Shown: positions 1 through 64,000 of the stretch, one piece after another
Numbering within the stretch: the first letter of the stretch is position 1
How the letters are laid out: each line of letters begins with the position of its first letter
Source of the DNA: Escherichia coli
GTDB lineage: Bacteria; Pseudomonadota; Gammaproteobacteria; Enterobacterales; Enterobacteriaceae
Assembly: GCF_003334335.1 (NCBI RefSeq)
Contig: NZ_QOWQ01000015.1
DNA length: 64,000 nt
Reading direction: 5' to 3' (one strand)
Translations under genes and position numbers: made by a program
Notes under the pieces: model-generated
Databases searched by the model: none
Told to the model about the DNA's origin: nothing
What the model saw: only the letters and a program-made list of their open reading frames with translations

Positions 1-94
1 CCGCCGGGAGCGGATTTGAACGTTGCGAAGCAACGGCCCGGAGGGTGGCGGGCAGGACGCCCGCCATAAACTGCCAGGCATCAAATTAAGCAGA

Positions 95-121
95 AGGCCA
101 TCCTGACGGATGGCCTTTTTG
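95..121 (+). terminator. rRNA-operon distal (T2-like) rho-independent terminator; window begins just 3' of an rrn operon
   Basis: GC-rich hairpin aaggccatcc/ggatggcctt followed by TTTTT; the preceding 1-90 (ccgccgggagcggatttgaacgttgcgaagcaacggcccggagggtggcgggcaggacgcccgccataaactgccaggcat) matches from recall the well-known rrn T1-T2 spacer/T2 region used in cloning vectors. Confidence 0.6.
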
Positions 122-182
122 CATTGGCGCAGAAAAAAATGCCGGATGCGACGCTGGCGCGTCTTATCCAGCCTACTCTTGC

Positions 183-710
183 TTATCCGTTCTGCTTTTG
201 CATCCACTCCACCACAAAATCAGCCAGCCCCTCAACATCATTAATATCCAGTAATGCGACATCAAGATTAAGCGGCACATCACTGGCTACAGCAATAACA
301 TGCCTGTCTATCACTAATTCTTCAGGTCGATGTCCGGCTCCATCGCGAAACAGCACAATCTTTGCGATCTCTTCATGCTTAAACCCTTCGACCAGAATCA
401 AATCCAGCTTTGAGGTATCCATTCGACTTGCGAGAAACTGTAGATCCAGCTCTTCTTCGTCTGGTGTTTCCGTCATCAAGGCCCATCGTTGCTGGCTGGC
501 AACGATGGTTTGTGCCGCGCCAGCCTTGCGCAGCTCATAGCTATCTTTGCCTGGCTTATCAACATCCATATCATGGTGCGTATGCTTAATCAGCCCTGGA
601 CGGATCCCTCTGGCGCATAATGCCGGGATCAGTTTTTTCAAAAGCGTAGTTTTTCCGGTACCACTCCACGCGGCAAAGGCGAGTAACGGTATCATCGTTT
701 TTCCTGCCAT
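183..710 (-). CDS. mobB: Molybdopterin-guanine dinucleotide biosynthesis adapter protein MobB
   Basis: 175-aa ORF; P-loop GTGKTT near N-terminus; sequence recognised by recall; 5' end overlaps mobA 3' end by 19 bp. Confidence 0.93.
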
Positions 711-1276
711 CGGGCAAGCTCCTCTGGCGTATTCACGTTAACAAATGCATCTTTATGATCGCTGAAATCAACCGCATGACCGCCAGCCAGACGCATAAAT
801 ACCATTACCCGGCGTTCTCCTGCTTGCAGATATTCCAGTAATAAAGGCTCAATAGCGCGGTTTACCAGAGCAATAGTCGGGTGATCGCGTTCACCGTCAT
901 GGACCCACACGACAGGCGCATCTTTGCGCTGATGATTAAGCCTGGCTGCTAAATCAGGGGGAATGTAAGGCGTATCGCACGGGCAAAACAAAAACCACTC
1001 ACCAGCTTCCTGCTGCATTACTGAAAGCATTCCTGCCAGAGGGCCTGGGTAATCCGCCAGTGAATCTTCAATCACTTTCAGACCGCTTGCCTGATAGATT
1101 TCCTGATGACGATTAGCATTAACCACGACGTGAGAGAGCTGCGTCATAAGCGCGTCAGCGACATGTTGCCATAATGGTTTGCCGTTTAATTCAAGCAATC
1201 CTTTATCTACGCCGCCCATTCGTCTGGCTTTACCGCCTGCCAGCACAACGCCTGTTATCGTCGTCATCAGATTCAC
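692..1276 (-). CDS. mobA: Molybdenum cofactor guanylyltransferase MobA
   Basis: 194-aa ORF; N-terminal nucleotidyltransferase motif [13 protein letters not shown]; recognised by recall. Confidence 0.93.
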
Positions 1277-1345
1277 CGATATCGCCTCTTTTATTGTGGG
1301 ATTGACCCTGCTAACGTGTCTGTCTCAAGAGTAAGGAGCATCACT

Positions 1346-1615
1346 ATGAAATGTAAACGTCTGAATGAAGTTATTGAACTCCTCCAGCCAGCCTGGCAAA
1401 AAGAGCCAGACCTTAACCTGCTGCAATTTTTGCAGAAACTGGCGAAAGAGTCAGGTTTTGACGGCGAACTGGCGGATTTGACGGATGACATTCTGATCTA
1501 TCACCTGAAAATGCGTGATTCCGCGAAAGATGCGGTGATCCCGGGTTTGCAGAAAGATTATGAAGAAGACTTCAAAACGGCGCTGTTACGCGCTCGCGGC
1601 GTAATTAAAGAGTAA
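1346..1615 (+). CDS. yihD: Conserved small protein YihD (DUF1040)
   Basis: ORF track starts at 1316, but AGGAGC Shine-Dalgarno at 1333-1338 places the start at ATG 1346 (MKCKRLNEV..., 89 aa); recognised by recall. Confidence 0.85.
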
Positions 1616-1691
1616 AAGCTTGTAAGCGGCGCCACCAAAATCATCGTGAAATGATATCCTTCGTCATTCGTAATGTTTTCCGGATGATGGG

Positions 1692-2678
1692 ATGAATAAC
1701 AGCGCTTTTACTTTCCAGACACTACACCCGGATACCATCATGGACGCTCTGTTTGAGCATGGGATCCGGGTGGATTCCGGTCTTACCCCGCTTAACAGCT
1801 ATGAAAACCGTGTCTATCAATTTCAGGACGAAGATCGTCGACGTTTTGTCGTCAAATTTTATCGCCCTGAACGTTGGACAGCCGATCAAATCCTCGAAGA
1901 ACATCAATTTGCGTTGCAGCTGGTAAATGATGAAGTTCCGGTCGCAGCACCTGTGGCCTTTAACGGTCAGACTTTATTGAATCATCAGGGATTTTATTTC
2001 GCTGTTTTTCCAAGCGTCGGTGGTCGCCAGTTCGAAGCTGATAATATCGATCAGATGGAAGCGGTTGGGCGTTATTTAGGGCGTATGCACCAGACGGGGC
2101 GCAAACAGCTTTTTATCCATCGCCCGACCATCGGTTTGAACGAATATCTCATTGAGCCACGCAAGCTGTTTGAGGACGCTACACTGATACCTTCCGGGTT
2201 GAAAGCGGCATTCCTGAAAGCGACAGATGAGCTGATTGCCGCCGTTACAGCACACTGGCGGGAAGATTTCACCGTTCTGCGGCTACATGGAGACTGCCAC
2301 GCCGGGAATATTCTCTGGCGCGATGGTCCAATGTTTGTTGATCTGGATGATGCACGTAATGGTCCAGCCGTTCAGGATTTGTGGATGTTGCTCAATGGCG
2401 ATAAAGCCGAGCAGCGGATGCAACTGGAAACTATTATTGAAGCTTATGAAGAATTTAGCGAGTTCGACACCGCTGAAATCGGACTGATTGAACCTTTACG
2501 CGCCATGCGTTTGGTTTATTATCTTGCCTGGCTAATGCGGCGTTGGGCTGATCCCGCGTTCCCGAAAAATTTCCCGTGGTTAACCGGGGAAGATTACTGG
2601 CTGCGACAGACGGCGACTTTTATAGAACAGGCAAAAGTTCTACAAGAACCCCCTTTGCAATTAACACCTATGTATTAA
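1692..2678 (+). CDS. srkA: Stress response Ser/Thr protein kinase SrkA (RdoA/YihE)
   Basis: 328-aa ORF; kinase catalytic motif HGDCHAGNILW and DLDD; recognised by recall. Confidence 0.93.
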   Translation: MNNSAFTFQTLHPDTIMDALFEHGIRVDSGLTPLNSYENRVYQFQDEDRRRFVVKFYRPERWTADQILEEHQFALQLVNDEVPVAAPVAFNGQTLLNHQGFYFAVFPSVGGRQFEADNIDQMEAVGRYLGRMHQTGRKQLFIHRPTIGLNEYLIEPRKLFEDATLIPSGLKAAFLKATDELIAAVTAHWREDFTVLRLHGDCHAGNILWRDGPMFVDLDDARNGPAVQDLWMLLNGDKAEQRMQLETIIEAYEEFSEFDTAEIGLIEPLRAMRLVYYLAWLMRRWADPAFPKNFPWLTGEDYWLRQTATFIEQAKVLQEPPLQLTPMY

Positions 2679-2694
2679 TCGGAGAGAGTAGATC

Positions 2695-3321
2695 ATGAAA
2701 AAGATTTGGCTGGCGCTGGCTGGTTTAGTTTTAGCGTTTAGCGCATCGGCGGCGCAGTATGAAGATGGTAAACAGTACACTACCCTGGAAAAACCGGTAG
2801 CTGGCGCGCCGCAAGTGCTGGAGTTTTTCTCTTTCTTCTGCCCGCACTGCTATCAGTTTGAAGAAGTTCTGCATATTTCTGATAATGTGAAGAAAAAACT
2901 GCCGGAAGGCGTGAAGATGACTAAATACCACGTCAACTTCATGGGTGGTGACCTGGGCAAAGATCTGACTCAGGCATGGGCTGTGGCGATGGCGCTGGGC
3001 GTGGAAGACAAAGTGACTGTTCCGCTGTTTGAAGGCGTACAGAAAACCCAGACCATTCGTTCTGCTTCTGATATCCGCGATGTATTTATCAACGCAGGTA
3101 TTAAAGGTGAAGAGTACGACGCGGCGTGGAACAGCTTCGTGGTGAAATCTCTGGTCGCTCAGCAGGAAAAAGCTGCAGCTGACGTGCAATTGCGTGGCGT
3201 TCCGGCGATGTTTGTTAACGGTAAATATCAGCTGAATCCGCAGGGTATGGATACCAGCAATATGGATGTTTTTGTTCAGCAGTATGCTGATACAGTGAAA
3301 TATCTGTCCGAGAAAAAATAA
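2695..3321 (+). CDS. dsbA: Periplasmic thiol:disulfide oxidoreductase DsbA
   Basis: 208-aa ORF; signal peptide [19 protein letters not shown]; thioredoxin-fold active site CPHC; recognised by recall. Confidence 0.97.
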
Positions 3322-3338
3322 TTCAATGTAAATTACAT

Positions 3339-3368
3339 AAAGCCCGTGAATATTCACGGGCTTTTTTT
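3339..3368 (+). terminator. Rho-independent terminator after dsbA
   Basis: Hairpin aaagcccgtgaatattcacgggc followed by a run of T. Confidence 0.8.
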
Positions 3369-3475
3369 ATTATTTAATAAATATAAATACATTCTGATAA
3401 TGCATCCTGCCGCTGGACATTATTTCAGCATAAGTGGATATTCAAAGTTTTGCTGTTTTATCAGGGAATATTTAT

Positions 3476-4906
3476 ATGATACGTAAGTCAGCTACAGGTG
3501 TTATTGTTGCGTTAGCCGTAATCTGGGGTGGTGGCACATGGTACACAGGTACGCAAATTCAGCCTGGTATCGAAAAATTTATTAAAGATTTTAACGATGC
3601 TAAAAAGAAAGGTGAACATGCCTACGATATGACGTTAAGTTATCAAAATTTTGACAAAGGCTTTTTTAATTCCCGTTTTCAAATGCAAATGACATTCGAT
3701 AACGGTGCACCCGATCTCAATATCAAGCCAGGCCAGAAAGTTGTATTTGATGTGGATGTTGAGCACGGTCCGTTGCCCATCACAATGTTAATGCATGGTA
3801 ATGTCATCCCAGCACTGGCAGCGGCAAAAGTGAACTTAGTGAATAATGAACTGACACAACCGCTATTTATCGCCGCGAAAAATAAATCGCCCGTGGAAGC
3901 GACATTGCGATTCGCGTTTGGTGGCTCATTCTCTACGACATTAGATGTTGCCCCTGCAGAGTATGGAAAGTTTTCTTTTGGTGAGGGCCAGTTTACTTTT
4001 AATGGTGATGGTAGTTCATTGTCTAACCTGGATATTGAAGGCAAAGTCGAAGATATTGTTCTGCAATTATCACCAATGAACAAAGTAACGGCAAAAAGTT
4101 TTACCATTGATTCTCTGGCGCGATTAGAAGAAAAGAAATTTCCGGTTGGTGAAAGCGAGTCGAAATTTAATCAGATTAACATTATCAATCACGGGGAAGA
4201 CGTTGCCCAAATCGATGCTTTCGTTGCAAAAACCAGGCTGGATCGCGTTAAAGACAAAGATTATATCAATGTCAATCTCACCTACGAACTTGATAAGTTA
4301 ACAAAAGGGAATCAGCAACTCGGTAGTGGTGAGTGGTCATTGATTGCTGAATCTATTGATCCCTCAGCAGTGCGCCAATTTATCATCCAGTATAACATTG
4401 CGATGCAGAAGCAGCTTGCTGCACACCCTGAGTTAGCAAACGATGAAGTTGCTCTGCAAGAAGTGAATGCTGCATTGTTCAAAGAGTATTTACCGTTATT
4501 ACAAAAAAGTGAGCCGACCATTAAACAACCGGTAAGATGGAAGAACGCACTCGGCGAACTAAATGCCAATCTGGATATCAGTATTGCCGACCCAGCCAAA
4601 TCTTCATCATCCACAAACAAAGATATCAAATCGCTCAATTTTGATGTGAAGTTACCGCTTAATGTCGTCACAGAAACCGCAAAACAGCTTAATTTATCTG
4701 AAGGAATGGATGCGGAAAAAGCGCAAAAGCAGGCTGATAAACAAATCAGCGGGATGATGACATTAGGTCAGATGTTTCAGTTAATCACGATTGACAACAA
4801 TACCGCCTCGCTGCAGCTGCGTTATACACCGGGTAAAGTTGTTTTTAACGGACAGGAGATGAGCGAAGAAGAATTTATGTCTCGTGCCGGACGTTTTGTT
4901 CATTAA
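3476..4906 (+). CDS. yihF: DUF945-family putative GTP-binding/outer-membrane-associated protein YihF
   Basis: Long ORF; start placed at ATG 3476 (MIRKSATGVIV..., 476 aa) rather than ORF-track 3434; N-terminal hydrophobic segment; recognised by recall. Confidence 0.85.
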   Translation: MIRKSATGVIVALAVIWGGGTWYTGTQIQPGIEKFIKDFNDAKKKGEHAYDMTLSYQNFDKGFFNSRFQMQMTFDNGAPDLNIKPGQKVVFDVDVEHGPLPITMLMHGNVIPALAAAKVNLVNNELTQPLFIAAKNKSPVEATLRFAFGGSFSTTLDVAPAEYGKFSFGEGQFTFNGDGSSLSNLDIEGKVEDIVLQLSPMNKVTAKSFTIDSLARLEEKKFPVGESESKFNQINIINHGEDVAQIDAFVAKTRLDRVKDKDYINVNLTYELDKLTKGNQQLGSGEWSLIAESIDPSAVRQFIIQYNIAMQKQLAAHPELANDEVALQEVNAALFKEYLPLLQKSEPTIKQPVRWKNALGELNANLDISIADPAKSSSSTNKDIKSLNFDVKLPLNVVTETAKQLNLSEGMDAEKAQKQADKQISGMMTLGQMFQLITIDNNTASLQLRYTPGKVVFNGQEMSEEEFMSRAGRFVH

Positions 4907-4912
4907 AATACT

Positions 4913-4941
4913 CACTCGCCTCTGCTCATTCAGAGGCGAGT
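4913..4941. terminator. Bidirectional terminator hairpin between convergent yihF and yihG
   Basis: Inverted repeat actcgcctctg / cagaggcgagt with 7-nt loop located between two convergent stop codons. Confidence 0.6.
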
Positions 4942-4946
4942 AAAAC

Positions 4947-5879
4947 TTACTTATTCTGACGCTGTGATGACATGAGAGACGTCAGAAGCCGGTCTTTTTC
5001 CTGCCACAATGAGTTCAGCCATTGCTGAAAATGGCGCTTAAAGCTTTTGTCATTGATGTAGTCGCCATGTAACTCATCGGCAATAGGCTGTAAATCCACA
5101 TGTACGACAATCCGCGTCAGTTTACCGCTTAACATATCGAAGAACGGCTGACGGTTATTGTCCGGATAACACAGCGTAACATTAAGCAGTTTATCGAATT
5201 GTTTACCCAGTACATTTAGCGCCATCGCAATGCCTGCCGCCTTTGGTGGCAACAAGTTTTGAAAAGTGGAGTGGGTTTGCTGATGTTTTTCTTGCGTGAA
5301 ACGGGAGCCTTCAACGAAATTGACAATGGTGGTGGGATGCAGGCGAAACTTTTCACAAGAACGCCGAGTGGTTTCAACATCTTTACCACGTCGCTCCGGA
5401 TGACGTAATAAATAAGCGCGGGAATAACGCTTCATAAACGGCATATCCAGCGACCAGCACGCCAGGCCAAGAAATGGCACCCAGGCCAGCTGTTGCTTGA
5501 GGAAATATTTATTCATCGGAATGTGCTTACGAAACAGCACGCACAGTACGACAATATCTGCCCAACTACGGTGGTTACAAATAAGCAGATACCAGTTCTT
5601 CTTACTTAACCCTTCCAGCCCGTGAACTTCCCATTGAAGGTGTGGGTTCAGATGCAGTAATACCGCCAGACCTTCACACCAGCAATACATCATAAAATCA
5701 CAAAAACGCGAAACCTTTCGCCAAATGACTGGCACAGGTAGCAATAGTTTTACAATCCCGGCAATGATGATCGGGACGGAACAAAAAATAGTGACCAAAA
5801 TGGTCAATACGATACTCAGCAAAAGGGTTATCGCAGCGAGTATTCTCGTCATAATGAATTTATTCAAAAGGTTAGCCAT
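4947..5879 (-). CDS. yihG: PlsC-family acyltransferase YihG (1-acyl-sn-glycerol-3-phosphate acyltransferase homolog)
   Basis: ORF 4947..5903; start placed at internal ATG 5879 ([10 protein letters not shown]..., 310 aa) by recall of annotated length; N-terminal TM segment; acyltransferase NHRSWAD (HX4D) motif. Confidence 0.85.
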
Positions 5880-6109
5880 AGACAGTGCGCTAAAGAAGCG
5901 CAAGGCGCAGATTTTAGCAGAAAACGACCCAAATAACGGATGATCCTTAAGGAGAAAAATAATTCATATCTATCCACATTAGAAAAAATCCCATTATCTC
6001 AATTATTAGGGATGGATTTATTTTTAACTGCATGAAAAACAAAGACAAACATCATGCTGTAAAAAGCATGATAATAAATTAAAAGCGATGTAAATAATTT
6101 ATGCACAAA

Positions 6110-6118
6110 GTTATCCAC
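6110..6118 (+). promoter_or_regulatory. Consensus DnaA box (TTATCCACA) in polA promoter region
   Basis: Exact 9-mer TTATCCACA at 6110-6118; a second 8/9 match (cTATCCACA) at 5970-5978; DnaA control of polA is established knowledge. Confidence 0.6.
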
Positions 6119-6242
6119 ATGACGATTTGCGAGCGATCCAGAAGATCTACAAAAGATTTTCACGAAAAGCGGTGAAAAACTCATGTTTTCATCCTGTCTG
6201 TGGCATCCTTTACCCATAATCTGATAAACAGGCACGGACATT

Positions 6243-9029
6243 ATGGTTCAGATCCCCCAAAATCCACTTATCCTTGTAGATGGTTCATCTTATCTTTATC
6301 GCGCATATCACGCGTTTCCCCCGCTGACTAACAGCGCAGGCGAGCCGACCGGTGCGATGTATGGTGTCCTCAACATGCTGCGCAGTCTGATCATGCAATA
6401 TAAACCGACGCATGCAGCGGTGGTCTTTGACGCCAAGGGAAAAACCTTTCGTGATGAACTGTTTGAACATTACAAATCACATCGCCCGCCAATGCCGGAC
6501 GATCTGCGTGCACAAATCGAACCCTTGCACGCGATGGTTAAAGCGATGGGACTGCCGCTGCTGGCGGTTTCTGGCGTAGAAGCGGACGACGTTATCGGTA
6601 CTCTGGCGCGCGAAGCCGAAAAAGCCGGGCGTCCGGTGCTGATCAGCACTGGCGATAAAGATATGGCGCAGCTGGTGACGCCAAATATTACGCTTATCAA
6701 TACCATGACGAATACCATCCTCGGACCGGAAGAGGTGGTGAATAAGTACGGCGTGCCGCCAGAACTGATCATCGATTTCCTGGCGCTGATGGGTGACTCC
6801 TCTGATAACATTCCTGGCGTACCGGGCGTCGGTGAAAAAACCGCGCAGGCATTGCTGCAAGGTCTTGGCGGACTGGATACGCTGTATGCCGAGCCAGAAA
6901 AAATTGCTGGGTTGAGCTTCCGTGGCGCGAAAACAATGGCAGCGAAGCTCGAGCAAAACAAAGAAGTTGCTTATCTCTCATACCAGCTGGCGACGATTAA
7001 AACCGACGTTGAACTGGAGCTGACCTGTGAACAACTGGAAGTGCAGCAACCGGCAGCGGAAGAGTTGTTGGGGCTGTTCAAAAAGTATGAGTTCAAACGC
7101 TGGACTGCTGATGTCGAAGCGGGCAAATGGTTACAGGCCAAAGGGGCAAAACCAGCCGCGAAGCCACAGGAAACCAGTGTTGCAGACGAAGCACCAGAAG
7201 TGACGGCAACGGTGATTTCTTATGACAACTACGTCACCATCCTTGATGAAGAAACACTGAAAGCGTGGATTGCGAAGCTGGAAAAAGCGCCGGTATTTGC
7301 ATTTGATACCGAAACCGACAGCCTTGATAACATCTCTGCTAACCTGGTCGGGCTTTCTTTTGCTATCGAGCCAGGCGTAGCGGCATATATTCCGGTTGCT
7401 CATGATTATCTTGATGCGCCCGATCAAATCTCTCGCGAGCGTGCACTCGAGTTGCTAAAACCGCTGCTGGAAGATGAAAAGGCGCTGAAGGTCGGGCAAA
7501 ACCTGAAATACGATCGCGGTATTCTGGCGAACTACGGCATTGAACTGCGTGGGATTGCGTTTGATACCATGCTGGAGTCCTACATTCTCAATAGCGTTGC
7601 CGGGCGTCACGATATGGACAGCCTCGCGGAACGTTGGTTGAAGCACAAAACCATCACTTTTGAAGAGATTGCTGGTAAAGGCAAAAATCAACTGACCTTT
7701 AACCAGATTGCCCTCGAAGAAGCCGGACGTTACGCCGCCGAAGATGCAGATGTCACCTTGCAGTTGCATCTGAAAATGTGGCCGGATCTGCAAAAACACA
7801 AAGGGCCGTTGAACGTCTTCGAGAATATCGAAATGCCGCTGGTGCCGGTGCTTTCACGCATTGAACGTAACGGTGTGAAGATCGATCCGAAAGTGCTGCA
7901 CAATCATTCTGAAGAGCTCACCCTTCGTCTGGCTGAGCTGGAAAAGAAAGCGCATGAAATTGCAGGTGAGGAATTTAACCTTTCTTCCACCAAGCAGTTA
8001 CAAACCATTCTCTTTGAAAAACAGGGCATTAAACCGCTGAAGAAAACGCCGGGTGGCGCGCCGTCAACGTCGGAAGAGGTACTGGAAGAACTGGCGCTGG
8101 ACTATCCGTTGCCAAAAGTGATTCTGGAGTATCGTGGTCTGGCGAAGCTGAAATCGACCTACACCGACAAGCTGCCGCTGATGATCAACCCGAAAACCGG
8201 GCGTGTGCATACCTCTTATCACCAGGCAGTAACTGCAACGGGACGTTTATCGTCAACCGATCCTAACCTGCAAAACATTCCGGTGCGTAACGAAGAAGGT
8301 CGTCGTATCCGCCAGGCGTTTATTGCGCCAGAGGATTATGTGATTGTCTCAGCGGACTACTCGCAGATTGAACTGCGCATTATGGCGCATCTTTCGCGTG
8401 ACAAAGGCTTGCTGACCGCATTCGCGGAAGGAAAAGATATCCACCGGGCAACGGCGGCAGAAGTGTTTGGTTTGCCACTGGAAACCGTCACCAGCGAGCA
8501 ACGCCGTAGCGCGAAAGCGATCAACTTTGGTCTGATTTATGGCATGAGTGCTTTCGGTCTGGCGCGGCAATTGAACATTCCACGTAAAGAAGCGCAGAAG
8601 TACATGGACCTTTACTTCGAACGCTACCCTGGCGTGCTGGAGTATATGGAACGCACCCGTGCTCAGGCGAAAGAGCAGGGCTACGTTGAAACGCTGGACG
8701 GACGCCGTCTGTATCTGCCGGATATCAAATCCAGCAATGGTGCTCGTCGTGCAGCGGCTGAACGTGCAGCCATTAACGCGCCAATGCAGGGAACCGCCGC
8801 CGACATTATCAAACGGGCGATGATTGCCGTTGATGCGTGGTTACAGGCTGAGCAACCGCGTGTACGTATGATCATGCAGGTACACGATGAACTGGTATTT
8901 GAAGTTCATAAAGATGATGTTGATGCCGTCGCGAAGCAGATTCATCAACTGATGGAAAACTGTACCCGTCTGGATGTGCCGTTGCTGGTGGAAGTGGGGA
9001 GTGGCGAAAACTGGGATCAGGCGCACTAA
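6243..9029 (+). CDS. polA: DNA polymerase I
   Basis: 928-aa ORF; 5'-3' exonuclease N-terminal domain, 3'-5' exonuclease (FDTETDSL), polymerase motifs [27 protein letters not shown]; recognised by recall. Confidence 0.98.
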
Positions 9030-9175
9030 GATTCGCCTGAACATGCCTTTTTTCGTAAGTAAGCAACATAAGCTGTCACGTTTTGTGATGGCTATTAGAA
9101 ATTCCTATGCAACAACTGAAAAAAAATTACAAAAAGTGCTTTCTGAACTGAACAAAAAAGAGTAAAGTTAGTCGC

Positions 9176-9284
9176 GTAGGGTACAGAGGTAAGATGTTCT
9201 ATCTTTCAGACCTTTTACTTCACGTAATCGGATTTGGCTGAATATTTTAGCCGCCCCAGTCAGTAATGACTGGGGCGTTTTTTA
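9176..9284 (+). ncRNA. spf: Spot 42 small regulatory RNA
   Basis: Sequence GTAGGGTACAGAGGTAAGATGTTCTATCTTTCAGACC...GCCGCCCCAGTCAGTAATGACTGGGGCGTTTTTTA matches Spot 42 from recall; ends in an intrinsic terminator. Confidence 0.92.
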
Positions 9285-9409
9285 TTGGGCGAAAGAAAAG
9301 ATCCGTAATGCCTGATGCGCTATGTTTATCAGGCCAACGGTAGAATTGTAATCTATTGAATTTACGGGCCGGATACGCCACATCCGGCACAAGCATTAAG
9401 GCAAGAAAA

Positions 9410-10042
9410 TTATTCGCCGTCCTGCGTTTCTTCTACAGGCTGCATCTCGCTAAACCAGGTATCCAGTTTCTGCCGCAGCTTGTCCACGCCTTGTTTCTTC
9501 AACGAAGAAAACGTTTCAACCTGCACATCACCGTTAAACGCCAGTACAGCTTCACGCACCATATTCAATTGCGCTTTACGTGCGCCGCTTGCCAGTTTGT
9601 CCGCTTTGGTCAGCAGCACCAGAACGGCGATATTGCTGTCTACCGCCCACTCAATCATCTGCTGATCCAAATCTTTCAGCGGATGGCGAATATCCATTAG
9701 CACCACCAGACCTTGCAGGCTCTGACGTTTTTCGAGGTATTCGCCGAGCGCACGCTGCCATTTGCGCTTCATCTCTTCCGGGACTTCCGCATAACCGTAC
9801 CCAGGCAAGTCAACCAGACGCTTGCCGTCAGCCACTTCAAACAGGTTGATAAGCTGGGTGCGCCCTGGGGTTTTTGAGGTACGAGCCAGGCTTTTCTGGT
9901 TAGTCAGCGTGTTCAGCGCGCTGGATTTACCTGCGTTGGAACGGCCTGCAAAAGCCACTTCAATTCCGGTATCGGAAGGTAGGTGGCGAATATCAGGCGC
10001 ACTCATCACAAAATGCGTCTGTTGATAATTCAAATTAGTCAA
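9410..10042 (-). CDS. engB: Ribosome biogenesis GTP-binding protein EngB (YihA)
   Basis: 210-aa ORF; G1 motif [15 protein letters not shown] switch region; recognised by recall. Confidence 0.95.
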
Positions 10043-10312
10043 AGCGGTCGTCTCCGTCAGTCAAAGCTTTGTGGCGATTATACCTGAACCATAATAAAAG
10101 GCGGATTTTTCGGCGTGAGCGTTGTAAGTAAAAGCCATACGCTTTGTGAGACATTGCCGATAGTCTTTATGCGAAATAGCAGAGAAAATTCTGCGATGCA
10201 TGTCAAATAAGCTATATAAATCAGTGAATTGCTTTTATATAAAACTCTGAAAATGTGCAAATACTGATGGCGGTTGATTGTTTGTTTAAAGCAAAGGCGT
10301 AAAGTAGCACCC

Positions 10313-10556
10313 ATAGAGCGAGGACGCTAACAGGAACAATGACTCAGGATGAGGGTCAGGAGCGCCAGGAGGCGAAGACAGAGGATTGTCAGGAAGACAA
10401 ACGTCCGGAGACGTAATTAAACGGAAATGGAATCAACACGGATTGTTCCGGCTAAAGGAAAAACAGGGTGTGTTGGCGGCCTGCAAGGATTGTAAGACCC
10501 GTTAAGGGTTATGAGTCAGGAAAAAAGGCGACAGAGTAATCTGTCGCCTTTTTTCT
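10313..10556 (+). ncRNA. csrC: CsrC, CsrA-sequestering small RNA
   Basis: About 245 nt with at least 13 GGA/AGGA motifs on the + strand and a 3' hairpin aggcgacagagtaatctgtcgcct plus T-run (10525-10554); matches CsrC by recall; ends are approximate. Confidence 0.85.
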
Positions 10557-10623
10557 TTGCTTGCTTTCTGTTAGATTCCGCCGCAAATCTATACTGAATA
10601 AAACGGCTAAAAGACGAACCATT

Positions 10624-11133
10624 ATGAAACCATCATCTTCAAACTCACGCAGCAAAGGTCATGCAAAAGCGCGTCGAAAAACACGCGAGGAGCTGGATCA
10701 GGAAGCTCGTGATCGCAAGCGTCAGAAAAAACGTCGTGGTCATGCGCCGGGCAGCCGCGCAGCGGGCGGAAACACCACGTCAGGCAGCAAAGGCCAGAAC
10801 GCACCAAAAGATCCACGTATTGGCAGTAAAACCCCTATTCCATTGGGCGTGACTGAAAAAGTCACCAAACAGCACAAACCGAAGAGTGAGAAACCTATGC
10901 TTTCACCGCAGGCGGAGTTGGAATTACTGGAAACGGATGAGCGTCTGGATGCGCTGCTGGAACGTCTGGAAGCAGGCGAAACCCTGAGTGCCGAAGAGCA
11001 ATCCTGGGTGGATGCTAAACTGGATCGTATTGATGAGTTGATGCAGAAACTCGGCCTCTCTTATGACGATGACGAAGAAGAGGAAGAAGACGAGAAGCAA
11101 GAAGACATGATGCGTCTGCTGCGGGGCAACTAA
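10624..11133 (+). CDS. yihI: Der GTPase-activating protein YihI
   Basis: Start placed at ATG 10624 ([19 protein letters not shown]..., 169 aa), not ORF-track 10561 which runs into the CsrC terminator; basic N-terminus, acidic C-terminus [10 protein letters not shown]. Confidence 0.9.
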
Positions 11134-11321
11134 CGGATTGCCGCCGTGGGCCTTCCCGTTCTGCTGATAACCCTTCCGGTTATATGTTATCTGGTGTGGT
11201 TATTCGTTAAACTACAGCGGTTGTCGCGGCGACAAAAGTGGCTGCGCAACCGGCTGATGACCCGAAACGGGCATCCGCCGGTACGCCGTAGCCGCCAGAG
11301 ACGCCATCGGAAGGAGTGAGC

Positions 11322-12695
11322 ATGTCTGTACAGCAAATCGACTGGGATCTGGCCCTGATCCAGAAATATAACTATTCCGGGCCACGATACACCTCGTACC
11401 CGACCGCGCTGGAGTTTTCAGAAGACTTCGGCGAACAGGCGTTTTTACAAGCCGTGGCGCGCTATCCTGAGCGTCCATTATCTCTCTACGTACATATCCC
11501 GTTCTGCCATAAGCTTTGTTACTTCTGCGGTTGCAATAAGATTGTTACTCGCCAGCAGCACAAGGCCGATCAGTATCTGGACGCGCTGGAGCAAGAAATC
11601 GTCCATCGTGCACCGCTGTTCGCCGGGCGTCACGTCAGCCAATTGCACTGGGGCGGCGGAACGCCGACGTATCTGAATAAAGCGCAAATCAGCCGCCTGA
11701 TGAAGCTGCTGCGCGAAAACTTCCAGTTCAATGCCGATGCGGAGATTTCGATCGAAGTCGATCCGCGGGAAATCGAACTGGATGTACTCGATCATTTACG
11801 CGCCGAAGGCTTTAATCGCCTGAGCATGGGCGTGCAGGACTTCAACAAAGAAGTGCAACGTCTGGTTAACCGCGAGCAGGATGAAGAGTTCATCTTTGCA
11901 CTGCTTAACCATGCGCGTGAGATTGGTTTTACCTCCACCAACATCGACCTGATTTACGGCCTGCCGAAACAGACGCCGGAGAGTTTCGCCTTTACCCTGA
12001 AACGTGTGGCGGAGCTGAACCCCGATCGTCTGAGTGTCTTTAACTACGCGCATCTGCCGACCATTTTTGCTGCTCAGCGCAAAATCAAAGATGCTGACCT
12101 GCCGAGTCCGCAGCAAAAACTCGATATCCTGCAGGAAACCATCGCCTTCCTGACGCAATCGGGCTATCAGTTTATCGGTATGGATCACTTTGCCCGTCCG
12201 GATGACGAGCTGGCGGTGGCCCAGCGTGAAGGCGTGCTGCATCGTAACTTCCAGGGCTACACCACTCAGGGCGATACCGATCTGCTGGGGATGGGCGTTT
12301 CCGCCATCAGCATGATTGGCGACTGCTACGCGCAGAACCAGAAAGAGTTGAAGCAGTACTATCAGCAAGTGGATGAACAAGGCAATGCGCTGTGGCGTGG
12401 TATTGCGCTAACGCGTGATGACTGTATTCGCCGCGATGTGATTAAGTCGCTCATCTGCAACTTCCGTCTGGATTACGCCCCTATTGAGAAACAGTGGGAT
12501 TTGCACTTCGCTGATTACTTTGCGGAAGATCTCAAGCTGCTCGCCCCGTTAGCAAAAGATGGGCTGGTGGATGTGGATGAGAAGGGAATACAGGTGACGG
12601 CGAAAGGTCGCTTGCTGATCCGCAACATTTGCATGTGCTTTGATACCTATCTGCGCCAGAAAGCGCGGATGCAGCAGTTCTCTCGGGTGATTTAA
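11322..12695 (+). CDS. hemN: Oxygen-independent coproporphyrinogen III oxidase (radical SAM) HemN
   Basis: ATG at 11322 with AAGGAG Shine-Dalgarno at 11311-11316; radical-SAM CxxxCxxC motif CHKLCYFCGC; 457 aa; recognised by recall. Confidence 0.96.
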   Translation: MSVQQIDWDLALIQKYNYSGPRYTSYPTALEFSEDFGEQAFLQAVARYPERPLSLYVHIPFCHKLCYFCGCNKIVTRQQHKADQYLDALEQEIVHRAPLFAGRHVSQLHWGGGTPTYLNKAQISRLMKLLRENFQFNADAEISIEVDPREIELDVLDHLRAEGFNRLSMGVQDFNKEVQRLVNREQDEEFIFALLNHAREIGFTSTNIDLIYGLPKQTPESFAFTLKRVAELNPDRLSVFNYAHLPTIFAAQRKIKDADLPSPQQKLDILQETIAFLTQSGYQFIGMDHFARPDDELAVAQREGVLHRNFQGYTTQGDTDLLGMGVSAISMIGDCYAQNQKELKQYYQQVDEQGNALWRGIALTRDDCIRRDVIKSLICNFRLDYAPIEKQWDLHFADYFAEDLKLLAPLAKDGLVDVDEKGIQVTAKGRLLIRNICMCFDTYLRQKARMQQFSRVI

Positions 12696-12702
12696 ATAGT
12701 GA

Positions 12703-12741
12703 ATGGCGCTTCGTTTACAAAGTAGAAAACGAAAGCGCCAT
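12703..12741. terminator. Terminator hairpin after hemN
   Basis: Inverted repeat aatggcgcttcgttt ... aaacgaaagcgccat. Confidence 0.6.
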
Positions 12742-12805
12742 CAATGTGCTGAGAACAAGATTGCCTGATGCGCTGGGCAACAAAACCTGTTGAAATTATT
12801 GCTTT

Positions 12806-12890
12806 TGTAGGCCGGATAAGGCGTTTACGCCGCATCAGGCATCTGAGCATGATGCCTGATGCGGCGCTGGTCGCGTCTTATCAGGCCTAC
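12806..12890. repeat. REP/BIME element pair
   Basis: Canonical REP motifs gtaggccggataaggcgtttacgccgcatcaggc and gcctgatgcggcgctggtcgcgtcttatcaggcctac in inverted orientation. Confidence 0.9.
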
Positions 12891-12923
12891 GACTTTCTCC
12901 GCATCCGGCATAAACAACGAGCT

Positions 12924-13034
12924 TCAGCTAAACAGCCCAATCATTGCGGCACACAGCACGGCAGCAACGGCAGTTTGCGGTGTGTGGCTGTCAACTGCGC
13001 CACTCGATACCAGATTAATTATTGATTCCAGCAT
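12924..13034 (-). CDS. yshB: Small hydrophobic protein YshB (36 aa)
   Basis: Manually translated minus-strand ORF MLESIINLVSSGAVDSHTPQTAVAAVLCAAMIGLFS*; below the ORF-track length cutoff; matches the small gene recalled between hemN and glnG. Confidence 0.55.
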   Translation of the reverse strand: MLESIINLVSSGAVDSHTPQTAVAAVLCAAMIGLFS

Positions 13035-13145
13035 AATGACTCTCCCCGTTTTCCGGGCAAGATCATACTGAACTTATCGGAACAGTAAAGCGTAAAATAC
13101 CAGCAATTTGCGCTCAATAATCAATCTTTACACACAAGCTGTGAA

Positions 13146-14555
13146 TCACTCCATCCCCAGCTCTTTTAACTTACGCGTCAGGGTGTTGCGGCCCCAGCCG
13201 AGTAGCCGCGCCGCTTCCTGTTTATGCCCCTGCGTATGTCGCAACGCGGTCGTCAGTAACGTCCGCTCCAGCTCTGGCTGCGCTTCGGAAAGCAGATTTT
13301 GATGACCGGAACGCAGCGCTCTGTCTGCCCACTGCGCAAGAAGCGTCGCCCAGCTGTCCGGTTGCATTTGCGAAGTACTCTCCGCAACCGTTGATTCAAA
13401 CAGTTCGCCGGGCAAATCCTGAATCAACACTTCCTGCCCGGCGGCCATCACCGTTAGCCAGCGGCAGGTGTTTTCCAGCTGGCGCACGTTGCCTGGCCAC
13501 GCCAGACGCGTCAGAGCAGCTTCGGTTTCCGGATGCAGTAACTTCGCTTCTACGCCCAGTTCGCGCGCGGCAACCTGTAAAAAATGGCGCGCCAGACGGG
13601 GAATATCTTCCCGACGTTCGCGCAGCGGCGGCAGATGAACGCGGATAACGTTCAGGCGGTGGAACAGATCCTCACGGAACTTACCTTCCTGCACTCGCTG
13701 TTCGAGATTCTGGTGAGTGGCAGCGATAATCCGCACATCCACTTTCACCGGCGCATAGCCGCCAACGCGGTAAAACTGACCGTCTGCCAGCACGCGCAGC
13801 AAACGCGTCTGCACATCCAGCGGCATATCACCAATTTCGTCGAGGAATAATGTACCGCCATCGGCCTGTTCAAAACGCCCCTGACGAATGGTATTCGCGC
13901 CAGTAAACGCGCCTTTCTCGTGGCCAAACAGTTCTGATTCGATCAAATCTTTTGGGATAGCTGCCATATTCAGCGCGATAAACGGCGCTTTGGCGCGCGG
14001 ACTGTGGCGATGCAGGGCATGAGCGACCAGTTCTTTACCGGTGCCGGATTCGCCGTTAATCAGCACGCTAATAGAAGAACGCGAAAGCCGACCGATAATA
14101 CGGAACACGTCCTGCATGGCTGGCGCTTCGCCGATGATATCGGTCGTTGGGCCGTTAAGCTGAACATTACGCGGCTGCTGCTGTTCCTGGTAATGACTGA
14201 TAGCGCGCTCAACCAGCGCCACTGCTTCGTCGATATCAAACGGTTTGGGCAGATAATCAAACGCCCCTTGTTGATAGGCGCTGACGGCAGCATCCAGATC
14301 GGAATGTGCGGTCATAATGATGACCGGAAGCATTGGATGGCGCTGTTTAATCTGCTTGAGCAGCGCCAGCCCGTCCATTCCCGGCATACGGATATCTGAA
14401 AGCAGCACATCCGGCGTTTTGCTCGCCAGCGCCTCCAGCACTTCTGCGCCGTTCTCAAACGTCGTACAGGTTAAACCTGCCCCAGCGAGCGCACGTTCAA
14501 GCACCCAACGGATGGAACTATCGTCATCGACTACCCAGACTATCCCTCGTTGCAT
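13146..14555 (-). CDS. glnG: Nitrogen regulation protein NR(I), NtrC, sigma-54-dependent response regulator
   Basis: Start placed at ATG 14555 ([12 protein letters not shown]..., 469 aa); receiver domain, AAA+ sigma-54 interaction motifs GESGTGKE and GAFTGA, C-terminal HTH. Confidence 0.96.
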
Positions 14556-14566
14556 AAACGTCACCT

Positions 14567-15616
14567 TTATTTCCTGATAGGCAGGTAAACCGAGAACTCG
14601 GTATGCCCTGGCCAACTGGTAAATTCAATTTTGCCTGAATGCTGATCAATCAAATTACGAGCGATGGATAAGCCAAGCCCGGTGCCACCTTCGCGGCCGC
14701 TGACCATCGGGTAAAACAGCGTATCCTGCAAATGAGGCGGAATGCCCGGCCCGTTATCTTCCACATCAATCCGCGCCGCCAGCCGGTAGCGCTCGCCGTG
14801 TAAGGTCAGTTGAAACGCGGTGCGGGTACGCAGAATGATTTCACCGCCTTCCGGCCCCAGCGCCTGTAGCGCATTGCGCACAATATTCAGCAAGACCTGT
14901 TCAATTTGATCCGGGTCGTGCGCCAGTTCCGGTAGGCTGGGATCGTAATCACGAATCAACCGCACGTTGTCCGGCAGTTCCATCGACACCAGCGTTACCA
15001 CGCGTTCAGCCACTTTGTGAATACTTTCGGTAACGCGCGTACCGGGCAGCTGCGGCCCCAACAGACGGTCGACCAGATTTCGCAGCCGGTCCGCCTGTTC
15101 GATAATCACTTTGGTATATTCGAGTAGTGATGGGTCAGGTAACGCTTTGCTGAGCAGCTGCGCCGCGCCACGTAAACCGCCAAGCGGATTTTTAATCTCA
15201 TGTGCCAGGCCGCGCACTAAATCACGGGCAGCAACCTGCTGGGCGTGCTGTAGCTGTTCCTGACTTAAGCGGCGCTGGTTATCCATCGGAGCCATCTCCA
15301 GCAGGATCATGCCGTCCGGCATACGCTGGGCCGTCACAGAAAGGATATGCGAGCGCCCGTCGATGACCAGCGTCACTTCGTTATCGGTAAAACCTTGCCC
15401 CGCCTCCAGACTTTCTTGCATCAGCTCGATATTTAATGAGAAGTAGCTCAACAGTTCCGGTAACGGTGTACCAAACAATTTGCGGGAGCTTTGGGCGAGC
15501 AGTTGTTGCGCGGCAGGGTTGGCGTAATGGATCGCCAGGTTGTCATCGATTAACAAAATACTGTTAATCAGCGAGTTGAGGATCTGCCCAGCATCGGGCT
15601 GCGTGCCTGTTGCCAT
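14567..15616 (-). CDS. glnL: Nitrogen regulation sensor histidine kinase NR(II), NtrB
   Basis: 349-aa ORF; H-box HEIKNPL, G-box GTGLGL; recognised by recall. Confidence 0.96.
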
Positions 15617-15769
15617 AAAGCAGTCTCCTGAACAGGTTGCACCATTTTAGTGCATTATAGCTTTTTACGGATAAAAAGCGCGAAGCATCAGAGAATTGAC
15701 GGAGAAAAAAGCCCATGCAGAGATGGGCTACAGATAGCTGACAAACTTCACGTTGGAGAGCGACTCACC

Positions 15770-15835
15770 TGCTCCGGCCTACCACATCATCACCGTGTAG
15801 GCCGGATAAGACGCATTTGCGTCGCATCCGGCGTG
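15770..15835. repeat. REP/BIME element(s) in glnL-glnA intergenic region
   Basis: REP motif gtaggccggataagacgcatttgcgtcgcatccggc. Confidence 0.85.
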
Positions 15836-15901
15836 ATGTGCTTGCCACCGATCCCAGGCCTGCCAGAGACAGGCGAAAAGTTTCCACGGCAACTAAAACA
15901 C

Positions 15902-17311
15902 TTAGACGCTGTAGTACAGCTCAAACTCTACCGGATGCGGAGTCATACGCACGCGGTCATCTTCTTCGCGACGCAGAGCGATGTACGCATCAATTGCTTC
16001 GTCAGTGAACACGCCACCGGCTTTCAGGAACTCGCGGTCCAGATCCAGTTCGTTCAGTGCTTCTTCCAGAGAGCCTGCAACCTGTGGGATCTCTTTCGCT
16101 TCTTCTGGCGGCAGGTCATACAGGTTTTTGTCCATGGCTTCGCCCGGATGGATCTTGTTCTTGATACCATCAAGACCGGCCATCAGCAGGGCAGCAAAGC
16201 ACAGGTACGGGTTAGCTGCCGGATCCGGGAAACGTACTTCGATACGACGTGCTTTCGGAGAAGAAACCACCGGAATACGGATAGACGCAGAACGGTTACG
16301 CGCAGAGTAAGCCAGCATTACCGGTGCTTCATAGCCCGGGACCAGACGCTTATAAGAGTTGGTGGTCGGGTTTGCCAGGGCGTTAATCGCTTTAGCGTGT
16401 TTGATTACGCCGCCAATGTAGTACAGCGCCTGCTCAGACAGACCTGCGTATTTGTCGCCTGCGAACAGGTTAACGCCGTTTTTAGACAGAGACATGTGGC
16501 AGTGCATACCGGAGCCGTTATCACCGAACATCGGTTTTGGCATAAAGGTCGCGGTTTTACCGAAGCGGTGCGCTACGTTGTGCACAACATATTTGTAGAT
16601 CTGAATTTCGTCAGCTTTTTTGGTCATGGTATTGAAGCGGGTAGCCACTTCGTTCTGACCAGCAGTCGCTACTTCGTGGTGATGGGCTTCAACCACCAGA
16701 CCCATCTGTTCCATCACCAGACACATTTCAGAACGAATATCCTGAGCCGAGTCTACCGGTGGAACCGGGAAGTAACCGCCTTTCACTGCCGGACGGTGAC
16801 CTTTGTTACCACCTTCGTATTGGGTGGAGGAGTTCCATGCGCCTTCGATATCGTCGATAGCAACGTGGGAACCGGAGATAGATGATCCGAAACGGATGTC
16901 ATCGAACAGGAAGAATTCAGGTTCTGGCCCGAACAGTACGGTGTCGGCAATGCCAGTGGAACGCAGGTAATCTTCGGCGCGCTTCGCAATGGAGCGCGGG
17001 TCACGGTCATAGCCTTGCAGGGTGCCAGGTTCAAGGATGTCGCAACGGATAATCAGGGTGGAGTCGGCGAAGAACGGGTCAATCACTGCGGTGGATGCGT
17101 CTGGCATCAGCACCATGTCGGACTCGTTAATGCCTTTCCAGCCGCCAATCGAGGAGCCGTCAAACATTTTGCCTTCTTCGAAGAATTCAGCATTCACCTG
17201 ATGAGCAGGGATAGTGACGTGCTGTTCTTTACCTTTAGTATCGGTGAAGCGCAAATCAACAAACTTCACTTCGTGCTCGTTCAGCATCGTCAGTACGTGT
17301 TCAGCGGACAT
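15902..17311 (-). CDS. glnA: Glutamine synthetase
   Basis: 469-aa ORF; recognised by recall ([24 protein letters not shown]...); adenylylation-site region NLYDLPPEE present. Confidence 0.98.
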
Positions 17312-17390
17312 ACTTTAACTCTCCTGGATTGGTCATGGTCGTCGTGGTAACGAAATCTGCAATTATTTTGGCCGTGTCGCCGTAAAAAAG

Positions 17391-17411
17391 ATAAAGCGAA
17401 ATCTGTGCCAA
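17391..17411 (-). promoter_or_regulatory. glnAp2 sigma-54 promoter (-24/-12 elements)
   Basis: Reverse complement reads TTGGCACAGATTTCGCTTTAT, fitting the TGGCAC-N5-TTGCW consensus and matching glnAp2 from recall. Confidence 0.85.
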
Positions 17412-17443
17412 CTTTTAAATTGCCCCTAAAAGGCGTTATCATG

Positions 17444-17532
17444 CGCACCATCGTGCAAAAGGGCTGCACCACGATGTGAATGTTGCACCAATATAGTGCT
17501 TCAATGGAAACATTAAGCACCATGTTGGTGCA
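17444..17532 (-). promoter_or_regulatory. NtrC (NR-I) enhancer binding sites upstream of glnAp2
   Basis: Palindromes GCACCATGTTGGTGCA (17517-17532), TGCACCAATATAGTGCT (17484-17500) and GCACCATCGTGC (17444-17455), centred about -140, -108 and lower relative to the sigma-54 promoter. Confidence 0.75.
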
Positions 17533-17683
17533 ATGACCTTTGGATAACCCTTTTTATGCTCCGTGAAAGCGATCACAAAGGGACTCTGCAATACTTGTTT
17601 GCGGAGGATGTTTGTGATCCTGTTTTGTAGTGCGATTAATCCGTGTACAATAACGCGCTATTTCTAATGCCTGAGGCAAAGTT

Positions 17684-19507
17684 GTGATCGAAAAATTGCG
17701 TAATATCGCCATCATCGCGCACGTAGACCATGGTAAAACCACCCTGGTAGACAAGCTGCTCCAACAATCCGGTACGTTCGACTCTCGTGCCGAAACCCAA
17801 GAGCGCGTGATGGACTCCAACGATTTGGAGAAAGAGCGTGGGATTACCATCCTCGCGAAAAACACCGCTATCAAATGGAATGATTACCGTATCAACATCG
17901 TTGATACCCCGGGGCACGCCGACTTCGGTGGTGAAGTTGAACGTGTAATGTCCATGGTAGACTCAGTGCTGCTGGTGGTTGACGCATTTGACGGCCCGAT
18001 GCCGCAAACGCGCTTCGTAACCAAAAAAGCGTTTGCTTACGGCCTGAAGCCGATTGTTGTTATCAACAAAGTTGACCGCCCTGGCGCGCGTCCTGATTGG
18101 GTTGTGGATCAGGTATTCGATCTGTTCGTTAACCTCGACGCGACCGACGAGCAGCTGGACTTCCCGATCGTTTACGCTTCTGCGCTGAACGGTATCGCGG
18201 GTCTGGACCACGAAGATATGGCGGAAGACATGACCCCGCTGTACCAGGCGATTGTTGACCACGTTCCTGCGCCGGACGTTGACCTTGACGGTCCGTTCCA
18301 GATGCAGATTTCTCAGCTCGATTACAACAGCTATGTTGGCGTTATCGGCATTGGCCGCATCAAGCGCGGTAAAGTGAAGCCGAACCAGCAGGTCACTATC
18401 ATCGATAGCGAAGGCAAAACCCGCAACGCGAAAGTCGGTAAAGTGCTGGGCCACCTCGGTCTGGAACGTATCGAAACCGATCTGGCGGAAGCTGGCGATA
18501 TCGTTGCGATCACGGGCCTTGGCGAACTGAACATTTCTGACACCGTTTGCGACACGCAAAACGTTGAAGCGCTGCCGGCACTCTCCGTTGATGAGCCGAC
18601 CGTTTCTATGTTCTTCTGCGTTAACACCTCGCCGTTCTGCGGTAAAGAAGGTAAGTTCGTAACGTCTCGTCAGATCCTGGATCGTCTGAACAAAGAACTG
18701 GTACACAACGTTGCGCTGCGCGTAGAAGAAACCGAAGACGCCGATGCGTTCCGCGTTTCTGGTCGTGGCGAACTGCACCTGTCTGTTCTGATCGAAAACA
18801 TGCGTCGTGAAGGTTTCGAACTGGCGGTATCCCGTCCGAAAGTTATCTTCCGTGAAATCGACGGTCGTAAACAAGAGCCGTATGAAAACGTGACTCTGGA
18901 CGTTGAAGAACAGCATCAGGGTTCTGTAATGCAGGCGCTGGGCGAACGTAAAGGCGACCTGAAAAACATGAATCCAGACGGTAAAGGCCGCGTACGTCTC
19001 GACTACGTGATCCCAAGCCGTGGTCTGATTGGCTTCCGTTCTGAGTTCATGACCATGACTTCCGGTACTGGTCTGCTGTACTCCACCTTCAGCCACTACG
19101 ACGACGTACGTCCGGGTGAAGTGGGTCAGCGTCAGAACGGCGTACTGATCTCTAACGGTCAGGGTAAAGCGGTCGCGTTCGCGCTGTTCGGTCTGCAGGA
19201 TCGCGGTAAGCTGTTCCTCGGTCACGGTGCAGAAGTTTACGAAGGTCAGATTATCGGTATTCATAGCCGCTCTAACGACCTGACTGTAAACTGCCTGACC
19301 GGTAAGAAACTGACCAACATGCGTGCTTCCGGTACTGACGAAGCCGTTGTTCTGGTTCCGCCTATCCGCATGACTCTGGAACAAGCTCTGGAGTTCATCG
19401 ATGATGACGAACTGGTAGAAGTGACTCCGACCTCTATCCGTATTCGTAAACGTCACCTGACGGAAAACGATCGTCGCCGCGCCAACCGCGCACCGAAAGA
19501 CGATTAA
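17684..19507 (+). CDS. typA: Ribosome-dependent translational GTPase TypA/BipA
   Basis: 607-aa ORF with GTG start at 17684 and GAGG Shine-Dalgarno at 17672-17675; G motifs [18 protein letters not shown]; recognised by recall. Confidence 0.95.
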
Positions 19508-19524
19508 TTTCGTTTTTTAGTCAT

Positions 19525-19557
19525 AAAAAACCTGCCAGCGATGGCAGGTTTTTTTTT
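19525..19557 (+). terminator. Rho-independent terminator after typA
   Basis: Hairpin cctgccagcgatggcagg flanked by A-run and followed by T9. Confidence 0.85.
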
Positions 19558-19723
19558 GCCTGTCGTGAGCGCACACCAATGCGAGTATCTCCCTTATAAG
19601 TCTGTGGTTACGTCAATAGAGAGCTTTGTCACAATTATCTGCAAAGTCATACGCCGTTAATTGCTTTCTTTTTTGGCGTAAGCGTAAGATGCTTCATCTG
19701 GTTTAAACCAAAAGGATTAAACA

Positions 19724-20434
19724 ATGGCGGAGAATCAATCCACCGTAGAAAATGCAAAAGAGAAACTGGATCGGTGGTTGAAAGATGGCATCACCACGCC
19801 GGGTGGAAAACTCCCTTCAGAAAGAGAGCTGGGAGAACTGCTGGGCATTAAACGTATGACGCTGCGCCAGGCGTTGTTGAACCTCGAGGCAGAATCCAAA
19901 ATCTTCCGTAAGGATCGTAAGGGGTGGTTCGTGACCCAGCCGCGATTTAATTACAGTCCGGAGCTGTCGGCGAGCTTTCAGCGGGCCGCAATTGAGCAAG
20001 GGCGAGAGCCTTCCTGGGGGTTTACCGAGAAAAACCGTACCAGCGATATTCCCGAGACGCTCGCGCCACTGATTGCAGTGACGCCATCAACTGAACTCTA
20101 TCGCATCACCGGCTGGGGGGCGCTGGAAGGACATAAAGTTTTCTATCACGAAACATATATTAATCCTGAAGTTGCTCCGGGCTTTATTGAACAACTTGAA
20201 AACCACTCATTTTCTGCAGTCTGGGAAAAGTGCTACCAAAAAGAGACGGTAGTAAAAAAATTGATTTTCAAACCCGTCAGAATGCCGGGCGATATCAGCA
20301 AGTATCTTGGCGGTTCTGCGGGTATGCCAGCGATCTTAATTGAAAAGCATCGCGCCGACCAGCAAGGCAATATTGTCCAAATAGATATTGAATATTGGCG
20401 ATTTGAGGCCGTAGACCTCATCATTAATCTGTAG
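19724..20434 (+). CDS. yihL: GntR-family transcriptional regulator YihL
   Basis: 236-aa ORF; N-terminal winged-HTH region (LPSERELGELLGIKRMTLRQAL); recognised by recall. Confidence 0.88.
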   Translation: MAENQSTVENAKEKLDRWLKDGITTPGGKLPSERELGELLGIKRMTLRQALLNLEAESKIFRKDRKGWFVTQPRFNYSPELSASFQRAAIEQGREPSWGFTEKNRTSDIPETLAPLIAVTPSTELYRITGWGALEGHKVFYHETYINPEVAPGFIEQLENHSFSAVWEKCYQKETVVKKLIFKPVRMPGDISKYLGGSAGMPAILIEKHRADQQGNIVQIDIEYWRFEAVDLIINL

Positions 20435-20441
20435 GTGTTTT

Positions 20442-21422
20442 ATGGTGACAATAAATAACGCAAGAAAGATTCTACAACGTGTCGACACTCTTCCTCTTTA
20501 TTTACATGCTTATGCCTTTCATTTAAATATGCGGCTGGAAAGAGTGTTGCCTGCTGATTTACTTGATATCGCAAGTGAAAATAATCTACGTGGCGTCAAA
20601 ATCCATGTTCTCGATGGCGAGCGTTTTTCTCTTGGTAATATGGACGATAAAGAACTCTCTGCCTTTGGGGATAAAGCCCGCCGTCTGAACCTTGATATTC
20701 ATATTGAAACCAGCGCCTCAGATAAGGCATCTATTGACGAAGCCGTCGCCATCGCGTTGAAAACTGGGGCATCGTCCGTACGTTTTTATCCACGTTATGA
20801 AGGTAATTTGCGCGACGTATTATCGATTATCGCTAACGACATTGCCTATGTACGGGAAACGTATCAGGACAGCGGCCTGACTTTTACGATCGAGCAGCAT
20901 GAAGATTTAAAAAGTCATGAGCTGGTGTCGCTGGTCAAAGAAAGTGAGATGGAATCTCTTTCCTTACTGTTTGATTTTGCGAACATGATCAATGCAAATG
21001 AGCATCCCATCGACGCTTTAAAAACGATGGCACCGCATATTACCCAGGTCCATATCAAAGATGCCTTGATCGTTAAAGAACCGGGTGGCCTGGGTCATAA
21101 AGCCTGTATTTCAGGTCAGGGTGATATGCCGTTCAAAGCGTTATTAACGCACCTTATCTGCCTGGGTGATGATGAGCCGCAGGTGACGGCATATGGCCTG
21201 GAAGAAGAGGTTGATTACTATGCACCGGCGTTCCGCTTTGAAGACGAAGATGATAATCCGTGGATCCCTTATCGCCAGATGAGTGAAACACCATTGCCAG
21301 AAAATCATTTACTGGATGCGCGGTTACGTAAAGAAAAAGAAGATGCAATTAATCAGATAAATCATGTGCGTAACGTACTACAACAAATCAAACAAGAGGC
21401 AAACCATCTTCTGAACCACTAA
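20442..21422 (+). CDS. yihM: Putative sugar-phosphate isomerase/epimerase (xylose isomerase-like TIM barrel) YihM
   Basis: 326-aa ORF 8 bp after yihL, likely co-transcribed; identified by recall; function uncharacterised. Confidence 0.85.
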   Translation: MVTINNARKILQRVDTLPLYLHAYAFHLNMRLERVLPADLLDIASENNLRGVKIHVLDGERFSLGNMDDKELSAFGDKARRLNLDIHIETSASDKASIDEAVAIALKTGASSVRFYPRYEGNLRDVLSIIANDIAYVRETYQDSGLTFTIEQHEDLKSHELVSLVKESEMESLSLLFDFANMINANEHPIDALKTMAPHITQVHIKDALIVKEPGGLGHKACISGQGDMPFKALLTHLICLGDDEPQVTAYGLEEEVDYYAPAFRFEDEDDNPWIPYRQMSETPLPENHLLDARLRKEKEDAINQINHVRNVLQQIKQEANHLLNH

Positions 21423-21523
21423 TAAGTTTTAACTCATACGCAGTTAATAAAACCATTCCATATGAATGGTCGGTATCTTATTGCCTTTAAAACAGTGATT
21501 TTAAAAATCGCTTAGGGGATGTT

Positions 21524-22789
21524 ATGCTCACGAAAAAGAAATGGGCGTTATTTAGTCTATTAACACTGTGTGGCGGTACAATTTATAAATTACCGTCGCT
21601 GAAAGATGCGTTTTATATCCCGATGCAGGAATATTTCCATTTGACCAATGGTCAAATTGGTAATGCTATGTCGGTAAACTCATTTGTCACCACAGTGGGC
21701 TTTTTTCTGTCTATTTATTTTGCCGATAAACTACCGCGCAGATACACCATGTCATTCTCACTCATTGCGACAGGATTACTGGGTGTTTATTTGACGACAA
21801 TGCCGGGGTATTGGGGCATCCTCTTTGTCTGGGCGCTATTTGGCGTTACTTGCGACATGATGAACTGGCCGGTCTTGCTCAAGTCGGTAAGTCGATTGGG
21901 CAATAGCGAACAACAAGGTCGGTTGTTTGGCTTCTTCGAAACAGGGCGTGGCATTGTCGATACCGTGGTGGCATTTTCTGCGTTGGCAGTATTTACCTGG
22001 TTTGGCAGTGGCTTATTAGGTTTTAAAGCAGGCATCTGGTTCTATTCCCTTATTGTGATTGCCGTAGGCATTATTATTTTCTTTGTCCTGAATGACAAAG
22101 AAGAGGCACCGTCCGTTGAGGTGAAAAAAGAAGACGGAGCATCGAAAAACACCAGTATGACCTCGGTGCTGAAAGACAAAACTATCTGGCTTATCGCTTT
22201 TAACGTCTTCTTCGTTTACGCGGTTTACTGTGGCCTGACATTCTTCATTCCATTCCTGAAAAACATCTATCTATTGCCCGTTGCGCTGGTGGGGGCTTAC
22301 GGCATCATTAACCAATACTGTCTGAAAATGATTGGTGGACCGATTGGTGGCATGATTTCAGATAAGATCCTGAAATCGCCAAGTAAATATCTATGCTACA
22401 CCTTTATCATTAGTACCGCTGCGCTCGTACTGTTGATTATGCTGCCGCACGAAAGTATGCCGGTCTATTTAGGGATGGCATGTACGCTGGGCTTTGGCGC
22501 GATAGTCTTTACACAGCGAGCCGTATTTTTTGCACCTATCGGCGAAGCAAAAATTGCTGAAAATAAAACAGGTGCGGCGATGGCGTTGGGTAGCTTTATT
22601 GGTTACGCTCCGGCGATGTTCTGCTTCAGTCTGTATGGCTACATTCTGGATTTAAATCCGGGGATTATTGGCTACAAAATCGTGTTTGGCATTATGGCCT
22701 GCTTCGCATTCAGTGGTGCGGTGGTTTCCGTAATGCTGGTTAAGCGTATTAGCCAACGTAAGAAAGAGATGCTGGCGGCTGAAGCTTAA
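21524..22789 (+). CDS. yihN: Putative MFS transporter YihN
   Basis: 421-aa ORF, highly hydrophobic with multiple predicted TM segments; recognised by recall. Confidence 0.88.
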   Translation: MLTKKKWALFSLLTLCGGTIYKLPSLKDAFYIPMQEYFHLTNGQIGNAMSVNSFVTTVGFFLSIYFADKLPRRYTMSFSLIATGLLGVYLTTMPGYWGILFVWALFGVTCDMMNWPVLLKSVSRLGNSEQQGRLFGFFETGRGIVDTVVAFSALAVFTWFGSGLLGFKAGIWFYSLIVIAVGIIIFFVLNDKEEAPSVEVKKEDGASKNTSMTSVLKDKTIWLIAFNVFFVYAVYCGLTFFIPFLKNIYLLPVALVGAYGIINQYCLKMIGGPIGGMISDKILKSPSKYLCYTFIISTAALVLLIMLPHESMPVYLGMACTLGFGAIVFTQRAVFFAPIGEAKIAENKTGAAMALGSFIGYAPAMFCFSLYGYILDLNPGIIGYKIVFGIMACFAFSGAVVSVMLVKRISQRKKEMLAAEA

Positions 22790-22794
22790 TTAAT

Positions 22795-22872
<78 letters not shown>

Positions 22873-22879
22873 TTTCACA

Positions 22880-23572
22880 TCAGAAGAAATACTTCGTCCC
22901 GATACGGATCTGGTTTTGCTCGCGGTGGTACGGTTCGACGTTGCGGTCTAACCAGCGCAATTCGAAATAAGGGAGCCAGTGTTCATTAATACGGTAACGG
23001 AAGGTGTTAGTGATTTCCCAATGATGATCTTTCCCGTTGCTACTATTAAAGTCATTCACTCGCATGAAGTAATGTGGCTCAAATGTATAGGAAAATTTAT
23101 CGGTGATTTTAAAATTCCAGTAGGTGCCAATTTCATAGGTGTCATTATTATCCAGTTCCCCGCTCAAATCTGTTGAACTATAGTTATTATGGTTATAGCG
23201 ATTTCGTACTGTCAGATTAAACCATGGTACAAATTTATAGTTGACGTCCAGATACACTGCACCACCCGAACCGATACTCTTATCATTAATTAAGCCACCG
23301 GGCTGGATGGTTAATTTATCGGTTGGTTTAAATAACGGATACCAGCCTTCAATTTCGTTATATCCATGTTTTAGTTCATCTTCTCGCTGAAAGTTGTAGG
23401 TATTGGTTAACATAATACCCGCGCCCATATCGAAGTTATAACCCACACGTAGCATAACCTCGCCCTGATCGGAGGCAAGATTATATGCCTCCCTGTTTTC
23501 GACGTATGCGCCAGCAAATACCGAGGCAGAGGTCAGAGAAGATAATAAAATTATTGCATTAATCTTTTTCAT
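22880..23572 (-). CDS. ompL: Outer membrane porin OmpL
   Basis: Start placed at ATG 23572 (MKKINAIILLSSLTSASVFA signal peptide, 230 aa); C-terminal aromatic residues (...GTKYFF) typical of beta-barrel OMPs. Confidence 0.9.
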   Translation of the reverse strand: MKKINAIILLSSLTSASVFAGAYVENREAYNLASDQGEVMLRVGYNFDMGAGIMLTNTYNFQREDELKHGYNEIEGWYPLFKPTDKLTIQPGGLINDKSIGSGGAVYLDVNYKFVPWFNLTVRNRYNHNNYSSTDLSGELDNNDTYEIGTYWNFKITDKFSYTFEPHYFMRVNDFNSSNGKDHHWEITNTFRYRINEHWLPYFELRWLDRNVEPYHREQNQIRIGTKYFF

Positions 23573-23639
23573 AATAAGTCCATTTTTTAAACGTAGGGAG
23601 GCCGCCACCCACCAGGATGGAAATAGCGGCTATTGACAT

Positions 23640-25043
23640 TTATAACGTTACGGAAGCCGTTTTTTCTTCTGTCGCCATCTCTTTATTTTTGCGTTGGTTG
23701 ATTTCCTCAATAATCAATGCAAACCGTTTTTCATTGAGTGTGTAAAAGAATCCCATCGTCAATGCAGCAATAATTGCCAGTGCACAAGGCCAGATAAAAA
23801 TGAGCTGACGCAAACCCTGTAATGTCGCATCGCTTTGCGCGATGTTGGGAACATAACCAATTTGCGTCAGCATAATGCCTGGCAAGAAGCCAGCAAGTGC
23901 GGCAGAAATTTTACGAAAGAAGGTATAACCGGTATAAACAGAACCTTCGGCACGAATACCGGTTTTCCATTCACCGTAATCTACGGTATCTGGTACCAGT
24001 GCCCAGTTCAGGCTGTTTACAAAGGCCGTGCCAAAAAAGGCGACACAAGAGAACATGACGAAAGTGAAAGAGTTACTTCCCCAGAAATAATTCAGTATAT
24101 CACCCACCGCCCACAGCACCATGCCAGCCAGATAAACCTGTTTTTTACCAAAACATTTTACAGTTAATGGCACCAGTAATACGCCGATGAGGATGCATCC
24201 CATACTGAAGAATCCCATCCACGACAATAAATTAATATCATTCAGCACATACTGGGTGTAATAGACCTGAATCGCCAGTTTGATATTAAATGCCGCCAGG
24301 GTACACAAGTTAGCAATGCATAAAACCAGCAATGGCGGATTCCGAAATATCGCGCAAAATGATTTGAGAATACTGGCTTTATGTCCGGTTGGCGTTGTGT
24401 CCACATAATGCTCTTTGACGCCTCTGTAGCACAGCATCATAAAAATAAAGCCGCCAATGGAGAACATAAGTGCCGCACAGGCATAACCGACGGTTGAGTC
24501 AGAAAAAAGCGACTGCAACGGAATAAACGCCACGGTACAAATCAATAGCCCTATGGTTGCACCACCCTGGCGGTAAGCCGCGAGCTGCGCGCGCTCATTC
24601 GGGTTTTTGGTAATTGCCGGGATCATCGCACCATACGAGCAGTTCATCAGACTGTATGAAAGTCCAAACATCATAAACAGCGCGGTGGCAATCGTCGTTT
24701 TAACCGGCAAACAAAAGGTGGTGGCGATAAACTGGAGCGTTGCAATTAACGCCGCCGGAACCGCTGCATATAAAATAAAGGGACGAAATTTGCCTTTAGG
24801 CCCAATATTTTTCCGCGAGTCGAGTAAAAATCCGGTGAGCATATCGGTAAACGCGGTAAAAAACTTCGCCACCAGAAAGATAATCCCGCCATAGTAAGCA
24901 GGCATCCCTAATTCATCGGTATAAAATTTGAGGAGATACAGAGTACCGATGCAGAGCATTAAATTCGAACCGACGTCGCCCATACCATAGGCGATTTTTT
25001 CCCGCAGATTCAGTTTTAATGTCAGTGGATTATGGTCAGACAT
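23640..25043 (-). CDS. yihO: GPH-family sulfoquinovose/glycoside:cation symporter YihO
   Basis: Start placed at ATG 25043 (MSDHNPL..., 467 aa) with AAGGAG Shine-Dalgarno; polytopic membrane protein; strong paralogy to adjacent yihP. Confidence 0.9.
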   Translation of the reverse strand: MSDHNPLTLKLNLREKIAYGMGDVGSNLMLCIGTLYLLKFYTDELGMPAYYGGIIFLVAKFFTAFTDMLTGFLLDSRKNIGPKGKFRPFILYAAVPAALIATLQFIATTFCLPVKTTIATALFMMFGLSYSLMNCSYGAMIPAITKNPNERAQLAAYRQGGATIGLLICTVAFIPLQSLFSDSTVGYACAALMFSIGGFIFMMLCYRGVKEHYVDTTPTGHKASILKSFCAIFRNPPLLVLCIANLCTLAAFNIKLAIQVYYTQYVLNDINLLSWMGFFSMGCILIGVLLVPLTVKCFGKKQVYLAGMVLWAVGDILNYFWGSNSFTFVMFSCVAFFGTAFVNSLNWALVPDTVDYGEWKTGIRAEGSVYTGYTFFRKISAALAGFLPGIMLTQIGYVPNIAQSDATLQGLRQLIFIWPCALAIIAALTMGFFYTLNEKRFALIIEEINQRKNKEMATEEKTASVTL

Positions 25044-25085
25044 AATCACTCCTTATAACGCCCCGCAGGGCGTCGTTTATTATTA

Positions 25086-26471
25086 TTACGCCGTGCGTTT
25101 ACGGGCTTCTATCTCTTCCACAATGCGGACATACATCTTCTCGTTCAGGCTGTAGAAGCAACCCATCGCCACAATGGTGACTACCGCCAGTGCGCTTGGG
25201 TAGATGAAGATCAACTGGCGTAACCCTTCAATGGTGTGGTCAGCCTGTGCGACGTTCGGCACATAGCCAATTTGTGTCAGCATCCAGCCGGGGAAGAAAC
25301 CAGCCAGCGCCTGAGACACTTTGCGAAAGAAGGTAAAACCGGTGTAGACCGTTCCTTCCGAACGCACGCCGGTGCGCCACTCGCCGTACTCGACGGTGTC
25401 GGAAACCAGCGCCCAGTTCAGGCTGTTAACAAACGCTGAGCCAAAGAACGCCAGGCAGGAGAACGCCACGAAGCTGACCGAACCGCCGCCGAAGAAATAG
25501 TTGAGCAGATCGCCCAGCACCCAAATCAGCAGGCCGCCGATATAAACTTTCTTCTTGCCAAAACGTCTGACTGAGGCAGGCATCAGGAATACGCCGATGA
25601 AAATACAGCCCATGCTGAAAAATCCCATATACGACAACAGGATGGGATCGTTAAGCACGTACTGGGTGTAATAGACCTGGATGGCGAGCTTGACGTTAAA
25701 CGCCCCTAAAGTGCAGAGGTTGGCAATGCACAGAATGAACAGCGGGCGGTTACCCGCAATTGCGCGGAAAGATTGCAGCAGGCCCGGCTTTTGCGCCGGA
25801 TTAGCAGGCTGGGTTTCGACATAACGCTCTTTCACGCCCGAGTAGCAGATCCACATAAACAGCAGGCCAAACAGTGAAAACAGCGTGGCGGCGAAGATAT
25901 AGCCAAGTTGCTGATTACCTTCGATAAGATTCATAACTGGCACGAATCCCACCGTGCACAGCAGCAGGCCCAGCGTAGCGCCGCCCTGACGCCATGCCGC
26001 CAGTGAGGCGCGTTCGTTGGGGTTTTTGGTGATAGCGGGAACCATTGCGCCGTAGGAGCAGTTCATCATGCTGAAAAACAGTCCGTAAAGCATAAACAGA
26101 ATAGTGGCCATCACCGTTTTACCGGTGACATCAAACGGTGTGCCGACAAAGTTGGCGATCGCCAGTAAGGTGACCGGGAATGACGCATACAGAATAAAAG
26201 GACGGAACTTACCTTTTGGACCGATCTTGCGTCGGGAATCCAACATAATGCCGGTACCCATATCGGTAAACGCAGTAAAGAATTTTGAAATCAAAAAGAT
26301 AATGCCGCCATAGGTGCCTGGCAGCCCCAGAACGTCGGTATAAAACTTCAAAAGATAAAGCGTACCGATATCCAGCAGGATGTTAGAGGCCAGGTCGCCA
26401 ATACCGTAAGAGAGTTTCTCTTTAAAGGGCAGGCGTAAAGTTGCTGGATCTTCCGTTGTGATGTGACTCAT
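25086..26471 (-). CDS. yihP: GPH-family transporter YihP (putative sulfonate/glycoside transporter)
   Basis: Start placed at ATG 26471 (MSHITTEDP..., 461 aa), preceded by AGGGAG Shine-Dalgarno; alternative upstream starts at 26492 (ATG, 468 aa) and 26504 (GTG); paralog of yihO. Confidence 0.85.
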   Translation of the reverse strand: MSHITTEDPATLRLPFKEKLSYGIGDLASNILLDIGTLYLLKFYTDVLGLPGTYGGIIFLISKFFTAFTDMGTGIMLDSRRKIGPKGKFRPFILYASFPVTLLAIANFVGTPFDVTGKTVMATILFMLYGLFFSMMNCSYGAMVPAITKNPNERASLAAWRQGGATLGLLLCTVGFVPVMNLIEGNQQLGYIFAATLFSLFGLLFMWICYSGVKERYVETQPANPAQKPGLLQSFRAIAGNRPLFILCIANLCTLGAFNVKLAIQVYYTQYVLNDPILLSYMGFFSMGCIFIGVFLMPASVRRFGKKKVYIGGLLIWVLGDLLNYFFGGGSVSFVAFSCLAFFGSAFVNSLNWALVSDTVEYGEWRTGVRSEGTVYTGFTFFRKVSQALAGFFPGWMLTQIGYVPNVAQADHTIEGLRQLIFIYPSALAVVTIVAMGCFYSLNEKMYVRIVEEIEARKRTA

Positions 26472-26516
26472 CGATGTTCTCCCTTTGCCCATGAGTTTCC
26501 CCACGGGCGGATGTGA

Positions 26517-28553
26517 TTAGATGCTTTTTAACGACGCGAACAGTGCCGCCCATTCGCTATCGGCGCGATAAAAGACCGGCGGCTTGCCGATGGGCGCATT
26601 AACGGTAACTTCCCCGCCCCGGAACGCTTCACCCGTCCAGGCGTGGACCCAGTTATCCTCCGGCAGATAGAGCGTCCAGTCGCTACGGCCTTCTTCATGC
26701 ACCGGAGCGACCAGAATGTCGCGACCTAACAGGTACTGATATTTCAGGGTGTAAGTGTGCGCATCGTCTTCGTAATGCAGGAACAGCGGGCGCATAACCG
26801 GCAGGCCGGACTTCGCATTCAGCGCGACGGCCTCTTTCAGGTAAGGTTTCAGGGTGGTGAAGACGGTGGTCATACGGGCGAAATGGGCGATGGTTTCTGC
26901 GTCGCCGTCAAACTGCCAGTTGTCGCCAGGACGGTTACCTTCGTGGGTGCGCATCATCGGCGTGAAGGCGCTGAAATCGCACCAGCGCAGCAGCAGCTCT
27001 TTGCTGCGCTTCATCTCAAACAGGGTGGTGTAACCGCCAATGTCGCTGTGGTGCAGGCCATGTCCGGTCATTGCCAGCGACAGCGCCGCCGGGACAACCG
27101 ACGCCAGGCCATCGTCGAGACTCCAGTCGACGTTCTGGTCGCCCGCCCACATCATGGTGGAGTATTTCTGGCTACCGGTAGAACCGGCGCGCATAAAGAA
27201 AAGGATCTCGCCGAGCTTGCCCGTTTCTTCAAGGGCTTCGTAGTTACACTTCGCCCACAGCGCAGGCCAGGCGTTATGCATAATTTCGGCACTGACGCCG
27301 TTATGCAGGTACGTGTCGGTGGGCAGATACTCGCCGAAGTCAGCCATCCAGCCGCCGCAGCCGAGTTCAATCATGTTCTTTTTGATCACTTCCTTGAACC
27401 AGGCGTAGGCTTCTGGATTAGTGAGATCGACAACGCCGCCGTAAAACTCGCCAAACTCCACCAGATAGTCACCGCCAGAGGCATCTTTTGCCAGATAGCC
27501 GTGTTGTGCCGCTTCTTCGCAGAGATCTTTATCGCTGGCAACATACGGGTTGATATAGGCCAGGAACTGCACGCCCTCCTGATTCCACTGCTTAATGCGT
27601 GAATCCAGTTGCGGGTAGTTTTCGCTGTTCCACTTCCAGTTCCACATCACGCGTTTGCCAAAAGAGGTCATACGAATACCGGACCAGTCCTGCGCCCAGA
27701 TGCCGTTGACCTTCACGCCCGCGTTACGCATGGTGTCCAGTTTCTTCTGGCACACTTCCGTCCCGCCCTGAATGCCGAGCGTTACTCCGTCATAAATCCA
27801 GTCGGGCAGTTCTGGCTGGCGTCCCAGCAGGGCGGTTAATTTTTCCAGCAGGGAAATGTATGTGTCAGCACATTCAAAACGCAGCGTTGCTTTGTCTTCC
27901 CACAGCGCCAGTTCATGGTATTCCGGGGCACTAAAGTCGAAGTTCATATAGCAACTGTTATCAACATGGCAGTAATACTTCTGCGTGCTGACAAACGTAG
28001 GCTGTGGGAAGAAAGTCCAGTAATAGTCGCCGCCCGCATTTTCTTTGCAGTCGGCCTGCCAGGTGACATAGGTTTGTTTGTTGCGACCAACGCCTTGTTC
28101 ACTGGTCCATAGCGGGAACGGTTTGCCACGCAGATCGAAGTAGGAAAACTGTTCGCCGCAGCCGTAGATATGGTCCTCTGGTTGAGCGGCAAGGCGCAGC
28201 CAGATACGGTTGTGGTTAAGGTTGTCGTTTTGTAGTTCCAGCAATAAACGCCCCTGATCGTCGGCAGAGATATTCAGCGTGGCGCTAATGTCAGAACCAC
28301 GGCTGAAATGAATTAACCAACCATCCGGTGACTGGCTGACGATGGCGTCGGTAAGCGCAATTTTCTCCTGTAGTTTATCTTTAATGCTGAAATTACCGCG
28401 GAACATATCGATATCCGCTATACCTGAGCCAATCCATAAACAAGGATTATCTTTGCTATGGGTTAAAATAAGACGTTGTTGAAAATGTAGGGTAAAACTG
28501 TCGTTATTCTGATGAAATTGAAAATCTAATAACTGTGGACGTGGCGTATCCAT
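26517..28553 (-). CDS. yihQ: Sulfoquinovosidase (glycoside hydrolase family 31) YihQ
   Basis: 678-aa ORF; GH31 catalytic-region sequence (WQDWSG... GGWMADFGE); recognised by recall. Confidence 0.93.
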   Translation of the reverse strand: MDTPRPQLLDFQFHQNNDSFTLHFQQRLILTHSKDNPCLWIGSGIADIDMFRGNFSIKDKLQEKIALTDAIVSQSPDGWLIHFSRGSDISATLNISADDQGRLLLELQNDNLNHNRIWLRLAAQPEDHIYGCGEQFSYFDLRGKPFPLWTSEQGVGRNKQTYVTWQADCKENAGGDYYWTFFPQPTFVSTQKYYCHVDNSCYMNFDFSAPEYHELALWEDKATLRFECADTYISLLEKLTALLGRQPELPDWIYDGVTLGIQGGTEVCQKKLDTMRNAGVKVNGIWAQDWSGIRMTSFGKRVMWNWKWNSENYPQLDSRIKQWNQEGVQFLAYINPYVASDKDLCEEAAQHGYLAKDASGGDYLVEFGEFYGGVVDLTNPEAYAWFKEVIKKNMIELGCGGWMADFGEYLPTDTYLHNGVSAEIMHNAWPALWAKCNYEALEETGKLGEILFFMRAGSTGSQKYSTMMWAGDQNVDWSLDDGLASVVPAALSLAMTGHGLHHSDIGGYTTLFEMKRSKELLLRWCDFSAFTPMMRTHEGNRPGDNWQFDGDAETIAHFARMTTVFTTLKPYLKEAVALNAKSGLPVMRPLFLHYEDDAHTYTLKYQYLLGRDILVAPVHEEGRSDWTLYLPEDNWVHAWTGEAFRGGEVTVNAPIGKPPVFYRADSEWAALFASLKSI

Positions 28554-28751
28554 AACTAATCTCCATAGAGTTGAGAACGAGATTGTTGCCTTCCTGTTAT
28601 TACAGGCTTATGTAAAATGATTCTCATAAAACTGATATATAAAAACTTTACAGAAGCTGAGCTGTTTTTAACTTAATAAATTGAAGATACATAATGTTGC
28701 CTTTAGCGAGTGAAATGTTCTTCAATGATTTTGACTGCTAATCAATACAAG

Positions 28752-29678
28752 TTATTTTCTCTGTCCGTAAATATTAAAAAACAGGCGGTGCGGTTTTCCT
28801 GATTCCAGTAATAATAAGTCGATACCTGAATTAAAGGCGTTAGGCGGGCAACTCATAGGTTCAACTGCCAGTCCCTGACGCTGTAATTTTTCACCGCTAT
28901 AAACCTGCACCCAGAGTTGATCGGAACAAAGGCTTACCGAAAGCGCCTGCTGTGGATGGGTAATGGTCATTTCCCACAAATCATTAGCGGTTTTAAAGGT
29001 GTGGTCGATTTTTGTCGCGGCTATTTTTTTCGCCTGCGTGAAATTTAAATCCAGCTCATCAACGTGGTGAAGCGTTGTCGGATTCGCGTGCTCATCGACG
29101 GCATAAACCTGGTTTGCCGGAAGCTGGAACAGATATTCATCAACAGATGTTAAGTTGCAGGTTAAATAAGGATGAATACCCACGCCATAAGGCGCTGCGA
29201 CAGTGCCGATATTCTGGCTTGCGATCTCAACGGAAAGACCCGTGTGTGCGTTGAGCGAATAAACAACTTGTGAAGCCAGCATAAACGGATAGCCGTAACT
29301 GGGCGGCAGAAAAGCTGTCAGGGTAACGCTGGTGGCGGTTAATTCACTAATTTGCCAGTCTCGCCAGGCAAGCAGCCCGTGAATAGCGGCTTTTGAACTA
29401 TGTTCATTAATGGGTAACTGATATTCCTGCCCCTGATAGCGGTAACAGCCGTTGGCGATCCGGTTCGGCCACGGAATAAGCACTTTACCCAGATGCGCCA
29501 GCGGCATCTCTTCGGGTTTGTGCGGGATGACTAAATGACAACCCTGAAAGGTTAATTCAGCCAGACCAGCACCGACGGTCACAATGGTCGCGTGATAATC
29601 CCCCGCGGCAAGTGAAACGGTCTGTCCACTGCAATGCATATTGGTGATTTGCATACAAGGCACCTTAATTAACGACAT
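28752..29678 (-). CDS. yihR: Aldose-1-epimerase family protein YihR (sulfoquinovose mutarotase)
   Basis: 308-aa ORF; recognised by recall. Confidence 0.9.
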   Translation of the reverse strand: MSLIKVPCMQITNMHCSGQTVSLAAGDYHATIVTVGAGLAELTFQGCHLVIPHKPEEMPLAHLGKVLIPWPNRIANGCYRYQGQEYQLPINEHSSKAAIHGLLAWRDWQISELTATSVTLTAFLPPSYGYPFMLASQVVYSLNAHTGLSVEIASQNIGTVAAPYGVGIHPYLTCNLTSVDEYLFQLPANQVYAVDEHANPTTLHHVDELDLNFTQAKKIAATKIDHTFKTANDLWEMTITHPQQALSVSLCSDQLWVQVYSGEKLQRQGLAVEPMSCPPNAFNSGIDLLLLESGKPHRLFFNIYGQRK

Positions 29679-29713
29679 ACAGCCTCCCGTGAGGCTGATG
29701 TCAAACCCAAAAA

Positions 29714-29780
29714 CTGCACCGGACGGTCCCCTCGCCCCTTTGGGGAGAGGGTTAGGGAGAGGGGAAAACCCGCACCCTAT
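29714..29780. repeat. GC-rich intergenic repeat (Box C-like)
   Basis: Sequence cccctcgcccctttggggagagggttagggagaggggaaaacccgcaccc with internal inverted symmetry resembles Box C family repeats from recall; family assignment uncertain. Confidence 0.45.
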
Positions 29781-29791
29781 TTTCAGATCAG

Positions 29792-31033
29792 TTATTTCGC
29801 ATTAATATCCAGCAGACCCGCTGCAACCGCTGGAGCCATGCCGGGCGCTAACGGGATACGCGGGATCACCAGGCAATGCAGCAGGTGATAAATATCCTGT
29901 TTGCCGTCCCAGACTTTGGTGGTGACCTTATTGTCCGCATCCAGCTCCTGCCACCAGGAACCATTTTCATAGTCCATCAGGTACTTAATGCAGTACTCCC
30001 ACCATGTTTGATACCAGGTTTCATACTGGCGATCGCCAGTGACGGTGTAGAGCGCGTAGGCCGTACCCATTGCTTCGACGATAGGCCAACGTACACGTTC
30101 GCGGACCACCGGTTTTCCTTCCCAGTCAACGGTATAAACAATCCCGTCCGCGCCATCGGGTGCCCAGGCATCGCGCACGGTGGCGTTAAACAGACCTTTG
30201 GCATCTTCTAGCAGCCATGCTGGTGGTTGTTCGCAACGGGCTTCCAGGGCAGCATGGATGTGCAGCATTAAACGGCCCCATTCGATCCAGTGGCCTGGTG
30301 TACCTCCGAACGCGCGGAAGCGATGCGCCGGGTTATCTTTGTTGTAATCCGGCAGCGGATTCCACTGGGTATCGAAGTGTTCGTTAACGCGATAATGATT
30401 ATTTCTGGCGACGTCGTGGATAATCACGGAAGCCACGCGAATCGCGCGATCCAGCCATTTTTTGTCGTGAGTGACGTCATAAACAATCAAGAAAGCTTCC
30501 ACCGCGTGCATATTGGCATTGCCGCCGCGGTACTCTTCGGTTTTGCTGAAGGCTTCGTCCCAGGATTCCAGGCACATCTGCTCTTCTTCGCTCCAGAAAT
30601 ATTTCTCGATAATTTCAATGGTGTAATCGAGCAGCTTGCGCGCTTCCGGGTGACCCGTTGTGACGGCGCTGGCGGCACCCAGCAGAGCAAAGAAGTGTTG
30701 ATAGCCCTGTTTGGAGGCATCCACCACGCCCTCGTCATTCACGCAGGCATACCAGCCGCCATATTTTTTATCACGCAGTGCGCCGTTCATGGCTTTGATA
30801 CCGTGATCAACCAACGAGTAAGCGCCAGGTCGACCCATCGCCGCAGCAACGGAATAAACGTGCAACATACGAGCGGTGATCCACAGATGGGTGCCCATCT
30901 CTTCTTTGATTTGCCCTTTATTGCCTAACCAGCCAAAACCAGTCGGCACTACGGAATTTTTACCAAAATCAAAGATGCGGTCGGTTTCCTGTTCCAGCCA
31001 ACGGTTGTGGCTTAGGGTGTTAAACCATTTCAT
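29792..31033 (-). CDS. yihS: Sulfoquinovose isomerase YihS (N-acylglucosamine 2-epimerase superfamily)
   Basis: Start placed at ATG 31033 ([15 protein letters not shown]..., 413 aa) rather than ORF-track 31048; recognised by recall. Confidence 0.9.
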
Positions 31034-31049
31034 TCCTTTTATCCTCATC

Positions 31050-31928
31050 TTAGCGGCGTTTAGCCATCATTTCGTCGACGATATCGCCAAGTTGTTGTAA
31101 TTTCGGTGCGCAAACGTCACGCAGCATCAGCTCGTTGTCTGGTAAACCGACGACCGATGCCCAGACTGCACGGCCTGCCAGGAATCCCGATGCGCCCGCC
31201 GTCATTGCCACGCGTACGGCACGCGGGAACAGTTTTTCGTCGACACCGGAAGAGAGGATCACCCATGGCATATTGATATGGTCATTCAGACGTTGTGAAG
31301 CACAGAGAAGCTCTTGTTGCGGACCTTTGCCATAAAGCGGCATTTCAACTTTGTAGAGGTCAGCGCCACTGTCGCCCAGCTCTTTGGCGGCATCGATGAT
31401 CGCTTGTTCGCGATCGAATTTATCGCCACGACGCGGTGGGCGGACGACTGGCTCAATGATGCTTACCAGACCGTGTGAGTGGCACAGTTCGTTGAACTCT
31501 TTCACCATATCCAGACGTTGCTGCGCATCTTCATCACTACGCCACAGCACCAGCAGTTTTAAGGCTTTGCCACCGTCTTGTTTGATCTGTAGCGGATTGA
31601 TTTTGCGGTCAATAACCACGCTATCGACCGGAATACCGTTGCCAGGAATGAACTCATCGGCGGCGACAATCATGGCGCAACTTTTGGCAATCGCGTTTTG
31701 CTCAACCACCTGGCGGTAGCAGAATTGTTGATCTACCAGAATCGCCGAGGCATAAGGCGAGAGGGCCTTTGCAGCGTTAACTTTGAAATCAGTTAAAACG
31801 CTATCGGCTACCGGAGCGGGTGCCCCAGCCGCGGCAAACATCATGCGCATGGCTTCGCGCTGATCGACCGCCAGCATGGCAAAACCGCCCGATGCGCGCG
31901 TAATGTCGTTGATGGTGTACTTATTCAT
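31050..31928 (-). CDS. yihT: 6-deoxy-6-sulfofructose-1-phosphate aldolase YihT
   Basis: 292-aa ORF; class I aldolase-like; recognised by recall. Confidence 0.92.
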
Positions 31929-31951
31929 TCATTTATTCCTTTATCCAGTCG

Positions 31952-42048: not shown

Positions 42049-45000
42049 TTACACCTTTTCCACATTCACAAGGAAGGACTTAAACTCCGGCGTCTGCGTG
42101 TTCGCATCACCAACGAATGGCGTTAAAGTATTGGCAATAAAGCCTTTTTTAGCTACGCCTTCATAGCCCCAGTGAATCGGAATACCGATGGTATCGATAT
42201 CTTTGCCGTTCGCTTTCAGCGTGCGAATACGTTTGGTCACCACCGCTTTGGCTTTGATATAGCCACGGTTGGAGGAGACTTTCACGGTATCGCCCTGGGC
42301 AATGCCAAGTTTATTCGCCAGCGACTCCCCGATTTCCACAAACTGCTCTGGCTGCAAAATCGCGTTCAACAGCGCGTGTTTGGTCCAGTAGTGGAAGTGC
42401 TCGGTCAGACGATAGGTGGTTCCGACATACGGGAACTTATCGGCTTTACCCAATGCTTCGGCGTCGTCTTTAAAGATACGTGCAGCCGGGTTCGAGATAA
42501 CGTTTGGATGCAGCGGGTTAGTTCCCAGCGGCGTTTCAAACGGCTCGTAGTGTTCCGGGAACGGACCTTCCGCCATCTTATCGAGGGCAAACAGACGCCC
42601 CATGCCTTCCTGCTGCATGATAAACGGCCCGACGCCGCTACCCGGAGGCGCTGCGCTGTAGTCCGGAATATCCCAGCCGGTCCACTTAGTGCCGTCCCAT
42701 TTCAGCAACTGACGCTTCGGATCCCACGGGTTACCCTGCGGATCTGCGGAGGCGCGGTTATACAGAATGCGGCGGTTAAGCGGCCATGCCCATGCCCAGC
42801 CCAGCGTGTTACCGAGGCCAGACGGATCGGCGTTATCACGGCGTGCCATCTGGTTGCCTTCCGGCGTCCAGCTACCGGCGAAAATCCAGCAGCCACAGGA
42901 GGTTGTACCGTCATCGCGCAATTGGGCGAACGAACTAAGTTGTTGGCCTTTCTTGACGATAACCGCACCGGTTGCCGGATCGGTAATATCGGCCAGCGCC
43001 TTACCGTTGCTCTCCATCGCCACTTCTTCTGAAGATGGCTCATGCGGAATGGCGTAGTTCCATGTCATGTTCAGCACCTGGTCCGGGTTCGCGCCACCCT
43101 GTTCGGCATACATCTTGCGCAAGCGCAGGAAGATACCGGAGAGGATCTCGCCGTCAGTCAGCGCAATCCCCGGGGCGTCCGCACCTTTCCAGTGCCACTG
43201 TAACCAGCGACCTGAGTTAACGATAGAACCGTTCTCTTCCGCGAAGCAGGTCGATGGCAGACGGAACACTTCGGTCTGGATCTTCGACGAGTCAACTTCG
43301 TTCAGCTCACCGTGGTTCTGCCAGAAGTTAGAGGTTTCAGTGTTCAGTGGGTCGATGGTGACGAGGAACTTCAGTTTCGACAGACAACCGATCACTTTGT
43401 TTTTGTTCGGGAATGAGGCAACAGGGTTAAAGCCCTGGCAGATATAGCCATTGACCTTGCCCTCTTTCATCATCTCGAAGTATTGCAGGACGTCGTAGCC
43501 TTTATCCCACTTCGGCAACCAGTCAAAGCCCCAGCTATTTTCCGCCGTCGCTTTATCACCAAAGAAGGCCTTCATCATAGAGACGAAGAATTTCGGGTAG
43601 TTGCCCCAGTAGTTTACCTGGCCTTCCAGCAGCGGTTTTGGCGTGTTGGCGGTAAGGTAGGTTTGCAGATCGGTCTGCTTCTCGCTTGGCAGCGTCATGT
43701 AACCTGGCAGGCTCTGCGACAGCAGCCCCAGGTCCGTCAGCCCCTGAATATTGGAGTGACCGCGCAGGGCGTTAACGCCGCCGCCTGCCATCCCCATATT
43801 GCCGAGCAGCAGCTGGATCATCGCCATCGTACGAATGTTTTGCGCACCAACGGAGTGTTGCGTCCAGCCGAGGGCATACAGGAACGAGGCAGTTTTATCG
43901 TGAGCACTGGTTTCTGCGATGTATTCGCAGACTTTCAGGAACGCGTCTTTTGGCGTACCACAGATGTTTTCAACCACATCTGGCGTGTAGCGGGAAACGT
44001 GCTGTTTCAGCAAGTTCCACACGCAGCGCGGATGTTGCAGCGTGGTATCGCGTTTGGCGAAGCCGTTTTCGTCCAGTTCATAAGTCCAGGAGGATTTATC
44101 GTACTTGCGTTTTTCCGCGTCGTAGCCGGTGAACAGGCCATCTTCAAAGCCGTAATCCTCACGCACGATCAGGCTGGCGTTGGTATAGGCTTCGGTGTAT
44201 TCGCGGTTGAATTTTTCATTGTTCAGCAGGTACAGCAATACGCCTGACAGGAAAGCAATGTCAGTACCGGAACGAATAGGGGCATAGTAGTCAGCTACCG
44301 CCGCCGTACGCGTAAAGCGAGGATCGATCACAATCAGCTTCGCGCCGTTGTGAATTTTGGCTTCCATCGCCCAGCGGAACCCGACCGGGTGAGCTTCAGC
44401 GGCGTTACCGCCCATCACCACGACGAGGTTGGCGTTCTTGATGTCGACCCAGTGGTTGGTCATCGCACCGCGACCAAATGTTGGAGCAAGACTTGCTACC
44501 GTTGGTCCGTGTCAGACACGCGCCTGGTTGTCGACCGCGAGCATACCCAGCGCGCGGGAGAATTTTTGCGTTAAATAGCCGGTTTCGTTACTCGACGCGG
44601 AAGCACACAGCATCCCGGTGGAGAGCCAGCGGTTAACAGTCACGCCTTCGGCGTTTTGCGCAATGTAGTTAGCATCGCGGTCTTCTTTCATCAGTTTGGC
44701 GATGCGATCAAACGCCTCTTCCCAACTGATTTGCTGCCATTTATCAGAACCTGGCGCACGGTATTCCGGAAACTTCAGACGGCTTTCGGAGTGGATGAAA
44801 TCCACCAGGCCAGCGCCTTTCGGACAAAGTGCACCGCGGTTGACCGGGTGATCCGGATCGCCTTCGATATGGAAGATAGATGCTTTGGCGTTTTTTGCTC
44901 CGTCACCGAGGCTGTACATCAACAGCCCACAGCCTACGGAACAATAGGTGCAGGTATTACGGGTTTCGCGGGTGCGCAGCAGTTTATACTGCCGGGTTTC

Positions 45001-45099
45001 CGCGAGTGCTACGCTGGGTGCAAAACCCAGTGCCGCTGCCGTGGTGCCTGCCATACCGCCAGCGCAGATCTTAAAGAACTGCCTTCTGCTGACCTGCAT
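42049..45099 (-). CDS. fdoG: Formate dehydrogenase-O catalytic subunit, selenocysteine-containing (in-frame TGA at 44512-44514 read as Sec)
   Basis: ORF-track fragments 44512..45099 and 42049..44463 are in the same frame, separated only by TGA; the joined 1016-aa product reads ...VDNQARV-U-HGPTVASLAPTFGRGAMTNHW...; N-terminal Tat signal MQVSRRQFFKICAGG... Confidence 0.95.
44467..44514 (-). promoter_or_regulatory. Selenocysteine recoding site (UGA) with downstream SECIS-like hairpin in fdoG mRNA
   Basis: TGA codon (+ strand tca, 44512-44514) followed on the mRNA by CACGGACCAACGGUAGCAAGUCUUGCUCCAACAUUUGGUCG, which can form a stem-loop; position matches bacterial SECIS placement. Confidence 0.8.
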
Positions 45100-45292
45100 G
45101 GATTGCTCCTTGTTTCGACATTGTCACGTCCCATTTACATTCGCTTGCTGCGTGTGCAGGGAGTGGGAGTTATTTTTCTTTGCGGAAGGGGCCGCAAAGG
45201 TCCAGAATTGGCTCAATTTCCCTCCATCCAGGAAGGGTTTGTAACAGAATACCATAATGTTGGTGTGTGTGTTCTTATCTGGTTAAGAGAAA

Positions 45293-46126
45293 GTGAAAAA
45301 AACACAGCGAAAAGAAATCGAAAATGTGACAAATATCACAGGTGTTCGTCAAATTGAGTTATGGCGGCGTGATGATTTACAACACCCACGGTTAGATGAG
45401 GTCGCGGAAGAAGTTCCCGTTGCGCTGGTCTACAACGGCATTTCGCATGTGGTGATGATGGCGTCGCCCAAAGACCTTGAGTACTTTGCGCTCGGTTTTT
45501 CGCTTTCCGAGGGGATTATCGAAAGTCCGCGCGATATCTTCGGCATGGATGTCGTTCCTTCCTGTAATGGTCTTGAAGTACAAATTGAGCTTTCCAGCCG
45601 CCGCTTTATGGGGTTGAAGGAGCGCCGCCGGGCGCTGGCGGGACGTACGGGCTGTGGCGTATGCGGCGTGGAGCAACTTAATGACATCGGAAAACCGGTG
45701 CAGCCGCTACCGTTCACCCAGACGTTTGATCTCAACAAACTGGATGATGCATTACGTCATCTCAACGATTTTCAGCCAGTGGGGCAACTGACTGGTTGTA
45801 CTCACGCCGCTGCCTGGATGTTGCCATCTGGCGAACTGGTCGGCGGGCATGAAGACGTGGGTCGCCATGTGGCGCTGGACAAACTGTTAGGCCGCCGGTC
45901 ACAAGAAGGGGAAAGCTGGCAGCAAGGTGCGGTACTGGTTTCCAGTCGTGCCAGTTATGAAATGGTGCAAAAGTCGGCGATGTGCGGCGTAGAGATTTTG
46001 TTTGCGGTGTCTGCCGCGACCACGCTTGCTGTAGAAGTGGCTGAGCGCTGTAATCTGACACTGGTAGGTTTTTGTAAACCGGGTCGGGCAACGGTTTATA
46101 CCCATCCGCAGCGTTTGAGCAATTAA
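45293..46126 (+). CDS. fdhD: Sulfurtransferase FdhD (formate dehydrogenase maturation)
   Basis: 277-aa ORF with GTG start at 45293; conserved GCGVCG motif; divergent from fdoG. Confidence 0.93.
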
Positions 46127-46129
46127 TTA

Positions 46130-46168
46130 AAATAAGTCCTGCGAAATATATTAAATTGCAGGACTTAT
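46130..46168 (+). terminator. Terminator hairpin after fdhD
   Basis: Inverted repeat aataagtcctgc ... gcaggacttatt followed by a T-rich stretch. Confidence 0.65.
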
Positions 46169-46278
46169 TCATTTCGTGAATTTTATTATTTTATTTATAA
46201 ACAAAATGCGTGTAGTGGCGTTTTCTTTTTTCATTTATTATGTTCACTCTCTTATCTATATATTTATAAGGCAATTAA

Positions 46279-47334
46279 ATGAAAAGGAATTTATTATCTT
46301 CCGCTATTATAGTCGCCATCATGTCCCTCGGTCTGACGGGTTGTGATGATAAAAAAGCCGAAACAGAAACGCTCCCGCCTGCCAATAGTCAACCTGCCGC
46401 ACCAGCTCCTGAAGCGAAACCTACTGAAGCTCCCGTTGCAAAAGCAGAAGCTAAACCTGAAACACCTGCGCAACCGGTGGTCGATGAACAAGCGGTTTTC
46501 GACGAAAAAATGGATGTCTATATCAAGTGCTACAACAAGTTACAGATCCCGGTACAGCGCAGTCTGGCGCGTTATGCTGACTGGCTGAAAGATTTTAAAC
46601 AGGGGCCTACCGGTGAAGAGCGTACTGTTTATGGCATCTACGGCATTAGTGAATCCAACCTCGCTGAGTGTGAAAAAGGCGTAAAAAGTGCTGTGGCGTT
46701 AACGCCTGCGCTGCAACCAATTGATGGCGTGGCGGTGAGTTATATCGATGCTGCCGTGGCGTTGGGTAATACCATTAACGAAATGGATAAATATTACACC
46801 CAGGAAAATTATAAAGACGATGCGTTTGCGAAAGGGAAAACGCTGCACCAGACATTCTTAAAAAATCTGGAAGCCTTTGAACCTGTAGCCGAATCTTATC
46901 ATGCGGCGATTCAGGAAATTAATGATAAGCGTCAGCTTGCGGAACTGAAAAATATTGAAGAAAGAGAAGGGAAAACATTCCACTACTACTCTCTGGCAGT
47001 CATGATTTCAGCGAAACAAATTAATAACCTGATATCGCAAGATAAGTTTGATGCAGAAGCGGCAATGAAGAAAGTGTCTGAACTGGAAACGCTAGTGGCG
47101 CAGGCCAAAGAAGCGGATAAAGGCGGCATGAATTTCTCGTTTATTAATTCGGCAGGCCAGTATCAACTCGAGGCTAAAAAATACGTTCGCCGCATCAGAG
47201 ATAAAGTCCCGTACTCTGACTGGGATAAAGAGCAACTTCAGGACGCAAACTCAAGCTGGATGGTCGAAGACTCTTTCCCGAGAGCATTACGCGAGTACAA
47301 CGAAATGGTTGATGACTATAATAGCCTGCGTTAA
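46279..47334 (+). CDS. yiiG: DUF3829 lipoprotein YiiG
   Basis: 351-aa ORF; lipoprotein signal with lipobox LTGC (MKRNLLSSAIIVAIMSLGLTGCDD); Pro/Ala-rich linker. Confidence 0.9.
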   Translation: MKRNLLSSAIIVAIMSLGLTGCDDKKAETETLPPANSQPAAPAPEAKPTEAPVAKAEAKPETPAQPVVDEQAVFDEKMDVYIKCYNKLQIPVQRSLARYADWLKDFKQGPTGEERTVYGIYGISESNLAECEKGVKSAVALTPALQPIDGVAVSYIDAAVALGNTINEMDKYYTQENYKDDAFAKGKTLHQTFLKNLEAFEPVAESYHAAIQEINDKRQLAELKNIEEREGKTFHYYSLAVMISAKQINNLISQDKFDAEAAMKKVSELETLVAQAKEADKGGMNFSFINSAGQYQLEAKKYVRRIRDKVPYSDWDKEQLQDANSSWMVEDSFPRALREYNEMVDDYNSLR

Positions 47335-47354
47335 ACGTTTTTGATGATAAATGC

Positions 47355-47380
47355 AGTGTCGGATGCGGCGCATCCGACAC
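47355..47380. terminator. Bidirectional terminator hairpin between convergent yiiG and frvR
   Basis: Inverted repeat gtgtcggatgcg gcg catccgacac. Confidence 0.6.
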
Positions 47381-47383
47381 AGT

Positions 47384-49132
47384 TCACCCCTTGTGAAGTA
47401 ACTCCATAAATGCCTCATATCCTGTTAACCCGGCAATAATCTCCGCCGGATGCTGACACAATATGCTTGCCAGATAGCTAAATATTTTTAGCTCATGACG
47501 CGCATCGGCGGCGGCGCAGGCGATCAAGACATGGTTAATGACTTCGTTATTCACCTCAACTGGTTGGGCGAGGGTAATAAAAAATCCACGAAAACGTCGC
47601 TCCTGTTCGCTCCAGCAATGTGGGATGGCGAGGCGATTAACAATCAGGTTTTCACCTTCGCCTTCGCGGGCGATGATGCGTTGTGCTTCATCGGCGGTAA
47701 TATGGTGTTGTGCGACTAATTGCGCACAAATTTGCCGGGTAATATGTTGCCAGCTTTCACCGCGTACATTCGAATAATGAAAACTTCCGGGGGCAGAGAA
47801 AAAACGCTCCGGCTGTTGGCGAATAAATGCCGTCGCCAGAAAATGTTTTATTTGTTCGATACCGGCAGCCGTAATGATATTTTTTACGGTGATGTAATTA
47901 TTTACCGCGTCATCCAGTAAATAATGGCTGTTGTTAATGATCAATAACGGCTCAATCTCTTCGCGAATGGCAACAAGTTCGCTTAAGCTACGGGCAATAA
48001 TTACCCGACAATTTAAAACATCGCGCTCAATGGCGAGCTGATTAATAGTGGCAATCGCGTTCTGGTCCGAGAGCAAAATGATCGGCTGGCGTTCGTTTTG
48101 ATGCCGCTCCAGCGCACAGGCAAAATACAAACCGATCAGATCGCTGTCGAAAAGGGGAATATCGAGCTGTTCACGCAGTAGCGTAATAAAGTGCAGACTC
48201 ATATCAAAGGCCGCAGGCCAGGCGGCTTTCAGGTTATTCATGCTGCTCTGGCGGTGCTCAGCAATCCACACTGGTGCGGCAAGGCAACGTAATAAATGCC
48301 CGGTAATATTCTCAACCAGCTGCGCATCAATAATATTCAATGACGCGATGCCCGGCACCCTTTGCAGCAACCCCTGCACATTATCGGCTGAAATTACCTG
48401 CGCTTGCTGATGCTGTTTCTCTATCAAACCCGTCAGGGTTCTTACAGCGTTATCACCAAGAAACAGACCGCTATGTTCAACGATTTGTTTTATCTCGTCA
48501 CCGGGATATTGCGGCCACTCATCGGTCAGTTGATTACGCAGGGCGTAAATCGCCAGAATCAGGCTGGAGAGATAATCACCCTGCATGAGCGGCCAGCGGT
48601 GTTGGTTGTCGCAGGCCGTGGATAAATGCTGAAGGTTGTCTCGTGTTATGCCCGCCAGCGGAATTAAAAACGGATCTTTGCGCAGCAAGTTCGCCAGCAA
48701 GATAACGCGTTTCTCTTCTGTCTCATCAATGAAATGGCCCAAACCAGGGCGGCTGGCCAGGCAACAAGTGCGTTCATAACGCTGTTTTAACCGGGGCAGA
48801 CGCTCTGCTACCCACGTTTCTGGCAAATTAAGCGCCGAGGCGAGTTGCGCACGGGGAGTGAAAGTATTCAGTAATAACAGCGCCAGCAGCCGATCGTCGT
48901 TATCGTGCTTTTGCAGCAACTGAAAAAAGCTGCGGCGCTCGAAGATTTCCAGCTGATAGCCCGCACTGCCACTGGCGAAAATGCGGGCTTTGCCGTTAAG
49001 GGTGAAGTTGAGATAGTCAATATCACGCAGGATGGTCCTGCCTGAAACGCCAGTCTGTTGCGCCAGCTCGCCAGGCGTGCGCGGCTGTTGCTCCAGCAGA
49101 TCGACAATCTTTAACTGGCGTTCGTTTAGCAT
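47384..49132 (-). CDS. frvR: Putative frv operon regulator FrvR (HTH + PRD/PTS-regulatory-like domains)
   Basis: 582-aa ORF; N-terminal HTH region (GRTILRDIDYLN); recognised by recall; start codon overlaps frvX stop by 1 nt. Confidence 0.9.
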   Translation of the reverse strand: MLNERQLKIVDLLEQQPRTPGELAQQTGVSGRTILRDIDYLNFTLNGKARIFASGSAGYQLEIFERRSFFQLLQKHDNDDRLLALLLLNTFTPRAQLASALNLPETWVAERLPRLKQRYERTCCLASRPGLGHFIDETEEKRVILLANLLRKDPFLIPLAGITRDNLQHLSTACDNQHRWPLMQGDYLSSLILAIYALRNQLTDEWPQYPGDEIKQIVEHSGLFLGDNAVRTLTGLIEKQHQQAQVISADNVQGLLQRVPGIASLNIIDAQLVENITGHLLRCLAAPVWIAEHRQSSMNNLKAAWPAAFDMSLHFITLLREQLDIPLFDSDLIGLYFACALERHQNERQPIILLSDQNAIATINQLAIERDVLNCRVIIARSLSELVAIREEIEPLLIINNSHYLLDDAVNNYITVKNIITAAGIEQIKHFLATAFIRQQPERFFSAPGSFHYSNVRGESWQHITRQICAQLVAQHHITADEAQRIIAREGEGENLIVNRLAIPHCWSEQERRFRGFFITLAQPVEVNNEVINHVLIACAAADARHELKIFSYLASILCQHPAEIIAGLTGYEAFMELLHKG

Positions 49133-50202
49133 TAATCCACCTGACGGAACTGGCTAAACGCGTTGACTTTCTCCGCAGTTAAGGTCGTCAGAAAACCCCG
49201 TATCAGCGTGAGCAGAGCTTCGTAATCGGCTTTTGAAATCATACCGCTGTTGGCGTGCAGATAACGAGTTGGCAGACACAGCGCGACAACCGGACGCCCG
49301 CCGCCCATCACGTTGTAGCGCCCGCCATCCGTCGCACCGGTTTTCATGGTGGAAAATTGCAGCGGTAAATCGTTATGTGCGGCACAGCTTTTTAACGCTG
49401 CTACCAGTTTCTGGTTGGGGAAGTAGCGCTTGTCAAACAGCATCAGCCCCGGCCCCTGGCCCAGTTTCAGCGGGTATTTAATGTTATCAATGCCCGGAAC
49501 ATCGCCCGCTACGGCGGTATCCAACACGATCACGACGTCCGGTTTAATGTGTTCCGCCGAGGTTTGCGCCCCGCGTAGCCCAACTTCTTCTTCCACACTG
49601 CCAACGCCATACAGCGTAATTTCGGGATTATTCACCGTCTGCAATAGTTCAGCCATCATTGCGCAGCCGATGCGGTTATCCAACGCCTTGCCGACCACTT
49701 TATCTTCGCCCCAGCAAGCAAAATTGGCTTCCGGGCTAATAAAATTACCAATTTCCACGCCGCGCTTTTCCACCTCTTCGCGACTGTTCGCGCCAATATC
49801 AATGAACATCTCATCAAATGACAGCGGTTGTTGCTTTTGCTTTTCCGTTAACGCATGAGGCGCGACGGAACCAATCACACCAGGGATTTTCACTCCCTTG
49901 TGTGTGCGTATGGTTACCCGGTGGTTGAGCATCGACTGATTCCACCAGCCGCCAATGGTGGTAAAACGCAGAAAACCGCTCTCGTCGATGTGGGTGACCA
50001 TAAAGCCGACTTCATCCATATGTCCGACAACGGCAACTTTTGGACCTTTATTCCCCTTACGGGCAACAAAGCTGCCCAGACCATCGAAGGTGATTTCATT
50101 CACGCAAGGTTCCAGCGTGTTTATCAGAATGTCGCGAACTTCCTGTTCATCGCCGCTGACGGCGCTGGCTTCGCACAACTGTTGCAGTAACTCAATGTTC
50201 AT
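49132..50202 (-). CDS. frvX: M42-family metallopeptidase-like protein FrvX
   Basis: Start placed at ATG 50202 (MNIELLQQ..., 356 aa), 7 nt after AGGAG; ORF-track start is an upstream TTG; recognised by recall. Confidence 0.9.
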   Translation of the reverse strand: MNIELLQQLCEASAVSGDEQEVRDILINTLEPCVNEITFDGLGSFVARKGNKGPKVAVVGHMDEVGFMVTHIDESGFLRFTTIGGWWNQSMLNHRVTIRTHKGVKIPGVIGSVAPHALTEKQKQQPLSFDEMFIDIGANSREEVEKRGVEIGNFISPEANFACWGEDKVVGKALDNRIGCAMMAELLQTVNNPEITLYGVGSVEEEVGLRGAQTSAEHIKPDVVIVLDTAVAGDVPGIDNIKYPLKLGQGPGLMLFDKRYFPNQKLVAALKSCAAHNDLPLQFSTMKTGATDGGRYNVMGGGRPVVALCLPTRYLHANSGMISKADYEALLTLIRGFLTTLTAEKVNAFSQFRQVD

Positions 50203-51643
50203 GGACAAGCTCCTGTTGCGCGGCTTTCGCTTTGCGGCGTAACCACAATCCTTTCAGGACGATAATGAATGAAATGTTCAGCGCGAGGCCAATCGCCAGC
50301 ACCAGATAAAACGAACCCACCGGCGACATCAGGCCGATCAGCGGGTCAAAGATACCCAAACCAGGTGCCAGACGTTTGATTCCGAAAGCGATCACCAGCA
50401 CGCCGGTAATGCCGCCCGCCAGCGTATTGGCGGTAATCATCGGCAACGGAGCTGCCAGAGCGTAAGGAATAGCCGGTTCGGTTGCGACTGTGGCACCGAC
50501 CACAATGGCACTACTGGCAGCCTCTTTTTCCTGTCGGGTAAACAGTTTGGGCGCAATGAACGTCGCAAGACCCGCCGCGACGGGCGGCATCAGCGCGACA
50601 ACGCCGACGATGGCGTACCAGTCATAAATGTGTTTTTCCAGCAGTGAGAAGCAGAAGAACCAGGCGGTTTTATTGATGGGGCCGCCCATATCGAACGCCA
50701 GCATCGCACCGACCAGAAACGCTGCCGCAAACTTCATTGATGGAGGAATGGTATTCAGGAAGTGGAGCAGCCCGCCCATGAGGTCGGACATCACCGGCCC
50801 GATAACGTAGTAAGTGAGCACGCCGAAAACCAGCAGAGTAACGAACGGGATCAGCATTGAACCGAGCAGCGGTTGTAATGCTTTGCCAAGGCGCACTTTG
50901 CGGAACCAGAAGACGAAATAGCCAATCGCCAGCCCCAGCACCACCGCGCCGAGGAATCCCGCACCCGACTGGGTGCCGAGCAGCGCTTTGTCGTTCGCCA
51001 GATAGCAAACCAGAAACGCCGGAGCGAAAGCCGGTTTATCGGCAATCGACGAGGCAATATAAGCGCCCATGATGGGGATCATAAAGGTGAAGCCAAGGTA
51101 ACCGATGGATTCAACTACCCAGGTAAACGACGGCGCGCCTTTCGACATATCGGTATACGGCAAACCGAACTGCACCAGCATGTTGGCAAGCGCCACCAGG
51201 ATACCACCGCCGATGACAAACGGCAGCGCCGCAGAGACGCCCGCCATCAGGTGGCTCATCACGCTACCGCTTTGCACTTCCTGTTTGCCAAGCTTCACGC
51301 CGCTATCTGCGGCAAAAAGCTGCGAGTTTGTCGGTAATTCGCTGAAAATCTGGTCGATATTTTTCAACGCCTGGGAGATGGCAATCTCATAAACTTTCTT
51401 CCCGGCAAACCGCGCGCGATCATCACCGCTCAGGCCACGCCCGGTAGCGAGAATGACGTAATCGGCAGCGGCAATCTCTTCGCTGGATAAGCGGTTTTCA
51501 ACGCCACTGGACCCTTGAGTTTCCACTTTTATGGTATGACCGAGAGAACGGGCTTTCTGTTCCAGGGCTTCCGCCACCATGTAGGTGTGAGCGATCCCGG
51601 CGGGGCAGTTGGTGATCGCGACAATACGTAAGGATGACTCCAT
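50192..51643 (-). CDS. frvB: PTS fructose-like enzyme IIBC component FrvB
   Basis: Start placed at ATG 51643 (MESSLRIVAITNCPAG..., 483 aa); IIB active-site Cys in NCPAG context followed by polytopic IIC domain. Confidence 0.9.
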   Translation of the reverse strand: MESSLRIVAITNCPAGIAHTYMVAEALEQKARSLGHTIKVETQGSSGVENRLSSEEIAAADYVILATGRGLSGDDRARFAGKKVYEIAISQALKNIDQIFSELPTNSQLFAADSGVKLGKQEVQSGSVMSHLMAGVSAALPFVIGGGILVALANMLVQFGLPYTDMSKGAPSFTWVVESIGYLGFTFMIPIMGAYIASSIADKPAFAPAFLVCYLANDKALLGTQSGAGFLGAVVLGLAIGYFVFWFRKVRLGKALQPLLGSMLIPFVTLLVFGVLTYYVIGPVMSDLMGGLLHFLNTIPPSMKFAAAFLVGAMLAFDMGGPINKTAWFFCFSLLEKHIYDWYAIVGVVALMPPVAAGLATFIAPKLFTRQEKEAASSAIVVGATVATEPAIPYALAAPLPMITANTLAGGITGVLVIAFGIKRLAPGLGIFDPLIGLMSPVGSFYLVLAIGLALNISFIIVLKGLWLRRKAKAAQQELVHEH

Positions 51644-51653
51644 CGCCACTTCC

Positions 51654-52100
51654 TTATGAGCTGAGGGTTTGATTTAACAAGGCAAGCACCTGGTCGGTAT
51701 CGCCCTGTTGCAGTTGATGAATAAATTCCTTGTGAATAATTTTGCGACACAGTGTGCCGATGATTTTGACCTGATCCTCTTCGCCGCTTTGCGGCACGCC
51801 GAGGCAGATCCAGCAATTGACGTCTTCGCCATCGCTGGCTTTCCAGTCAATAGCCTGCGCTTTGCGGGCGAATAATACGAACGGTTGTTTAACGCAGGCG
51901 CTTTTACCGTGCGGCACGGCGACACCGGAACCAAATCCAGTAGAGTGCATTTTTTCGCGCAGCAGCAGGGTTTGCAGGAACTGGTGTGAGTCGGTGATAA
52001 AACCGTTTTGTAACGCTATTGTCGCCAACTGCTTCAGAACGGAATAAGCGCCATTGCCCTGAATATTCAGGTCAATACAGCTTGCAGTAAGAGCTGCCAT
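51654..52100 (-). CDS. frvA: PTS fructose-like enzyme IIA component FrvA
   Basis: 148-aa ORF; EIIA(Fru/Mtl) family with conserved His (GVAVPHG); recognised by recall. Confidence 0.92.
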   Translation of the reverse strand: MAALTASCIDLNIQGNGAYSVLKQLATIALQNGFITDSHQFLQTLLLREKMHSTGFGSGVAVPHGKSACVKQPFVLFARKAQAIDWKASDGEDVNCWICLGVPQSGEEDQVKIIGTLCRKIIHKEFIHQLQQGDTDQVLALLNQTLSS

Positions 52101-52400
52101 TAATCGGACTCCATAAAATATATTTTAATCAATTGTAATGGTGGAGCGATTAAGTGATGAGAGGCGATATGTCGGTAAACAATGACAATTTGAGACAGAG
52201 TGAAAGGTCAGATTTGCGGAGTAATGCACATAATGGTTATTTAAATAAACCACATGAATCATTAATGGGTTATTCATTATTTTTGTGATTTACTCACAAT
52301 GTATCAGGGAAATATAACTTACCGGGAGATGTAATATGTTTAATTTTTCAAATCGAAATTTAAAATATTGTGCCGGAGGCATCTCTGGCACATTGGGCAA

Positions 52401-52715
52401 TTACGGCAGGTAAAACACTTCTTGCAGCTCGCTACTCACCGGGCTGTTATCCGGGTTAGCGGGCATAACATCGGTCATATATTTCCACCAACGTTGGCAA
52501 ACATCAGTGCTGGCAACCGCATTCCAGCGTTCTTCAGATTCAATCTCTACCATGGCAAACAGCAGATTACGCGCTTTGTCGAGATAGATGGCGTAGTTAT
52601 GCGCACCGTGAGATTTCAGCACTGCTTCCAGTTCTGGCCAGATGGGATTATGCCGACGCTGATACTCTTCGTGGGCGTCGGGGTTTACCTGCATGACAAA
52701 GGCTTTGCGGATCAT
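52401..52715 (-). CDS. rhaM: L-rhamnose mutarotase
   Basis: 104-aa ORF; recognised by recall ([30 protein letters not shown]...). Confidence 0.95.
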
Positions 52716-52724
52716 GTTTGCTCC

Positions 52725-64000: not shown

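Follow-up and report, generated by a model that had tools for sequence, protein, structure and literature searches.

The DNA analysed here, hereafter the window, is a stretch of 64,000 nucleotides from Escherichia coli (contig NZ_QOWQ01000015.1) whose minus strand carries the genes of a formate dehydrogenase. The gene for the catalytic (alpha) subunit of formate dehydrogenase-O, fdoG (42049..45099, minus strand), has 1,016 sense codons, including a UGA at codon 196 that is almost certainly decoded as selenocysteine (Sec). On the same strand lie fdoH, encoding the iron-sulfur (beta) subunit (41134..42036; TIGR01582, 478.7 bits, and RefSeq annotation), fdoI, encoding the cytochrome b556 (gamma) subunit (40502..41137), and fdhE, encoding a formate dehydrogenase accessory protein (39576..40505; NF002925, 604 bits). 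The accessory sulfurtransferase gene fdhD (45293..46126, plus strand; TIGR00129, 340 bits, and annotation) is divergent from fdoG. The FdoI model (NF007924, 453.3 bits) describes the gamma subunit far better than the FdnI model (NF007558, 243.6 bits), which identifies the operon as that of FDH-O and not of FDH-N. The initial annotation had named the gene fdoG, and this name is borne out by fdoH, fdoI and fdhE downstream and by fdhD divergently upstream. RefSeq labels the alpha gene 'fdnG' despite its FDH-O operon partners.

The window is the reverse complement of positions 4418344-4482343 of NZ_CP032667.1, an MG1655-derived record, with 12 substitutions in the first 53.8 kb and a few more beyond, and with one 185-bp repeat-copy difference located far from fdoG. 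The fdoG sequence agrees at every nucleotide with the E. coli K-12 CDS encoding WP_010723259.1, and a segment of 3,252 nt comprising fdoG and its 5′ region recurs with 100% identity in several E. coli genomes, K-12 MG1655 derivatives among them. The gene was found in every one of the 5,426 complete E. coli genomes.

A mechanical list of open reading frames gives fdoG as two ORFs on the minus strand in one frame, 44512..45099 (195 aa) and 42049..44463 (804 aa). When 45099..42049 was translated as one frame, it contained 1,017 codons and two stops only, a TGA at codon 196 (44514..44512, minus strand) and the terminal TAA at codon 1017, the TGA being the sole internal stop in the frame of 1,016 codons. 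The downstream ORF is listed from its first ATG (44463), but sense codons begin at 44511. The minus-strand codons around the TGA read GCG CGT GTC TGA CAC GGA CCA ACG GTA GCA AGT CTT GCT CCA ACA TTT GGT CGC GGT GCG ATG; since all 16 codons from the TGA to this ATG are sense codons, the two halves of fdoG are split by the TGA alone. The initial annotation had proposed that an in-frame TGA joins two fdoG ORF fragments, and the single frame with no other internal stop agrees with this in full; the peptide that it gave across the TGA, DNQARV-*-HGPTVASLAPTFGRGAMTNHW, is found exactly in the translation. It had also held that a standard gene caller would report a truncated or pseudogene-like pair here. 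A naive ORF finder does split the gene, but RefSeq/PGAP annotates a single 3,051-nt CDS across the TGA (WP_010723259.1), so this part of the proposal fails for current pipelines. The N-terminus of the encoded protein bears a twin-arginine motif (SRRQFFK).

Each of the two fragments was compared with the NCBIfam model of the formate dehydrogenase alpha subunit, TIGR01553. The N-terminal fragment matched profile positions 1-194 (271.4 bits) and the C-terminal fragment positions 196-1009 (1278.8 bits; cut-off 814.2), the stop codon coinciding with the single profile position (195) skipped between the two matches. Because the matches follow one another in this way along the profile, the fragments are adjoining portions of a single protein. 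FdoG, with Cys substituted at the stop in the protein query, aligned over its full length to chain A of PDB entry 1KQF, the FdnG protein, with a score of 1902 bits. Codon 196 falls opposite a non-standard residue X of that chain, in the context ...NQARVXHGPTVASL..., and in that structure this X is SeCys196, the molybdenum ligand. Both the TIGR01553 match and the alignment to X of 1KQF confirm that the TGA lies in the conserved Sec-containing active-site region, as had been claimed.

Directly downstream of the TGA, and within the CDS, lies a SECIS element (44459..44517, minus strand) comprising the UGA and 53 nt downstream. The whole of the Rfam model SECIS_3 (RF01989; positions 1-59) matched the minus strand at 44517..44459 with 84.3 bits (gathering score 63, E = 1.3e-19), placing the UGA at model positions 4-6 with the coding frame open on both sides. 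It is the sole SECIS match in the 64 kb, and the element is kept in 5,426 of 5,426 complete E. coli genomes. The SECIS-like stem-loop that had been predicted directly 3′ of the UGA is thus present and scores above the curated Rfam threshold; the predicted span of 44467-44514 (the UGA and 45 nt) includes the whole hairpin, and the Rfam match is slightly wider (44459-44517).

The apical part of this element is an 18-nt stem-loop, GGUAGCAAGUCUUGCUCC (44483..44500, minus strand), that extends from G15 to C32 (nt 15-32, counting the U of the UGA as 1) and folds as ((.(((((...))))))) with -4.5 kcal/mol. Between the UGA and G15 there are eleven nucleotides (CACGGACCAAC); the bulged base is U17 (44498), and the 3-nt loop contains G23 (44492) and U24 (44491). 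In the account that a review (PMC8659212) gives with reference to Liu et al. 1998, the minimal E. coli SECIS consists of an apical stem-loop at a distance of 11 nt from the UGA, and SelB binding requires U17, G23 and U24. The fdoG hairpin has the same spacing, the bulged U17 and the loop bases G23 and U24, and from its sequence the stem-loop at 44483..44500 is probably the SelB-binding part of the SECIS.

The free energy of folding was considered as evidence for the hairpin and dropped. Compared with dinucleotide shuffles, the z-scores were -0.60 for 66 nt, -0.77 for 59 nt, -1.44 for 48 nt and -2.06 for the 18-nt apical hairpin, values of -0.6 to -2.1 that do not discriminate. Since the hairpin exceeds shuffled sequence in stability by a modest margin only, the argument for it rests on the covariance-model score and on covariation. 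The initial annotation had suggested folding the 45 nt downstream and comparing them with bacterial SECIS models; the comparison gave the 84.3 bits of SECIS_3, but the stability proved no better than modest.

A lower helix encloses the apical hairpin (44469..44509, minus strand), formed by nt 6-13 with nt 38-46 in the minimum-energy fold of 48 nt. In the register of the Rfam consensus it has two non-standard pairs in E. coli, A5-C45 and A9-G41, and in the E. coli minimum-energy fold it is shifted by one nucleotide from that register. Pairing across the 50 homologues, among the matches listed, amounts to about 85-86% in either register. The lower helix of the fdoG SECIS is thus weakly defined, and we did not adopt the Rfam register as a settled structure since the shifted register pairs equally across homologues. 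According to PMC8659212, the lower helix is dispensable for the minimal SECIS.

Homologous loci were collected by scanning the pattern GCNCGNGTNTGNCAYGGNCCNNNNGTNGC, in which the third base of the TGN codon was left free, over one genome per species (100,044 species). The pattern occurs once in the window and in none of 100 shuffles. The scan returned at least 120 loci, at least 109 with TGA and at least 11 with TGY (TGT or TGC). Among the matches listed, all 50 distinct sequences of the FdoG/FdnG type (HGPTVA...) have TGA. The gap-free covariation alignment, also made from the matches listed, consists of 49 FdoG/FdnG-type sequences and the window's own, giving 50 distinct rows. The SECIS region also codes for a highly conserved active-site peptide, which accounts for part of the nucleotide conservation.

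Across the 50 distinct rows, homologues being those among the matches listed, the apical helix is 99.1% paired. At pair 18-30, G-C is replaced by A-U in 5 of the 50 aligned sequences, and at pair 21-27, A-U is replaced by C-G or G-C in 14 of 50, none of them unpaired (in both cases among the matches listed). The columns of these two pairs are all third codon positions (Val201, Ala205, Ala202 and Leu204), so the apical covariation is not dictated by the protein. None of 500 shuffles reached the observed covariation score, and when the 3′ partners were slid by 1 to 3 columns, pairing fell from 91.8% to 26-49%. The search pattern prescribed G16, U17, G19 and C20, and their invariance is circular for that reason. 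G23 and U24, which the pattern left free, are nonetheless invariant in the 50-row alignment of the matches listed.

The FdhF-type homologues offer a comparison between sequences with and without the UGA. Ten distinct FdhF-type TGA sequences among the matches listed form 6 of 6 apical pairs, and the 11 FdhF-type homologues with a Cys codon (TGY), likewise among the matches listed, form only 2-4 of the 6, which indicates that the hairpin goes with the UGA.

The decoding machinery is encoded elsewhere in the genome. A tRNA gene search of the 64-kb window found none, and the annotation of the window contains no sel genes; for this reason, the presence of the sel machinery was deduced from the matching K-12 genome. 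NZ_CP032667.1, the K-12 record with which the window is collinear, has annotated selA, selB, selD and tRNA-Sec (selC) genes. A search for selA, selB, selC and selD had been proposed, and all four are present in this near-identical record. A tRNA-Sec query, which matched annotated tRNA-Sec genes at 100%, gave a match in 5,425 of 5,426 E. coli genomes. Soboh et al. 2011 (PMC3160892) describe each of the three formate dehydrogenases of E. coli as a selenocysteine-containing enzyme; in their work, the activity band of Fdh-N/Fdh-O disappears in a selC mutant and is weaker when fdoG is deleted. Elsewhere it is stated that Sec is encoded by the TGA codons inside fdhF, fdoG and fdnG (PMC11903333).

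At fdoG we thus find a continuous frame, homology before and after the stop, alignment of the stop with Sec, the SECIS determinants, covariation of the hairpin, Cys homologues that are hairpin-less and selABCD in the matching genome. We hold it as nearly certain that the TGA at 44514..44512 (minus strand), the sole internal stop, which stands opposite X of 1KQF chain A and at the skipped profile position 195, is the selenocysteine recoding site (Sec196) of E. coli fdoG, accompanied by a SECIS. Binding of SelB, incorporation of selenium at residue 196 and the role of Sec as molybdenum ligand and in catalysis are matters that we infer or take from the literature.

Two other readings of the TGA were weighed against Sec recoding. 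If fdoG were a pseudogene produced by a nonsense mutation, the two ORFs would be decaying remnants, and the mechanical ORF list, which does give two separate ORFs, and the statistically unexceptional folding energy of the hairpin could both be read in this way. Decay, however, is hard to reconcile with a frame of 1,016 codons that the TGA alone disrupts and with two halves that both score at full-family level. Moreover, every one of the 5,426 complete E. coli genomes has the TGA and its downstream element, as do at least 109 of at least 120 homologous loci, reaching into distant bacteria; the SECIS scores above the Rfam threshold, the sel genes are present, and active, selC-dependent Fdh-O has been described (PMC3160892). 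The pseudogene reading is extremely improbable and, as judged from the sequences compared, is effectively refuted by the conservation of TGA and hairpin across phyla. Hardly more credible is that the UGA is a true terminator or is read through by a near-cognate tRNA, yielding a 195-residue protein or an enzyme with Trp or Cys at this position, with the hairpin acting as a generic, SelB-independent signal for read-through or pausing. UGA-to-Sec decoding is indeed inefficient in E. coli (review PMC8659212), a point in favour of this reading, and because of this inefficiency some truncated FdoG is to be expected, particularly without selenium. A generic signal would not, however, explain why the hairpin fits the specific SelB determinants (the 11-nt spacing, U17, G23 and U24), why it is absent where homologues code for Cys directly (among the matches listed), why the position is that of the Sec residue of the solved paralogue 1KQF, or why a selC mutant loses activity (PMC3160892). 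In practice, both the pseudogene and a UGA that terminates or is read through independently of SelB can be regarded as excluded.

A further rival touches one line of evidence only, the similarity between fdoG and its paralogue fdnG. The K-12 copies of the two genes share 77.0% amino-acid and 74.9% nucleotide identity, and where they have identical residues with degenerate codons, the same codon is used in 58% of cases. The longest stretch without any codon difference has 23 codons (the next longest has 12); this stretch begins at codon 195, one before the UGA, and spans the SECIS, and no run as long arose in 20,000 permutations. This block fits constraint at the RNA level, and a short gene-conversion tract could contribute to it. 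That the perfect 69-nt identity stems from recent gene conversion and not from RNA-level selection we regard as unlikely. It is true that divergence on either side of the 23 identical codons is ordinary, as a short conversion tract would give, and that the exact same 51 nt occur in many Enterobacterales loci among the matches listed. The identical block falls on the UGA and the SECIS, however, and not on an arbitrary segment, and the synonymous-site covariation across distant taxa shows a constraint at the RNA level with evidence that does not draw on the paralogues. As a speculation, to which we give a small chance, the lower helix of enterobacterial fdoG and fdnG may use a register one nucleotide off the Rfam consensus of Pseudomonas- and Burkholderia-type sequences (A9-U42 vs C9-G41, G8-C42), and the 69-nt identity may be kept by recurrent gene conversion, which together would amount to a lineage-specific tuning of the efficiency of Sec insertion.

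Under Sec recoding, the UGA at codon 196 of the fdoG mRNA would not be read as a stop. Sec-tRNA(Sec), the selC product charged via SelA and SelD, would be held in a complex with SelB and GTP, which the apical SECIS hairpin would tether when the ribosome arrives at UGA196. SelB would then hand Sec-tRNA(Sec) to the ribosomal A site, outcompeting release factor 2; after insertion of Sec, the ribosome would proceed through the codons of the hairpin, and FdoG of 1,016 residues would result. This protein, which bears the Tat signal, would receive bis-MGD and a [4Fe-4S] cluster during maturation and be exported together with FdoH, and Sec196 would ligate the molybdenum of bis-MGD at the formate-oxidising active site.

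The Sec recoding of fdoG is already known: it is textbook knowledge and is annotated in RefSeq, and its SECIS is in Rfam, so there is no novelty in it. fdoG is one of three classical E. coli selenoprotein genes, to which nothing scientifically new is added here. The practical value of the analysis is that of a positive control, in which a recoding event was located and interpreted correctly from raw sequence. Its checks were the continuous frame, matches that meet at the stop along the profile, the covariance-model match, synonymous-site covariation and the comparison with Cys homologues; they can serve again in cases with no answer known in advance.

Comparison with the known systems begins with E. 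coli K-12 fdoG (b3894) itself, whose Sec196 and SECIS are at the same locus with the same neighbours fdoH, fdoI, fdhE and fdhD, and which shows no difference at the feature. In fdnG (formate dehydrogenase-N, 1KQF), the UGA is also codon 196, the 69-nt block over the UGA and the SECIS is identical to that of fdoG, and the SECIS_3 score in the K-12 record is equal at 84.3 bits. fdnG differs in belonging to another operon, fdnGHI, which is nitrate-induced (PMC3160892); the gamma subunits FdnI and FdoI are told apart by the NCBIfam models. The Sec140 codon of fdhF (formate dehydrogenase-H) is the experimental model of the bacterial SECIS. As in fdoG, the UGA of fdhF is followed at a distance of 11 nt by an apical hairpin in which U17 is bulged and the loop contains G23/U24. 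Between the two genes, the first 8 nt past the UGA differ by one base (CACGGCCC vs CACGGACC); the mechanism should be alike, with SelB and Sec-tRNA(Sec). The two elements nevertheless belong to different Rfam families, SECIS_2 scoring 87.1 bits on fdhF but 28.1 bits on fdoG, and the apical stem of fdhF has 6 pairs and a 4-nt loop, whereas that of fdoG has 7 pairs and a 3-nt loop. The fdhF product is a cytoplasmic protein of 715 residues without a Tat signal, in contrast to FdoG, which bears one.

The fdoG gene of the window (42049-45099) corresponds to positions 4437245-4440295 of NZ_CP032667.1, the collinear MG1655-derived record (4202-7252 of L001, the locus excerpt from it), where its PGAP/RefSeq name is "fdnG: formate dehydrogenase-N subunit alpha". 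The same "fdnG" label is attached to the fdoG gene by RefSeq/PGAP annotation in all genomes listed. The operon partners of the alpha gene so labelled are nevertheless annotated as fdoH and fdoI, and it is the FdoI model that the gamma subunit fits. TIGR01553, the model behind the name, makes no distinction between FDH-O and FDH-N.

Upstream, the Rfam family RF02778 ("FdoG-1 5' UTR thermometer") gave a sub-threshold match to the fdoG 5' UTR and first codons (45070-45306, minus strand), scoring 36.4 bits against a gathering score of 50, with an E value of 2e-6 when 6 kb were searched. Because the alignment is best over the fdoG start codon with its Shine-Dalgarno sequence and over the conserved stretch that encodes the Tat signal, coding conservation may drive this match. 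FdoG needs the guanine dinucleotide form of the molybdenum cofactor, which is produced by the action of mobA and mobB. Both genes, identified as ORFs with annotation mapped from the matching K-12 record, lie on the minus strand (mobB, 183-710; mobA, 692-1276) about 41 kb from fdoG, all within the window.

Among the matches listed, genomes of Citrobacter, Enterobacter, Klebsiella, Yersinia and others carry FdhF-like paralogues with Cys (TGT/TGC) in ARV-C-HGPSVAGLQ... (loci L013, L024, L032, L041, L056, L061, L081, L104, L108, L113 and L117 of the genome pattern scan). In the matches listed, the same genomes also possess Sec-containing fdhF, fdoG or fdnG copies, and the SECIS hairpin is absent from the Cys paralogues. 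Of the roughly 10,830 hits that the SECIS or fdoG query gave in complete E. coli genomes, seven fell on plasmid records, exemplified by the SECIS match H29 (NZ_CP159530.1, 197044-197102, a 298,830-bp record), so that a few E. coli plasmids bear an fdnG/fdoG-like gene with the same SECIS.

Elsewhere in the window, several known small RNAs and repeats, namely Spot 42 (9166-9284), CsrC (10313-10566), ES222 (17495-17602) and STnc370 (19492-19560) on the plus strand, and two naRNA4 (REP) copies at 12810-12887 (plus) and 62603-62680 (minus), scored above Rfam gathering thresholds. Between rhaA and rhaD, a 92-bp REP-like unit is repeated in tandem 2.4 times (53587-53811, plus strand), and naRNA4 matches this array twice (53596-53666 and 53688-53758). 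Compared with the window, NZ_CP032667.1 has an additional 185 bp (two units) at this array, the only length difference between the two sequences.

What the first reader, a model, noticed from the sequence alone, without database searches (positions are those of the whole stretch)
47384..52100. frvABXR: a PTS-like operon of unknown substrate pairing a IIA/IIBC transporter with an M42 peptidase-like protein and a large regulator
The operon combines a fructose-type EIIA (frvA), an EIIBC (frvB), an M42-family metallopeptidase or cellulase-like protein (frvX) and a 582-aa HTH regulator (frvR) with tightly abutting or overlapping gene boundaries. A peptidase-like enzyme inside a sugar PTS operon is unusual, and as far as I know the substrate is undefined.
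Basis: partly seen in the sequence, partly recalled or inferred. Interest (0 to 1): 0.35.

Follow-up and report, generated by a model that had tools for sequence, protein, structure and literature searches.

The report
E. coli frvABXR orphan PTS operon
This is the long-annotated but never characterised frv sugar-uptake operon of E. coli; it is intact and under selection, and relatives in other bacteria suggest it imports a sugar linked to an amino acid or short peptide.

Summary
Window 47384-52100 (minus strand) holds frvA (EIIA), frvB (EIIBC), frvX (M42 peptidase) and frvR, tightly packed, 100% identical to E. coli K-12-type chromosomes.

The operon is already known and annotated. No paper in the searched library defines its substrate.

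- FrvX keeps all seven M42 catalytic and metal residues.
- All four genes show dN/dS of 0.00-0.16.

New points from this work:
1. FrvR is a divergent MtlR/LicR-type PRD regulator (HTH, wHTH, two PRDs, EIIB-like and EIIA domains). It keeps His279 and His505.
2. The frvA promoter region carries a conserved CRP-like site and a TGTCA-N8-YGACA dyad resembling the B. subtilis MtlR operator. The dyad recurs upstream of 52 of 77 related cassettes.
3. FrvB-type transporters (55-78% identical) sit in one cassette across Enterobacterales, Listeria, Enterococcus, Lactobacillaceae and Coriobacteriia. Outside Enterobacterales the partner is always a PatB-family PLP C-S beta-lyase, often with a peptidase (M42, PepT-like M20 or Sapep M20). 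Enterobacterales keep only the M42.

I infer that the substrate is a sugar bearing an aminoacyl or peptidyl group. This is untested.

The parts
51654..52100 (-). frvA: fructose-family PTS EIIA, with phosphorylatable His64 in the motif AVPHGK
   Evidence: ORF. NCBIfam PRK09913 at 290 bits and TIGR00848 at 147 bits. dN/dS 0.08-0.14.
50192..51643 (-). frvB: fructose-family EIIB-EIIC, with Cys13 in the motif NCPAGIAHT
   Evidence: ORF. NCBIfam PRK11404 at 1034 bits, with next-best hits FruA and MngA. The Cys motif is invariant in alignment A3. dN/dS 0.00-0.07.
49132..50202 (-). frvX: M42 (TET-type) dinuclear metallo-aminopeptidase with a complete active site (H61, D63, D175, E205, E206, D228, H316)
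   Evidence: Pfam PF05343 at E 2e-102. PDB hits are 1vhe at 1e-86 and PhTET2 1y0r at 4e-67. Residues were mapped from the alignment and confirmed. dN/dS 0.07-0.11.
47384..49132 (-). frvR: divergent PRD-type transcription regulator (HTH 1-60, second wHTH about 78-135, PRD-like helical region about 140-345, EIIB-like domain about 348-440 without the Cys, EIIA domain 455-560 with His505)
   Evidence: Pfam. AF2 model with pLDDT 84.6. Foldseek hits to MgaSpn, AtxA and 3sqn at E 3e-11 to 1e-9, plus EIIA-Ntr/Mtl. Profile relatives carry PRD, Mga and PTS_IIB domains. Residue mapping.
52215..52230 (-). CRP-like site TGTG-N8-CGCA (TGTG-N8-CACA in other genera), roughly -98 from the inferred transcription start
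   Evidence: Phylogenetic footprint across 16 enterobacterial frvA upstream regions. Coordinates.
52167..52188 (-). Candidate FrvR operator: dyad TTGTCAT-TGTTTA-CCGACATAT, centred about -54 and 5 nt upstream of a weak -35
   Evidence: Invariant TGTC...GACATAT. The same dyad lies upstream of EIIA in 52 of 77 loci across phyla. Chance is about 1.6 matches per 64 kb. It resembles the mapped B. subtilis MtlR site TTGTCACAGTCATGTGCCAA (PMC3217849).
52132..52161 (-). Inferred promoter core: weak -35 CTCATC (52161-52156), 18-nt spacer, -10 TACAAT (52137-52132)
   Evidence: Conserved blocks. The generic sigma-70 scan did not find it. The transcription start is not mapped.
52109..52112 (-). Shine-Dalgarno sequence GGAG, 8 nt before the frvA ATG
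47356..47380 (.). 11-bp GC-rich hairpin directly after the frvR stop codon, between convergent frvR and yiiG; a likely transcript end or REP-like element
   Evidence: Sequence. Fold of -22.4 kcal/mol, z -2.3. The terminator scan did not call it because it lacks a T-run.

Best explanation
frvABXR is a self-contained, inducible PTS catabolic module. Shown from sequence: FrvA (His64) and FrvB (Cys13, EIIC) have every feature of a fructose-family phosphorelay and transporter. FrvX is a catalytically complete cytosolic M42 dinuclear metallo-aminopeptidase. FrvR has the fold and domain order of MtlR/LicR-type PRD activators. Inferred: EI and HPr phosphorylate FrvA, which passes the phosphate to FrvB, and FrvB imports and phosphorylates a carbohydrate that carries an aminoacyl or short peptidyl group. 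FrvX then removes the amino acid or acids from the phospho-conjugate. In the Gram-positive and Listeria versions of the same cassette, a PatB-family PLP beta-lyase performs the core cleavage. E. coli lacks that gene in the operon and may rely on MalY or MetC, or may stop at the trimmed product. FrvR, controlled by PTS phosphorylation at His279 (PRD2) and/or His505 (EIIA-like), binds the TGTCA-N8-YGACA dyad at about -54. There it activates a weak-(-35) promoter together with CRP when substrate drains phosphate from FrvA and FrvB.
For: Family assignments and catalytic residues. Purifying selection on all four genes, with dN/dS 0.00-0.16 within E. coli and against Enterobacter. The four-gene cassette is kept in the same order at different chromosomal sites in Hafnia and Enterobacter, with no other enzyme gene. 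It is present in 27 of 28 enterobacterial species loci. FrvR fold and relatives. Conserved promoter motifs, and the dyad in 52 of 77 loci against about 1 expected. The operator resembles the mapped MtlR operator, which also sits just upstream of the -35. For the substrate class, 80 FrvB-type loci (55-68% identical to the query EIIBC) were examined. All 52 non-enterobacterial loci with a scorable neighbourhood carry a PatB-family lyase (TIGR04350 above cut-off in two of the three proteins scanned and just below it in the third). Of these 52, 28 also carry a peptidase of a different family by lineage: M42 in Listeria, PepT-like M20 in Enterococcus and Granulicatella, and Sapep-family M20 in Coriobacteriia. 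Sequential action of a dipeptidase and a PatB lyase on Cys-Gly-S-conjugates is an experimentally established logic (PMC11742315). All three E. coli M42 paralogues lie in PTS operons.
Against: No biochemical or genetic data exist for any step. The substrate class rests entirely on gene neighbourhood. The E. coli operon lacks the lyase that is the universal partner elsewhere, so the enterobacterial version may have a different or reduced role. The operon is absent from 1208 of 5426 complete E. coli genomes and carries occasional frameshifts. In E. coli both the CRP-like site and one dyad half-site deviate from the inter-genus consensus, which fits poor expression. Pfam does not call PRD domains in FrvR. 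FrvR has lost the second PRD2 histidine and the EIIB cysteine, so its control may differ from MtlR. The transcription start is not mapped.
Confidence: 0.55

Rival explanations
1. FrvX is a general housekeeping TET-type aminopeptidase that merely hitch-hikes in a PTS operon. The PTS takes an ordinary ketose or hexose, and the peptidase has no mechanistic link to it.
For: M42 enzymes characterised so far, including E. coli YpdE, are broad aminopeptidases (PMC3511314). FrvX is 40-50% similar to such enzymes. No other sugar-processing enzyme is needed if the product is fructose-1-P or mannose-6-P.
Against: frvX overlaps both neighbouring genes, which implies translational coupling. It is retained in 27 of 28 enterobacterial cassettes, and in Listeria it sits next to the lyase. 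In other lineages the same position holds non-orthologous peptidases. All three E. coli paralogues sit in PTS operons.
Confidence: 0.2
2. In E. coli the frv operon is a cryptic remnant. It would be a horizontally acquired Listeria-like cassette that lost its beta-lyase and is now silent and slowly being lost.
For: The operon is missing from 22% of complete genomes. frvR is frameshifted in L011 and frvB is broken in L009. The upstream region is AT-rich at 39% GC, has degenerate CRP and dyad half-sites and no canonical promoter. The closest non-enteric cassette is from Listeria (FrvB 77-78% identical, M42 60-65%), and that cassette contains PatB.
Against: dN/dS is 0.00-0.16 for all four genes, lower than for the neighbouring yiiG at 0.22-0.31. 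All four ORFs are intact in every sequence compared across E. coli lineages and five genera. Non-coding promoter motifs are conserved across more than 10 genera. Only about 3 of 59 sampled genomes show a 1-nt length change.
Confidence: 0.15
3. FrvX is a glycoside hydrolase (the old 'endoglucanase/CelM-like' annotation) that cleaves a phospho-glycoside produced by the PTS.
For: It occupies the position that a phospho-glycosidase holds in many PTS operons. Several PDB relatives are still labelled endoglucanase.
Against: The cellulase annotation of M42 proteins was tested experimentally and rejected (PMC3511314). FrvX has the full His/Asp/Glu dinuclear metal site and the catalytic Glu of aminopeptidases. 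Related cassettes substitute M20 peptidases, not glycosidases.
Confidence: 0.05

Closest known systems
Bacillus subtilis / Geobacillus MtlR (also LicR, ManR): PRD-containing transcriptional activators controlled by PTS phosphorylation
   Same: Same domain order: HTH, Mga-type wHTH, PRD, PRD, EIIB-like, EIIA-like. The first PRD2 histidine and the EIIA histidine are conserved. The operator has the same TGTCAC-N6-GTGNCA type and sits just upstream of a weak -35.
   Different: FrvR is about 20% identical and about 60-100 residues shorter. Pfam's PRD model does not match it. The second PRD2 His is replaced by an invariant Tyr336 and the EIIB Cys by Leu/Ser. It is found in a Gram-negative and is encoded as the last gene of the operon it presumably controls. 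A published table lists it under the AraC family (PMC4797297), which the fold does not support.
TET / M42 aminopeptidases (P. horikoshii PhTET2, B. subtilis YsdC 1vhe, E. coli YpdE)
   Same: Full-length homology (E 1e-86 to 4e-67). The HxD, D, EE, D and H metal and catalytic residues are identical.
   Different: FrvX is 35% identical to YpdE and 29% to SgcX. It is translationally coupled to a PTS transporter, and its substrate has not been tested.
E. coli fryBC-ypdF-ypdE-fryA and sgcX-sgcBCQAER orphan PTS operons
   Same: Each is a PTS transporter plus an M42 paralogue in one operon with unknown substrate.
   Different: They have different EII families or architectures, different regulators (AraC-type YpdC, DeoR-type SgcR) and extra enzymes (M24 YpdF; SgcE, SgcQ).
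PepV/TpdA dipeptidase plus PatB/AecD C-S beta-lyase pathway for Cys-Gly-S-conjugates (Staphylococcus hominis, Corynebacterium)
   Same: A sequential MH-clan peptidase and PatB-family lyase. This is the same enzyme pair found in frv-type cassettes of Listeria, Enterococcus and Coriobacteriia.
   Different: There, uptake is by a peptide transporter and the genes are not clustered (PMC11742315). Here the pair is clustered with a sugar PTS, and E. coli has only the peptidase.
MngA/MngB (2-O-alpha-mannosyl-D-glycerate PTS plus hydrolase) and malX-malY
   Same: MngA is a fructose-family EII that imports a sugar linked to a small acid, whose phospho-product a dedicated hydrolase then splits. FrvB scores 256 bits on the MngA model. 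malX-malY is a second E. coli pairing of a PTS EIIBC with a PatB-type lyase. MalY is 39-45% identical to the cassette lyases.
   Different: MngB is a GH38 mannosidase, not a peptidase. MalX belongs to the glucose family. Neither is an orthologue of an frv component.

Membership tests
PTS EIIA, fructose/mannitol type (PF00359 / TIGR00848) | Profile match over the whole domain | tested here: met
   TIGR00848 at 147 bits (cut-off 103.5); PRK09913 at 290 bits.
PTS EIIA, fructose/mannitol type (PF00359 / TIGR00848) | Phosphorylatable histidine in the (A/V)(I/V)PH motif | tested here: met
   FrvA His64 in GVAVPHGK.
PTS EIIA, fructose/mannitol type (PF00359 / TIGR00848) | Phosphotransfer from HPr~P to the cognate EIIB | not testable with these tools
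   Needs an in vitro phosphorelay assay.
PTS fructose-family EIIBC (TC 4.A.2) | EIIB domain with active-site Cys, plus a fructose-type EIIC | tested here: met
   TIGR00829 at 103 bits and TIGR01427 at 196 bits, both above cut-off. Cys13 in NCPAGIAHT is invariant in A3.
PTS fructose-family EIIBC (TC 4.A.2) | Transports and phosphorylates fructose | not tested
   FrvB scores far below the FruA equivalog cut-off (271 against 793 bits). It is therefore a family member but not a FruA orthologue.
Peptidase family M42 (TET aminopeptidases) | Profile match across the catalytic and PDZ-like domains | tested here: met
   PF05343 matches 1-292 of 292 positions at E 2e-102.
Peptidase family M42 (TET aminopeptidases) | Five metal ligands, the catalytic Glu and the conserved Asp of HxD | tested here: met
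   H61, D63, D175, E205, E206, D228 and H316 align with PhTET2 H68, D70, D182, E212, E213, D235 and H323. The PhTET2 ligand numbering is from memory of the published structures.
Peptidase family M42 (TET aminopeptidases) | Dodecameric assembly and aminopeptidase activity | not testable with these tools
   Needs purified protein.
PRD-containing transcriptional activators (MtlR/LicR/ManR class) | N-terminal HTH plus Mga-type winged helix | tested here: met
   HTH_11 at E 8e-10. Foldseek alignment of about 485 columns to MgaSpn, AtxA and 3sqn.
PRD-containing transcriptional activators (MtlR/LicR/ManR class) | Two PRD domains recognisable by profile | tested here: inconclusive
   Pfam PRD does not match FrvR. 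However, the fold matches PRD regulators, and 15 of 20 distant profile relatives carry Pfam PRD.
PRD-containing transcriptional activators (MtlR/LicR/ManR class) | Two conserved phosphorylatable histidines in PRD2 | tested here: not met
   Only the first is kept, as His279. The second is an invariant Tyr336.
PRD-containing transcriptional activators (MtlR/LicR/ManR class) | EIIB(Gat)-like domain with Cys | tested here: not met
   The alpha/beta domain at 348-440 is present in the model. The Cys column holds Leu354/Ser355.
PRD-containing transcriptional activators (MtlR/LicR/ManR class) | C-terminal EIIA(Mtl)-like domain with His | tested here: met
   PF00359 at E 3e-13. His505 is invariant in 20 of 20 distant and all close relatives.
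PRD-containing transcriptional activators (MtlR/LicR/ManR class) | Binds a dyad operator upstream of the -35 and activates transcription | tested here: inconclusive
   A conserved dyad of MtlR-operator type is present. Binding was not tested.

The most novel reading that the evidence does not exclude
FrvAB-type transporters would mark an unrecognised cross-phylum catabolic pathway for amino-acid-linked sugars, for example O- or S-glycosyl serine/cysteine and their di- or tripeptides from glycoproteins, plant material or thiol conjugates. After PTS uptake, a PatB-family PLP beta-lyase would release sugar-phosphate plus pyruvate and ammonia, and an interchangeable MH-clan peptidase would trim flanking residues. 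E. coli FrvX would be that trimming enzyme, and the orphan lyase MalY (malX-malY) could be the missing partner. The same idea would then explain two 30-year-old orphan PTS loci.
Probability: 0.2. Interest if true: 0.75.

Novelty: already known. Interest (0 to 1): 0.42.

Why it matters
frvABXR is one of the few E. coli K-12 transport operons that still has no substrate, three decades after it was named. This work shows that it is selected rather than decaying. It also shows that the regulator is an MtlR-like PTS-controlled activator with an identifiable operator. Finally, the transporter is always partnered with amino-acid-processing enzymes in other phyla. Together these results turn 'unknown substrate' into a short, testable candidate list of glyco-amino acids, S-conjugates and aminoacyl sugars. 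They also give handles for forcing expression: the operator and the His279/His505 variants. If the pathway is confirmed, it would add a nutrient class to PTS biology that is relevant to gut, food and plant niches.

Tried and rejected
1. The generic sigma-70 and terminator scan found no promoter upstream of frvA and no terminator after frvR. A phylogenetic footprint and RNA folding were needed instead.

2. Large clusters of 'truncated FrvR' (P0151 at 448 aa, and others) looked like common null alleles. P0151 is in fact cut by a contig end, so these clusters were not counted as decay.

3. I tried using the absence of a gene symbol as a proxy for pseudogenes in the 60-row sample. This failed, because L011 keeps the symbol frvR although the gene is frameshifted. 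Only length differences were used. Nonsense substitutions were therefore not surveyed.

4. A sequence-only PDB search with the FrvR profile gave only marginal hits. A fold search was required.

5. The 'PatB' adjacent to frvR in Superficieibacter (L034) is a distant aminotransferase, 27-30% identical. Its neighbours are not malX or malI, so it was discarded as support.

6. NCBIfam gave nothing for the neighbouring porin. Pfam identified it as RafY-type.

7. Rfam found no RNA family in 46000-53000.

8. Aligning the frvA-rhaM intergenic regions of porin-plus and porin-minus strains did not resolve the deletion junction.

9. Literature searches for frvA/B/X/R, 'frv operon', and M42 with PTS found no functional study. 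The library lacks most subscription-journal papers, including the 1994 description of the operon, which I cite from memory.
Full report
**What is there**

The window is an E. coli chromosome segment in the order fdoG, fdhD, yiiG, frvR-frvX-frvB-frvA, rhaM-rhaD-rhaA. The 5.4 kb around the finding is 100% identical to strain MB10 and nearly identical to K-12 derivatives.

- frvA 51654-52100
- frvB 50192-51643
- frvX 49132-50202
- frvR 47384-49132

The boundaries are a 10-nt gap, an 11-nt overlap and a 1-nt overlap. Each product exceeds the curated cut-off of its own NCBIfam equivalog, and the Pfam results agree.

(i) Metal ligands.
- Aligned to P. horikoshii TET2 (1y0r) and B. subtilis YsdC (1vhe), FrvX has H61, D63, D175, E205, E206, D228 and H316.
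- These sit at the positions of the two-metal site, the catalytic glutamate and the conserved HxD aspartate.
- The same seven residues are present in SgcX, YpdE, Hafnia FrvX and three Listeria orthologues.
- FrvX is therefore a catalytically complete M42 enzyme. The 'cellulase' label of this family has been corrected experimentally (PMC3511314).

(ii) Decay.
- Nei-Gojobori dN/dS between the window and three diverged E. coli alleles and Enterobacter gives 0.08-0.14 for frvA, 0.00-0.07 for frvB, 0.07-0.11 for frvX and 0.07-0.16 for frvR.
- The control genes gave 0.013 for fdhD and 0.22-0.31 for yiiG. All ORFs compared are intact.
- The coding region is present in 4218 of 5426 complete E. coli genomes.
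- In a rank-spread sample of 59 carriers, three are 1 nt shorter. One of these, L011, was checked and has a frameshifted frvR.
- One draft genome has a broken frvB.
- O157 carries an in-frame 12-nt deletion in frvB.
- So the operon is dispensable and occasionally lost, but it is under purifying selection where present.

**Is the peptidase unusual?**

Within K-12, all three M42 paralogues lie in PTS operons: sgcX-sgcBCQAER and fryBC-ypdF-ypdE-fryA, plus frv. The four-gene frv cassette recurs in the same order at unrelated chromosomal sites in Hafnia alvei and Enterobacter hormaechei, with no further enzyme gene. The association is therefore recurrent and conserved, not an accident.

**FrvR**

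- Pfam sees only an N-terminal HTH_11 and a C-terminal PTS_EIIA_2 domain.
- An AlphaFold2 model built on 21 orthologues has mean pLDDT 84.6.
- Foldseek aligns about 485 residues of it to the PRD-type regulators MgaSpn (5way, E 3e-11), AtxA (4r6i) and 3sqn. The C-terminus aligns to EIIA-Ntr/Mtl structures.
- A profile search of 1.8 billion representatives finds 1219 relatives.
- Among 20 distant full-length relatives, 20 carry PTS_EIIA_2, 19 HTH_11, 15 PRD, 13 Mga and 7 PTS_IIB. This is the MtlR/LicR/ManR architecture.
- Column mapping gave four results:
  - FrvR keeps the first PRD2 histidine (His279, invariant).
  - FrvR keeps the EIIA histidine (His505, invariant).
  - The second PRD2 histidine is replaced by an invariant Tyr336.
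  - The EIIB-like cysteine has been lost.
- FrvR is thus a divergent, partly degenerate PRD activator. One published table lists it under the AraC family (PMC4797297), which the fold contradicts.

**Promoter**

Aligning the frvA upstream region from 16 enterobacterial strains and genera shows conserved blocks in otherwise unalignable DNA. The window coordinates come:
- TGTG-N8-C(A/G)CA, with CRP-site spacing (52230-52215)
- a dyad TGTCA-N8-(T/C)GACATAT (52188-52167)
- a weak -35, CTCATC (52161-52156)
- a -10, TACAAT (52137-52132)
- an SD, GGAG (52112-52109)

The dyad pattern occurs upstream of the EIIA gene in 52 of 77 related cassettes, including Listeria, Lactobacillaceae, Stoquefichus and Olsenella/Atopobium. 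Chance gives 1.6 matches per 64 kb, or about 0.01 per upstream region. Its form, TGTCAC-N6-GTGACA, and its position next to the -35 match the experimentally delimited B. subtilis MtlR site TTGTCACAGTCATGTGCCAA (PMC3217849). I infer that it is the FrvR operator. This is not shown. An 11-bp hairpin follows the frvR stop codon.

**The cassette beyond Enterobacterales**

Distant FrvR-like genes sit beside EIIA and EIIBC genes plus a PLP enzyme and an M20 peptidase. The EIIBC of one such locus scores 778 bits on the FrvB equivalog model, whose cut-off is 806 bits. The PLP enzyme is a PatB-family C-S lyase, and the peptidase is PepT-like.

A scan of one genome per species returned 80 loci whose EIIBC is 55-68% identical to the Granulicatella EIIBC used as query, the window's FrvB being 65% identical to it. 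Gene maps and a tally give:

| Lineage | Cassette content |
|---|---|
| Enterobacterales | 27/28 M42 + FrvR, no lyase |
| Listeria sensu lato | 6/7 M42 + PatB + FrvR; 1/7 PatB + FrvR |
| Enterococcus / Granulicatella | 4/4 PatB + FrvR + PepT-like M20 |
| Lactobacillaceae | 21/21 PatB (19 with FrvR) |
| Coriobacteriia | 18/19 PatB + Sapep-family M20 dipeptidase (TIGR01887, 263-271 bits against cut-off 208) |
| Stoquefichus | PatB + FrvR |

The Listeria cassette is the closest to the E. coli one, with FrvB 77-78% identical and M42 60-65%.

**Interpretation**

The universal non-enteric partner is a beta C-S lyase. The second enzyme is a peptidase drawn from three different families in different lineages, which is non-orthologous displacement. 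That pattern argues that peptide-bond hydrolysis is a functional part of the pathway and that the substrate contains an alpha-amino acid.

Sequential action of a PepV-type dipeptidase and a PatB lyase is experimentally established for Cys-Gly-S-conjugates in staphylococci (PMC11742315). Fructose-family EIIs are also known to import a sugar linked to a small acid, as MngA does. FrvB scores 256 bits on the MngA model.

I therefore propose that FrvAB imports and phosphorylates a sugar bearing an aminoacyl or peptidyl group and that FrvX trims it. The E. coli operon lacks the lyase. E. coli MalY, itself paired with another PTS gene (malX), is 39-45% identical to the cassette lyases. That is nearly as close as the cassette lyases are to each other, at 42-65%. 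The identity of the substrate, the FrvX reaction and the role of MalY are all inference.

**Rivals**

- A hitch-hiking housekeeping peptidase. This is disfavoured by the gene coupling and by the displacement pattern.
- A cryptic remnant. This is disfavoured by dN/dS and promoter conservation, but it is consistent with absence from 22% of genomes and with degenerate half-sites in E. coli.
- A glycosidase. This is contradicted by the active site and by the literature.

**Verdict**

The finding is a real, correctly described and already-known orphan operon. Its interest lies in now having a concrete, testable hypothesis for substrate class, regulator type and operator.

Noticed in passing
window 52101-52400; compare L013 6983-8305, L012 6993-8317, L008 7084-8239, L007 7738-9132: Many E. 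coli strains (O157, C1, AVS0530) carry a 464-aa RafY-type glycoporin gene (Pfam Porin_8, E 1e-154) divergent from frvA. The window (K-12 type) lacks it and has only a 300-nt AT-rich spacer up to rhaM. Strains without frv keep the porin between yiiG and rhaM. The two elements are therefore lost independently.
   Followed up: partly
L099 3356-6130 (E. coli K-12 malX-malY): E. coli MalY is 39-45% identical to the PatB-type lyases of frv-type cassettes. malX-malY is thus a second PTS-plus-beta-lyase pair of unknown physiological substrate in the same genome.
   Followed up: partly
window 46279-47334 (yiiG); L007 6695-7359, L008 1194-1835: The neighbouring yiiG (DUF3829) is annotated as a truncated or frameshifted pseudogene in some strains. 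It evolves faster than the frv genes, with dN/dS 0.22-0.31.
   Followed up: partly
window 44512-45099 (-): The 195-aa ORF beginning MQVSRRQFFK (twin-arginine leader) is the N-terminus of formate dehydrogenase-O subunit alpha. It ends at an in-frame stop that is presumably the selenocysteine UGA codon, so ORF callers split the gene.
   Followed up: no
L013 4609-6048: E. coli O157 strains carry an in-frame 12-nt deletion in frvB, giving 479 instead of 483 aa. It was seen in four O157 genomes of the spread sample.
   Followed up: partly
L049 (contig CACSKA010000012.1, labelled Chryseobacterium sp. 18061): This contig carries an enterobacterial-type frvABXR locus with Citrobacter-like flanks, almost the same layout as Citrobacter sp. 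18056 (L050). The genome label is probably a contamination or a mix-up.
   Followed up: no
window 39260-39279: This is the only other match in the 64-kb window to the dyad pattern TGTCR-N6-11-YGACA (TGTCAATCAGATTGCTGACA). It is at chance level (1.6 expected) and was not examined further.
   Followed up: no
window 47356-47380: A perfect 11-bp hairpin, GTGTCGGATGC-GCC-GCATCCGACAC, lies between the convergent frvR and yiiG genes. It has no T-run and may be a REP-like element rather than a classical terminator.
   Followed up: partly
L009 3484-4941 and contig end at 7344: In assembly GCA_025431375.1, frvB is split into 371-aa and 103-aa ORFs, and the contig ends inside frvR at codon 448. Many database 'FrvR' entries of about 448 aa may reflect an assembly break at this point. 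The cause, possibly an insertion element, was not determined.
   Followed up: partly
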